From a virus, in IMG/VR virus record IMGVR_UViG_3300031760_000286, positions 1 through 35,076 of that record: a DNA stretch of 35,076 nucleotides. One strand, given 5' to 3'. The notes beneath the pieces are model-generated. The model was not told where the DNA came from and searched no databases. It saw nothing but the letters and a program-made list of their open reading frames with translations. How positions within the stretch are numbered: position 1 is the first letter of the stretch; each line of letters opens with the position of its first letter. A program made the position numbers and the translations under genes. Of the stretch, positions 1-35,076 are shown piece after piece.

Positions 1-89
1 AGAGGGCGTTGTGGGCGGTGATGGCGTGGCGGTCTATCTCGCACCAGGCGGCGAGGTCGTAGGGCAGGCCGAGGCGGTTCAGCGCGAGG
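1..89. repeat. Terminal overlap copy 1, identical to 34988..35076
   Basis: Direct base-by-base comparison of the two window ends found 89/89 identical bases. Confidence 0.95.
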
Positions 90-133
90 CATTGGCTGTC
101 GTAGCCGCTAAAAAGTGTTATTACGTTCAGCAT
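1..133 (-). CDS. First ~44 codons of the C5 cytosine DNA methyltransferase whose body lies at 34092..35076; the gene is cut by the contig boundary
   Basis: ATG at 131-133 (minus) reads MLNVITLFSGYDSQCLALNRLGLPYDLAAWCEIDRHAITAHNAL. LFSGYDS fits AdoMet-binding motif I. Bases 1-89 equal 34988-35076, and position 133 maps to 35120, which is in frame with the 34092..34955 ORF. Confidence 0.85.
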   Translation of the reverse strand, partial: MLNVITLFSGYDSQCLALNRLGLPYDLAAWCEIDRHAITAHNAL

Positions 134-957
134 TGGTTCTTTTCGTTTACTGTTTTCTGTTCTTCCAGCGCCTTTGTGTAGGCGTCCACGTAGCCAATGC
201 CCTGCTCGTCCATGATGTGCAGGGTGCGCTCGGTGAGCTCCTTGCTCTTGGCGAGGTGTTCCTCCATCTCGGTGGCCATGTCGTAGGCCTTCATGTAGTC
301 CACGCCCTTCTCCTCCATAATCTTCATGGCGCGTTCGATTACGGCGTTGCCCTTGTTGATGGCCTCCATTTCCTCGCGGCTCTTCTCCTTCCGCACCTTG
401 CCCCAGTAGGCAGGGTTCTCGCCGACGATTTCGCACTTTTCGTTGTAGATGTAGCGCAAGGGCTTGCGCTTCGCCACGCCCTGCCGAGCCTCCGGCACGA
501 TGAGATTGCCCTTGCCGTCCATCTTGTAGCCCACCTCCTCAAGCACGGCTGGGTCGCCACTGTCGACGGTCTTGTCGTTGGCTATGCGGTGCACCTCGGC
601 GCGTTCGTGGCAGTAGCGTACGAGGCAATCGCCGAACTCCACCTCGGAGAAGTGGCCGTAGAAGTGGCCGTAGTAGCCCTGCGTGATGCGGCGGCAGAGC
701 AGCGCCACGTCCTCTATCTTGAGCCACCAGCGGATCTCGGGGTCGTCGATGAGTCGGCGCTCGATGTGGAGTATGTTGTCGTCGGTAAGCTCGTTGTTCA
801 CATGGAGGTCGTCGCGGAGCTTGGCGAGCAGGGCGCGTATGATGCGTCGCACGTCCTTCTCGCGGTCTTCGCGTATATGCCGCCCGAGGGTGCTGCCGCC
901 CTGCTCCACAACAGCCTGCACGCTGTCTATCTTGCCGCCCAGCACCACAGCCTGCAT
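127..957 (-). CDS. Hypothetical early protein (about 276 aa)
   Basis: ORF 127..1014. The ATG at 955-957 (MQAVVLGG..) avoids a 50-nt overlap with the upstream stop at 965. Its stop overlaps the methyltransferase start (ATGCTGA). I recognise no family. Confidence 0.5.
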   Translation of the reverse strand: MQAVVLGGKIDSVQAVVEQGGSTLGRHIREDREKDVRRIIRALLAKLRDDLHVNNELTDDNILHIERRLIDDPEIRWWLKIEDVALLCRRITQGYYGHFYGHFSEVEFGDCLVRYCHERAEVHRIANDKTVDSGDPAVLEEVGYKMDGKGNLIVPEARQGVAKRKPLRYIYNEKCEIVGENPAYWGKVRKEKSREEMEAINKGNAVIERAMKIMEEKGVDYMKAYDMATEMEEHLAKSKELTERTLHIMDEQGIGYVDAYTKALEEQKTVNEKNQC

Positions 958-964
958 GACCTCG

Positions 965-1795
965 TCACAGCAGGTCGGCAAAGAGCTTCTTGTTTCTGTC
1001 AATTCGTTGTTCATCTTTCGTCATGTTCTTTTGCTTGTCAATCATCTTGCGGTTGAGCCACGAGAGGAAGTGCTTGCGGTAGTCGCTGCGCACCTTGAAC
1101 TGCACACCCTGCACGCGGAGTGTGTCGAGGAACCAGCCGACATATTCCATCTGCTGCCGGCGGTCGAGGCCGTAGAGGCGCGTGAGGCTCTCGGAGAGCT
1201 GGCTGCCGCCCTCGACCTCCTGCCGCAGTTCGCGCGTGAGCTCGTCGACGCCGACCTTCTGCACCTGCTTGGCCTCGTACTCTTCGGCGGCCTTGCGAGC
1301 CTCCTCGGCGGCGTCAGCCTCACCCTCCTTCTCCATGTCACCCCTCGCGCGCGCGTGCGCGTTCTCTCTCGTGTTTAAATCATGATTATTTATATGATTA
1401 ATATGTGTGGGTGTCAAATTTGTCACTCCGTCGGTGTCAATTTTGTCACTCTTGGGGTGACAATTTTGTCCCTCGGTGTCAATTTTGTCCCTCGGTGTCA
1501 ATTTTGTCACTCCTACATTATATATCATACGCGCGTGAAGGCGGTAGCCTACAGCCGCCCCTTCGTGGATGACGGTCACACAGCCATAGGCCACCAAGCG
1601 AGCCAGCAGTCTCTTGAACTTGCGTTCTGTCATGCCGAGCGCCGACGCCATAGCGGCCTGCGTCTGCCGGAAGGGCACGGCCTTGTCGCCTCGGTCTATG
1701 AGCCAGCCATGAAGGTAGCCATAGACAACTGCCTCGTCAGCCGTCAGCCGCCATGTCGTCAGCCACTCCGTCTGTATGTTCACATAGCTGCTCAT
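965..1795 (-). CDS. Putative replication initiator / replisome organiser (N-terminal winged-HTH-like domain, iteron-encoded linker, C-terminal domain)
   Basis: ATG at 1793-1795 (MSSYVNIQTEW..) forms an ATGA overlap with the upstream stop. The N-terminus looks like an HTH (TQAAMASALGMTERKFKRLLARLVAYG). The gene contains five iterons and AT-rich tracts. The longer 965..1939 call is a GC-rich N-terminal extension I do not believe. Confidence 0.55.
   Translation of the reverse strand: MSSYVNIQTEWLTTWRLTADEAVVYGYLHGWLIDRGDKAVPFRQTQAAMASALGMTERKFKRLLARLVAYGCVTVIHEGAAVGYRLHARMIYNVGVTKLTPRDKIDTEGQNCHPKSDKIDTDGVTNLTPTHINHINNHDLNTRENAHARARGDMEKEGEADAAEEARKAAEEYEAKQVQKVGVDELTRELRQEVEGGSQLSESLTRLYGLDRRQQMEYVGWFLDTLRVQGVQFKVRSDYRKHFLSWLNRKMIDKQKNMTKDEQRIDRNKKLFADLL
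1410..1510. repeat. Five direct 17-bp iterons (GGTGTCAATTTTGTCMC); candidate replication origin
   Basis: Copies lie at 1410-1426, 1433-1449, 1456-1472, 1475-1491 and 1494-1510, spaced 23, 23, 19 and 19 bp. AT-rich tracts flank them at 1374-1408 and 1511-1530. Confidence 0.7.
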
Positions 1796-2178
1796 CCTTC
1801 CATCTGTCGCTTGTTGGCTCCGGCCTGGAAGCCCTCGCAGCACTCCGGCTCCTCGGTCACGCGCTTGCCGTATAGGCAGCACACGTAGCGCTCGCCCTCC
1901 TTCGCCTCGAAGGGGTAGAGGTGCGTGCAGCGCAGGCACAAGGGTCTCGCCTTCTTCTCTCGCACCACGGGCTGCGTCACGGCCACCACCTCCGTCATCG
2001 TCATGCCGATGAGAGCCTTCTTGCCATTGTAGGTCGTCGGACAGTAGGGGGCGCCCGTCTTTATCATCAGGGAGATGTATCCGAGGCCGACGCCGAGCTC
2101 CCTCGCCGCTTTTGCACGGCTGCTGAACATTCTCTCCGTGCCGTCAGGCATGTGCGCTGTTATCAGTCTTATAATCAT
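1792..2178 (-). CDS. Hypothetical DNA-binding protein (N-terminal NUMOD1-like HTH, Cys-rich C-terminus)
   Basis: 128-aa ORF. The N-terminus reads PDGTERMFSSRAKAARELGVGLGYISLMIKTG. The C-terminus carries CLRC..CC..CC cysteines. Start and stop overlap the neighbouring genes. Confidence 0.5.
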   Translation of the reverse strand: MIIRLITAHMPDGTERMFSSRAKAARELGVGLGYISLMIKTGAPYCPTTYNGKKALIGMTMTEVVAVTQPVVREKKARPLCLRCTHLYPFEAKEGERYVCCLYGKRVTEEPECCEGFQAGANKRQMEG

Positions 2179-2363
2179 CAGTATATGAAGCGTTTGTTGT
2201 GTTCGTATCGTGTTATGTTCTCGGCGACGGTGGGGGTGGGCTCCCGGCTCTTGCGTTCCTCGACGTATCTGGCAGCCTCATTCATGGCCTCCATCCACTC
2301 GCGGCGCTCCGCGTCGGTGAGCTCATCCCACTCTCGCCAGCCGTTATGACCTATCGCCCTCAT
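2178..2363 (-). CDS. Hypothetical protein (61 aa)
   Basis: ORF packed tightly between neighbours in the same operon. No recognisable motif. Confidence 0.4.
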   Translation of the reverse strand: MRAIGHNGWREWDELTDAERREWMEAMNEAARYVEERKSREPTPTVAENITRYEHNKRFIY

Positions 2364-2366
2364 GCG

Positions 2367-2735
2367 TCAAATATCAAAGGGCAGTTCATTATCCTGCGGC
2401 ATGGCCGCTGCCGGTGCTGCTGCTGGTGCTGCCGCCACAGGGGCAGGTGCCGGAGCATCCACGGCTTGATACATGCCTACGCGCAAGGCCTTGAGGTCGG
2501 TATACCAGCGGTTGCCGAACTCGCGGCTCTCGGCTCGGTACGTCACCTGTATGGTGCGGCCGAGCATGCCCTCGTTCACGAGACCTATGTTGTCGCCGAA
2601 GGTCGTGAAGGCTATCTTGCTCGGATAGTCGTTGCCGACCTCTATGACGAAGCCTCCACGCTGCCATGTGCCGCGCTGGTTCTCGCCCGTGACGACGTCC
2701 AATATCGCCACTAATCTTCCAATTACTTGTTGCAT
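2367..2735 (-). CDS. DUF3127-like OB-fold protein with an SSB-type acidic C-terminal tail (putative ssDNA-binding protein)
   Basis: From the ATG at 2733-2735 it reads MQQVIGRLVAILDVVTGENQRGTWQRGGFVIEVGNDYPSKIAFTTFGDN.., which resembles Bacteroidota DUF3127. An Ala/Pro linker leads to a terminal DNELPFDI, like the DDDIPF tail of SSB. Confidence 0.6.
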   Translation of the reverse strand: MQQVIGRLVAILDVVTGENQRGTWQRGGFVIEVGNDYPSKIAFTTFGDNIGLVNEGMLGRTIQVTYRAESREFGNRWYTDLKALRVGMYQAVDAPAPAPVAAAPAAAPAAAMPQDNELPFDI

Positions 2736-2760
2736 AATGTCTTTCGGTTTTAAGGGTTGG

Positions 2761-2973
2761 TTATTCACATTTTGCTGCCATGAGGCCGCGGACGTATTCA
2801 TTCCGCATAGCGTCGAAGTCCATGCCTATATACTCCCCTGTGACCTTGAGGAGAAGCAGCGTAGCGCCTCCCAGCACTTCAAATATCTCGTTGGCATCGT
2901 TGCAGCCCATCTCTTGCAGTTTGTTGGCTATCGCCATTTCCATCTGCTGTTGTTTCTTAGCGTTTTTGTTCAT
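2761..2973 (-). CDS. Hypothetical protein (70 aa)
   Basis: I chose the ATG at 2971-2973 (MNKNAKKQQQ..) because the upstream gene stops at 2985. Confidence 0.4.
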   Translation of the reverse strand: MNKNAKKQQQMEMAIANKLQEMGCNDANEIFEVLGGATLLLLKVTGEYIGMDFDAMRNEYVRGLMAAKCE

Positions 2974-2984
2974 CGTTTTGTGTT

Positions 2985-3722
2985 TTAATCGTTGAAAATT
3001 TTTGTGTCTGTAATCATATCTCTGTGGTCTTCCAGCCACGGCAGGAACTCGCCCTCAAGGAACTCGCGGAGCTCGCGCTCGCAGGCCTCGAAGGTGATGT
3101 CGTAGGGTTCGCGGTACAGCTGGCCGTCGACGACGCCGTCCTTGCCTGCCTTGCAGCTGGCCACAAGGTAGGTGAACTTGTCGACCTCGGCGACCATGCC
3201 GCTCTTCATGAGGCAGTAGGGGTAGACGCGGTGCTGCCAGTGGCCGCTGAAGTCGCGCGTGTCGGGCTGGTAATCCTTCGAGGTCTTGAGGTCTACGACC
3301 TCGCGGCCTTCAACATAGTCGGCGTAGCCGTAGAGCGTCACCACGCCCTGCGCCACCTCTATGTCGGCCTCGCAGTAGACCTGCGCCGTCATGCCGTCCA
3401 CATGCGCCGCGGTCTGCTCCACAAGAGCCTCCGCGAAGTCGATGCTGAAGGTGTCGATGTCTACGGTGTAGACGCCGCCCTTGTCGCCTTCGTTGACATA
3501 GCGCACAGGGTGCTGCGGTATCGCGTGGCACACCCTCGCGTCCACGAGCTCGTTGAGGGCAGTACCGCGAGCGGCGTAGTAGCTCGGGTCTTGCGGCACC
3601 CGGTTCACTTTGTCAAGGAACTCCTGCTCTGCGGCCTTGATGTCGGCCTCGCCGCCCTCGACGCTCCGCATATAGCAGAAGGCGTCGAGGAGCGAGGGGT
3701 ATAGGTTATAGTGTCTCTTCAT
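2985..3722 (-). CDS. PD-(D/E)XK family nuclease (RecB/Cas4-like exonuclease)
   Basis: From the ATG at 3720-3722 (MKRHYNLYPSLLDAF..). Motifs are GYADYV..VVDLKTSK (D..D/ExK) and QHRVYPY (QxxxY). It sits next to the Sak4-like ATPase. The ORF-track N-terminal extension is Arg/Ser/Pro junk. Confidence 0.6.
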   Translation of the reverse strand: MKRHYNLYPSLLDAFCYMRSVEGGEADIKAAEQEFLDKVNRVPQDPSYYAARGTALNELVDARVCHAIPQHPVRYVNEGDKGGVYTVDIDTFSIDFAEALVEQTAAHVDGMTAQVYCEADIEVAQGVVTLYGYADYVEGREVVDLKTSKDYQPDTRDFSGHWQHRVYPYCLMKSGMVAEVDKFTYLVASCKAGKDGVVDGQLYREPYDITFEACERELREFLEGEFLPWLEDHRDMITDTKIFND

Positions 3723-3960
3723 GGCTGTCGGTGTTACTTGGTTGGAAGCCCGTGATGTGCGTGGGCTCGTGTTTCGAGGCATCCTCTTTCTCCACACTCG
3801 GGCAGAGGAAGGCGGCGACGTCCTCGGTGCGCAGGCAGCGCCACGACAAGCCCTTGATGAGCCACGTCCTGCCGTTGGTGACGATGAGGCTGTAGCCATG
3901 TCTCCGCGCAGCCTCGCTGACGCTGTGGAAGGCCATACGGTGAGGGGCGGTTCTACTCAT
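3706..3960 (-). CDS. Small hypothetical protein with a NUMOD1-like HTH
   Basis: 84-aa ORF containing FHSVSEAARRHGYSLIV. It overlaps both neighbours by only 8-17 nt. Confidence 0.4.
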   Translation of the reverse strand: MSRTAPHRMAFHSVSEAARRHGYSLIVTNGRTWLIKGLSWRCLRTEDVAAFLCPSVEKEDASKHEPTHITGFQPSNTDSHEETL

Positions 3961-4873
3961 AGAGCTTGGTCTCCTTGTTAAGTTTCAACTTCAGTCCTTT
4001 GGCCTTGTCGGCGATGCGGCGGCTCATGGTCATGCGGCTGTCGCCCACGGGAGCCTGCCCCAGCACCCACTTGGTGAGCTCGTTGAGGCTCATGGCGTCG
4101 TCTACGGCCTTCAGCCTCTCCTCGAAGTCGGCCAGCAGCTTCTCCACGGCCTTCAGCTCCTCGCGGCGTGCCTCGTCCTTCGCCTCCTGGTGCTTGACGA
4201 ACTCGGCGATGCGGTCGGCCATGAAGGTCAGCGGATGCTCGCGGTCGGCGGTGGGTATGTGATACTCGGCATCGAAGGCCGCGGTGTTCTTGCCTTCGGT
4301 GTAGGTCGTCGGGTTGAAGGTGATGGTGCGCTTGTCGACGCCGCCGTCGGTGCTGTAGTAGAGGTAGCCGATGATGTCGACGTCGGCACGGAGCATGCTG
4401 TATATCTTCTCCGGGCAGTCGGGGCGATGGAAGAGGTCGTCCTTGCCGCTCTTCTTCACCTCCTTGTCCTGCGCCACGAAAAGAATGTTGAGGCCAAGCT
4501 CCGTGGCAGCGGCGACGAAGCGCTTGCAGTCGGCATAGATGAACTGCCAGTCGCGCATCTGCGGCATGGATGCGCCGCACTTCTTCGCGGTGGCCTTGTC
4601 TACGAGCTTCGAGAGGGTGTCGACGATGACGGTCTTGTAGCATCCGGCAGCGGCGACCTCCTGCAGGCCGTCGAAGGCCTGCTGAAGGGTGGTGAGCTGC
4701 ACGGTGTCGCATTCGAGACCGAAGTCGAGACGGCCTACACCTCCGTCGAAGTCGAAGAGCACCGGCGACGGGGCGCTGCATGCGAGGGCGGTCTTGCCAG
4801 CGCCGCTCTGCCCGTAGATGATGGCGCTGATGGTCTTCTTGGAAACGATTTCCGAGGGTTTTCTGATTAACAT
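3953..4873 (-). CDS. Sak4-like / AAA_24 RecA-fold ATPase (phage recombination protein)
   Basis: Walker A is IIYGQSGAGKT and Walker B-like is KTVIVDTLS. The 306-aa size and a coiled-coil C-terminal extension fit, as does the neighbourhood of nuclease and SSB-like genes. Confidence 0.65.
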   Translation of the reverse strand: MLIRKPSEIVSKKTISAIIYGQSGAGKTALACSAPSPVLFDFDGGVGRLDFGLECDTVQLTTLQQAFDGLQEVAAAGCYKTVIVDTLSKLVDKATAKKCGASMPQMRDWQFIYADCKRFVAAATELGLNILFVAQDKEVKKSGKDDLFHRPDCPEKIYSMLRADVDIIGYLYYSTDGGVDKRTITFNPTTYTEGKNTAAFDAEYHIPTADREHPLTFMADRIAEFVKHQEAKDEARREELKAVEKLLADFEERLKAVDDAMSLNELTKWVLGQAPVGDSRMTMSRRIADKAKGLKLKLNKETKLYE

Positions 4874-4886
4874 TGTTTTGTGTTTT

Positions 4887-5033
4887 TTATAGGTTAATAA
4901 CTGCTATTATCGAGCGCGAGAGGCGGCGGAAGCAGTCGGGGCGGTCTTTCATGCGGCGCCACACGGTGGTGCGGCTGCAACCGAGGTAGTGCGCCACTCC
5001 GTTCACGCTGCCTATATAGAGGGGCTGGCTCAT
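4887..5033 (-). CDS. Small HTH protein (excisionase/AlpA-like DNA-binding protein)
   Basis: From the ATG at 5031-5033: MSQPLYIGSVNGVAHYLGCSRTTVWRRMKD.. It forms an ATGA overlap with the upstream stop. Confidence 0.45.
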   Translation of the reverse strand: MSQPLYIGSVNGVAHYLGCSRTTVWRRMKDRPDCFRRLSRSIIAVINL

Positions 5034-5215
5034 AGACACCCTCCTTCCTTGACGATGGCACGCACTTGGGCGGCTTTCAAGCCGTAGATGTCGCCGAGGA
5101 AAGCATATATCTTCATCTTCTGTCCTCCGCGCTTGCGGTGTGCAAGGTAGTCCCTGCATATCTTCGCGTTACGTGCCATACGCTCTGCCTTCAGTGGTGT
5201 CACCAGCGGTCTCAT
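5030..5215 (-). CDS. Small Mor-like HTH regulator (weak call)
   Basis: 61 aa. RNAKICRDYLAHRKRGG..IYAFLGDIYGLKAAQVRAIVKE resembles Mor or sigma-region-4 type HTHs. ATGA overlaps occur at both ends. Confidence 0.35.
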   Translation of the reverse strand: MRPLVTPLKAERMARNAKICRDYLAHRKRGGQKMKIYAFLGDIYGLKAAQVRAIVKEGGCL

Positions 5216-5514
5216 ACTTCTTCAGGCATTTTGATACGTGCCATCTCGGCGTTGATGGCTGCTAACTCGCCCAGCAGGGCGTCTTTCTTGGCGATGAAGG
5301 CGTCATGACGGAGCCGGAGCTCGGCGTCACGTTCCTTTGTCAAGTCCGCCATGTGCTGGCGGCACACCGCCAGCTCCTTCTCGGTGTCGTGGGCGATGGT
5401 GCGGCGGTCGCACTCGTGCGCGTACTTGAGCATGCGTATCTCGCTCTCCTTCGCCGCCTTCTTCGTGATGAGGTCGGCATACTTCTCGTTGATGTTGTTG
5501 TTGGTTGTTTCCAT
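5212..5514 (-). CDS. Hypothetical coiled-coil protein (100 aa)
   Basis: ORF with charged heptad-like sequence, in operon context. Confidence 0.45.
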   Translation of the reverse strand: METTNNNINEKYADLITKKAAKESEIRMLKYAHECDRRTIAHDTEKELAVCRQHMADLTKERDAELRLRHDAFIAKKDALLGELAAINAEMARIKMPEEV

Positions 5515-5549
5515 GTCTTTTTGTTTTTTTTGGGTTAATAATTGATATT

Positions 5550-5762
5550 TTACATGTTCTGGTGTTCTTTCATGTCGGCGACCACCAGCTTGAGCTCAAG
5601 GTATATGTCGCCGATGGTCTTCGTGGGCTCCGGCTTCGGCACCCTCAACACCTCTTCCATGAGGTCGAAGAACTGCCATATGTCGTAGTTCCCTTTGGCG
5701 TAGCCTTCGGCGATGTCACGCGTCAGCTGCTCGCGCTCGGCGAAGGTCATGTTACTGCTCAT
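5550..5762 (-). CDS. Hypothetical protein (70 aa)
   Basis: ORF in operon context. Confidence 0.4.
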   Translation of the reverse strand: MSSNMTFAEREQLTRDIAEGYAKGNYDIWQFFDLMEEVLRVPKPEPTKTIGDIYLELKLVVADMKEHQNM

Positions 5763-6036
5763 CGGTCACCTCCTTCCATTCGCCGTTCTCCACGGTGTAC
5801 CATGTGTCGGCCTTGAGGGTGACGCCGTCCACGACGCCGGCCTTCCACTCTTTGATGTTGTAGGAGCCGTAATCTTCTATGGCCACCACCAGCAGGGCGC
5901 CATACTTACCGCGCACCCTCGCCTCATCATTGCGAGCCACCGCCACACCATGACGACCGACCGAAGCAGAGCCTCGGCTCGTGGCAACGCAATAGTCGCC
6001 ACCAGTTGCGACATGGTAATCTGTTGTAATGTTCAT
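5752..6036 (-). CDS. Hypothetical protein (94 aa)
   Basis: ORF in operon context, with an A-rich leader carrying the ATTAACC motif upstream. Confidence 0.45.
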   Translation of the reverse strand: MNITTDYHVATGGDYCVATSRGSASVGRHGVAVARNDEARVRGKYGALLVVAIEDYGSYNIKEWKAGVVDGVTLKADTWYTVENGEWKEVTDEQ

Positions 6037-6054
6037 AATCTTGTGTTTTATAGG

Positions 6055-6222
6055 TTAATAGATATTCGTGTTCGTCTCGTCGTACCCCTGCTGTCGGGCG
6101 TACTCCAGCGCCGCCGTGAGGCTGTCGTGGTTCGTGAAGAGCAGGATGTTGCCTATATGCTCCTCGCACCTCCATGTGGCGCCCCACGGGCTGGCGAAAA
6201 TCATGATGAACTTGAGGCGCAT
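6055..6222 (-). CDS. Small hypothetical protein (55 aa), below the ORF-track cutoff
   Basis: Hand translation gives MRLKFIMIFASPWGATWRCEEHIGNILLFTNHDSLTAALEYARQQGYDETNTNIY. It fills the gap between the stop at 6224 and the next gene exactly. Confidence 0.35.
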   Translation of the reverse strand: MRLKFIMIFASPWGATWRCEEHIGNILLFTNHDSLTAALEYARQQGYDETNTNIY

Positions 6223-6223
6223 G

Positions 6224-6472
6224 TCAGTATACTCTTAAGGTTTTCATCCAACGTCCGGCACAGCAGGTGTAGCGGTCGAGCCCCACATACTGGCGTGCCA
6301 GCATCTTCACTTCGTTGTCCGTCATCTTCGGGCAGCGCACCTCGCGGAACAGCTTGGCGTCGCCCTCGCCGATGAACTTGCGCAGGCGCACCCACTCGTA
6401 GCGCCCTTTCAGCAGGTCGGTGTAGGCCTCAAGCACCACACCGTCGTCTTCCCATGTCAGTTGGAACATCAT
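6224..6472 (-). CDS. Hypothetical protein (82 aa)
   Basis: ORF in operon context. Confidence 0.45.
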   Translation of the reverse strand: MMFQLTWEDDGVVLEAYTDLLKGRYEWVRLRKFIGEGDAKLFREVRCPKMTDNEVKMLARQYVGLDRYTCCAGRWMKTLRVY

Positions 6473-6487
6473 CGCCGTCGCCCTCCT

Positions 6488-6616
6488 TTATTTGTATATC
6501 TCGGTCTTAAAGCCGCGCTTCTTACACAGCACTATCACGCCGTTGGGGCGCACTCTCCAATACTGCCAGTCGCGGAAGTGCGGGCAGCGGTGTACGGTCA
6601 GCTTCATCTTTTCCAT
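6488..6616 (-). CDS. Small hypothetical protein (42 aa), below the ORF-track cutoff
   Basis: Hand translation gives MEKMKLTVHRCPHFRDWQYWRVRPNGVIVLCKKRGFKTEIYK. It fills an otherwise empty 160-nt gap. Confidence 0.3.
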   Translation of the reverse strand: MEKMKLTVHRCPHFRDWQYWRVRPNGVIVLCKKRGFKTEIYK

Positions 6617-6632
6617 GTCGTGGCGGTGTTGG

Positions 6633-6896
6633 TTATTTAAACATTATATACTGACCGCACTTGCCGCCGCGAGGGGCGTCGTTGCCGTATTCATAGGCAA
6701 TGCCTGCCGCATCCAGCAGGCGGCGGAAGTCATCCGTGTAGTCAAGGCACTTTGTGAAGCGACCTCTGCCCGAGGTGTGGCAGGTGCGCACCTTCTCGTT
6801 GGTGGCGAAGTCCTTTTTGGCGAGCGTCTGGTAAGCATAGCTGCTCTTGCTCATGTTGATAATCTCTGCAGCTTTTTCAATCTTTATGTTGTTCAT
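6633..6896 (-). CDS. Hypothetical protein (87 aa)
   Basis: ORF in operon context. Confidence 0.45.
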   Translation of the reverse strand: MNNIKIEKAAEIINMSKSSYAYQTLAKKDFATNEKVRTCHTSGRGRFTKCLDYTDDFRRLLDAAGIAYEYGNDAPRGGKCGQYIMFK

Positions 6897-6913
6897 GTCG
6901 TTGTCGGTTTTGT

Positions 6914-6933
6914 GGGGAGGGTCGCCCCTCCCC
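6914..6933 (-). other. GC-rich hairpin (8-bp stem, 4-nt loop) between the first and second early genes
   Basis: GGGGAGGG(6914-6921) tcgc CCCTCCCC(6926-6933). On the minus strand the loop is GCGA, a GNRA tetraloop. No U-tract follows on the minus strand. Confidence 0.5.
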
Positions 6934-6945
6934 GATGGTTGGTTT

Positions 6946-7197
6946 TTAAAGGAAGACTACCTCGTCATTGCTGATACCCATGTCAAACATTTTGGCCTTG
7001 ATATAATTCAAAGCGTGCAGCACTCCTATCTGCCCCTTTTCCGCACTTCCAATGTGCCTCAATATTGCATTGTCTCTCATTCTAACAAGCTGCCAGCCGT
7101 AGCGTTCGTCATCGCAGGGCATCCATCCACAGACGTAAGGAGTCTCGATGTGCATCTCCAATGCGGTAGTGTAAAGGTCTTTTTGTTTCGTTTCCAT
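6946..7197 (-). CDS. First gene of the leftward early operon, hypothetical (83 aa; occupies the Cro position)
   Basis: I prefer the ATG at 7195-7197 (METKQKDLYTT..) to the TTG start at 7224 used by the ORF track. Confidence 0.45.
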   Translation of the reverse strand: METKQKDLYTTALEMHIETPYVCGWMPCDDERYGWQLVRMRDNAILRHIGSAEKGQIGVLHALNYIKAKMFDMGISNDEVVFL

Positions 7198-7211
7198 GAT
7201 TACAATTTTTT

Positions 7212-7250
7212 TTTGTTGTTTCAATTTTTTGTTTGTTGTTTCAATTTTTT
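7212..7250. repeat. Tandem direct repeat TTTGTTGTTTCAATTTTTT x2 (period 20) in the switch region; candidate operator
   Basis: 7212-7230 and 7232-7250 are identical over 19 nt. Confidence 0.6.
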
Positions 7251-7260
7251 TGTATTTTTG
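7228..7260 (+). promoter_or_regulatory. Candidate Bacteroidota-type promoter for the repressor/integrase operon
   Basis: TTTG (7228-7231), 21 nt, then TATTTTTG (7253-7260), which matches the -33 TTTG / -7 TAnnTTTG consensus. The region is AT-rich, so a chance match is possible. Confidence 0.35.
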
Positions 7261-7276
7261 CCTTCAAAAGCAGTTG

Positions 7277-7307
7277 CAAAAATACTATAAATTTTCTAAC
7301 TACCAAA
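7277..7307 (-). promoter_or_regulatory. Candidate Bacteroidota-type promoter for the leftward early (lytic) operon
   Basis: The minus strand reads TTTG (7307-7304), 19 nt, then TATTTTTG (7284-7277). Confidence 0.4.
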
Positions 7308-7314
7308 CTTTTTT

Positions 7315-7327
7315 TTCAGCGGCTGAA
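7315..7327. promoter_or_regulatory. 13-bp palindrome TTCAGC-G-GCTGAA; candidate operator
   Basis: Perfect inverted repeat forming the only GC-rich patch in the AT-rich 7198-7363 spacer. T-runs flank it. Confidence 0.35.
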
Positions 7328-7363
7328 CTTTTTAGAGAACAATAAACAATAAATTAAATAGTT

Positions 7364-7732
7364 ATGAATGAAAAATTTTTTCTTGACAGCGCGAAATTGG
7401 CAGAAATTTTGCGTTTTTACAGGCTAAAAATCGTAGAATTAAACCAAAAAATTGGCGCTAAAAACCGCGAACTATACCAAATATCGGCAGGCAACCAGCA
7501 GGAGTTCTCGCGTGACATGCTCAAGGCCATAGCAAAGCATTGCCCCGAGGTCTCGCCCTACTGGCTCATCACGGGTGAAGGCTCCATGCTGGCAGGCACG
7601 GCGGCACATCACAACGCCGTGGCCTCCGACCACTCCACGGCCACCGTGACGGAGAACGGCGGCGGCATCATAGAAAGCCAGCAGGCCACTATCGACCGCC
7701 TCTCGCGCATCATTGAAAAGCTGACACGATGA
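7364..7732 (+). CDS. CI-type phage repressor (Phage_CI_repr-like HTH)
   Basis: The N-terminal HTH ends in the family-typical SPYWLITGEGSM motif. The gene is divergent from the early operon and coupled to int by an ATGA overlap. Confidence 0.7.
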   Translation: MNEKFFLDSAKLAEILRFYRLKIVELNQKIGAKNRELYQISAGNQQEFSRDMLKAIAKHCPEVSPYWLITGEGSMLAGTAAHHNAVASDHSTATVTENGGGIIESQQATIDRLSRIIEKLTR

Positions 7733-8943
7733 CGACACGCTACTCCGTAACCTTCGCCCTGCTGCCGCGACCGCTACGCGACGGCACACACAGCGTCGCC
7801 CTCACCGTCACTTGGTGCCGCCAACGCTACCGCCACACCCTCGCCGTATCATGCCCTCCCGACAGCTGGGATGCAGCACGCCAGCTGGCACGCCCTCGCG
7901 GCACCTTCCGCGACGTCGCCGCCGTCAACAGCGCCGTCCTCGACGCACGCCAGCAGGTGGACGGCCTCTTCGCCCGCCTCGCCGCCGAAGGACGCACACC
8001 CACACCCCACGACCTCGACGGCCTCTTCACGGCTACTAAACGGCTACAAGACCGCATGACGGTGGCCGACGCCATCGCCGCCTTCATGGAAGAGCAACAG
8101 CGCGAACGCGGATGGCAACCTGCCACGGCCGCAAAATTCGGCATGCTGCACCGCGAACTCACCGCCAGCGGCACTACCTACGCCGACGAGATAGACGACG
8201 CAGCACGCGCGAGATTTATAGACCTCCACACCGCACACGGCATCCGCAACACGACCCTCGCTAAGAAGGTGGCCATCCTCAACTGGTTCTTGCGCTGGAG
8301 CAACGGCCGCGGCTACACCTCCTGCCCCGTCAAGCCCCTGCACCTCCGCACCGTGCCGCGAGCCGTCACATATCTTGAGTGGGATGAGCTCATGCACCTC
8401 TACACCTTCAACTACGGCGACCACGCCGCCCTCTCCCACGTCCGCGACATCTTCTGCCTCTGCGCCTTCACAGGGCTGCGCTACTCCGACGCGGCGGCTC
8501 TACGCTGGCACGACGTCACCGACGACAGCCTCCGCGTCGTCACGCAGAAGACCGCCGACCCTCTCGACATACCACTAAATAAATACGCGCGCGCGATAAT
8601 AGATAAGTACCGAGGCACGCAAGGCCGCGTCCTGCATGCGCCCACCAACCAAGCCGCCAACCGACTGCTCAAGGACGCCGCCCTTCTGGCACAGCTCGAC
8701 CGCACCGTGCGGCAGGTGTACTTCCGAGGCAACGAACGCCACGAAGAGGCGCTGCTGCTCTTCGAGGACTTCACCACCCACTACGCACGACGCACCTTCG
8801 TCGTTCATGCCCTCCGGCTCGGCATACCATCCGAAATTATCACGCGCTTTACAGGCCACAACAGCCTCCAAACCATGAAGCCCTACGTCGCCATCGTCGA
8901 CGAACTCAAGGCCACCGCCATGCATCGCTTCGATGAGGTGTAG
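7729..8943 (+). CDS. int: Tyrosine recombinase / phage integrase (Bacteroidota type)
   Basis: 404 aa. The C-terminal catalytic region reads HYARRTFVVHALRLGIPSEIITRFTGHNSLQTMKPYV (HxxR..GH..Y). A SAM-like core-binding region is present (IAAFMEEQQRERGWQPATAAKF). Confidence 0.85.
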   Translation: MTTRYSVTFALLPRPLRDGTHSVALTVTWCRQRYRHTLAVSCPPDSWDAARQLARPRGTFRDVAAVNSAVLDARQQVDGLFARLAAEGRTPTPHDLDGLFTATKRLQDRMTVADAIAAFMEEQQRERGWQPATAAKFGMLHRELTASGTTYADEIDDAARARFIDLHTAHGIRNTTLAKKVAILNWFLRWSNGRGYTSCPVKPLHLRTVPRAVTYLEWDELMHLYTFNYGDHAALSHVRDIFCLCAFTGLRYSDAAALRWHDVTDDSLRVVTQKTADPLDIPLNKYARAIIDKYRGTQGRVLHAPTNQAANRLLKDAALLAQLDRTVRQVYFRGNERHEEALLLFEDFTTHYARRTFVVHALRLGIPSEIITRFTGHNSLQTMKPYVAIVDELKATAMHRFDEV

Positions 8944-8951
8944 CCGCCCTT

Positions 8952-8972
8952 TTGCCAAAAAATTGCCAACAA
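8952..8972 (+). repeat. 21-bp direct repeat copy 1 (TTGCCAAAAAATTGCCAACAA); candidate integrase arm-type site
   Basis: 19/21 identical to 9138-9158. Each copy is itself an internal TTGCCAA doublet. Confidence 0.5.
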
Positions 8973-9011
8973 CAAACGGCAACCGATTGAATATCAGTCG
9001 CCGTTTGTTGT
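8969..9011 (+). terminator. 12-bp stem hairpin immediately after int (terminator or attP-associated inverted repeat)
   Basis: 8969-8980 ACAACAAACGGC pairs with 9000-9011 GCCGTTTGTTGT across a 19-nt loop. No clear U-tract. Confidence 0.4.
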
Positions 9012-9122
9012 CCCACCAGGACTTAAGTGTTTTGTTGCGTGGTGTTACGCAATGTTGCAGACATGCTGACAATCAGCAGTAAAATGTGCTGCCGTCGCCG
9101 ACTTTGTTTCAAAACGTTGCTA

Positions 9123-9521
9123 TTATCTATAAAAAAGTTGCCAAAATTTTGCCAACAAGACAGCCAGCAGCACCACCAGCGCCGCCACTCCCGACCACAT
9201 GAGAGCCTTCTGCCACCATGACAGCGGCTTGGCGACCTCCACGGTCTCGGTAACGGTAGTGACTACAGGCTTCTCGATATAGCGGTAGGCAGTGTCTATC
9301 TTGGTCACAATTTTTGACTTGGTCACTTCATTTGTGACAAAGATGGTGTCGCCCTTCACCTCGACGGTGTGCCAGCGGTCGATGTAGGTGCTGTCGTGGA
9401 GAAAAATTTTTTGCCTGATGGTGTCATGCACCTCGACGGGCACCTGCTCGATGACGCGGACGGTACGACAGGAGCAACACAAGACCGAGGCCAGCAAGAC
9501 GATAAAGAACACTCTCGTCAT
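9123..9521 (-). CDS. Unimolecular-spanin-like protein (N-terminal lipoprotein-type signal plus C-terminal TM helix)
   Basis: 132 aa. It starts MTRVFFIVLLASVLCCSC and ends in the TM segment WSGVAALVVLLAVLLAKFW. Its start overlaps the stop of the DUF5675 gene. Confidence 0.5.
   Translation of the reverse strand: MTRVFFIVLLASVLCCSCRTVRVIEQVPVEVHDTIRQKIFLHDSTYIDRWHTVEVKGDTIFVTNEVTKSKIVTKIDTAYRYIEKPVVTTVTETVEVAKPLSWWQKALMWSGVAALVVLLAVLLAKFWQLFYR
9138..9158 (+). repeat. 21-bp direct repeat copy 2 (TTGCCAAAATTTTGCCAACAA)
   Basis: See 8952-8972. This copy overlaps the 3' end of the 9123..9521 gene. Confidence 0.5.
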
Positions 9522-9988
9522 ACCACCTCCACCTCTACCTTCTCGCCGCGATGCTCGGCAGCCATGACACGCGCCACGATGGCGTCCATGTAGATGCGGT
9601 TGCCGTCAAGCCTCCCGACGATGTTGTTCTTTCCGAGCAGGATGCAGCCCTCGCTGTGGTCTGCCGTCATGCCGTTGTGCATGAGTATGCCGGTGAAGCC
9701 AGGCACGCGGAGCAGCCGCACCACGTAGGAGTTAAACTTTGGCCAATAGTACGAGCACGCGTCATAGCGCCCCGTCGGTATGGCCGTCTTGCTCGGCACC
9801 TTGTCGATAGAGGTGTTGTCATGCCTCAACCAATAGCCCTTATTGCCGCCTGTCGAGACGAAGGGCATCACCTGCGTGGCTCCTCGGTCGGTGTCCTCGA
9901 GGCTGTCGCAAAAGGCTTTGCCGTCGATGCTCACTTTGCCGACGGTGTAGGCGTTCTTTCGCGCCTTGCGTTCTACCTTAATCAGCAT
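9518..9988 (-). CDS. DUF5675-like protein (YkuD-like H..SxGC motif); candidate endolysin
   Basis: YTVGKVSIDGKAFCDSLEDTDRG..TAIPTGRY..VPGFTGILMHNGMTADHSEGCILLG matches my memory of the Bacteroidota DUF5675 family. It lies upstream of the spanin-like gene. Confidence 0.5.
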   Translation of the reverse strand: MLIKVERKARKNAYTVGKVSIDGKAFCDSLEDTDRGATQVMPFVSTGGNKGYWLRHDNTSIDKVPSKTAIPTGRYDACSYYWPKFNSYVVRLLRVPGFTGILMHNGMTADHSEGCILLGKNNIVGRLDGNRIYMDAIVARVMAAEHRGEKVEVEVV

Positions 9989-10241
9989 CGCCCAGCAGTC
10001 TTTCGTACTCCTTCCAGTCGTAGCTCTCGCTGTCGTGGTCGGCCATGATGTCGGCCTTCACCTCTTCGATGGTGGGCTTGCGGGTGTAGTCGACGCACTT
10101 GTACGTGTAGCCCATGCCGGCGCCTTCGCACTCTTCGGACGGCTCTTCGTGGCAGTCCCACACGATGCACCAGTGCTGCCTCTTTTCGTCGGTGCAGCGC
10201 ACCACGGGCAGCTCGTCAGTACCTGAATGAATAATGTACAT
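9978..10241 (-). CDS. Hypothetical acidic Cys-rich protein (87 aa) directly downstream of the RT
   Basis: ORF located 13 nt after the RT stop. Confidence 0.4.
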   Translation of the reverse strand: MYIIHSGTDELPVVRCTDEKRQHWCIVWDCHEEPSEECEGAGMGYTYKCVDYTRKPTIEEVKADIMADHDSESYDWKEYERLLGDAD

Positions 10242-10254
10242 AATTTGTTGATTT

Positions 10255-11559
10255 TTAAGTGAAACAATATTTTTTCTTTCCTTCTCCGAAGGTCTTTCTC
10301 CGTATCACCGTGCGAAAAGGTATCGCACCGGCCTCGCGCGTCTTGTCGAGTATCTGCTTCATCTCTTCGCTGTTGGTGAAAAACTTAAACTCTTTGGCAT
10401 TCTCGTCTTCTACAAGCACGAGATATCTGTCGCCGCCCTCCTTCGTGGTAACGCCCGTCTCGTAGTCCTTGACGATGATACGCGTATTCTGTAAGTCGTC
10501 GAGCCTCACCGTGGGGCACTCGTAACGCTTTTTGCCGTCGGCAGCGACATAAGATATGCCGAGCTCACTAAAATCTTTCATATTGTAGCCTGTTAGTGTC
10601 TTGAATAGATGTTTTGCGTGGGCGTGCTTCGCCCATCCATAGAACGAGCCCAAGAGCTCTCGTTTCCTCCGGCGGCTCTTGACATCACGCCAGTGGCGTA
10701 TGAAGCGCTGCTTTATGTGCTTGCGCAGCGCTATACGGCCGTCACCGTGGATGACATAGCCGAGGAAGTCCAGCGGCCTGCTGTCGATGCAGAATATCTG
10801 CTCGTTGCCTTTTATGTCAAGCCCTGCCTCCGCAGCATGGCTGTGGATAGCCTCCTTTGCAGCCGTGAGGTCTTGGGGCGAGTGACCGCCGACAATGATG
10901 TCGTCGCAGTATCGCCAGTAGTACTTACAGCCGAGGCCGTCCTTTATGGCATGGTCTACATATTCGCTCAAATACAGGTTGCCGAAAGTCTGACTTGCTC
11001 GCAGGCCGATGCTGATGCCTTGCGGCAGCATGCGCACGCAGTCCTCAAGTATGGCCACCACCTGCGGCTCTCGGAACTTGCGCCGGATGATGGCCGTCAG
11101 CTTTTCTTGGTCGATACTCTGATAGTACTTGCGGATGTCGCACTTGTAGAACCACATCAACTCGCGGTCTGTCTGCATGGCCTTCTGCATGCGCTTGAGC
11201 AGGTAGAGGCCACCGCGACCTTTGATGCTCGACGCCGTGTCCGTGATGAAGGACGGCAGCAGCCGCTTCTCTATTTCGTTCATGAGGCTGTTGAGGGCTA
11301 TACGGTCGCGCAGCGGTATCGCCTGTATCGTGCGCTCTTTGCCACGTTCTATGATATTAAACTGATGATAGTGGCTGATGCGGAACGTGCCCTCGCGGAG
11401 CTCCTGCTGGAGCTGTGCTATCACCTCCTCGCGGTGGGCGAGCAGCTTCTGTCCCGTCGGGCATGTCTTTCTCATGGTGCCGCGCAGCACATAGTCGAAG
11501 CTCTCGTACAAGTTGCTGTACGAGGATGCCTGCTCTATTATGCCGCCGTAGCTTTTCAT
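10255..11559 (-). CDS. DGR reverse transcriptase with a C-terminal extension of about 110 aa
   Basis: 434 aa. It carries the DGR-diagnostic motif-4 IGxxxSQ (SIGLRASQTFGNLYL) and a catalytic YCDD (YWRYCDDIIV). The TR lies 175 nt upstream. Confidence 0.9.
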   Translation of the reverse strand: MKSYGGIIEQASSYSNLYESFDYVLRGTMRKTCPTGQKLLAHREEVIAQLQQELREGTFRISHYHQFNIIERGKERTIQAIPLRDRIALNSLMNEIEKRLLPSFITDTASSIKGRGGLYLLKRMQKAMQTDRELMWFYKCDIRKYYQSIDQEKLTAIIRRKFREPQVVAILEDCVRMLPQGISIGLRASQTFGNLYLSEYVDHAIKDGLGCKYYWRYCDDIIVGGHSPQDLTAAKEAIHSHAAEAGLDIKGNEQIFCIDSRPLDFLGYVIHGDGRIALRKHIKQRFIRHWRDVKSRRRKRELLGSFYGWAKHAHAKHLFKTLTGYNMKDFSELGISYVAADGKKRYECPTVRLDDLQNTRIIVKDYETGVTTKEGGDRYLVLVEDENAKEFKFFTNSEEMKQILDKTREAGAIPFRTVIRRKTFGEGKKKYCFT

Positions 11560-11734
11560 CAGCCTTCATTCTGTGGGGCTTGCCGTTCTCGCTCGCGCTA
11601 CTGACCGCGCCACCCCGTTGTCCGTTATTTTTCACCTCCGCTTGTGCGGTGTGGTGAGGCTCCGCTCCCTCGGCGTGGCTCGACAATCGCGTTGCCTATG
11701 CCTTGCCGATATATCTCTGGACATTCTCATGATT

Positions 11735-11850
11735 GCGAGGCGCGACCCGTTATTCGCATTCGTATTCGAGGAGTCGTTATTCGCATTCGCGTACGCCACT
11801 CCGCCTTGCGAGTTCGCATTGTTGTACGAGCGCAGGACAACACGCCCACT
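11735..11850 (-). repeat. DGR template repeat (TR) core, 116 nt; homology may continue with an indel to about 11868
   Basis: It aligns without gaps to 11941-12056. Its translation is Asn-rich (YNNANSQGGVAYANANNDSSNTNANNGS) from AAY codons. It contains an internal 15-nt duplication (11748-11762 = 11775-11789). Confidence 0.9.
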
Positions 11851-11873
11851 TCGGGAGCTTCCGCCCATATCTT

Positions 11874-13070
11874 TTATCCTATCGCTGTCGCCGCGAGGAA
11901 CGCGGCGACGCTCTCCGCTTTAACGCAGTGGCCGCGGAAGGCGAGGCGCGACCCGTAACTCGCATACGTCGTCGAGGAGCCGCTACCCGCATCCGCGCAC
12001 GCCACCCCGCCTTGCGAGTACGCACTGGCGCACGAGCGCAGGACAACACGCCCACTGGAACCCGTCATATAGATGCCGTCGCAGAAGCCGTGATGGTCGT
12101 CGCCTCCTGTCTGCGTCGGGTAGGGTATGAGGTCGAGGTTGGCACCGACGACCATGCGCTTGGGGTAGACCCATGTGTTGGGCGTCACCTGCCCCTGCAC
12201 CGTGCGTGTCAAGCCGCTGTTACGGTCGGCAATAGTCCAGTCGTAACCGTTGACGTCAACGTTGTCGACCCACTCGTACTTATTTCCCCACCAATTATCG
12301 AGGCCGAAGAAGTTGATGCTCGACTGATTGCCGTTGACGCTGTTGGTGTCTGTCATGCCGAGGGCGTTGGTGAGGCCAGTGTTCTTGGCATTCGTGGCCG
12401 TACCACTTCCGCAGATGGCCTGCGCGTTGGTGTTGCCGTAGATGGCATAGAAGAGGAAGGCCATGATGTTCTGATGTTCCCAGCGCACGAGGCTGAAGTT
12501 CGCCGAGCGGTTGCGTGCCTTAATCTTGAAGTTGGCCTGCGACACGCTGGCGAGGCTCGCCACGCCGCTGATGCTGCGAAGGAAGCCTGCGCCGCTGTTG
12601 GCGGTCTCCAGCGTCGAGCCGTCGAAAGCCGTCGTCGAGGCAGCCTCATAGGCGCCGATGATGTCGTGCTCCGACCACTCAAGCCAGCTCTCGTCGACCT
12701 TGTAGTCGGCGAAGCCTATCTTCCAAACACCTGCCGACACCTCCACGGCCTGCGTGTAGAGCGTAGGCCGCTGCATGAAGACGTCGCCCTGCGTGCCGTC
12801 GAGCGTGGCCGCCGTGCCGTCGTAGAACTTCGTGCTGTCGTGGTCGTCGAGCTGGCACAGCAGCATCACGCCGTCGGCGACATACTTGCCGAGATAGCGG
12901 TGCGAGTTGGCGCGGATGCGGCGTATCAGCTTGCCGTTGACATCGCCGCCAATCATGGTGGCAGGGTCGCTCACCGTCATGTCAAGCATGATGAAGTTGA
13001 CATGGCTCTTGTCGTGGATGCCGGAGGCTCCTTTGCGGCGGCCTCCGCCCATAGGTATTATCAAGCTCAT
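11874..13070 (-). CDS. DGR target protein: tail-fibre / receptor-binding-like protein with a C-type-lectin (FGE-like) C-terminal fold carrying the VR
   Basis: 398 aa. NWWGNKYEWV and the C-terminal ..GRVVLRSCASAYSQGGVACADAGSGSSTTYASYGSRLAFRG are typical of DGR CLec-fold targets. It lies last in the tail gene block. Confidence 0.8.
   Translation of the reverse strand: MSLIIPMGGGRRKGASGIHDKSHVNFIMLDMTVSDPATMIGGDVNGKLIRRIRANSHRYLGKYVADGVMLLCQLDDHDSTKFYDGTAATLDGTQGDVFMQRPTLYTQAVEVSAGVWKIGFADYKVDESWLEWSEHDIIGAYEAASTTAFDGSTLETANSGAGFLRSISGVASLASVSQANFKIKARNRSANFSLVRWEHQNIMAFLFYAIYGNTNAQAICGSGTATNAKNTGLTNALGMTDTNSVNGNQSSINFFGLDNWWGNKYEWVDNVDVNGYDWTIADRNSGLTRTVQGQVTPNTWVYPKRMVVGANLDLIPYPTQTGGDDHHGFCDGIYMTGSSGRVVLRSCASAYSQGGVACADAGSGSSTTYASYGSRLAFRGHCVKAESVAAFLAATAIG
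11887..11909 (-). other. Perfect 9-bp GC-rich hairpin/cruciform 31 nt downstream of the VR
   Basis: GTCGCCGCG (11887-11895), aggaa, CGCGGCGAC (11901-11909). It lies inside the last 12 codons of the target gene. Confidence 0.7.
11941..12056 (-). repeat. DGR variable repeat (VR), 116 nt
   Basis: It shows 17 mismatches to the TR. Sixteen fall where the TR has A on the coding (minus) strand, so 16 of 28 TR adenines are substituted. One mismatch is at a non-adenine (TR 11764). Confidence 0.9.
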
Positions 13071-13074
13071 AATA

Positions 13075-15792
13075 TTATGATGTTAGGTTGTTGATATTGT
13101 TGATTTGTCGAAGTTTGCACCTGCATGTGGTGTTGTGCTCTCCCCAGCTGCGTATCTCGGTGACGAGATAGAGCAGGTGGTCGATGATGACGAGCGGCAC
13201 GCGCCGCACCTTGTCAAAGATGTCACGCGGCAGGTCGATATTCACCTCTATCGTCTTGTTCTGCACGTCGTATAGCTCCTCGACGTAGCCCTGCCACGCC
13301 CTCTCATAGAGATACTGCGTCGCCACGTCGGGGGTGCCGGTATAGGCCTCCCTCACGGGGGCGAAGAGCAGCGACTGCCCCGAAGCCGCCACCGTGGCAA
13401 AGACAGGGATGACGGCCAGCGGCATATCGCTGGCGCTGTCGCCATGCCAGCAGAATGTGTTGCGCAGCACTTCGTCTATGCTGTCGTCGGAGACATACAC
13501 GCTGCTGCGCCAGCCGTCGAGCAGAGGCTCTGCCGCCGTTCTGTTGGCGCGGCGGTAGTAGAAATTGCCGCTGATGTTCGCGGCCTTGTCGTCCTTGACG
13601 TTGGCGATGGCCGGCAGGCTCTCGACCTGCGTCGTGGTGTCCGACGCCATGATGGCTCTCACGGGTGCCGCTGTGAGGCTCGCCACCGCCGACGCCTTGC
13701 TGCCGTAGTTGGTGATGAGCTTCTTCTCTCCCTTGCCGACGGCGTTCTGCGTGACGATACGCTTGCTGCCGAAGGGTATGCCGTGCCGTTCTTCGTAGCC
13801 TTCAGTGAAGGTCGTGTCAAGGCCTTCGAGGTTGAAGAGGACGCTGCGGTGCTCCCACGACAGAGGCGTCATGGTGACGGCCTGCGCCACCTGCGGCGTG
13901 ATGTCGGCAGGGTTCGCGGCCATGAAGTCCGCAAAGGCATCCTTCGAGCGCTTGACGGTGACGGTCTCGGCCACATCGTCGACCTCCCACACGAGATGGT
14001 GCAGCTTGGCATACTGCAGCAGGACGGCGAAGGGTGCTATGTCGCCGAACAGAGCCTCAAGGCTCACGGCACGGCCGCTGCGCATGTTCTCCGCACGGCG
14101 CACGGTGACGTTGGATATGCCGACCGACAGCGTCGGCGCTGTGCTGACATTATACCAATAATTGGAAGACACCACATTGGAACCTGCCAGCGCAAAGGGC
14201 GTCACGTCTTCAGTCGCTTCAGGCGTATAGAACGAGGCCGTCGCTTCCAGCTGTATGTCGGTGGCCGTCGTCGGTATCAGCGTCAGCTCGTCATGGAACG
14301 CGGCCAGCGTCATGTCGCCCTGCACACCTACGGCGATGGGCGAGTAACCACACTCGCGTATCTCATAGGCGCGGCGCATGGCCTTGCCAACGGCCTGCGA
14401 GACATAGTTGCCGAAGACGGTGTTACGGTCAAGGAACCAGTCTTTGCCGCTATTCTCGGTGGTGTTGAAGATGATATAGTGTTTCTCGTTGTAGAAGCCG
14501 ACGCCTGCGCCCGTGGCCTTGACTCGTATATGCAGGGGCGAGACGTTATTCATGCCTATGTGCCAGTCGGATATGTCATGTTGCGGCAGCATGGAGATGA
14601 CGCTTTCGAGGTCGTAGCCGAAGGTCACCCTCTCCCCTGCCTCCACATGTACGGTGTCAGTGGTGGCTGTTGCCACAACGTCGCCTATGCCGGACACGAT
14701 GATAGGATGCTGCGACACTTCGGCACTCTCTATTGGCATGACGGTGGCCGTCTGCCCTCCCGACAGGGCGCTCTCGGCGATGGTCTTCTCGTCTATCTTC
14801 TGCTGCGGCAGCATGTAGACCATGCCCTTGAGCTCGTCGTTGGTAGCGTTGAACCAACGCTGGTCGAGTATCATGTCGTAGCCCGTGACGGTGCGGCACT
14901 CCCTCGCTATGAGCTGCCACAAGGCCGACACGTAGATATATGGCTGCTGGTAGTAGCTGCGGTATTCGCCCAGCTGCTGCTCGTATACCGTGCCCTCTAC
15001 CTTGTAACTGTCGGCGGCGCTGCCGTCGAGCCATGTCCGCTGCGACAGCACAGGCACGATGCCAGCCTGTGCGGCTCTCTCGCCGTCGATGACGGTCTTG
15101 TTGAGCCACTTGTCGCCGCTGAAGTCGGGGTACGCTCCCTGCAGGGTAGGCGCGAAGCCTATGAGCGAGACGATGTGCGCCGCCGTCTCGTAGGCAGCCG
15201 CAAGGCCATAGAGCGCCGCGAGGTCGTCATGCTGATATATCTCCGTGAGGTCGAAGAGTGGATTGTCTACCATCCATGACGTGCGCACGAGGGCGGCGTT
15301 GAGGGCGTTCTTCGCGTTCATGTCGAAGCCGTTGCGCCACGCATAGCGCACCACGTCGAAGAGTTTGACATAGCTGTCGTCTTCGGTCTTCTTCGCCGCG
15401 CTCCAGCCTGCGTTGAGAAGGCGCGAGAATATGGCGCTCTGCGAGCCTGTCAGCGACAGATAGTATGCGTCTTTGTCTACCTTTGTGAGAACGGCGTCGC
15501 CAGTACTGACGACCATCCCCGAAGACATGGCAAGGTACTGCATCTTCTCGGCAGGATTGAAGCCGCTGGCCGTAACCACGCTGTCAAGGCGGTAAATATT
15601 GCTGAAGAGCTTGTCATTGTCGGCACAGCGCGGCAACTTGACCGACACGCTGCGCTCGCTGACGTAGTTTGTCGGGTTGTCGAGGTTGTCGAAGGTGAAG
15701 GTGAAGCGCACGTCCTCTTTGTCGTCGAGGACGACCTCTCGCCACACCTGCTTCGTCATGCCATAGGGTATCTTCAAATACAGCCTGCTCAT
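13075..15792 (-). CDS. Large virion/tail structural protein (905 aa)
   Basis: Long ORF in the tail block, coupled upstream by an ATGA overlap. I recognise no family. Confidence 0.55.
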   Translation of the reverse strand: MSRLYLKIPYGMTKQVWREVVLDDKEDVRFTFTFDNLDNPTNYVSERSVSVKLPRCADNDKLFSNIYRLDSVVTASGFNPAEKMQYLAMSSGMVVSTGDAVLTKVDKDAYYLSLTGSQSAIFSRLLNAGWSAAKKTEDDSYVKLFDVVRYAWRNGFDMNAKNALNAALVRTSWMVDNPLFDLTEIYQHDDLAALYGLAAAYETAAHIVSLIGFAPTLQGAYPDFSGDKWLNKTVIDGERAAQAGIVPVLSQRTWLDGSAADSYKVEGTVYEQQLGEYRSYYQQPYIYVSALWQLIARECRTVTGYDMILDQRWFNATNDELKGMVYMLPQQKIDEKTIAESALSGGQTATVMPIESAEVSQHPIIVSGIGDVVATATTDTVHVEAGERVTFGYDLESVISMLPQHDISDWHIGMNNVSPLHIRVKATGAGVGFYNEKHYIIFNTTENSGKDWFLDRNTVFGNYVSQAVGKAMRRAYEIRECGYSPIAVGVQGDMTLAAFHDELTLIPTTATDIQLEATASFYTPEATEDVTPFALAGSNVVSSNYWYNVSTAPTLSVGISNVTVRRAENMRSGRAVSLEALFGDIAPFAVLLQYAKLHHLVWEVDDVAETVTVKRSKDAFADFMAANPADITPQVAQAVTMTPLSWEHRSVLFNLEGLDTTFTEGYEERHGIPFGSKRIVTQNAVGKGEKKLITNYGSKASAVASLTAAPVRAIMASDTTTQVESLPAIANVKDDKAANISGNFYYRRANRTAAEPLLDGWRSSVYVSDDSIDEVLRNTFCWHGDSASDMPLAVIPVFATVAASGQSLLFAPVREAYTGTPDVATQYLYERAWQGYVEELYDVQNKTIEVNIDLPRDIFDKVRRVPLVIIDHLLYLVTEIRSWGEHNTTCRCKLRQINNINNLTS

Positions 15793-16964
15793 AACTCTTT
15801 ATGCACTATCTCTTTGAGGGTGATATTTATAGGCTCGAAACGCCAGCGCACGTTGCCAGCCGTCGGCAGCGACCTGTTCTCCACGCTGCACCACACGCCC
15901 TTGTCGACCTCCACGTTATAGAGGTACACTTCTCGGGCGTAGGCTATGGTCGTTATAATATTATATTGTTCGCGCGTGAGAAAGCCGCTGAAGAGGCTGT
16001 ACTGCTGCTGCACGTCCATAGCCGTGACGCGGTCGCTGTTGCGGTAGTCGTGAAGCGTGGCCACCGTTGGCGATGCCTGCTCGGTGGTGTTGCCGTCGAA
16101 GCCCCAGCAGAACCAGCCGCCACTCGGGAGTCTCCACGCCACATAGTAGGGCGAGGGGCAGCGGTCGACATGCGCCACTGGTATAACACCGCCGCCGTGG
16201 TAGAGGTTGATATCGATGTCGGACACGACGGTGAGCGTGCCTTCGCTGTCGCCGCCGTCAGCCTCATCGGTGGCAGTATCGTCGCTGTCGCCACCGTCCA
16301 CGGAGGTGTCGAAGGTGCTGTTGGATACGCCACCGTCAACCTCGCCGTTGAAGAGCGACGCAAAGAGGTCGCGCAAGGTGAAGGCCATGTCATAGCAGCC
16401 TGCACCTGCCAACGACAGCGTAACTCTATGTATGAGGTCGCTCCCCAGCTGTGGCTGCTCGTTGACGAACCACTGCAAAGCGAGTTCGAGCCACATGTTG
16501 GTTGTCGCCACAGGCGGCAAGTGAGGCACGACGGCATTGCCGAGCAGCGTGAGGTTGACGGTCTCGCCACCCGTAAAGACCAGCTCGCCTTGCTGCCACC
16601 CCAGCAGCCAGCCGTCCCACACGATGGCCGTCTGCTCGGAGGTGTAGCCACCGCCGGAGATGGAGACCAGCAGCAGGGCGAGGATGCCGTCGGTAGGCTC
16701 TCTCTGCTCTTCGATGTCCGCGAGGGCGGTCGGCACATAGCCTTGCCGGTCGTCGTTCCACGTCAGCAGCTTCTTGCGCATATACGCGCGGCAGATGTCG
16801 TCAACGGCGATGTCGGCCTTGCCGTCGGCGTCGGCGATGCAGCGCCCCTCGTAGATATCGTTATAGTTTGCGCCATACGCCGCAAGCTGCACCTTGAAGG
16901 TGTGCTGCGAGAACGGCACCATGCCGCCAAAGGTTATTATGATAGGCTTGTTGATGGTCTTCAT
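15789..16964 (-). CDS. Virion/tail structural protein (391 aa)
   Basis: ORF in the tail block, preceded by a terminator and the conserved intergenic motif. Confidence 0.5.
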   Translation of the reverse strand: MKTINKPIIITFGGMVPFSQHTFKVQLAAYGANYNDIYEGRCIADADGKADIAVDDICRAYMRKKLLTWNDDRQGYVPTALADIEEQREPTDGILALLLVSISGGGYTSEQTAIVWDGWLLGWQQGELVFTGGETVNLTLLGNAVVPHLPPVATTNMWLELALQWFVNEQPQLGSDLIHRVTLSLAGAGCYDMAFTLRDLFASLFNGEVDGGVSNSTFDTSVDGGDSDDTATDEADGGDSEGTLTVVSDIDINLYHGGGVIPVAHVDRCPSPYYVAWRLPSGGWFCWGFDGNTTEQASPTVATLHDYRNSDRVTAMDVQQQYSLFSGFLTREQYNIITTIAYAREVYLYNVEVDKGVWCSVENRSLPTAGNVRWRFEPINITLKEIVHKEL

Positions 16965-16985
16965 TATGTCTCGTCTTTCTTTCTC

Positions 16986-17008
16986 TTTTAATAGGGGCGG
17001 CGGCTAAA
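16986..17008 (-). promoter_or_regulatory. Conserved bipartite intergenic element, copy a (TTTAG-N6-CCCCTATTAAAA)
   Basis: The minus strand reads TTTAGCCGCCGCCCCTATTAAAA. It lies about 5 nt after the U-tract of the 17013-17043 terminator (16 nt from the U-tract to the CCCCTATTAAA half) and 21 nt before the ATG at 16964. Confidence 0.4.
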
Positions 17009-17012
17009 GTTC

Positions 17013-17043
17013 AAAAAAGCCTCCCACCACGAAGGCAGGAGGC
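17013..17043 (-). terminator. Intrinsic terminator after the 17071..17610 gene
   Basis: The minus strand has GCCTCC, a 13-nt loop, GGAGGC, then TTTTTT. Confidence 0.55.
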
Positions 17044-17070
17044 CAAACACAAAACAATGCAGTGGAAGCG

Positions 17071-17610
17071 TCAAAGGGTGGCGCCGCCGAGGAAGGTCTG
17101 CAGGGCGGCGGCAGAGACCGTGCAGAGCAGCTCGGGCGAGACACACGAGAGCGTAGGCACGTATTCGTTGGGGTCGGTGAAGGCCGTGCCGGTGCCGGCG
17201 GTGACGGCAGAAGCACGCAGGGGGGCTTCATTGCCGACGAGCCAGTAGGTGCCGTTGTTGTCCTTCACCACGGCGATGGTCTCCGCGTGTGTCAGCGCGT
17301 GGATGCTCATGCGCTTGGATGCGCTCATGCGCGGAAAGCGGAAGGCCAGCGTGTGGGTGTAGAAGTGTACGCCCTGCACGTCGTCTATCGTGCCTTCGCT
17401 CGACAGCTGGCACGTCTGGTCGCGGAACGAGAGCACGGTGGCGTCCTCGGCGGCACTCGCGGCGAGGGTCATCGCCGTGACCTCGCCGTCAACGACGGTG
17501 ATGCTCTCAATGTCGGCGCGGTTGCGGACGGTGGCGATACGGACGCCGCCCATCGAAGCACCGCATTCGGCGTTGATGTCGGTAAGGGTTTGTGGTGCGC
17601 AATATGCCAT
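17071..17610 (-). CDS. Structural protein downstream of the capsid gene (179 aa; possible tail tube or head-proximal protein)
   Basis: Starts at the ATG at 17608-17610 (MAYCAPQTLTDINAECG..). The 17071..17943 ORF-track call is a GC-rich upstream extension that overlaps the capsid gene. Confidence 0.45.
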   Translation of the reverse strand: MAYCAPQTLTDINAECGASMGGVRIATVRNRADIESITVVDGEVTAMTLAASAAEDATVLSFRDQTCQLSSEGTIDDVQGVHFYTHTLAFRFPRMSASKRMSIHALTHAETIAVVKDNNGTYWLVGNEAPLRASAVTAGTGTAFTDPNEYVPTLSCVSPELLCTVSAAALQTFLGGATL

Positions 17611-17635
17611 ATCTTTTTCTCCTATTTTTAGCGTT

Positions 17636-17666
17636 AAAATGAGGGGCGGCAGTATATCACCGCCCC
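17636..17666 (-). terminator. Intrinsic terminator-like hairpin after the major capsid gene
   Basis: The minus strand has GGGGCGG, a 10-nt loop, CCGCCCC, then TCATTTTAA. Confidence 0.5.
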
Positions 17667-17693
17667 GTTGTCTTTTCGTCGCTCTATGGCCGA

Positions 17694-18620
17694 TTAATTG
17701 CCGCCACCGTTGGGGATGGAGACGGCGATGCGGCTCGGATAGGCGTACTGCACGCCAGCCGAGAACTGCAGGCGGAAGCGGAAGTCGTCGTTGTCCTCCG
17801 AGTACCACAGGCGGAAGGTCTCGATGTCGTCGGCGGCGTCGAAGCCGTAGACGACCTGCTCGGGCTCGAGGGCATAGATGCGGTTGAGGCCGGTCATGCC
17901 AGGGATGCCGAGGACACGGGTGTTGGTGCCAGGCAGCACGCACTCCATACTCTCGTCGACGTTGCGCTCGTAGTGGAAGAGGTTGAGCTGCATCAGCGAC
18001 GTCACGAACTCGCGATAGTTGGCGTAGCTCATGCAGATGACGGCGGTGGCCAGAGCCTCGTCGGGGATGAGCTTGTAGAGGGCGTAGACACGGTCGTAGA
18101 CGGTGTCGGCGCTGGCGGCGGTGGTGGTGCGCGTCACAAGGCCGGCGGTGATGTCGGCGTTGATGAGCGTGGCCACGCCGTTGTAGAACTGGAGGTTGCC
18201 AGTGCCATTGGTGGTGTCACCCTGCCACATGGCCTTCTCGTTCTCGGCGCCTACTTTGGCGAGTATCTCGCCGACGATTTTCTCCTCCCACGGCAGCTTC
18301 TCGCGGCCTGCGCCGATTTCGAGCTCGTGGACGGCATACTTGGTGCGGAGCACCTTCGGGCACCAGCTTTTGTTGACCTTGATGATGCCAGGGGTCAGCG
18401 TGCGCTGCGAGAGCACATCGTCGCCGGAGGGGGTGAAGCCGCAGGCCTCGCCGCTCTGGAAGTTGACGGCGATGTCAAGCAGGTTGAGGGTGGTCGGGCC
18501 CTTGACATCGGGCATGGGGGTGAAGAGGCGAGCCGACTTGGCGGCCAGCACGGCAGCGGTGATGAGGGCGCTGCGGTTCTGCTCGGTATAGTCCGGCAGA
18601 GAGGTAACTGTAAATGCCAT
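17694..18620 (-). CDS. Major capsid protein (probably HK97-fold)
   Basis: 308 aa, immediately after the scaffold-like gene, with terminator-like structure downstream. The call rests on position, size and general composition only. Confidence 0.6.
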   Translation of the reverse strand: MAFTVTSLPDYTEQNRSALITAAVLAAKSARLFTPMPDVKGPTTLNLLDIAVNFQSGEACGFTPSGDDVLSQRTLTPGIIKVNKSWCPKVLRTKYAVHELEIGAGREKLPWEEKIVGEILAKVGAENEKAMWQGDTTNGTGNLQFYNGVATLINADITAGLVTRTTTAASADTVYDRVYALYKLIPDEALATAVICMSYANYREFVTSLMQLNLFHYERNVDESMECVLPGTNTRVLGIPGMTGLNRIYALEPEQVVYGFDAADDIETFRLWYSEDNDDFRFRLQFSAGVQYAYPSRIAVSIPNGGGN

Positions 18621-18651
18621 AATACTTGGTTTTTTGAGGTTAATATTCTAT

Positions 18652-19398
18652 TTATTGCGCCTTGCGTGCGGCGGTGATGAACTTGTTGGCGAGTTCACGG
18701 CTCTCGTCGTCGGGTTCGTCGCCGGCAGGGGGCAGGGCGGCTTTCGCCTTGAGCTCGGCGTTCTCGGCCTTCAGCTGCTCGACGGTGGCCTTGAGTTCGG
18801 TGTTCTCGGCCTTCACGCTCTCCATCTCGGCGGTGGCGGCAGGGTCGGCAGGTTCGGGGGCGTCCTTCGCCTTGAAGGTCGGCACGACCTCTACGGGGTT
18901 GGAGGCTGTCACCTCCTCGTCAGCCCACACGAGCGAGAAGCTGACGAACTTCTCCTCTTGCGTGGCATCGTCCCAATACGCCCACACGGCGTGCTCGTCG
19001 CTGGCCTCCACGACATAGCCGTAGTCGGAGTAGCCGAGGGCGATGATGGCGGCGACAATCTTGCGCACGCGCTCCTCATAGGTCTGTGAGAAGTGCTCGC
19101 GCAGGGCGTTGAAGCTCTGCTTGCGCAGGTCTTCGGGTTTGGGGTCGGGGTCGGGTTCCGGCTCCTTCTCGCGTATCTCGGTGATGCGGCCAGCCTCCAC
19201 GACGATGACCTTCTCGCCAGTGTCGTACTCACCGCTGGGAGCAGGCTCATACTCGCCGTCGACGTCGATGAGGATGTCCTTGCCGACCTCCAGCTCGCCG
19301 TCAACCATCAGGTCTTTGTCGTCGACGGTGCGGACGCTCTCCAGCTTTACGAGCAAGGACTTGAGCGTCGCAAGAAAGGGTGTCTTGATTTTCTTCAT
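18652..19398 (-). CDS. Scaffolding protein
   Basis: 248 aa, acidic, with a C-terminal coiled coil (ENTELKATVEQLKAENAELKAKA). It lies directly upstream of the capsid gene. Confidence 0.55.
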   Translation of the reverse strand: MKKIKTPFLATLKSLLVKLESVRTVDDKDLMVDGELEVGKDILIDVDGEYEPAPSGEYDTGEKVIVVEAGRITEIREKEPEPDPDPKPEDLRKQSFNALREHFSQTYEERVRKIVAAIIALGYSDYGYVVEASDEHAVWAYWDDATQEEKFVSFSLVWADEEVTASNPVEVVPTFKAKDAPEPADPAATAEMESVKAENTELKATVEQLKAENAELKAKAALPPAGDEPDDESRELANKFITAARKAQ

Positions 19399-19417
19399 GA
19401 TTTGTTGGTTTTTGGTT

Positions 19418-19441
19418 ATTTAATAGGTGTTTTTCGTAAAA
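19418..19441 (-). promoter_or_regulatory. Conserved bipartite intergenic element, copy e (TTTAC-N6-CACCTATTAAAT)
   Basis: The minus strand reads TTTTACGAAAAACACCTATTAAAT, 19 nt before the scaffold ATG. Confidence 0.35.
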
Positions 19442-19451
19442 TTCATTTTTT

Positions 19452-19730
19452 TTACTCTAACTCGCTGTCCTTCACTTCGTCAGCAGCAACGGCGATGGTG
19501 GTGTTGCCGTGACTGATTTTCGCCTTCACGCCTGCCTCAAGGTAGGCCGGTATGTGTACCACGAACTCCACGAGCGCCACGCCGCCCACCAGCTCGCCAA
19601 TGTAGGTGAGCACCGAGCCGGAAATCTCGCCCTGCGGCGGCACGCAGAAGCCGGCGACGCCCAGGCCGATGGCCACGACGAAGACCACGTAAACGTACCA
19701 CGGTGTACCTTTGAAAAGTGCTTTTGCCAT
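19452..19730 (-). CDS. Small membrane protein (2 predicted TM helices; holin-like topology)
   Basis: 92 aa with hydrophobic segments WYVYVVFVVAIGLGVAGFCV and LTYIGELVGGVALVEFVV. Confidence 0.4.
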   Translation of the reverse strand: MAKALFKGTPWYVYVVFVVAIGLGVAGFCVPPQGEISGSVLTYIGELVGGVALVEFVVHIPAYLEAGVKAKISHGNTTIAVAADEVKDSELE

Positions 19731-19733
19731 ATC

Positions 19734-20150
19734 TCAACAGTTTTCGATGTTGTTTCTCACCATGACGGACAGCGTCGTGTAGTAGCCAGCGAGGTTGTCG
19801 GCGAACTTCTGCACGAAGGGCTGCAGCGGTTCTGCGCTGACCGACAGCACGGCCTCCGACCTGCGGAGCTGGGCGAGGGCGACCTTGAGGACGGCACGCG
19901 AGAAGTCTCGCGCCTGCCTCGTGTTGCTGCCGTCGTCTTCAAGGCGGTCGGCGACATATACGAGGACGTCATAGCGGTCGATGCTCTCCGAGCCGCTGTC
20001 GGGCATGCCGACCTCGTCGTAGCAGGCAGACACATACGGCACATCGGTGTTGTTCCACATGTCGTAGACGTCGCCCTCGTAGACGCTGTTGACATAGCCC
20101 GTGGCCTTCAGCGCGGCCTCTATTATCGGTGCAAGTTCAGTCCAGCTCAT
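19734..20150 (-). CDS. Head-tail joining/completion-like protein (138 aa; weak call)
   Basis: It lies between portal and scaffold and forms an ATGA overlap upstream. Confidence 0.35.
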   Translation of the reverse strand: MSWTELAPIIEAALKATGYVNSVYEGDVYDMWNNTDVPYVSACYDEVGMPDSGSESIDRYDVLVYVADRLEDDGSNTRQARDFSRAVLKVALAQLRRSEAVLSVSAEPLQPFVQKFADNLAGYYTTLSVMVRNNIENC

Positions 20151-20665
20151 AGCACGATATTGGTCTTGTATGCGTCGGCGTCGGCCTTGATGTCGGCGCA
20201 GCTCTCGCGCTTCATGTATTCGGGAAAGCGTGTGCTGTTGGCCTTGAGGTAGTCCGTGAGCCTGCCGCCGTAGAAGTCAGCGTCATAGTCGTACTTCTTG
20301 CGAAGGTATTCGCAGTCGCCGATGCTCATCTGCTGCGTCTGCTGGTCTTGGCTTGTGACGATACCGTTGTTCTTTATCTTGGCGAAGACCGCCCACTGCA
20401 CCTCGGCGGTGGTCTTGTTGCAGAGATACGGTGTGACGTATTCGTTGATGAGGTCGACATATGGCTGGTCGGCCTCGGTTCGCTCGTCGGGCGGCGTATC
20501 GGCGACCTCGCACAGCTTGCGGTAGAGCACCGAGCCGATGAGGGGCTGCAGGCCTATCTCCTGCGCCTTGACGATGCTGGGCGTGATGTAGGCGGCGTCC
20601 ACGTTGTCGTTGACGACGGTGTACTTCTTCAGCGTGGTCTCGCTGATTAACAAAACGATACTCAT
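20147..20665 (-). CDS. Head-tail connector-like protein (172 aa; weak call)
   Basis: It lies directly after the portal gene. The N-terminal ISETTLKKYTVVNDNVDAAYITPSIVKAQE pattern resembles gp6-type connectors. Confidence 0.35.
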   Translation of the reverse strand: MSIVLLISETTLKKYTVVNDNVDAAYITPSIVKAQEIGLQPLIGSVLYRKLCEVADTPPDERTEADQPYVDLINEYVTPYLCNKTTAEVQWAVFAKIKNNGIVTSQDQQTQQMSIGDCEYLRKKYDYDADFYGGRLTDYLKANSTRFPEYMKRESCADIKADADAYKTNIVL

Positions 20666-21741
20666 TCGGTGACCTCCTTTCCGAAGTTGATGTTAAACTC
20701 TGCCAGCGTGAACTCCCACTCGCTGCCGAGGGTGGCGAAGGCTGCCTCTATCTGTCTCTGCAAAGGCCGCACGACGGTCTCCTTGAAGAGCTTGAAGGTC
20801 TGCTCGTACTCCACGCTGTTGAAGCCCTGCCGCTCGGGGTCGGCACCGAAGAGCTGCGGATGGGCGCGGAAGGAGATAAAAATGTTCTCCTTGACGCTCT
20901 TGGCGAGTGCGTTGTAGCGCTGGTCGAAGTTGTCCTCTGCAAGCCTCTGCATCGTCGTGGCGTGGTCTTTGCTGTCGTTGAAGCACACAAGCAGGCGTGC
21001 GGCGTTCTGGGCACCGCTGAATTTGTCGTTGAGGCGTTTCTCAATCTTGTGCTGCGTATCTTCGTCGGGCTGTCCGTTGTTGAAGTTCACCACAGCCGAC
21101 GGCACGAAGTTGTTGAGGATGGCCGACAGGTGGAAGGTCGAGATTTCCATCGCCGTCATCACGTCCTTGACGGCAGAGCCCCACATGGGGCGACCGTAGA
21201 GGCTGCGTGACGCCGGAGCCTTGACGTACATCTCGCTCCTGTCCTCGGCCTTGTTGCGAGGGTTGAAAATTGGTATCTTCACGACCTTGCGCGTGCTCTT
21301 CGTCCAGTCTTTGCAGAAGAAGGCCGTGTCGGCCTCTTCGTCGAGGCGTATGTTGCGCGTGTCATGGTAATCGAGGAACTTTATAGCATGCTCCCCTGCA
21401 TCGCGGCGCACGCCTACGGAGAGAGCGCCGTAGATGATATAGTCCACGACGGCACGCTGCACCAGCGAAAGGTAAGTCTCGCGCTTCTCGTTGACGATGC
21501 GCTCGGCGTCGCCCGTGACGAAGCCAGCCCCTGCCACGTAGTCGGCGAGGCCGTTGATGATGCTCTGCAGGGTACTGCACTCCTCATAGCAGCGCAGCAG
21601 GAAGTCGGGGTACGCGTTGTCCTCGCCGTATGCGATGTATTTGCCTGTCCCGTAGCTCTTCTTCTCCACGGGCTTGGGTATGGCGGCAGAGCGCGGCTCC
21701 ACGACGGCGAAGTTCATCTGCTGTGTCTCGTTATTGTTCAT
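20662..21741 (-). CDS. Portal protein (PBSX/P2-Q-like family)
   Basis: 359 aa. The N-terminal YGEDNAYPDFLLRCYEECSTLQSIINGLADYVAGAGF pattern is typical of this portal family. Confidence 0.6.
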   Translation of the reverse strand: MNNNETQQMNFAVVEPRSAAIPKPVEKKSYGTGKYIAYGEDNAYPDFLLRCYEECSTLQSIINGLADYVAGAGFVTGDAERIVNEKRETYLSLVQRAVVDYIIYGALSVGVRRDAGEHAIKFLDYHDTRNIRLDEEADTAFFCKDWTKSTRKVVKIPIFNPRNKAEDRSEMYVKAPASRSLYGRPMWGSAVKDVMTAMEISTFHLSAILNNFVPSAVVNFNNGQPDEDTQHKIEKRLNDKFSGAQNAARLLVCFNDSKDHATTMQRLAEDNFDQRYNALAKSVKENIFISFRAHPQLFGADPERQGFNSVEYEQTFKLFKETVVRPLQRQIEAAFATLGSEWEFTLAEFNINFGKEVTE

Positions 21742-22066
21742 AGCGTCTTATTTCGGGATTATACTCATGGATGCTGACCTCGGGCTCCAGGACGCCGACC
21801 TGCAGGACGCCGCGAGAGAGCTCCACGCCATTCTGTGCCAGCGTATAGGTGTACTGGCCGTTGGTGAGGCCGAGGACAATGTCGACGATGTTGAGGGAGA
21901 AGGTCGTCACAGCGTTGATGTCGACCTCTGCGCTCATCACCTCGTGCGAGGTGCTGTCGGTGACGGTCAGCAGGGCTGTGCCTTCACCGTGCCCGTCCAC
22001 TTCGGCGGCACGGATGGCAGGCACGACCAGCGTGACAGGCTCTTCGGGTGTCCTTACTATCAACAT
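21731..22066 (-). CDS. Hypothetical virion-module protein (111 aa)
   Basis: ORF in operon context. Confidence 0.4.
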   Translation of the reverse strand: MLIVRTPEEPVTLVVPAIRAAEVDGHGEGTALLTVTDSTSHEVMSAEVDINAVTTFSLNIVDIVLGLTNGQYTYTLAQNGVELSRGVLQVGVLEPEVSIHEYNPEIRRYEQ

Positions 22067-22067
22067 G

Positions 22068-22400
22068 TCACTCGTGGATGGTTATCGGGGCGTAGTAGAG
22101 CGCGTAGTCGGTGTCAAGGACATACTCGGTGCCGTCCTCGACGCTCTCGACCTTGCTGATGCTGTCGACGATGAGCGGCGACCAGTCGTGACAAGGGGCA
22201 GGGGCGTCGGTCTCGGCGCTGTTATATGTGGGGTTGCACCGCATATTGACGGTGGCGATGTCCTCCATGGCGCCGCCTGCGAGCGGCACTATCATGATGC
22301 TGCACGGGCGGCCAGCGGCGGCGACATCGGTGAGGGCGGTGGCGCGGTAGCATTCGGGCACGCGGCCTGCGCGTATCAGGGCGGAAAATTCTGCTTTCAT
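22068..22400 (-). CDS. Hypothetical virion-module protein (110 aa)
   Basis: ORF in operon context. Confidence 0.4.
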   Translation of the reverse strand: MKAEFSALIRAGRVPECYRATALTDVAAAGRPCSIMIVPLAGGAMEDIATVNMRCNPTYNSAETDAPAPCHDWSPLIVDSISKVESVEDGTEYVLDTDYALYYAPITIHE

Positions 22401-22413
22401 GGTATCTTGATTT

Positions 22414-23148
22414 TTAAAAGTTTTCTATTTGGAAGTCCTGCCACACGGCGCGGTTGGCATACATGTCGTTGGCGATTTTATGCACGAGCAGGGTGATGTT
22501 TCTGACGTCAAGGCTGGCGAAGACATTGTCGCCTCCGAGTTCGGGGGGCGTCATAGCTTCGCATCGCACCAAACCGAGGCTGGTGACAGCAAAGGCACCG
22601 TCTTCAATGCGGTGTACCCATGACGGTATGTGCACCTCCTTGAGTTCTATGTTGGCGAAGGCAGCTTGGGGAATGGTTGTGGGGTCTTTGAAGACGACGG
22701 CCACGGTGTGCGTGCCGGCGGTGAAGTGTATTTGCTGTCCTGTGTCGTAGGCCTTGCCGTTGTCTACCTTTACCATCGCCACATCGCCGTCGGCGTTGTC
22801 GTTGATGATGTCGTAGTTGCCTTCGCTGCCGAAGCTGTAGGTTGCCAGCACGGCCATGCCGACGGCGAGAGAGCTGATGCCGAAGGCGGCATCTACGTCC
22901 ACGAGTTGGGAGTTGGGTATGGCGTCGAGCTTCGTCTTGTCGGCGGCGCTCATGGCACCTGCCACGCTCTGCGTGGCGTTGGGGATGGTGAAGTACGGCA
23001 GGTCGTTGAAGGCCGCAAGGCCTGTGCCTATCTTCAGCCGCTGCGGCGTGGTGTCGGTGACGATGGCAAACTCACCGTAGGCCAGCACGGGGTTGTTCGT
23101 CGCCCACCGTGCGGCACTGTCTCTACGTATCTTGATGGTCGTTGACAT
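22414..23148 (-). CDS. Fibre-like protein: Mtd_N-type N-terminal domain fused to BspA-type leucine-rich repeats
   Basis: IKIRRDSAARWATNNPVLAYGEFAIVTDT..LKIGTGLAAFNDLPY is the tail-fibre / Mtd N-terminal motif. The C-terminal IPQAAFANIELKEVHIPSWVHRIEDGAFA..TPPELGGDNVF..AVWQDF is LRR_5-like. Confidence 0.6.
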   Translation of the reverse strand: MSTTIKIRRDSAARWATNNPVLAYGEFAIVTDTTPQRLKIGTGLAAFNDLPYFTIPNATQSVAGAMSAADKTKLDAIPNSQLVDVDAAFGISSLAVGMAVLATYSFGSEGNYDIINDNADGDVAMVKVDNGKAYDTGQQIHFTAGTHTVAVVFKDPTTIPQAAFANIELKEVHIPSWVHRIEDGAFAVTSLGLVRCEAMTPPELGGDNVFASLDVRNITLLVHKIANDMYANRAVWQDFQIENF

Positions 23149-23163
23149 GTCTTTTCTTTTTCT

Positions 23164-23175
23164 ATTTAATAGGGG
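23164..23175 (-). promoter_or_regulatory. Conserved intergenic element, copy c (CCCCTATTAAAT half only)
   Basis: It lies 15 nt upstream of the ATG at 23148. Confidence 0.3.
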
Positions 23176-23180
23176 TATTT

Positions 23181-23759
23181 TTATTTTTTGATATGTGTCA
23201 CAGCGTCAGCAAGTTCCACGCGTATCTCTTTGCCGAGTGCGTCAACGAGGATGCCGCGCAGCCGCTCTTTGATGGCCACCTCCTCGACGGCCTTCTCCAA
23301 CGGGTGCAGGCCGTGGTGGTTGGGAGAGTAGAAGCCCTCGCGGTGTATCTTGCGCACGATGGCCTCGGCCATGCGCCGCTCCTCGACGGCCTTCGGCACG
23401 GGCTTGCGGCTCTTCGGCACCCTTGCCGACCGCATAGGCGTGCGCGGCACGATGCGCTTGATGCGTATCCAGCGCAGGATGTCGTCAACGGCGTTAGGCC
23501 ACGGCTTGCCGGTCTTGCCCGTGGTCTTGTCGCGGCCATGCTCCACATAATACCACTGCTCGGGGAGACGGAAGATGAGCACCAGCGTGTCGCCCTTCCA
23601 CGAGAAGATGTAGTTGATGGCGGCACGCGAGAGGGCGCCCGTGGCGTTGACCTTCATCTCGGCGAGGTTCTTCTGGTACTGCGTGGCCAGCTCCATAGCG
23701 AGGTTGTCAAGGGCGGTCTCGTCGACCAGCTGGCCTATGATGTGCTGACGTTCTGCCAT
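23181..23759 (-). CDS. Hypothetical virion-module protein (192 aa)
   Basis: ORF in operon context. Confidence 0.45.
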   Translation of the reverse strand: MAERQHIIGQLVDETALDNLAMELATQYQKNLAEMKVNATGALSRAAINYIFSWKGDTLVLIFRLPEQWYYVEHGRDKTTGKTGKPWPNAVDDILRWIRIKRIVPRTPMRSARVPKSRKPVPKAVEERRMAEAIVRKIHREGFYSPNHHGLHPLEKAVEEVAIKERLRGILVDALGKEIRVELADAVTHIKK

Positions 23760-23760
23760 G

Positions 23761-25038
23761 TTACACGGTTGTCGGTATGAAGCTGTCGTCGACCTGCCAC
23801 AAGATGGTCTCCATCTGGCTGTCGTTCATGTGGTAGAGGGGCGGCACGCTCGTCCAGCGGTCGGCTTCGGTCATGATACGGAAGCTGCGGCAGCGCTTCG
23901 TCAAAAACATCTTCCACGCAGGCACCTCGGTATGCGTGTCGCCGAACCACTCGTATGCACGAAAACACTTGTTGCCCGTGCCTGTATGGTAGCCTGCCGC
24001 CACGACCTGCACCTGCCGCGCGTTGGTGCAGCCCTCGCCGCTCTCGTCGTCATAGTATATCATGGCGAAGAAGCGCCCTTCGATGGCTGCCTTGAGGTTG
24101 TCGTCGCTGGCCTCGCGGCTGTCGGTGATGACTATATCGTCGTCGGCCACGATGTCCTCGTAGCTCGGCACGTCATACTTCCACGCCGCCAGCGGCACGT
24201 CGGTGAGCTTCACGGCGGCGATGTCGTCGAGCTTCAGAACCTCCCACACCTCCTTGTCGGGCAGATACACCGACACAACGTCGGCACCGCCACGCCGTCC
24301 GAGGTCTTTCATCTGCCCTCGCACGACCTTGCCGCCGTCGGTGAGCTCGATATCCACCTGCACCTCCTCGCGCATCGCCGCCTTGATGTCGGAACGGCTT
24401 ACGCGAAAGTCATACTTTTTTTTTTCGAGACCCAGCGCCTCGGCCAGCGCCTCGCAGTCGCCGATAGGCTCTTCGGCAGCCATGCGGTGCTGCGCCTTCA
24501 TGCGCTCCAGGCCGCTGACGACCTCTACGCTGAACCCGTTGAGGCCACCCTCGCCGCCGTCGCTCTCCTTTATCTGCTGCCACAGCTCGTCGTCGGTGAC
24601 CTTGAAGGAGACCACCCACGAGCCGTCGGTGACGTCTTTGAACTCCTCCGGCACGATGCCGCGCTCCTTGTCGATGAAGTAGCTTTCAATCATGACACAT
24701 TGCGAGGTGCTGTAGGTGTCGCGGTCGTGCTGCAGGTCTATGACGTTCAGCAGGCCGTCCTTGCTGTACTTCTCCACGAGCTGGCGGATGGTGTCCTTCT
24801 CGAAGACTATGTAATATTCGCCCAGCTCTTCATTGCGGCGGTAGATAGGCGTGTCCGCCAGCAGGGCGACGCCCGTGATGACATGCTGCTCGTCGTCGGC
24901 CTTGAGGCGCACCTGCTGCCGCTTGGGTTCCTCGCAGAACTTGAGAAAGTTCTTCTCCACGGCAGGAAAGTCCACAAGGCTGATAGCCAGCAAACCCCAG
25001 TCGGGCTGGTCGTCGTAAGTAACTCTGTATATCTTCAT
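23761..25038 (-). CDS. XkdF-like (putative prohead serine protease) domain fused to a C-terminal domain of about 215 aa
   Basis: The N-terminal ~200 aa align by eye with B. subtilis XkdF (ISLVDFPAVE, KADDEQHVITGVALL, IDLQHD, MIESY, GSWVVSFKVTDDELWQQIK). An A10 run sits at the domain junction. Confidence 0.55.
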   Translation of the reverse strand: MKIYRVTYDDQPDWGLLAISLVDFPAVEKNFLKFCEEPKRQQVRLKADDEQHVITGVALLADTPIYRRNEELGEYYIVFEKDTIRQLVEKYSKDGLLNVIDLQHDRDTYSTSQCVMIESYFIDKERGIVPEEFKDVTDGSWVVSFKVTDDELWQQIKESDGGEGGLNGFSVEVVSGLERMKAQHRMAAEEPIGDCEALAEALGLEKKKYDFRVSRSDIKAAMREEVQVDIELTDGGKVVRGQMKDLGRRGGADVVSVYLPDKEVWEVLKLDDIAAVKLTDVPLAAWKYDVPSYEDIVADDDIVITDSREASDDNLKAAIEGRFFAMIYYDDESGEGCTNARQVQVVAAGYHTGTGNKCFRAYEWFGDTHTEVPAWKMFLTKRCRSFRIMTEADRWTSVPPLYHMNDSQMETILWQVDDSFIPTTV

Positions 25039-25050
25039 AACGTTTGTGTG

Positions 25051-26946
25051 TTAGTATGTTGCGTTGTCTGTTGAGACCTCCACGCGCTTCTGCGCGGCGG
25101 TGATGTCCTCTTCGAGGACGTATACGCGCGTGTCGGGGAGGTTGGCTATGTCCTCGTCGGTCTGCACGGCACGCGTCGGCGTGACCGTCGTGGCGTTGAC
25201 GCTCACGGCCTGCGTGGAGACGCTGCCGACATTGCCGCCGCCGCCACTCTTCGAGACCTGCACGCTCTTGAGTTTGGCGATGTTGGCTATGCCGGTGGCT
25301 ATCACCGTGGCCGCTGTGGCGGCGGCGAGGATGAGGTTGTAGGGGGCAGGGAGGCCGCTGTTGACGCCCGACATGAAGCCGGCGATGCCGCCCTGTATGG
25401 TGTCGATGGTGGCCTGCACAATCTTGAGTGCCTTCCACTCCTGCGTACCCTCTTCCATCGTGTCGCTGATGGCTCCGAGGACGGTGCCGATGGCTGTGGC
25501 CGAGGCCGACATGGCGGCGACAAAACCCTTCTCCAGCGCCTTGCGCTTCTCTATCTCTTCCTGCTTCTTGCGCGTGCGCTCGGCCTCCTGCTGTGCCAGC
25601 TGGTCGGTCAACAAGGCCTCGCCCTCCAGTTGAAGGTCTGCGGCCTCCACCTCCAGCTGCGCGAGCTGGTTGTTGAAGTCCTGCTCCGTGATGAGGCCGT
25701 TTTCGAAGCGCTGCCTCAACAGCTCCTCGCGGCGGTCGCGGTACTCCATGTCGAGCTGCAGCAGCTGCTCCTGCGCGTCGGCCTCGCCGTTTATCATGAT
25801 GTCGGCCTTGCGCTGCGTGTAGTCCGTGAGGGCTTGCAGTTCGGCCTGCTGCGCCTCTCCGGCATAGTCACGCGAGGGGGCGTTGTCCTGCGCCGTCATG
25901 GTGTTCTTTATGGGCGACGCACTCTCGGGGTCTTGCACCTCGGCGACGGCGGCCTTGACGACTGCGGCCTTCTGCTTGGTGAAGTCCGCCCACTCCTGCA
26001 TGAGTTTCTTCTGCTCTTCGAGGTCGCCATAAGCGGCGACGGCTCGCCACTGAAAATACTCTCGCCACGTCTTCTTGCCTTCGTCGCTGGCCTTCCAGTT
26101 CTCGTCGCTGTTGTGCGAAAGTATCTCCTGCCACACGGCCTTCATCTTCTCGCCAGCGGCGGCTATGTACTTCACCCTGTCGTCCTCTATCTTCTTGTCG
26201 AGCTCGAAGGCGTTGATGTTGCCCTTGCGGTACTCCTCCTGCCAATAGGCGCGGCTGTCGGCGAGACGTTTCTCAAGCCCCTGCACGATGGCGAGGTTGT
26301 TGTACTGCTCGTTGTAATAGTCACCCTCGGCGGCGCTCAATTGATTGGCGACCTTCAACTGCTCCTTCAGCTGCTCGTTGTGCTTGCGTGCTGCCTCTGC
26401 AGCCTCCTCCTGCTCGCGCTTCAGCTCGCTCAACTTGCTCACGAGGATGCCTACGGCCACGGCGGCGGCTCCTATGCCGGAGGTGATGAGCGCCTTCTTC
26501 AGTCCGCTCATCGCCGTTGTGCTGGCCTTGATGCTTATAGTGAGGGCGCGAAAGGCCTTGACGCCGCTGTCTATGGCCGCAACGCCCTGCGTGATGGCCA
26601 TAGCGCTCTGCAGCATCTTGAGCATCTTCACGTCGTCGCCCAGCTCCACGCCCATGAGCGACAGCGAGCCGAGGACGGTCTGGAAGGCTCCAGTCAAACC
26701 CATGACGGTGCCGCGCACGTTGGCGACGCGGTCGCCGAAGTCGGTCGTCGTCTGCTTGACCTGCTCCTGCATCTCGCGCAGCTGGTGCGTCTTGTCGCCC
26801 AGCTCTACGAGGGTGTCGTTATATTCTTTGGTGCCTTGCTCAAGACCGAGCAGCTGGTCGCGGAGCGCCTTTATCTCTTTGCGGAGGTTGGCGACGCTCT
26901 GCACGCCAGGCTGCGTGTTGACTTGCAGTATCTCTACATCTTCCAT
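25051..26946 (-). CDS. Tape-measure-like protein (long coiled coil with Gly/Ala-rich hydrophobic segments)
   Basis: Starts at the ATG at 26944-26946 (MEDVEILQVNTQ..). 631 aa with extended heptad regions and segments such as ITSGIGAAAVAVGILV. Overlapping chaperone-like ORFs precede it. Confidence 0.5.
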   Translation of the reverse strand: MEDVEILQVNTQPGVQSVANLRKEIKALRDQLLGLEQGTKEYNDTLVELGDKTHQLREMQEQVKQTTTDFGDRVANVRGTVMGLTGAFQTVLGSLSLMGVELGDDVKMLKMLQSAMAITQGVAAIDSGVKAFRALTISIKASTTAMSGLKKALITSGIGAAAVAVGILVSKLSELKREQEEAAEAARKHNEQLKEQLKVANQLSAAEGDYYNEQYNNLAIVQGLEKRLADSRAYWQEEYRKGNINAFELDKKIEDDRVKYIAAAGEKMKAVWQEILSHNSDENWKASDEGKKTWREYFQWRAVAAYGDLEEQKKLMQEWADFTKQKAAVVKAAVAEVQDPESASPIKNTMTAQDNAPSRDYAGEAQQAELQALTDYTQRKADIMINGEADAQEQLLQLDMEYRDRREELLRQRFENGLITEQDFNNQLAQLEVEAADLQLEGEALLTDQLAQQEAERTRKKQEEIEKRKALEKGFVAAMSASATAIGTVLGAISDTMEEGTQEWKALKIVQATIDTIQGGIAGFMSGVNSGLPAPYNLILAAATAATVIATGIANIAKLKSVQVSKSGGGGNVGSVSTQAVSVNATTVTPTRAVQTDEDIANLPDTRVYVLEEDITAAQKRVEVSTDNATY

Positions 26947-26963
26947 GTTGTCGTTCTTTGCCC

Positions 26964-26987
26964 TTTTAATAGGGGTCTTTGCTAAAA
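26964..26987 (-). promoter_or_regulatory. Conserved bipartite intergenic element, copy b (TTTTAG-N6-CCCCTATTAAAA)
   Basis: The minus strand reads TTTTAGCAAAGACCCCTATTAAAA. It lies about 3 nt after the U-tract of the 26991-27020 terminator (15 nt from the U-tract to the CCCCTATTAAA half) and 17 nt before the ATG at 26946. Confidence 0.4.
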
Positions 26988-26990
26988 GTG

Positions 26991-27020
26991 AAAAAGGCGG
27001 CGCCAACACGTAGCACCGCC
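26991..27020 (-). terminator. Intrinsic terminator between the chaperone-like ORFs and the tape-measure-like gene
   Basis: The minus strand has GGCGGTGC, a 9-nt loop, GCGCCGCC (8 bp including one G-U pair), then TTTTT. Confidence 0.5.
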
Positions 27021-27054
27021 CGAAACAACGATATGAAACAACTGGCCGCGTCGG

Positions 27055-27363
27055 CTACGCGTAGCCCTTGCGGTATTTCTTGAGCTCTTCATTTTCCTGC
27101 CGTCTCCGCACCGTCTCGTAGCTCACTATATAGAAGAGGTGCGTGACGCTCTGCCGGTATACTTCCATGATGGGCGTGTTTGTCAGCTTGCAGTAGGTTA
27201 TCACGAAAGGCGTGATGCCATAAGGCGCGAAAACTCCGCCACCTCCGCTGCCAGCTTCTTCACCAGCTCGGGGTGCATCTTCCCCGTCTTCCCCTTCATC
27301 AGGTACTTGGTCAAAGAGCGCAGGAAAGTGTCCATGTAACTCTTTGACCATCTGCCGAAAAAA
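27055..27363 (-). CDS. -1 frame extension of the chaperone-like ORF (gpGT-like product if frameshifting occurs)
   Basis: The 27055..27351 ORF is in the -1 frame relative to 27201..27830, and that frame is open from the T TTT TTC heptamer at 27363-27357. Confidence 0.35.
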   Translation of the reverse strand, partial: FFRQMVKELHGHFPALFDQVPDEGEDGEDAPRAGEEAGSGGGGVFAPYGITPFVITYCKLTNTPIMEVYRQSVTHLFYIVSYETVRRRQENEELKKYRKGYA

Positions 27364-27830
27364 CCCACCACGGCGAAGCCTGCCGTCAGCGGTAGGTCGC
27401 CGACGTCGCTCCGCACCTGCCGCATGTCATAGCCGTCTTGGTAGAGGTGGCCGTCGGGGATGACGACCACGGCCAGCAGGTCTATGAGCGACGCCTTGCC
27501 GCTCTTGAGGTAGTTGGTGAGGTCGGTATACTGCGCCACGCTGAAGTCGGCAGGGGTGATATCCACGCGGTAGAGCCTGCCGTGGATGGTGTATGTCGCC
27601 GACGGCGTGAGCTTGGCCTTGAGGACGGGCTCGCCGATGAACTTCTGCAGGCCTGCCATGTAGGCGCTGTATTCGATGATGGGTAGCTGCTCGGCGTCGG
27701 CCACGTCATACAGATACTCGATGATGTACTTGGCGCAGTCGGTTGGGTGTTCTTCCTGCAGACGGCACAGCTCCTCGAACTGCGCCACGGTCAGCTGCTC
27801 CCAGCTGTCAATTGCTTTTATTTCTTTCAT
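27201..27830 (-). CDS. Tail-assembly-chaperone-like protein (gpG-like)
   Basis: 209 aa, directly upstream of the tape-measure-like gene, with an overlapping -1 ORF. Confidence 0.45.
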   Translation of the reverse strand: MKEIKAIDSWEQLTVAQFEELCRLQEEHPTDCAKYIIEYLYDVADAEQLPIIEYSAYMAGLQKFIGEPVLKAKLTPSATYTIHGRLYRVDITPADFSVAQYTDLTNYLKSGKASLIDLLAVVVIPDGHLYQDGYDMRQVRSDVGDLPLTAGFAVVGFFGRWSKSYMDTFLRSLTKYLMKGKTGKMHPELVKKLAAEVAEFSRLMASRLS

Positions 27831-28179
27831 AGTCTTGCATGTATGGTTCTACAAGGTTGATGAACTCGTCGAAGGAGCGCACGAGGGCGTAGCGTATGCC
27901 GTGCCGCTCAGCCTCCTGCTGCCATGCCTGCTGGCGCGGCGACTGCCGCCCCTTGTCGGTCTTCATTTCTATGGCGAGCATGGTGTAGCCCTGCGCCGGA
28001 AGGAGCAGCAGCAGGTCGGCCACACCTGCCAGCATGCCCTCGGCCTTCAGTATGGCACCCTGCCGCTCCGTGGTGGCCACGCCGTTAGGCACGCCTATCA
28101 GCATGGAGGCGTGCTGTGGGTATTGGTATCTGAACCAGCGCACACAGGCGCGCTGCATCTCACTCTCGTTGTGTCTCAT
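27808..28179 (-). CDS. VRR-NUC domain nuclease
   Basis: ESEMQRACVRWFRYQYP..GVADLLLLLP..LAIEMKTDKGRQSPRQQAWQQE..G is the VRR-NUC PD-(D/E)XK pattern. Confidence 0.7.
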   Translation of the reverse strand: MRHNESEMQRACVRWFRYQYPQHASMLIGVPNGVATTERQGAILKAEGMLAGVADLLLLLPAQGYTMLAIEMKTDKGRQSPRQQAWQQEAERHGIRYALVRSFDEFINLVEPYMQDYERNKSN

Positions 28180-29426
28180 ATTACTGCGTATTGTGCCGTC
28201 CGCATGCCGTGGAGGGCGAAGGCCGTCGCCATGATGATGTCGTCATGGTAGCCTTTGGCGGCGTTGTATGTTATCTTTCCCGAGGGGGTCTTCTCCATCT
28301 GGTATGCGGCGAGCTGCACTTTCTGCTCCGCATCGTCAAGGAGCTGCACGGTGCGGTTCTGCACCTCCACGATAAAATGCTCTATGATTTTGCGCTTGCT
28401 GTCGTTGGTGGTGGTGAACTCCACGACGACACAGGGGAGCCCTGCGGCGGTGATGGCTTTCTTCAGCAGACCGAGGTAGACGGCGCCGATGCTGTTGGTC
28501 TCCACGACGAGCTTGCGGATGTCGTACTCGCGTATGGCCTGCACCACGGCCTGCACGGTGGCCGTCTCGTCGAGGTCGTTCCAATGGTATAGGCGCACCT
28601 GCTGGCGGTGCTCGTTGAAGACCGACAGCGCCGTGCTGTCGCTGTCCTTGCCTGCGGCCAGGCCGACGCCCCAGTCGAGGCCTGCCGTGTGGCGTGTGCC
28701 TGCCGTCACGGTGTTGCTGACGACGGCGTTGAAGTCGCCGAAGAGGTCGCTGGTGGTCTCCATCCACTCGCCGAGGTAGTCGGCACGGAAGAGGTTGAGG
28801 GGCATCTTCTTCTTCAGCAGCTCAAGGCGCTCGGGGGTGATGTAGGGGTTCGGCCAGTCGTTGAAGTCGTAGCTGTATATGCCGTCCTTGCCCTGCATGC
28901 CGTCTTGGTAGAACTCGTAGAAGAAGCCGCTGCGAAAGCGCGGCGTGCTGACGGCCACGATGGGGGCGTTGTTGGCGTTGACGAAGGGCGTGACGGTGTA
29001 GAACACGTCGTCGCTGATGTAGGCCGCTTCGTCGATGATGAGGAGGCCGTGCTGCGAGACCGTGAAGCCGCGGAGGTTGTCGCCCTGCTCTGCCGACATG
29101 AAGTGCAGGCTGCTGCCGTTGATGAAGGTCACCTCGAGGTCGCTGCCGTTGCTCTCGGCGACGAGGGGCTTGAGATTGCGCACGATATCTTTGTAGAGGG
29201 GCTTGGCCTGCTTGAGGATGGGCGCCACGAAGCCGCAGCGCTGGTCGGGATGAGAGAGGGCGGCGAGGACTAACATGTTCTCACACATCATGCTCTTGCC
29301 CTTCTGCCTGACGCTCTTGACGAAGTGCATGCTGCCAGCCCAGTGCGCAGCGAGGCCGTCATGCACCGCCCGTTGGTACGGCTGCGGCGTGTACAATGTG
29401 ATGTTTATGGAGGCGGAGGGGGTCAT
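28176..29426 (-). CDS. terL: Terminase large subunit
   Basis: 416 aa. Walker A-like is VRQKGKS and Walker B is LLIIDEAAY. The nuclease half carries GLDWG and YHDDIIMA. Confidence 0.8.
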   Translation of the reverse strand: MTPSASINITLYTPQPYQRAVHDGLAAHWAGSMHFVKSVRQKGKSMMCENMLVLAALSHPDQRCGFVAPILKQAKPLYKDIVRNLKPLVAESNGSDLEVTFINGSSLHFMSAEQGDNLRGFTVSQHGLLIIDEAAYISDDVFYTVTPFVNANNAPIVAVSTPRFRSGFFYEFYQDGMQGKDGIYSYDFNDWPNPYITPERLELLKKKMPLNLFRADYLGEWMETTSDLFGDFNAVVSNTVTAGTRHTAGLDWGVGLAAGKDSDSTALSVFNEHRQQVRLYHWNDLDETATVQAVVQAIREYDIRKLVVETNSIGAVYLGLLKKAITAAGLPCVVVEFTTTNDSKRKIIEHFIVEVQNRTVQLLDDAEQKVQLAAYQMEKTPSGKITYNAAKGYHDDIIMATAFALHGMRTAQYAVI

Positions 29427-29627
29427 GGTGTTAAAAAATGCGGCGGCAGTAAATTGAAAATGCGGATGTCACTGTTAAAACAAAAGGTTTTTTTGTGAAT
29501 TGACGTTTATAAAGAACTCTCTGCCGCCGCACTTGTGGTTATTTTAAATAGTCGTCTGTCATTAACATGCTTATATACTTCTTGTCCCGTAAGGCGGTCT
29601 GCATTAACTCGTCATAGGAGAAACGCC

Positions 29628-30554
29628 CTATCGAAGTGCCGACAAGGCTGCTCTGCGCGATGGCCTTGTAAAACTCGCAACTCCCTTTAACTTGCATTGT
29701 TTCAGTGACTTGCACCCCCCCCTATCAAATAAATAGTGGTTGAGGTTAGCGGTGTTAGTACGCCAGCCGAGGCCGTCCACGCCACAACAGCACAAACTGT
29801 CGCCCATGCTGCGCAACCTATTCTCCCCTGCGTAGAACTTCAAACCGAGTTTGTGGCACTTGCTTTTGAGTTGCAGAAACAGGGGTTGCAGAATGTCCGT
29901 AGGGTAGACGAAGTCGCCGCCGAGCCGTATTGTTTTCGGTCTCTTTGTTTTGTACTTCATGGCCTCAAAGACGCACCCATATACACCCACTTCTGCAAAC
30001 CTTTCTAGCGCTTGCGTGATTTGCTTGTGGTAGTAGGGCATGTATGGCTGCACACGGACGATAACCCTCTTATACTTGGCTATTTCCTCAGCGGCTTGCA
30101 TCCTCTCGTCAAACGTACTCGCGCCTTTTTCAAACTCGTCATACTCCTTGCAAGCGGCGCTGAACTGCACAACGCAGTTGCATTGCTTTATTAACTCAAG
30201 GTACTCGCCCTCGGAAATGAGCTTGTTTTTGGTGCTGACAACAAAGGGGTACTGCGTTTCAGCAAACAGTTTAAGGCATTCGAGACTGCGCCGAAACTTC
30301 TTCTCCACAGGTTGAAACGGGTCGCTTTCCCCTCCCCAATGTAACGGTATATCGAAGTCGCACCACTTCGTCAGCTTGTTTCTTTTGCCGTCGATGAAGT
30401 CACGCAAGGCAACCACGCTCTCGGCTGGCTTGATGTTTTGGATGTCGTACTTTAGCTTTACGAAACAGTAGTCGCAAGCATGCGAACAGCCTCGGTAGGT
30501 GTCGAAGCGTATAGGCAGGTCGCAAATAAATACTTGTGAGCCAGTTTTAGGCAT
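29628..30554 (-). CDS. Radical SAM enzyme, SplB / COG1533-like (DNA-repair-photolyase-like family)
   Basis: FDTYRGCSHACDYCF contains the CxxxCxxC cluster motif in the context typical of SplB-like proteins. The gene is encoded on a ~42% GC island. The C-terminus after the G8 run is doubtful. Confidence 0.65.
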   Translation of the reverse strand: MPKTGSQVFICDLPIRFDTYRGCSHACDYCFVKLKYDIQNIKPAESVVALRDFIDGKRNKLTKWCDFDIPLHWGGESDPFQPVEKKFRRSLECLKLFAETQYPFVVSTKNKLISEGEYLELIKQCNCVVQFSAACKEYDEFEKGASTFDERMQAAEEIAKYKRVIVRVQPYMPYYHKQITQALERFAEVGVYGCVFEAMKYKTKRPKTIRLGGDFVYPTDILQPLFLQLKSKCHKLGLKFYAGENRLRSMGDSLCCCGVDGLGWRTNTANLNHYLFDRGGCKSLKQCKLKGVASFTRPSRRAALSALR

Positions 30555-31158
30555 TTCTTATCTCGTTTAGGACAACGGTAACGATTTTGTCTTTGCCGTT
30601 TTTCTTGATATAGTCGGCAACCTTCTCTTTTTCCTCAATCGGTATAAGAAGCGTCAGTTGGCATTTGTCGGATGCGTTTTTAAGTTCGTCATTCAGCACG
30701 CCGAAGTCGTTGCTAAAATCCTCATCATTCCACTGCGGCGTTTCGAGACCCCAGCTGTCGAGCTCGTCGGCGTCCCACTCGTTGGCGAGGTCGTCCCAGT
30801 CCCACTCGCCGCCGCTGGTGTTGTCCTTGATGGTGTAGGCGCGGAGCTTGTCAACGGACGTGTCCTCGGCGATAATCTTGCAGGGCACTTCCTTCTCACC
30901 GAGGTCCTGAAGGATGCGCAGACGCATGTTGCCGCCGATGACGACATACTTGCCGTCATGAGGGTAGACCAGCAGCTCGCGCAAGGTCAGCATCTCGGGG
31001 TTGTCCTCGATGCTTCTCTTGAGGCGCTTGTACTGCTCATCGCGTAGGATGCGCGGGTTCTTGGGGAGGCCGTCAATCTGGCCGTGGTTCGTCTCGATTT
31101 TCGAGATAGGCAGCATGACGGTCTGCGCCACGACTGCCGGTTGTTGTTCTTTTGCCAT
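30547..31158 (-). CDS. ParB-like nuclease-domain (ParB/Srx N-terminal) protein
   Basis: ISKIETNHGQIDGLPKNPR..LKRSIEDNPEMLTLRELLVYP..YVVIGGNMRLRIL is the ParBc pattern. The last ~58 codons lie in the low-GC island. Confidence 0.6.
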   Translation of the reverse strand: MAKEQQPAVVAQTVMLPISKIETNHGQIDGLPKNPRILRDEQYKRLKRSIEDNPEMLTLRELLVYPHDGKYVVIGGNMRLRILQDLGEKEVPCKIIAEDTSVDKLRAYTIKDNTSGGEWDWDDLANEWDADELDSWGLETPQWNDEDFSNDFGVLNDELKNASDKCQLTLLIPIEEKEKVADYIKKNGKDKIVTVVLNEIRNA

Positions 31159-31166
31159 ATCGTGTG

Positions 31167-31550
31167 TTATTTTCCGAGTTGCACGTTAATGTTCACACCT
31201 GCCACGGTGTTGCTCTCGCCGAGCCACTCCACTATCTTGGCGGCGGCCTTGTGGTCGCCGTTGAGGGCGCTCTTCAGCGTGGCGATGACGAGGGCGGCCT
31301 GCAAATTCTCCAGCGGCTCGCCGTTGGTGGGGTTCTTCAGCTCCTTGCCGTTGAAGACGGCAGGCAGCGCCAGTATCTCGGCCACGGTCTCGCGCATGAG
31401 ACGGCGCTGCTGCTGTTTCCCTCGGCAGTTCCTGCCGCCCTTTGCGGCGAGCTCCTTGAAGTCGTCACGCGTGGCGATGTCGACAAGGTGCGACATCCGC
31501 CGACGCTTGCCTTCGGCTATCTCTTCGGGGGTTTTCTTGCTTTTATACAT
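31167..31550 (-). CDS. Possible terminase small subunit (weak call)
   Basis: 127 aa with a basic N-terminus. The ..AALVIATLKSALNGDHKAAAKIVEWLGE helix resembles small-terminase families. It lies upstream of terL, separated by the ParB-like and rSAM genes. Confidence 0.3.
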   Translation of the reverse strand: MYKSKKTPEEIAEGKRRRMSHLVDIATRDDFKELAAKGGRNCRGKQQQRRLMRETVAEILALPAVFNGKELKNPTNGEPLENLQAALVIATLKSALNGDHKAAAKIVEWLGESNTVAGVNINVQLGK

Positions 31551-31677
31551 AGCTGTGTCCTTTTCTTGGTGGGTGTGGCGGCATCTCTGCCCTCCGCACC
31601 CGTGCGCCGCTCGTTAGCAGGGAGCGGCCGACCTATACTCTACAAAAAACAATGAAAAATTTGAGTGGTGTGTGTGT

Positions 31678-32007
31678 CTACTTCTTTTTGAATATGCCGA
31701 AGATGAGCTCCAGCAGCTGCCACATCTCGTTGCGGTCGTATAGGCCGTTGGCGCAGAGGCCGCAGCCGATACCCACGAGGGCGGCCTTGACCCACCCCTG
31801 CCACATGTCGGGAGTGCCGCAGTCGGCGAAGAAGCCGAGCTGGAGGGCGAAGCCTGCGGCGGCGAGGGAGAGGGAGAGCACCCACGAGACGACAAGCTTG
31901 GCGGTGCCGTTCTCAACCTTGAAGAGTTTGTTGACTGCCTCGGTCAAGGTCATCACGCCGAGGACAAAGGCGACGAAGGTCGCGAACATGGTCATCAATG
32001 TGTTCAT
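31678..32007 (-). CDS. Membrane protein with 3-4 TM helices (holin-like)
   Basis: 109 aa with hydrophobic segments throughout and a charged C-terminal tail (GIFKKK). Confidence 0.4.
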   Translation of the reverse strand: MNTLMTMFATFVAFVLGVMTLTEAVNKLFKVENGTAKLVVSWVLSLSLAAAGFALQLGFFADCGTPDMWQGWVKAALVGIGCGLCANGLYDRNEMWQLLELIFGIFKKK

Positions 32008-32010
32008 GGC

Positions 32011-32373
32011 TTATTTGTTTTTGCGGTTGGTTTTCTTTGAGGGGCGAGAAGGCTCGTTTTTCGCCTTCTGCGGCGTTTTCTCCCCGTCCGTGGGCTGTTG
32101 TGCCGCCTCGGGGGTTGACGTGGCCGCAGAGACAGCATTCTCGGCTTCGAGGTACAGGGCGCCGAGTTTGCTGCACACCTTGACGACGCAGGCGTTGCAG
32201 TATTCGTTGCCAGGGGTGGCCTTGTAGATGGCCTTGTAGATAGGCCACAGGACGGTGCGGCTGACATGTGCCTGCAGTCCTATGACCTCGCCGCCACGCG
32301 CGGCACGCGTAAGGATGGCGGCGTAGGGGCGCAGGCTCTCGACCTGCTCGGGGGTCAATGATAACTTGCTCAT
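32011..32373 (-). CDS. Hypothetical protein (120 aa) with a basic, disordered C-terminus
   Basis: Starts at the ATG at 32371-32373 (MSKLSLTPEQ..), with an ATGA overlap upstream. The longer ORF-track call is a GC-rich extension. Confidence 0.45.
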   Translation of the reverse strand: MSKLSLTPEQVESLRPYAAILTRAARGGEVIGLQAHVSRTVLWPIYKAIYKATPGNEYCNACVVKVCSKLGALYLEAENAVSAATSTPEAAQQPTDGEKTPQKAKNEPSRPSKKTNRKNK

Positions 32374-32702
32374 AGTATCTTGTTTATTTGGTTGAATATC
32401 TTTGCGAGGAGGTTGTCGACGACATGCAGCAGGTCGGCGATGCGCGGCGTGAGCATGGCGACGAGGCACACGTAGGCCGTCAGCGGCAGGGTGAGGCTGT
32501 CGGTGATGGCGAGGTACACTATGCCCGTCCAAAAGGTCATGCACAGCGAGCAGCTGAAGGGCTTGATGTCTATGGGTGTGCGGAAGTGCCCTCGGGTGAG
32601 CCACGCCTTGACGGCGGCGGTGGCCTCCTGCCAAAAGCCGCTGACGTCGAGGGCGAAGACGTAGATGGCGGCGATGAGTAATAAATCTGTCAGTTGTTTC
32701 AT
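32370..32702 (-). CDS. Membrane protein with about 3 TM helices (holin-like)
   Basis: 110 aa. It is the first gene after conserved motif copy d. Confidence 0.4.
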   Translation of the reverse strand: MKQLTDLLLIAAIYVFALDVSGFWQEATAAVKAWLTRGHFRTPIDIKPFSCSLCMTFWTGIVYLAITDSLTLPLTAYVCLVAMLTPRIADLLHVVDNLLAKIFNQINKIL

Positions 32703-32706
32703 GCCT

Positions 32707-32729
32707 ATTTAATAGGGGTTGTCTCTAAA
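32707..32729 (-). promoter_or_regulatory. Conserved bipartite intergenic element, copy d (TTTAG-N6-CCCCTATTAAAT)
   Basis: The minus strand reads CTTTTTTGAACTTTAGAGACAACCCCTATTAAATAGGCATG. The first 16 nt (CTTTTTTGAACTTTAG) are identical to copy a. Confidence 0.4.
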
Positions 32730-32743
32730 GTTCAAAAAAGTGT

Positions 32744-33229
32744 CTATATGACGCTCCAGCAGAAGGACACGTCGCAGGGGGTCGCCCTGCCGTCCTCGAT
32801 GCTGCGGTAGATGGTCGAAGCCGCGATGCCGTAGTGGCGTGCAGCCTCTTCCACGCCGCTGAACTCCCTCACGCCGTCGGCCTCGTAGGCCAGCAGCGTC
32901 CTCTTCTTTGTCTTGGTGTTTTGTTTCATGGTCTTTGGTTTGTATTGCGGGTCGGTCTCCTTCTTCAGCTTCTCGTAGCGCTCCTTGACGATGACCTGTA
33001 TACGCCACAGCCTGTCCTCTATGACTGGCCGCGAGACGCCGAGCTGGCGCACGAGGGCGCTGACCTTGTAGCCTGCCGACATGTAGGCGAGCATCAGCGC
33101 CCTGTCGTCGGCGTTGAGGGCGTTGAAGGCTCTCACAAGGAGGTCTCCGTAGTCGTTGCTGCGGAAGTCCTTGTCGAGAGCCACGAACTCGGCCTCGTCT
33201 ATTCGTCTTCTGTCTCGCTGCTTGCCCAT
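32744..33229 (-). CDS. Sigma-70 region-4-like HTH protein with a C-terminal NUMOD1-like HTH
   Basis: LNADDRALMLAYMSAGYKVSALVRQLGVSRPVIEDRLWRIQ resembles sigma region 4. The C-terminus carries REFSGVEEAARHYGIAASTIYRSIEDG. Confidence 0.45.
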   Translation of the reverse strand: MGKQRDRRRIDEAEFVALDKDFRSNDYGDLLVRAFNALNADDRALMLAYMSAGYKVSALVRQLGVSRPVIEDRLWRIQVIVKERYEKLKKETDPQYKPKTMKQNTKTKKRTLLAYEADGVREFSGVEEAARHYGIAASTIYRSIEDGRATPCDVSFCWSVI

Positions 33230-33516
33230 ACCTTGTCTGTCGGATGCTGGCGGCGTTCGTGCCGCGTGTATTTGTTGTATATGTAGCTGCTCGTCGAGAT
33301 GAGCTGCCGCTTCAGCACGCCAGCCACAAGCCGGAAGACGCCCGTCATGTCACCCGAGCGATACGCCCTCTCAAGGCTCCCCTGCGGCAGGTGAAGTATG
33401 ATGAAGTAGAGGTCGGCGACGACATCCTCTCGGTAGTTGCCGCGGTAGAACTTGGTGGCATACCGTGGCACTATGCCGGAGTTGACGACGGCTTCTACTA
33501 TCTCGTTGCGGCTCAT
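33199..33516 (-). CDS. Small protein with weak sigma region-2-like features
   Basis: 105 aa. YREDVVADLYFIIL and GVFRLVAGVLKRQLISTSSYIYNKYTRHER are loosely like ECF sigma region 2. It overlaps the next gene by 31 nt. Confidence 0.3.
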   Translation of the reverse strand: MSRNEIVEAVVNSGIVPRYATKFYRGNYREDVVADLYFIILHLPQGSLERAYRSGDMTGVFRLVAGVLKRQLISTSSYIYNKYTRHERRQHPTDKVWASSETEDE

Positions 33517-33537
33517 GGTCTCGTGCTTTTTACTAAC

Positions 33538-33723
33538 TTATTCCACACCCATGTTGTGGCGTGCTGCCGTGAGGGCGCGTTGCAGGGTGTCAGGGTCGAT
33601 GGTGTCGGCGTTGTAGACCACGCCGCCCGTGACCTGCTGCTCGGCCACGACCTTGTCGTAGCTCTCGTGCCACACCACCATGCCTGCCTCCTCGTTGACG
33701 AGGACGTACTTGGCATACTTCAT
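33538..33723 (-). CDS. Hypothetical protein (61 aa)
   Basis: Starts at the ATG at 33721-33723 (MKYAKYVLVNEE..), with an ATGA overlap with the upstream stop. Confidence 0.4.
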   Translation of the reverse strand: MKYAKYVLVNEEAGMVVWHESYDKVVAEQQVTGGVVYNADTIDPDTLQRALTAARHNMGVE

Positions 33724-34061
33724 AGCTCTATCTCCTTTCCTATGCCTGCCAGCCGTAGCGCGTGCTGAAGCTCGTGGACGTAATGACGCCGCACCCACGA
33801 CACATCTGTGTCCTGCCATGCCTCTACGATGTCGGCGTTCTTTTTCAGTATGCCCTCTGTCAGCGGTATGGCCTCCACTTCATCCATCGGCACCTGTTCG
33901 TAGAGGCTGTCGCTGTCGATGAGGTCAACGAGGTCGTCCTGATAGACGGCGGCGACCTGCATCTTGTAGCCGCCGACCTTCACGCCGGAGCCTGTCGTGT
34001 AATCCCACATCACCCAGTCGCCGAGCATGAGGTCTTTTGATTGTAATGGTTTGTTGTTCAT
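33720..34061 (-). CDS. Hypothetical protein (113 aa)
   Basis: ORF in operon context. Confidence 0.45.
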   Translation of the reverse strand: MNNKPLQSKDLMLGDWVMWDYTTGSGVKVGGYKMQVAAVYQDDLVDLIDSDSLYEQVPMDEVEAIPLTEGILKKNADIVEAWQDTDVSWVRRHYVHELQHALRLAGIGKEIEL

Positions 34062-34091
34062 GGTCTTTATGTGTTTTTTATTGTTTGTGTA

Positions 34092-35076
34092 TTAAAATAA
34101 TTTCGTTTGTGTGCCCGCAGCGGGTTCGGTGTCGACGAAGAGGTTGCGGAAGAGGTAATGGAGGCACGCCACGACGATGCTGTTGCCTGCGAGTTTGGCG
34201 TGCTGTGTGCGTGGGATGGGAGCGGCGAGGAGGGTGTCGATGTCGGGTTCGGACACGTCCATCAGCCGGTAGAGCTCGCGCTCGGTCAGGCGGCGGATGC
34301 GGATGCCTTGTTCTGTCACCATGGGTCTTTGTCCACCACCCATCCCACAGGCGGCATTAACACATGGCGAGACACCGTCCACAGAACCGACATAGGCATT
34401 TTTTTGCATACTACCTATCACCATATCCTTATTGGCTTGGGGGATGGGCTCCATTTCGCGGTCAAGTCCGGCCATCAGTTTCTCCACCTGCTCATCCTTC
34501 AGATAGTACCTCTCCTCCACGTTTTGTTCGAGTACGTCTTTTAGGCGGCGTTCCAGGCGGAAGGGCTTGGGGAAGTAGTAGGCGCGGGGGCAGTCGAGGA
34601 TGCTGACCATAAAGATGCGGAGGCGGTTCTGCGGCACGCCGTAGTCCTTGGCGTTCATCAGCTGCTGGAAGTTGGTGTAGCCGTAGCCGTTCAGCCGCAC
34701 CTGCCAGCGGTTGAAGAGGTCGATGAACTTGTCGCTCACCAGTCCGCCGACGTTCTCGAAGACGAGGTGGCGGGGGCGCAGTTCGCGGACGGCACGCTCG
34801 GTCTCCCACAGTAGGCCGGAGCGGGTGCCGCTGCCCTCTTCGCCGCCGCGCTGGAGTCCTGCCGCGGAGAAGTCCTGACAGGGGGAGGAGTAGGTGAGGA
34901 GGTCGATGGGCTGGGGGTGGCGGTGGTGCCACTCGGCCCAGTCGACGCGGCTCACGTCGCCGAGGTTGCGTCCGCTCCATTGGGGGAAGAGGGCGTTGTG
35001 GGCGGTGATGGCGTGGCGGTCTATCTCGCACCAGGCGGCGAGGTCGTAGGGCAGGCCGAGGCGGTTCAGCGCGAGG
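34092..35076 (-). CDS. C5 cytosine-specific DNA methyltransferase (body; the N-terminus continues at 133..1 through the circular junction)
   Basis: Motifs are SPCQDFS (motif IV, PCQ), FENVGGL (motif VI, ENV), QNRLRIF (motif VIII) and LAGNSIVV (motif X). The full circular gene is about 342 codons. Confidence 0.85.
   Translation of the reverse strand, partial: LALNRLGLPYDLAAWCEIDRHAITAHNALFPQWSGRNLGDVSRVDWAEWHHRHPQPIDLLTYSSPCQDFSAAGLQRGGEEGSGTRSGLLWETERAVRELRPRHLVFENVGGLVSDKFIDLFNRWQVRLNGYGYTNFQQLMNAKDYGVPQNRLRIFMVSILDCPRAYYFPKPFRLERRLKDVLEQNVEERYYLKDEQVEKLMAGLDREMEPIPQANKDMVIGSMQKNAYVGSVDGVSPCVNAACGMGGGQRPMVTEQGIRIRRLTERELYRLMDVSEPDIDTLLAAPIPRTQHAKLAGNSIVVACLHYLFRNLFVDTEPAAGTQTKLF
34988..35076. 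repeat. Terminal overlap copy 2, identical to 1..89
   Basis: Direct comparison found 89/89 identical bases. Confidence 0.95.

Follow-up and report, generated by a model that had tools for sequence, protein, structure and literature searches.

An Avd-less diversity-generating retroelement, related to that of Hankyphage, targets a predicted tail-fibre tip protein in a temperate phage

Organization of the cassette

The window analysed here is the whole 35,076-nt stretch of IMG/VR virus record IMGVR_UViG_3300031760_000286. It contains phage genes for a terminase, a portal, a protease and an integrase, and its ends share an 89-nt terminal overlap. On the minus strand, a target gene is followed by a template repeat (TR), a structured spacer RNA and a reverse transcriptase (RT) gene, and a variable repeat (VR) lies within the target gene. 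The original prediction read this locus as a complete diversity-generating retroelement (DGR) in a temperate, probably Bacteroidota, phage. A tyrosine integrase gene (7729–8943) supports the temperate lifestyle, and relatives located in Bacteroidales genomes, MAGs and phages support the Bacteroidota assignment, at the level of these relatives rather than of the host of the present phage (59% GC) itself.

A repeat search detected one 116-nt direct repeat, composed of the TR (11735–11850, minus strand) and the VR (11941–12056, minus strand), which align without gaps at an offset of 206 and with 85% identity. The base-by-base tally proposed in the original prediction returned 17 mismatches over the 116 positions, at exactly the 17 coordinates that had been predicted. 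Read on the minus strand, which is the transcribed one, 16 of them replace an A of the TR (by G in 11 cases, T in three and C in two), and the sole exception is a T-to-G difference at 11764. An AAT codon ends at this position, and its second A is mutated as well (AAT to ACG). By template base, 16 of the 28 adenines are changed, as compared to one of the 88 other positions (C 0/31, G 0/36, T 1/21), which reproduces the predicted counts. Given 28 adenines in 116 nt, the binomial probability that at least 16 of 17 mismatches fall on adenines is 1.7e-9, and Fisher's test for the same bias gives 2.6e-11. When each A of the TR was replaced by N, the resulting pattern matched only the TR and VR sites in the window, with 0 matches expected from 100 shuffles.

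The TR begins 23 nt past the stop codon of the target gene and is non-coding, while the VR is read in the frame of the target gene and supplies residues 339–376 plus 2 nt. Twenty-six of the 28 TR adenines occupy codon positions 1 or 2, and ten codons of the TR are AAY. No stop codon can be reached in the VR by adenine substitution, and ~3e15 peptide variants are possible. The peptides and ORF coordinates quoted in the original prediction were correct on re-checking.

The RT gene (10255–11559, minus strand) encodes 434 aa. The reported motifs IGLRASQ (residues 184–190; 10990–11010) and YCDD (residues 217–220; 10900–10911) are present, and align as IGxxxSQ and YxDD with the motifs of the Bordetella bRT (8ub7_A), the best solved relative of the protein (E 1.3e-21; 80 bits vs 41 bits for the next). 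The protein also matches Pfam RVT_1 (2.5e-11) and phrog_1423 (1e-93), and it shares 45% identity across all 434 aa with the RT of the Hankyphage DGR. The NCBIfam models for group II, Drt3a and retron RTs all remained sub-threshold (63 vs 300, 61 vs 200 and 40 vs 235, respectively), and the PADLOC profiles for generic RT, UG17 and Drt3a scored 74–93 bits. Judged by its best matches and motifs, the enzyme is thus DGR-like, as had been proposed.

[quoted passage not shown] The Rfam search of positions 9000–14000 returned no other family, including any intron or retron RNA. RT-3 RNA occupies the equivalent position in three relatives (L003, L004 and L006; 44–48 bits), in a Parabacteroides distasonis locus (L019; 62.6 bits) and in Hankyphage (146.6 bits). 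Few segments of the locus have diverged as little between relatives as the spacer (1.1–2.3%). In BPP-1, RT-10 RNA occupies this position (PMC5737381). Weinberg et al. 2017 published RT-3 without an assigned role and guessed that more of the RT motifs are DGR spacer RNAs. The location of RT-3 exactly between the TR and a DGR RT, both here and in Hankyphage, supports this guess.

At its 3′ end, the VR bears the GC-rich 14-mer GGGTCGCGCCTCGC (11941–11954, minus strand), and an identical copy ends the TR (11735–11748). Compared with the IMH description in PMC5758913, this boundary is IMH-like: the TR/VR homology ends within ~5 nt after the 14-mer, and no mismatch lies 3′ of position 11751. Since the IMH and IMH* cores are identical, flanking sequence must tell the TR from the VR. 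A GC-rich inverted repeat with a 9-bp stem, GTCGCCGCG-TTCCT-CGCGGCGAC (11887–11909, minus strand), lies 31 nt after the VR, within the 3′ end of the target gene. It overlaps Ala codons, and this coding sequence alone could produce it. The DNA fold of 11880–11915, which contains the inverted repeat, has an energy of -15.4 kcal/mol (z = -5.3), and none of 200 shuffles was as good. The hairpin is kept in relatives, and that of L009, at the equivalent site, has one stem pair changed on both sides. No equivalent hairpin was found downstream of the TR. A GC-rich inverted repeat after the VR, but not the TR, occurs in 34% of DGRs (Wu et al., PMC5758913), and hairpins of the BPP-1 type have 7–10 bp stems located 4–34 bp past the VR and 4-nt GRNA loops (PMC3240598), whereas the loop here has 5 nt (TTCCT). 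By analogy, the inverted repeat is a candidate hairpin or cruciform for target recognition.

The RT continues into a C-terminal module (10258–10581, minus strand; residues 327–434), which starts at an internal Met (MKDFSELG) and matches phrog_19665 (4e-19). In the AF2 model (pLDDT 84), it has an OB-fold-like order, b1-b2-b3-helix-b4-b5, with weak Foldseek matches to PrgE, Teb1 OB-A, hSSB and Pf3 SSB. Homologs of phrog_19665 are encoded by separate 103–109 aa genes directly after RTs of 308–344 aa in L022, L023 and L024, and at least one of the elements with such a separate gene (L022) is a DGR. The RT gene is directly followed by an acidic ORF (9978–10241, minus strand; 87 aa, pI 4.5), whose product is short and homologous to the N-terminal region of phrog_19239 (1.5e-4). 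This family scored 1e-69 against p161 of Hankyphage, 8e-62 against a 167-aa protein of L023 and 2e-7 against an 82-aa protein of L009, and BLASTP aligned the 87-aa ORF with the Hankyphage protein over 26 aa (3e-5). The acidic ORF is also kept in RT-less relatives, and whether it belongs to the DGR cassette is uncertain.

Among 145 stop-to-stop segments of the window (70–230 aa, six frames, chosen by size and position), none matched PF05635 or another four-helix-bundle family, and hence no Avd, in BPP-1-type DGRs (Architecture B, avd-TR-RT) a basic four-helix-bundle protein of about 110–130 aa, was detected. The target stop codon and the TR are only 23 nt apart, and nothing in the window corresponds to the small ORFs of Hankyphage. 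DGRs without Avd form a known class, as Architecture A accounts for 29% of DGRs and Lineage 3 is without avd (PMC5758913). The element can be called complete in the sense of such an Avd-less architecture only, and the BPP-1 mechanism is not transferable to it one-to-one.

The target protein

The target gene (11874–13070, minus strand) is a 398-aa ORF, for which gene callers place the start at 13052 (MGGGRR, 392 aa) instead of 13070. The gene sits between the virion and lysis modules, and the first residues of its product are, by eye, neither hydrophobic nor signal-peptide-like. The protein is predicted to be a tail-fibre tip module, with a beta domain at the N-terminus and a domain of the CLec/FGE type at the C-terminus. 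The AF2 model (pLDDT 92.6) retrieved TaqVP (9e-7), Mtd (~1e-3), TvpA, FGE and EgtB from the PDB by Foldseek, which bears out the CLec/FGE-like fold of the original prediction. In this model, the VR segment falls in the CLec/FGE-fold domain, as in Mtd, TaqVP and TvpA.

Profile searches matched the target to phrog_5302, annotated 'tail protein' (1e-30), and to phrog_14959 (5e-55). In BFVD, its model matched C-terminal modules in proteins annotated 'tail collar fibre' or 'tail fibre' (TMq up to 0.87). Many annotated tail-fibre and tail-collar proteins, among them those of crAss-like phages, have the whole 380-residue module at their C-terminus, and homologs bear N-terminal extensions of the phage-tail-repeat or collagen type. 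The phrog_5302 and BFVD matches support the tail-fibre-like role that had been proposed. The claim that the target is the last gene of the tail block stands by position only, as the two proteins encoded upstream of it (905 and 391 aa) had no family matches in profile searches.

A real DGR could also act on an adhesin that the virion displays towards another ligand (mucus glycans, for example), or on a protein of the lysogen, rather than on a receptor-binding fibre. Benler et al. proposed mucus adherence for the CLec target of Hankyphage (PMC6199706), and the absence of family matches for the neighbouring 905-aa and 391-aa proteins is in line with such a role. However, the 'tail protein' match, the recurrence of the module at the end of tail-fibre and tail-collar proteins, the tail-repeat or collagen extensions of its homologs, the position of the gene and the character of its N-terminus all argue against it, and we regard this alternative as unlikely.

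Variation among relatives

The closely related L003 is 97.7% identical overall. Its TR shows no difference in 116 positions, while its VR differs at 22 of 116 (19%), as compared to ~2% elsewhere, and 18 of these 22 differences lie at TR-A positions. Each RT-bearing relative carries a different VR. The adenine bias recurs in eight other loci, and when nine TR/VR pairs were pooled, 143 of 152 mismatches fell on TR adenines. Among 30 close relatives, the entropy of the 16 adenine-templated residues is 2.22 bits, whereas the remaining VR residues have 0.16 bits and the protein outside the VR 0.20 bits (Mann-Whitney, adenine-templated residues vs rest of the protein, p = 4e-13). The programmed hypervariation that had been predicted is thus seen between genomes, where the TR is fixed while the VR varies at adenine-templated codons.

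An assembly from a second sample (L002) has an identical VR, and some relatives have lost the RT by deletion (L005 and L008) or carry it split (L004), which shows that the element is dispensable and decays. These observations, together with the one non-adenine TR/VR difference, would fit a fossil DGR, an intact-looking cassette that no longer mobilises and whose VR is frozen from past retrohoming. However, the identity of L002 is 100% over 8.3 kb, so that it represents the same strain and carries little information on activity. Moreover, the RT ORF is full length with intact catalytic motifs, conservation is perfect for the TR, all 28 adenines included, and extends to the RT-3 RNA, and the VR differs in every RT-bearing relative, all of which makes a fossil very improbable. 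The notion that the locus is no DGR, but an ordinary duplication diverged by point mutation next to an RT from a group II intron, a retron or a DRT/Abi defence system, draws on the weak sub-threshold group II, Drt3a and retron matches and the PADLOC RT, UG17 and Drt3a matches, and is effectively refuted by the adenine bias (p = 1.7e-9) repeated in eight other loci, by NCBIfam scores far under their cut-offs, by RT-3 as the only Rfam family in positions 9000–14000 and by the lead of ~40 bits of bRT as the best solved relative.

Relation to known systems and proposed function

The closest known cassette is the p00 DGR of the Bacteroides phage Hankyphage (BK010646), described by Benler 2018 (PMC6199706), the activity of which has been demonstrated experimentally (PMC12135933). 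Both elements have the order target-TR-RT, a TR and a VR of 116 nt, an RT of 434 aa whose similarity extends end to end, including the phrog_19665 module, RT-3 RNA in the TR-RT spacer (47.5 bits here vs 146.6 bits there) and a VR in the C-terminal CLec domain of a tail protein. In both, the protein encoded next to the RT falls in or resembles phrog_19239; it is an acidic protein of 161 aa in Hankyphage and cut to 87 aa here, without the DUF4376 part. The gap between target and TR measures 195 nt and holds a 64-aa ORF in Hankyphage, but 23 nt without any ORF here, and the Hankyphage target exceeds 2000 aa, whereas ours is a 398-aa stand-alone tip module. The phage backbones are unrelated: Hankyphage is Mu-like, transposable and 43 kb long, while the present phage is integrase-based, ~35 kb and 59% GC, and the two have no megablast match.

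With BPP-1 (mtd-avd-TR-brt), the element shares adenine-specific transfer from TR to VR, a tail-fibre protein with the VR in its C-terminal CLec tip (Mtd being a Foldseek match of the target), a homologous RT (E 1.3e-21), GC-rich ends of TR and VR and a GC-rich hairpin past the VR. It differs in that Avd is present in BPP-1 and was not detected here, the spacer RNA is RT-10 there and RT-3 here, the hairpin loop is not of the 4-nt GRNA type, the IMH and IMH* cores are identical, and the RT carries a ~108-aa extra C-terminal module, as compared to the 328 aa of bRT. For the target, the closest likeness is to TaqVP of Thermus aquaticus (PDB 5vf4) and to the Bacteroides 'domain group 2' prophage variable proteins (bioRxiv 10.1101/2024.11.15.621889); TaqVP is the best structural match, at 12–14% identity and TMq 0.37–0.42 over the whole chain. 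TaqVP comes from a prophage, lacks any other recognisable domain and was proposed to be the receptor-binding part of a tail fibre.

Within the classification of Wu et al. 2018, the TR-RT core with an upstream target and without avd resembles that of Architecture A1 (TR-RT, no accessory gene) and of Architecture E1/Lineage 3a (acidic 'CH1'). Architecture E1 has a small acidic protein beside the RT, as here, CH1 measuring 160–169 aa vs 87 aa in the window, and about 20% of DGR RTs are extended at the C-terminus by a part of unknown function (PMC5758913), as is the RT of the window. From size, pI and position, we infer that CH1 corresponds to phrog_19239, and the Hankyphage-like lineage, in which an RT-phrog_19665 fusion is followed by phrog_19239, is probably Lineage 3a/Architecture E1. 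Of the features of this lineage, the window contains the phrog_19665 module and RT-3, and for phrog_19239 only an 87-aa homolog that looks like an N-terminal fragment (1.5e-4). Phage and Bacteroides DGRs of such a type have already been described (PMC6199706, PMC12135933, bioRxiv 10.1101/2024.11.15.621889), and the present element adds a clean new case to a known kind of system, Avd-less and related to the Hankyphage element, rather than a new kind.

Taken together, the locus is very likely a functional-type Avd-less DGR of a ~35-kb temperate phage, in which a tail-fibre tip protein is varied on its presumed receptor-binding face. By analogy with BPP-1 and Hankyphage, the TR and the spacer would be transcribed, probably with the late/tail operon, and the RT would bind the spacer RNA, prime cDNA synthesis from it and copy the TR with errors at adenines only. 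Replacement of the VR by the cDNA would then end, on the 3′ side, in the GC-rich 14-mer common to both repeats, and the hairpin 31 nt past the VR would assist and would mark the VR, not the TR, as the recipient. In this way, ~16 residues at the tail-fibre tip would be rewritten. As ten AAY and seven other adenine-containing codons allow ~3e15 peptides without any stop, receptor specificity and host range can shift.

The OB-fold-like phrog_19665 module, possibly with the acidic protein, may take over the nucleic-acid handling that falls to Avd in BPP-1. We consider it possible, but on balance doubtful, that this module and the RT-3 spacer RNA together are the functional replacement for Avd, and that a DGR RNP which is independent of Avd and distinct in mechanism is common in gut Bacteroidales phages. 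If so, the window would offer a natural example in compact form (target, TR, RT-3 and RT-OB) fit for reconstitution, the module would help to explain Avd-independent retrohoming, and RNA and one protein would constitute a minimal two-part system, usable for targeted mutagenesis tools.

With one target, a TR and a VR of 116 nt and no detectable Avd, the element is a compact and well-resolved case, for which near-identical relatives with different VRs, and relatives without the RT, provide natural comparison material. It links Avd-less architectures, the unexplained C-terminal extension of DGR RTs and the orphan Rfam motif RT-3, each of which had so far been described on its own. Because the 398-aa target corresponds to the tip module of many gut phage tail fibres, those of crAss-like phages included, VR-dependent host range is testable in this family.

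Template and variable repeats and their variation

The single long direct repeat of the window consists of the template repeat (TR, 11735-11850) and the variable repeat (VR, 11941-12056) of the diversity-generating retroelement (DGR). The copies, 116 nt each at an offset of 206 nt, align without gaps and are 85% identical. A base-by-base tally gave 17 mismatches, 16 of them at A, reproducing exactly the list of the original prediction. Read on the minus (coding) strand, the TR adenine is replaced in the VR by G in 11 of these 16 cases, by T in 3 and by C in 2. The remaining one, T to G at 11764, lies at the third position of an AAT codon that is also altered at its second A (AAT to ACG). Counted by TR base, 16/28 A, 0/31 C, 0/36 G and 1/21 T are changed, and the probability of at least 16 of 17 mismatches falling on adenines by chance is 1.7e-9. 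The template pattern with N at every A matches only the TR and the VR (0 matches expected); the window therefore holds one target. The VR lies in frame within the 398-aa ORF at 11874-13070, where it codes residues 339-376, and the TR starts 23 nt past the stop codon of this ORF. Nearly all TR adenines (26/28) occupy codon position 1 or 2, with ten AAY codons. Substitutions at TR adenines can never yield a stop codon and give access to about 3e15 peptides.

The 27 nt directly before the TR (11852-11878) are 78% alike to 13036-13062, the start-codon context of the target (GATAA..ATGGGCGGA.GC), and the TR pseudo-ORF resulting from this likeness begins with MGGS, as compared to MGGG in the target. 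The likeness may be a relic of the origin of the TR from a truncated gene copy, or it may be due to chance, which would give about 0.5 matches of this kind in 4.5 kb.

Near relatives were found in a protein collection and their contigs were then fetched. A megablast of the locus against GenBank phages returned no close relative, and IMG/VR scans with the target peptides and with the spacer motif returned no relative. One contig (L002) is 100% identical over 8.3 kb with an unchanged VR, and is thus the same strain. In L003, a contig from a sister sample that is 97.7% identical overall, the TR is invariant (0/116 differences), as are the 90 nt between the VR end and the TR start, whereas the VR differs at 22/116 positions (19%, versus 1-3% in the flanking genes), 18 of the 22 being TR-adenine positions. 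The TR/VR mismatches within the other near relatives fall on adenines in 17/17 cases (L006, L007), 16/19 (L004) and 14/15 (L009, 73% identical in DNA). In more distant relatives, taken from genome assemblies (Prevotella MAG, Bacteroidaceae MAG, Parabacteroides distasonis isolate, Eubacteriales-binned contig), the mismatches number 16-18, with just one non-adenine, in L015. Pooled over nine loci, 143/152 mismatches are at TR adenines.

The same pattern was seen in the protein. Among 30 relatives with a target at least 79% identical (at least 84% in all but one), the 16 adenine-templated residues have a mean column entropy of 2.22 bits, as compared to 0.16 bits for the other 22 VR residues and 0.20 bits for the rest of the protein (adenine-templated residues versus rest, Mann-Whitney p = 4e-13). 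Variation concentrated at adenine-templated positions, for which the original prediction had proposed a test, is thereby observed at the level of genomes rather than reads, in the VR against the TR among relatives. Residues 347 and 358 have adenine-templated Tyr codons (VR TAC to TGC) and are Cys in most of the 30 relatives, residue 358 having an entropy of 0.47 bits. Particular residues, perhaps forming a disulfide, may thus be under selection at positions open to randomisation by the DGR.

Several relatives depart from the regular arrangement. In a Paludibacteraceae contig, a distant relative (L011), the VR equals the TR over 93 nt (6906-6998 and 7123-7215; 0 mismatches, 25 adenines), and is either unmutated or freshly reset. 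Two relatives, L005 and L008, have lost the RT, the L005 deletion corresponding to about 10428-11635 of the window. The L005 TR survives as a remnant (5207-5322; window 11735-11850) with no more than 16 adenines. It differs from the window TR at 16 positions, 13 of them adenines, a pattern that adenine mutagenesis of the template, or its conversion from a VR, would leave, whether before or after the RT loss. L004, a relative at 93% identity, has its RT divided over two ORFs of 275 aa and 108 aa (5494-6797); a frameshift, decay or faulty assembly could account for this. Its TR and VR still differ by 16 adenine and 3 non-adenine mismatches.

Reverse transcriptase, spacer RNA and accessory candidates

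The RT (10255-11559, minus strand) is a 434-aa protein matching Pfam RVT_1. Its best solved relative is bRT of Bordetella phage BPP-1 (8ub7; E 1.3e-21, 80 bits), the next solved RT scoring 41 bits, and IGLRASQ and RYCDD of the window RT align on IGSLTSQ and RYMDD of bRT. A defence or other RT system was rejected, as scores for the NCBIfam group II intron, Drt3a and retron models (63, 61 and 40 bits) are far under the cut-offs (300, 200 and 235), and PADLOC returned only generic RT, UG17 and Drt3a at 74-93 bits. Best hits and motifs thus bear out the assignment to the DGR type. Among annotated phages, Hankyphage (Bacteroides phage p00) has the closest relative, an RT that is 45% identical across all 434 residues. 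More than 2900 homologs were found; the best 120 are nearly all about 434 aa long, and the few of these that are named come from Bacteroidales, Prevotella and Massilibacteroides.

Few parts of the locus diverge less between relatives than the 175-nt TR-RT spacer (1.1-2.3%). This spacer matches the full model of the structured RNA Rfam RF03068, 'RT-3 RNA', at 47.5 bits (gathering score 40.5). RT-3 RNA occupies the equivalent position in L003, L004, L006, the P. distasonis locus (L019, 62.6 bits) and Hankyphage (146.6 bits), scores below the gathering threshold in L009, which is divergent, and is missing from L005 and L008, the relatives without an RT. The RNAs RT-1 to RT-19 adjoin RT genes, RT-10 lying between the TR and brt of BPP-1, and Weinberg et al. 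guessed that the other RT motifs serve other DGRs (PMC5737381). The window locus and Hankyphage bear out this guess for RT-3. Two further RNAs were noted: RT-17 RNA in L024 (284-359), directly upstream of and overlapping the start of an RT that has a standalone phrog_19665 gene, and the Rfam c4-2 antisense RNA in the phage of L009 (17937-18016).

A Pfam scan of 145 stop-to-stop segments of 70-230 aa, selected by size and position from the six frames of the window, found no family of the Avd type, the accessory protein of BPP-1. The gap between target and TR is only 23 nt, and the small Hankyphage ORFs have no counterpart in the window. A 78-aa ORF across the TR (11632-11868) was discarded as an Avd candidate, being the TR in the reading frame of the target and reported by no gene caller. 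The absence of Avd is a known situation: 29% of DGRs have no accessory gene (Architecture A), and RT Lineage 3 is entirely without avd (Wu et al., PMC5758913).

Directly after the RT lies ORF87 (9978-10241, minus strand), which encodes 87 acidic residues; its acidity (pI 4.5) ruled it out as Avd. It matched nothing among PDB sequences, and its N-terminal part matches phrog_19239 weakly (E 1.5e-4). Full members of this family are a 161-aa acidic protein after the Hankyphage RT (L010, 6302-6787; pI 5.0, DUF4376; 1e-69) and a 167-aa protein after the standalone module described below in L023 (1660-2163; 8e-62), and L009 carries a related ORF at 12725-12973. The family is probably the accessory gene CH1 of Wu et al. 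2018 (160-169 aa, pI 4.7; PMC5758913), matched by descriptions of size, charge and position. The RT-less relatives keep the ORF87 counterpart, and this phrog_19239-like ORF is at most a candidate component of the DGR.

The C-terminal extension of the RT, residues 327-434 (10258-10581, minus strand), matches phrog_19665, whose 105-position profile has no assigned function; unexplained extensions of this kind occur on about 20% of DGR RTs (Wu et al., PMC5758913). The predicted model (pLDDT 84) has the strand order b1-b2-b3-helix-b4-b5, the classical order of the OB-fold. Its only matches among solved structures, all weak, are to the OB-fold ssDNA binders PrgE, Teb1 OB-A, human SSB and Pf3 SSB (best Foldseek E 3e-3, TM about 0.3). 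The profile matched nothing among PDB sequences, and the weakly suggested OB-like fold is therefore a reading of predicted topology and these Foldseek matches. In a search of 1.84 billion representative proteins, the module was found fused at the end of RTs of about 410-580 aa, as it is in the window and Hankyphage. The search also returned many standalone proteins of 103-109 aa, starting at a Met internal in the window RT (MKDFSELG). In all three contexts examined (L022, 4001-4312; L023, 1331-1660; L024, 1338-1652), the standalone gene directly follows a 308-344 aa RT; of these, L022 is clearly a DGR, having two VRs and, directly before the RT, a TR rich in adenine. Since the module is fused in some RTs and a separate adjoining gene in others, it is, judging from these sequences, a separable partner of these RTs. 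The OB-like module, perhaps with the acidic protein, might stand in for Avd, a tentative hypothesis that we lean somewhat against.

The target protein and the phage

The target had no match in Pfam or NCBIfam, and nothing meaningful by sequence in the PDB, so that only the fold comparison was informative there. Matches were obtained in PHROG, to phrog_14959 (5e-55) and to phrog_5302, 'tail protein' (1e-30). An AlphaFold2 model built with 64 homologs (pLDDT 92.6, pTM 0.91) has the CLec fold. All of its best solved matches are variable proteins of DGRs or relatives by fold: TaqVP (9e-7), five Mtd variants (about 1e-3), TvpA, formylglycine-generating enzyme and EgtB. In predicted viral structures, the target module corresponds over its whole length to the C-terminal ends of annotated tail collar fibre and tail fibre proteins (TMq up to 0.87), crAss-like phage proteins included, and more distant homologs bear N-terminal extensions of phage-tail-repeat (PF12789) or collagen type. 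Fold and homologs, together with the PHROG matches, thus support describing the target as the lectin-fold tip of a tail-fibre-like protein. Its placement as the last gene of the tail block fits by position, and it is position that carries this claim, because the upstream 905-aa and 391-aa proteins have no family matches.

The window is essentially a whole phage genome. Positions 1-89 are identical to 34988-35076, and the contig carrying the window sequence is 35,104 nt long; the identical ends make the window a circularly closed or terminally redundant assembly, with a genome length of about 34,987 bp. Its encoded proteins include terminase, a portal-like protein and a protease. Onward, the order is the unannotated 391-aa and 905-aa proteins, the DGR, a DUF5675 protein, a small protein and, on the opposite strand, a tyrosine integrase. 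The DUF5675 protein and the small protein, both ends of which look hydrophobic, constitute a putative lysis module. A 244-aa Mtd_N-type protein (22414-23148, minus strand; PF18454; PHROG tail-fibre/tail-spike N-termini, E about 1e-9) lies among the head and portal genes, distant from the DGR target and with no VR inside. The only paired divergent Bacteroidetes-type -7 motifs (TATTTTTG, both strands) are at 7253-7284, intergenic and upstream of a 122-aa gene and the integrase operon, likely a lysogeny-control region. About 59% of the bases are G or C. Bacteroidales genomes and phages harbour relatives of the target and RT.

Target-site features, proposed mechanism and known systems

The TR and VR both end in the GC-rich 14-mer GGGTCGCGCCTCGC, after which the homology stops. 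At 11887-11909, 31 nt beyond the VR and within the target ORF, a GC stem of 9 perfect base pairs encloses a 5-nt loop (DNA fold of 11880-11915, -15.4 kcal/mol, z = -5.3), and no equivalent stem follows the TR. The stem is kept in relatives, and the L009 hairpin at the equivalent place has one stem pair changed on both sides. As compared to the hairpin/cruciform of BPP-1-type targets, with stems of 7-10 bp, 4-34 bp from the VR, and a 4-nt GRNA loop (PMC3240598), the window hairpin fits in stem length and distance but differs in its 5-nt loop.

By analogy with BPP-1 (PMC6182149; bioRxiv 10.1101/2023.10.23.563531) and Hankyphage, the TR-spacer RNA would form an RNP with the RT. Synthesis of cDNA would be primed from the spacer, with misincorporation at adenines, and the cDNA would replace the VR as far as the GC-rich boundary, with guidance from the hairpin downstream. 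RNAduplex found no conserved BPP-1-like TR:spacer priming duplex in the window, L009, Hankyphage and L019; we claim no conserved priming site, because the best duplex fell in different spacer regions across these four loci. The Bacteroidetes promoter motif TAnnTTTG is absent near the TR, and so we only infer that the TR is co-transcribed with the tail operon.

In the Hankyphage record, a VR and a TR, each of 116 nt, are annotated upstream of the RT, and this DGR has been shown to mutagenise the VR of the tail fibre both in culture and in virions (PMC12135933). The element called in the original prediction is real and was correctly interpreted: it is a gut-phage, Avd-less, Hankyphage-related DGR that acts on a TaqVP-like tail-fibre tip. 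Such elements have already been catalogued by hundreds (PMC6199706; bioRxiv 10.1101/2024.11.15.621889), and what the present locus adds is the RT-3 assignment, the separable OB-like module and relatives in which the RT has been lost naturally.

Follow-up and report, generated by a model that had tools for sequence, protein, structure and literature searches.

A predicted OB-fold module attached to the reverse transcriptase of a phage DGR lacking a detectable Avd

Introduction

How can a DGR work without Avd? Wu et al. (2018) found that 29% of DGRs lacked any accessory gene and that lineage 3 was without avd. They also described C-terminal extensions without motifs in about 20% of DGR reverse transcriptases (RTs), and CH1, a small acidic RT-adjacent protein (160-169 aa, pI 4.7) of lineage 3a in Bacteroides and relatives (PMC5758913). 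The virus record IMGVR_UViG_3300031760_000286, analyzed here over 35,076 nt (the window), raises this question again. A sequence-only reading of the window had described a DGR with no visible avd gene and an RT with an uncharacterized C-terminal extension. The extension was suggested to replace Avd in cis, or else a neighboring 87-aa protein to be a new accessory factor.

Results

The DGR cassette and its spacer RNA

The window contained the defining parts of a DGR: an adenine-biased TR/VR pair, a VR at the 3' end of the target gene, and a DGR-type RT 175 nt downstream of the TR (Table 1). Read along the minus strand, the locus comprised a tail-fibre-like target (its VR followed by a hairpin), the TR, the RT-3 spacer RNA, the RT, and a short CH1-like ORF. 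The target matched phrog_14959 within the C-terminal portion of the 2494-position profile (E 4.8e-55), and it also matched phrog_5302, 'tail protein' (E 1.1e-30). Its VR was positioned 65-180 nt upstream of the stop codon. TR and VR were mismatched at 17 positions, 16 of them TR adenines and one a T>G at 11764. The target stop had been placed 5-23 nt from the TR by the sequence-only reading, and the gap was 23 nt. By analogy with the hairpin of the BPP-1 DGR (PMC3240598), a GC-rich hairpin within the target ORF, about 31 nt 3' of the VR, is a candidate target-recognition hairpin.

Table 1. Features of the DGR locus (window coordinates).
Feature	Position	Strand	Evidence
87-aa acidic ORF, short homologue of CH1-like N-terminal domain	9978..10241	-	Profile matches
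RT stop codon	10255-10257	-	
RT C-terminal extension, residues 327-434	10258..10581	-	AF2, Foldseek, phrog_19665, conservation
DGR RT core, residues 1-326	10582..11559	-	Pfam RVT_1, alignment to bRT, motifs
RT-3 RNA motif (Rfam RF03068)	11575..11711	-	cmscan 47.5 bits, E 1.5e-9
TR, 28 adenines on coding strand	11735..11850	-	116-nt repeat
Target gene, 398 aa, tail-fibre-like, VR at 3' end	11874..13070	-	ORF and PHROGs matches
Candidate target-recognition hairpin, GC-rich, 9-bp stem, 5-nt loop	11887..11909	-	Inverted repeat I2, 100% complementary
VR	11941..12056	-	116-nt direct repeat of TR, 85% identical

Assembled contigs (rather than raw reads) from three other metagenome runs were compared with the window. 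Sixteen of the 19 listed VR differences between samples were at TR-adenine sites (hypergeometric P about 1e-9, given 28 adenines in 116 positions), and the TR was nearly invariant, with one listed change. Because between-sample variation in the VR falls on TR adenines, the element has been active.

The TR-to-RT spacer (11560-11734) contained no ORF, as had been noted from the sequence, yet it was filled by the Rfam RT-3 RNA, which matched over the full model (1-148) and above the gathering score of 40.5. RT-3 occupied the same position between TR and RT in nine related loci: hankyphage (146.6 bits), BS-TP4, and seven more. At the gathering threshold it was not found in five loci with a fused OB module (L007, L008, L010, L041, and L043), nor in LoVEphage; three of these five fused-OB loci had the highest RT identity to the window. 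The spacer RNA family in BPP-1 was Phage_DGR (RF03022), and RT-17 was the spacer RNA in the one split-type locus checked (see below). The spacer RNA family is thus lineage-specific: RT-3 in the window and nine related loci versus Phage_DGR in BPP-1. The orphan Rfam motif RT-3, and RT-17 in one split-type locus, can now be assigned to particular DGR lineages, where they occupy the spacer between TR and RT.

Reverse transcriptase core

The RT was encoded by an ORF at 10255..11559 on the minus strand and was 434 aa long, as read from the sequence. Pfam RVT_1 covered residues 73-270, and SIGLRASQ and YCDD motifs were present. The best solved relative was Bordetella bRT (8ub7_A, 328 aa); since all of bRT aligned with residues 4-320 (E 1.3e-21), residues from about 325 to 434 are extra. 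The window RT was 45% identical to the full-length hankyphage RT, about 33% identical to crAss RTs, and 27% identical to bRT, and it grouped with the hankyphage RT on a rough NJ tree. Judged by identity and by this rough tree of our own, the locus falls among the Avd-less lineage 3/3A DGRs of Wu et al. The crAss LMMB and similar DGRs have been assigned to lineage 3 (PMC7290462).

The C-terminal extension is a predicted OB module

The extension consisted of a flexible linker followed by a predicted OB-fold domain at about residues 347-434 (nt 10258-10521). AF2 modeled the extension with a pLDDT of 76 (76-88 over model residues 30-117) in the order b1-b2-b3-helix-b4-b5, with strands at model residues 42-55, 58-68, 73-78, 98-107, and 111-116 and the helix at 81-92. 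With its helix falling between strands 3 and 4, the predicted five-stranded barrel corresponds to an OB fold. Foldseek returned as its top PDB matches PrgE, Teb1 OB-A, Trf, Pf3 SSB, hSSB1, and POT1, none of them at E <= 1e-3 and with modest TM-scores of 0.3-0.55. Against BFVD there were 16 matches at E <= 1e-3, first to viral RTs with the same tail and then to phage proteins. Those phage proteins that were annotated were ssDNA-binding proteins, and DUF669 proteins were found just below the cutoff.

By sequence, RT residues 327-434 matched positions 2-104 of the 105 positions of phrog_19665 (E 3.7e-20). A Pfam search of 59 C-terminal domains (CTDs) assigned no family, returning only scattered noise (HECW1_helix, DUF7778, and others, E >= 0.01), and a PDB sequence-profile search with the CTD profile returned nothing credible.

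The best 120 homologues were nearly all 430-437 aa at 100% coverage, mean column identity was 0.65 in both the CTD and the RT core, and the extension was present in 80 of 80 related genome loci. Homologues that keep their length, a CTD as conserved as the core, and its presence at all loci show that the extension is genuine and is maintained by selection. The module was mildly basic (pI 8.5), with a median pI of 7.8 among fused CTDs and 9.55 for BPP-1 Avd. The earlier suggestion of a beta-rich domain of nucleic-acid-binding type therefore held up: the domain was conserved, beta-rich, and predicted by AF2 and Foldseek to be an OB fold resembling the ssDNA-binding proteins of phages and plasmids.

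Free-standing copies of the module

A profile search for the OB module yielded 260 representatives, and in long proteins the module was always C-terminal. Many module proteins of 101-109 aa began exactly at the methionine of the motif MKxFSELG, and the methionine at the fusion point was at least 90% conserved; translation starting there could yield the free protein from a fused gene as well. PHROGs held the module as a stand-alone family, phrog_19665, which a free-standing copy (P0213) matched at 2.2e-23. Of the 78 other viral loci gathered with a six-sequence OB alignment, 74 encoded the module in its own ORF immediately after an RT, and three had it fused. In these split loci, which were DGRs with VR/TR pairs, a module gene of 103-105 aa overlapped the 3' end of a 327-328-aa RT gene by 17 nt in the +1 frame. 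The RTs of the split loci grouped with crAss RTs on the rough NJ tree. Because the module is a separate gene in a sister Avd-less group, it behaves as a DGR accessory protein, either free or fused.

Programmed frameshifting at the RT/OB overlap was considered and rejected. The junctions were A-rich, but many were without a slippery run (e.g., ATGAAGAAGTTC), which makes translational coupling or a separate gene the simpler reading.

The RT-adjacent acidic ORF

The 87-aa ORF had a pI of 4.47, and its close homologues were 82-92 aa. It matched only the N-terminal domain of a CH1-like family of about 160 aa: 28.9 bits over positions 5-63 of the 161-position family profile with hmmsearch, 94% probability (E 1.2e-7) with hhalign, and 1.5e-4 over positions 6-61 with phrog_19239. 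Members of the family were 158-167 aa with a median pI of 4.86 and combined a W-x-V-R-W-D domain at the N terminus with DUF4376 at the C terminus, the latter matched by 51 of 56 members. The DUF4376 part was found nowhere in the window. We infer that this family is the CH1 of Wu et al. from length, pI, and host, the terms in which CH1 was described. A PDB sequence-profile search with the CH1 profile gave nothing credible. AF2 modeled the 87-aa ORF with a pLDDT of 59, so a fold search was unjustified; predicted secondary structure, at low confidence, comprised three strands and two helices and not a helical bundle.

In 78-79 of the 80 related loci, a member of the family came after the RT. The proposal that the 87-aa ORF is a new accessory factor thus stands as to its linkage with the RT and fails as to novelty, since the ORF is probably a shortened member of the CH1-like/DUF4376/phrog_19239 family. 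Nucleic-acid binding by this ORF is unlikely because of its acidic charge.

OB folds mediate protein binding too, and the extension could have a structural or protein-protein role and no affinity for nucleic acid. Docking of the CH1-like protein, oligomerization, and anchoring of the RT to some component of the phage or host are examples of such a role. The mild basicity of the module is consistent with this reading, as is the acidic CH1-like ORF that adjoins nearly every fused-type RT. However, split-type loci retained the OB gene without a CH1 homologue, and the named structural neighbors were overwhelmingly ssDNA or RNA binders. We regard this alternative as improbable and favor a nucleic-acid-binding module.

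Absence of Avd

The absence of Avd noted in the sequence-only reading was borne out: six-frame Pfam and NCBIfam scans of the window (stop-to-stop segments of at least 100 aa) listed no Avd family. When 146 segments of 90-215 aa were scanned against Pfam and the best 25 families were read (which reaches down to about E 0.02 for the older PF05635 model), bAvd was matched at E <= 0.05 only by the positive control, BPP-1 Avd (PF22296, E 7.3e-36). Neighboring ORFs scanned singly gave no match at E <= 0.1. Accordingly, the cassette did not show the avd of canonical Architecture B (bAvd PF22296 or 23S_rRNA_IVP PF05635). No Avd family recurred among 134 ORFs from 20 related loci, and none was found among 114 recurrent-neighbor clusters from the 78 split-type loci. 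Matches of BPP-1 Avd by tblastn were confined to Bordetella phages.

It is very improbable that an Avd is present but was missed, being divergent, shorter than 90 aa, encoded outside the 35-kb window, or supplied in trans by the host. Such a protein could have escaped because the profile scan covered segments of at least 90 aa and the best 25 families, and the window may be a partial phage. Against it are the strength of the control match (7e-36), the lack of a recurrent Avd in either set of loci, the predicted strands and helices of the 87-aa ORF (at low confidence), and the profile search of Wu et al., in which genomes with Avd-less DGRs proved to have no avd at other sites either (PMC5758913).

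Comparison with known systems

The sequence-only reading had suggested a new, non-canonical architecture. This did not hold: Avd-less DGRs, RT extensions, and an acidic RT-adjacent protein were already reported by Wu et al. (PMC5758913), and the hankyphage RT has the same extension. The window shares with lineage 3/3A, Architecture A/E (CH1), the target-TR-RT core without avd, the acidic RT-adjacent ORF, the motif-less RT extension, and hosts among Bacteroides and relatives. It differs in that CH1 is full length there, whereas the putative window copy is half-length. Wu et al. assigned no fold to the extension and reported no free-standing copies.

The closest described relative was the DGR of hankyphage (Bacteroides phage p00, BK010646), whose activity has been shown experimentally (PMC12135933). 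Its RT is also 434 aa including the extension, its order of target-VR, TR, RT-3 RNA, RT, and acidic ORF is the same, and it likewise has no Pfam Avd. Recent GenBank records tag one hankyphage ORF as "Avd", but this ORF is no homologue of Avd; it encodes a DUF4376 protein linked to the DGR. The two phages differ in several respects: the target is 398 aa in the window and about 2245 aa in hankyphage; a 64-aa ORF between target and TR in hankyphage is absent from the window; and the RT is followed by an N-domain-only ORF of 87 aa in the window and by one of 161 aa with DUF4376 in hankyphage. The window backbone comprised a tyrosine integrase, a T4-type terminase, and a PBSX/HK97-type portal, whereas hankyphage carries Mu-like transposition genes. 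Window GC content was about 59%, another difference from hankyphage. A megablast of positions 9000-16000 against phages gave no match, hankyphage included, and the window was not a collinear Mu-like genome of the hankyphage kind. Mor, ThyA, and methyltransferase genes, which lay beyond the RT on its downstream side in 63 of the 80 related loci, were absent from the window.

The Bordetella phage BPP-1 DGR has the same mutagenic-retrohoming parts (target/VR, TR, structured spacer RNA, and RT) and an RT core homologous over its full length. In contrast, it encodes Avd (PF22296) between target and TR, and its 328-aa RT has no extension. No OB homologue was found in BPP-1, the Avd-containing DGR that was checked.

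The split-type Avd-less DGRs of Mu-like phages (loci L089, L091, and L095-L174) carry the same phrog_19665 module directly 3' of the RT. They differ from the window in having RT cores 32-35% identical, two small targets, and an RT-17 spacer RNA, and no CH1-like ORF or homologue was found in them.

OB ssDNA-binding proteins (PrgE of pCF10, phage SSBs, T7 gp2.5-like DUF669, and Teb1 OB-A) were the best structural matches and share the predicted barrel and helix. No sequence similarity between them and the module was detected, and the module, unlike them, is attached to an RT or translationally linked to one. In crAss-like lineage-3 DGRs neither Avd nor an OB homologue was found.

Discussion

The locus is probably a functional Avd-less phage DGR of the 'lineage 3' type of Bacteroidales phages, with an RT composed of a core and a predicted OB module that would have a binding role in mutagenic retrohoming. 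The RT is a fusion of a normal-length DGR RT (residues 1-326) and a 108-residue module, of which the last 88 residues or so are predicted to form the OB domain. The module may bind single-stranded nucleic acid during mutagenic retrohoming. Its ligand could be the TR-spacer RNA (RT-3) during priming; alternatively, it could be the adenine-mutagenized cDNA, which the module would protect or hand over. In either case it would cover at least part of the job of the basic Avd pentamer in BPP-1, and the OB module may thereby replace Avd. An OB monomer is structurally unlike the pentameric helical barrel of Avd.

The crAss-like lineage-3 DGRs bear directly on this point. Because they have neither protein, a DGR can evidently be without Avd and without the OB module too, so that the module may supplement the system and not substitute for Avd. 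Possibly, then, a lineage-3 RT and a structured spacer RNA suffice, and the module has an auxiliary or later task: coating cDNA, bringing host factors for recombination or replication to the VR, or aiding processivity in the manner of telomerase OB proteins. We consider this rather unlikely. It agrees with the crAss-like arrangement of target, TR, and RT without avd (PMC7290462) or an OB homologue, with the clustering of split-OB RTs with crAss RTs on the rough NJ tree, and with the presence of Teb1, a telomerase processivity factor, among the top structural matches. However, the OB module has been kept in two separate RT clades, adjoins the RT gene on its 3' side (in 74 of the 78 loci), and is conserved like the catalytic core, which argues for a core role where the module is present. 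Moreover, crAss phages, at about 100 kb, could encode an unrecognized factor elsewhere.

Returning to the replacement of Avd, we tentatively propose in its more general form that the phrog_19665 OB module, whether free or fused, may be the missing accessory factor of a large Avd-independent DGR class, binding the lineage-specific spacer RNA (RT-3 or RT-17) or nascent cDNA and needed for priming or homing. If true, DGRs would have solved the task of Avd in BPP-1 a second time, with a protein of unrelated structure.

The window does not present a new architecture. It helps to define a concrete candidate, a conserved predicted OB module that is fused or translationally linked to the RT, and so bears on how DGRs work without Avd, a question dating from Wu et al. 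Natural split and fused versions of the module are ready-made test constructs, and a compact Avd-free system of RT and OB module could serve DGR-based targeted mutagenesis tools. Among gut Bacteroidales phages, of which hankyphage is a very widespread one, such Avd-less elements predominate.

The DGR Cassette and Its Phage Context

The open reading frames (ORFs), repeats and RT were re-derived from the window, and the coordinates and sequence features of the sequence-only reading were correct (table below). The two direct repeats differed at 17 positions. Sixteen of these were adenines in the intergenic copy (coding strand), identifying the repeats as a TR/VR pair. The sole non-adenine mismatch (T>G, coding strand; TR 11764, VR 11970) adjoined an adenine site; VR position 11970 was also variable among metagenome samples (C>A, + strand). 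Pfam RVT_1 covered residues 73–270 of the 434-aa protein. The best solved relative was the Bordetella DGR RT 8ub7_A (328 aa; E 1.3e-21), residues 5–317 of which aligned with residues 4–320 of the window RT. As the alignment ended at query residue 320, residues ~325–434 extend past a complete DGR RT.

Positions of features in the window and in related loci (L-numbers)
Feature	Position	Strand	Comment
Target ORF	11874..13070	minus	398 aa
RT ORF	10255..11559	minus	434 aa
Acidic ORF	9978..10241	minus	87 aa
VR	11941-12056		116 nt; 3' end of 398-aa ORF; direct repeat pair
TR	11735-11850		116 nt; intergenic; direct repeat pair
Hairpin	11887-11895 / 11901-11909		perfect, 9 bp; 3' of VR, inside target ORF
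RT-3 RNA	11575-11711	minus	Rfam RF03068, full model
DUF5675 ORF	9518-9988	minus	overlaps stop of 87-aa ORF
132-aa ORF	9123-9521	minus	hydrophobic C-terminus
HTH protein, integrase	7364-8943	plus	strand opposite DGR
Mtd_N ORF	22414-23148	minus	244 aa
Radical-SAM ORF	29628-30554	minus	NCBIfam PA0069/Rv2578c-type
Spacer-RNA site	L006 2750-2882
RT-17 RNA	L091 4952-5033		between TR and RT
RT/OB junction examples	L091 6001-6017; L125 5032-6318		L125 among L095-L174
RT region in three ORFs	L004 3878-5421		271, 58, 194 aa
RT-following ORF, hankyphage	L002 PV107405.1 9302-9787; L001 7302-7787		DUF4376
114-aa ORF, cr50_1	L087 1572-1916		directly after RT

The absence of a visible Avd was borne out by six-frame scans with a working positive control. 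None of the immediate neighbors (87-aa ORF, DUF5675 protein, 132-aa ORF, target and 905-aa ORF) matched Avd at E ≤ 0.1. Among the Pfam and NCBIfam matches listed for the 148 stop-to-stop segments (six frames, 35-kb window) that reached 100 aa or more, there was no Avd family. A second Pfam scan of the window covered 146 segments of 90–215 aa, with the Avd of Bordetella phage BPP-1 placed first as control and the 25 best families listed. The control matched PF22296 (bAvd) at 7.3e-36 and was alone in matching this family at E ≤ 0.05.

The DUF5675 gene (5e-20; phrog_1501) and the 132-aa ORF after it may belong to a lysis or late module that closes the minus-strand operon immediately ahead of the integrase. 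The tyrosine integrase, which is of Bacteroidetes type (Phage_integrase and Arm-DNA-bind_5), and the helix-turn-helix (HTH) protein are probably the lysogeny module; GC fell to 0.51 around 7000–8000. The window phage is integrase-based, whereas hankyphage is Mu-like. About 10 kb from the DGR, near the portal gene, lay an ORF that combines BspA-type leucine-rich repeats with an Mtd_N (major tropism determinant N-terminal) domain (6.3e-8); the DGR target had no Mtd_N match. A cytosine-5 DNA methylase, AAA_24, nucleases of the PD-(D/E)XK and VRR-NUC types, a DUF3127 protein and the radical-SAM protein were also encoded; all are typical replication/recombination and anti-restriction cargo.

A Conserved RT Extension With a Predicted OB Fold

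The whole-RT search gave 2947 matches. The best 120 of these shared 47–96% identity, nearly all were 430–437 aa and covered in full (100%), and those named came from Bacteroidales, Prevotella and Massilibacteroides. Across 106 aligned homologues, mean column identity was as high in residues 325–434 (0.65) as in the RT domain (0.65). A genome scan using one genome per species confirmed 164 loci, of which 80, almost all labelled Bacteroidales, were fetched. The extension was present in all 80 (79 fused, one broken by a stop), and M327, the fusion-point methionine, was at least 90% conserved among fused RTs.

The AlphaFold check proposed in the sequence-only reading, run with AlphaFold2 on residues 318–434 (104 sequences; mean pLDDT 76), returned a beta-rich domain: a low-confidence linker of ~30 residues, then strand-strand-strand-helix-strand-strand (pLDDT 76–88). 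This is the element order of an OB fold, the fold predicted for this domain. Foldseek against the PDB gave no match at E ≤ 1e-3; the top matches were PrgE (an SSB-like OB protein; 5.7e-3), Teb1 OB-A, Trf, Pf3 SSB, hSSB1 and POT1. Against predicted viral structures there were 16 matches at E ≤ 1e-3, led by viral RTs with the same tail (TM 0.77) and followed by phage proteins, the annotated ones being "ssDNA binding protein"; DUF669 proteins fell just below the cutoff. By sequence, no Pfam family matched any of 59 C-terminal domain (CTD) sequences and no solved structure matched the CTD. The CTD corresponded to phrog_19665, a stand-alone PHROGs family of unknown function (positions 2–104 of 105; E 3.7e-20).

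The Predicted OB Module as a Separate Gene

A CTD profile search of 1.84 billion representatives gave 260 matches. The match was always C-terminal in long proteins, and many matching proteins of 101–109 aa started exactly at the methionine of MKxFSELG, the motif opening the window CTD. Context look-ups placed such proteins in Mu-like phages, where a 327–328-aa RT was followed by a 103–105-aa ORF that lies in the +1 frame and shares 17 nt with it; one free-standing protein of this kind was recorded in 60 blocks of the sequence collection. A viral-contig scan confirmed 174 loci (80 fetched, 78 analysable). A separate OB ORF with an RT directly upstream occurred in 74 of the 78, and a fused 428-aa RT in three. 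The overlap was exactly 17 nt, +1 frame, in most split-type loci, with a few of 4, 23, 29, 41 or 44 nt. The module was tightly tied to the RT 3' end.

The junction comparison found no conserved slippery site, so split RT and OB are best read as separate genes, with translational coupling probable. Three close relatives of the split-type loci carried a clean in-frame fusion, indicating that the two states interconvert easily. Two split-type loci (L089, L091) each had two VRs and one adenine-rich TR, which identifies this type as DGRs; no Avd was found among split-type neighbors scanned singly or among 114 recurrent-neighbor cluster representatives. Given both forms, the extension is best described as an accessory module, either free or fused. 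In Phocaeicola phage PV4-TP1 (LoVEphage; L004) the RT region was annotated as three ORFs with the OB module in the last; the layout may reflect decay of the RT, a split arrangement or recoding.

The ORF Following the RT

Direct homologues of the 87-aa ORF were close ones only (82–92 aa). ORF clustering around the RT found one family beginning at the RT stop codon in 78–79 of 80 genome loci: 158–167 aa, acidic, median pI 4.86. Hankyphage-like loci made up 63 of the 80; of the 17 other contexts, 16 likewise had the family. Pfam DUF4376 was matched by 51 of 56 members and Avd by none. The 87-aa ORF matched positions 5–63 of the 161-position family (hmmsearch 28.9 bits; hhalign probability 94%, E 1.2e-7) and phrog_19239 (1.5e-4). 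It lacked the DUF4376 half, which was not found encoded elsewhere in the 35-kb window. Its AlphaFold2 model was poor (pLDDT 59), with three strands and two helices rather than a helical bundle. The earlier view that this protein is not Avd-like stood, as it had no Avd match, while its proposal as a new accessory factor gave way to an N-terminal match to an RT-linked family.

That family fits CH1 of Wu et al. in length, charge, position and host range, a likeness by description only. In crAss-like phage cr50_1, a 114-aa ORF directly after an RT lacking both OB module and Avd bore the W-x-V-R-W-D N-terminal domain of the CH1-like family and the 87-aa ORF (E 2e-5 to 3e-6); this domain therefore recurs beside RTs across lineage-3 sub-clades.

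The hankyphage member is an acidic DUF4376 protein (phrog_19239, 1.4e-69) noted as "Avd" in GenBank PV107405, following a figure legend of PMC12135933. It had no Avd-family match, its Pfam match being DUF4376. Benler et al. went no further than noting "a small ORF" close to the RT whose pI and mass resemble those of Avd, and the label seems to come from its position only.

Spacer RNA and Variation in Nature

The 175-nt TR-to-RT spacer was devoid of ORFs, as the sequence-only reading had it, and contained RT-3 RNA (47.5 bits; gathering score 40.5). RT-3 held the same position in hankyphage (146.6 bits), BS-TP4 and seven more related loci, whereas the BPP-1 spacer carried RF03022 (Phage_DGR) and L091 carried RT-17. 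The structured spacer RNA was lineage-specific, and DGR lineages seem each to carry a distinct family. At the gathering threshold RT-3 was not matched in LoVEphage or in five fused-OB loci (L007, L008, L010, L041, L043), whose spacers may hold divergent RT-3 or another motif; in RT identity to the window, L007, L008 and L010 ranked highest. Motifs RT-1 to RT-19, located near RT genes, were defined by Weinberg et al. (PMC5737381), who tied only RT-10 to a DGR and guessed that others would follow. The orphan Rfam motifs RT-3 and RT-17 are both placed here between TR and RT.

The window came from a bovine gut metagenome, with 100% of sampled words found in one run. Contigs of three further runs were aligned to positions 11560–12360. 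VR variation was adenine-directed: 16 of 19 listed sites differing from the window were TR-adenine sites (the TR has 28 adenines over its 116 positions; P ~ 1e-9, hypergeometric), and the TR had one listed change. As these are assembled contigs of related phages, they indicate diversification in nature, not its rate. The hankyphage DGR is reported to be active in culture (PMC12135933).

Relation to Known DGRs and Proposed Role of the OB Module

According to Wu et al. (2018; PMC5758913), an accessory gene is lacking in 29% of DGRs; lineage 3 "notably lacks avd", with lineage 3A in Bacteroides and relatives only; and CH1 (160–169 aa, pI 4.7) is specific to lineage 3a. They also noted that ~20% of DGR RTs bear C-terminal extensions, up to 150 aa long and with no recognised motif, and their profile search detected no avd at other sites in genomes of Avd-less DGRs. 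The crAss-like DGRs are also lineage 3, ordered target-TR-RT without avd (PMC7290462). The architecture, proposed as non-canonical, was therefore already described. A literature search found no paper that connects an OB fold with DGR RTs or describes the free-standing form, which does not prove absence.

That the OB module functionally substitutes for Avd is less likely than not. Against strict replacement, crAss-like lineage-3 DGRs have neither Avd nor OB module; a rough NJ tree placed split-OB RTs beside crAss RTs and fused-OB RTs in their own clade; and the module is far less basic than Avd (pI 8.5 vs. 9.55). We hold it somewhat probable that the extension is an accessory OB module of DGRs with a role in handling nucleic acid. 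Such a module would bind single-stranded nucleic acid, either spacer/TR RNA or cDNA, may contribute to priming or homing, and could cover part of Avd's role.
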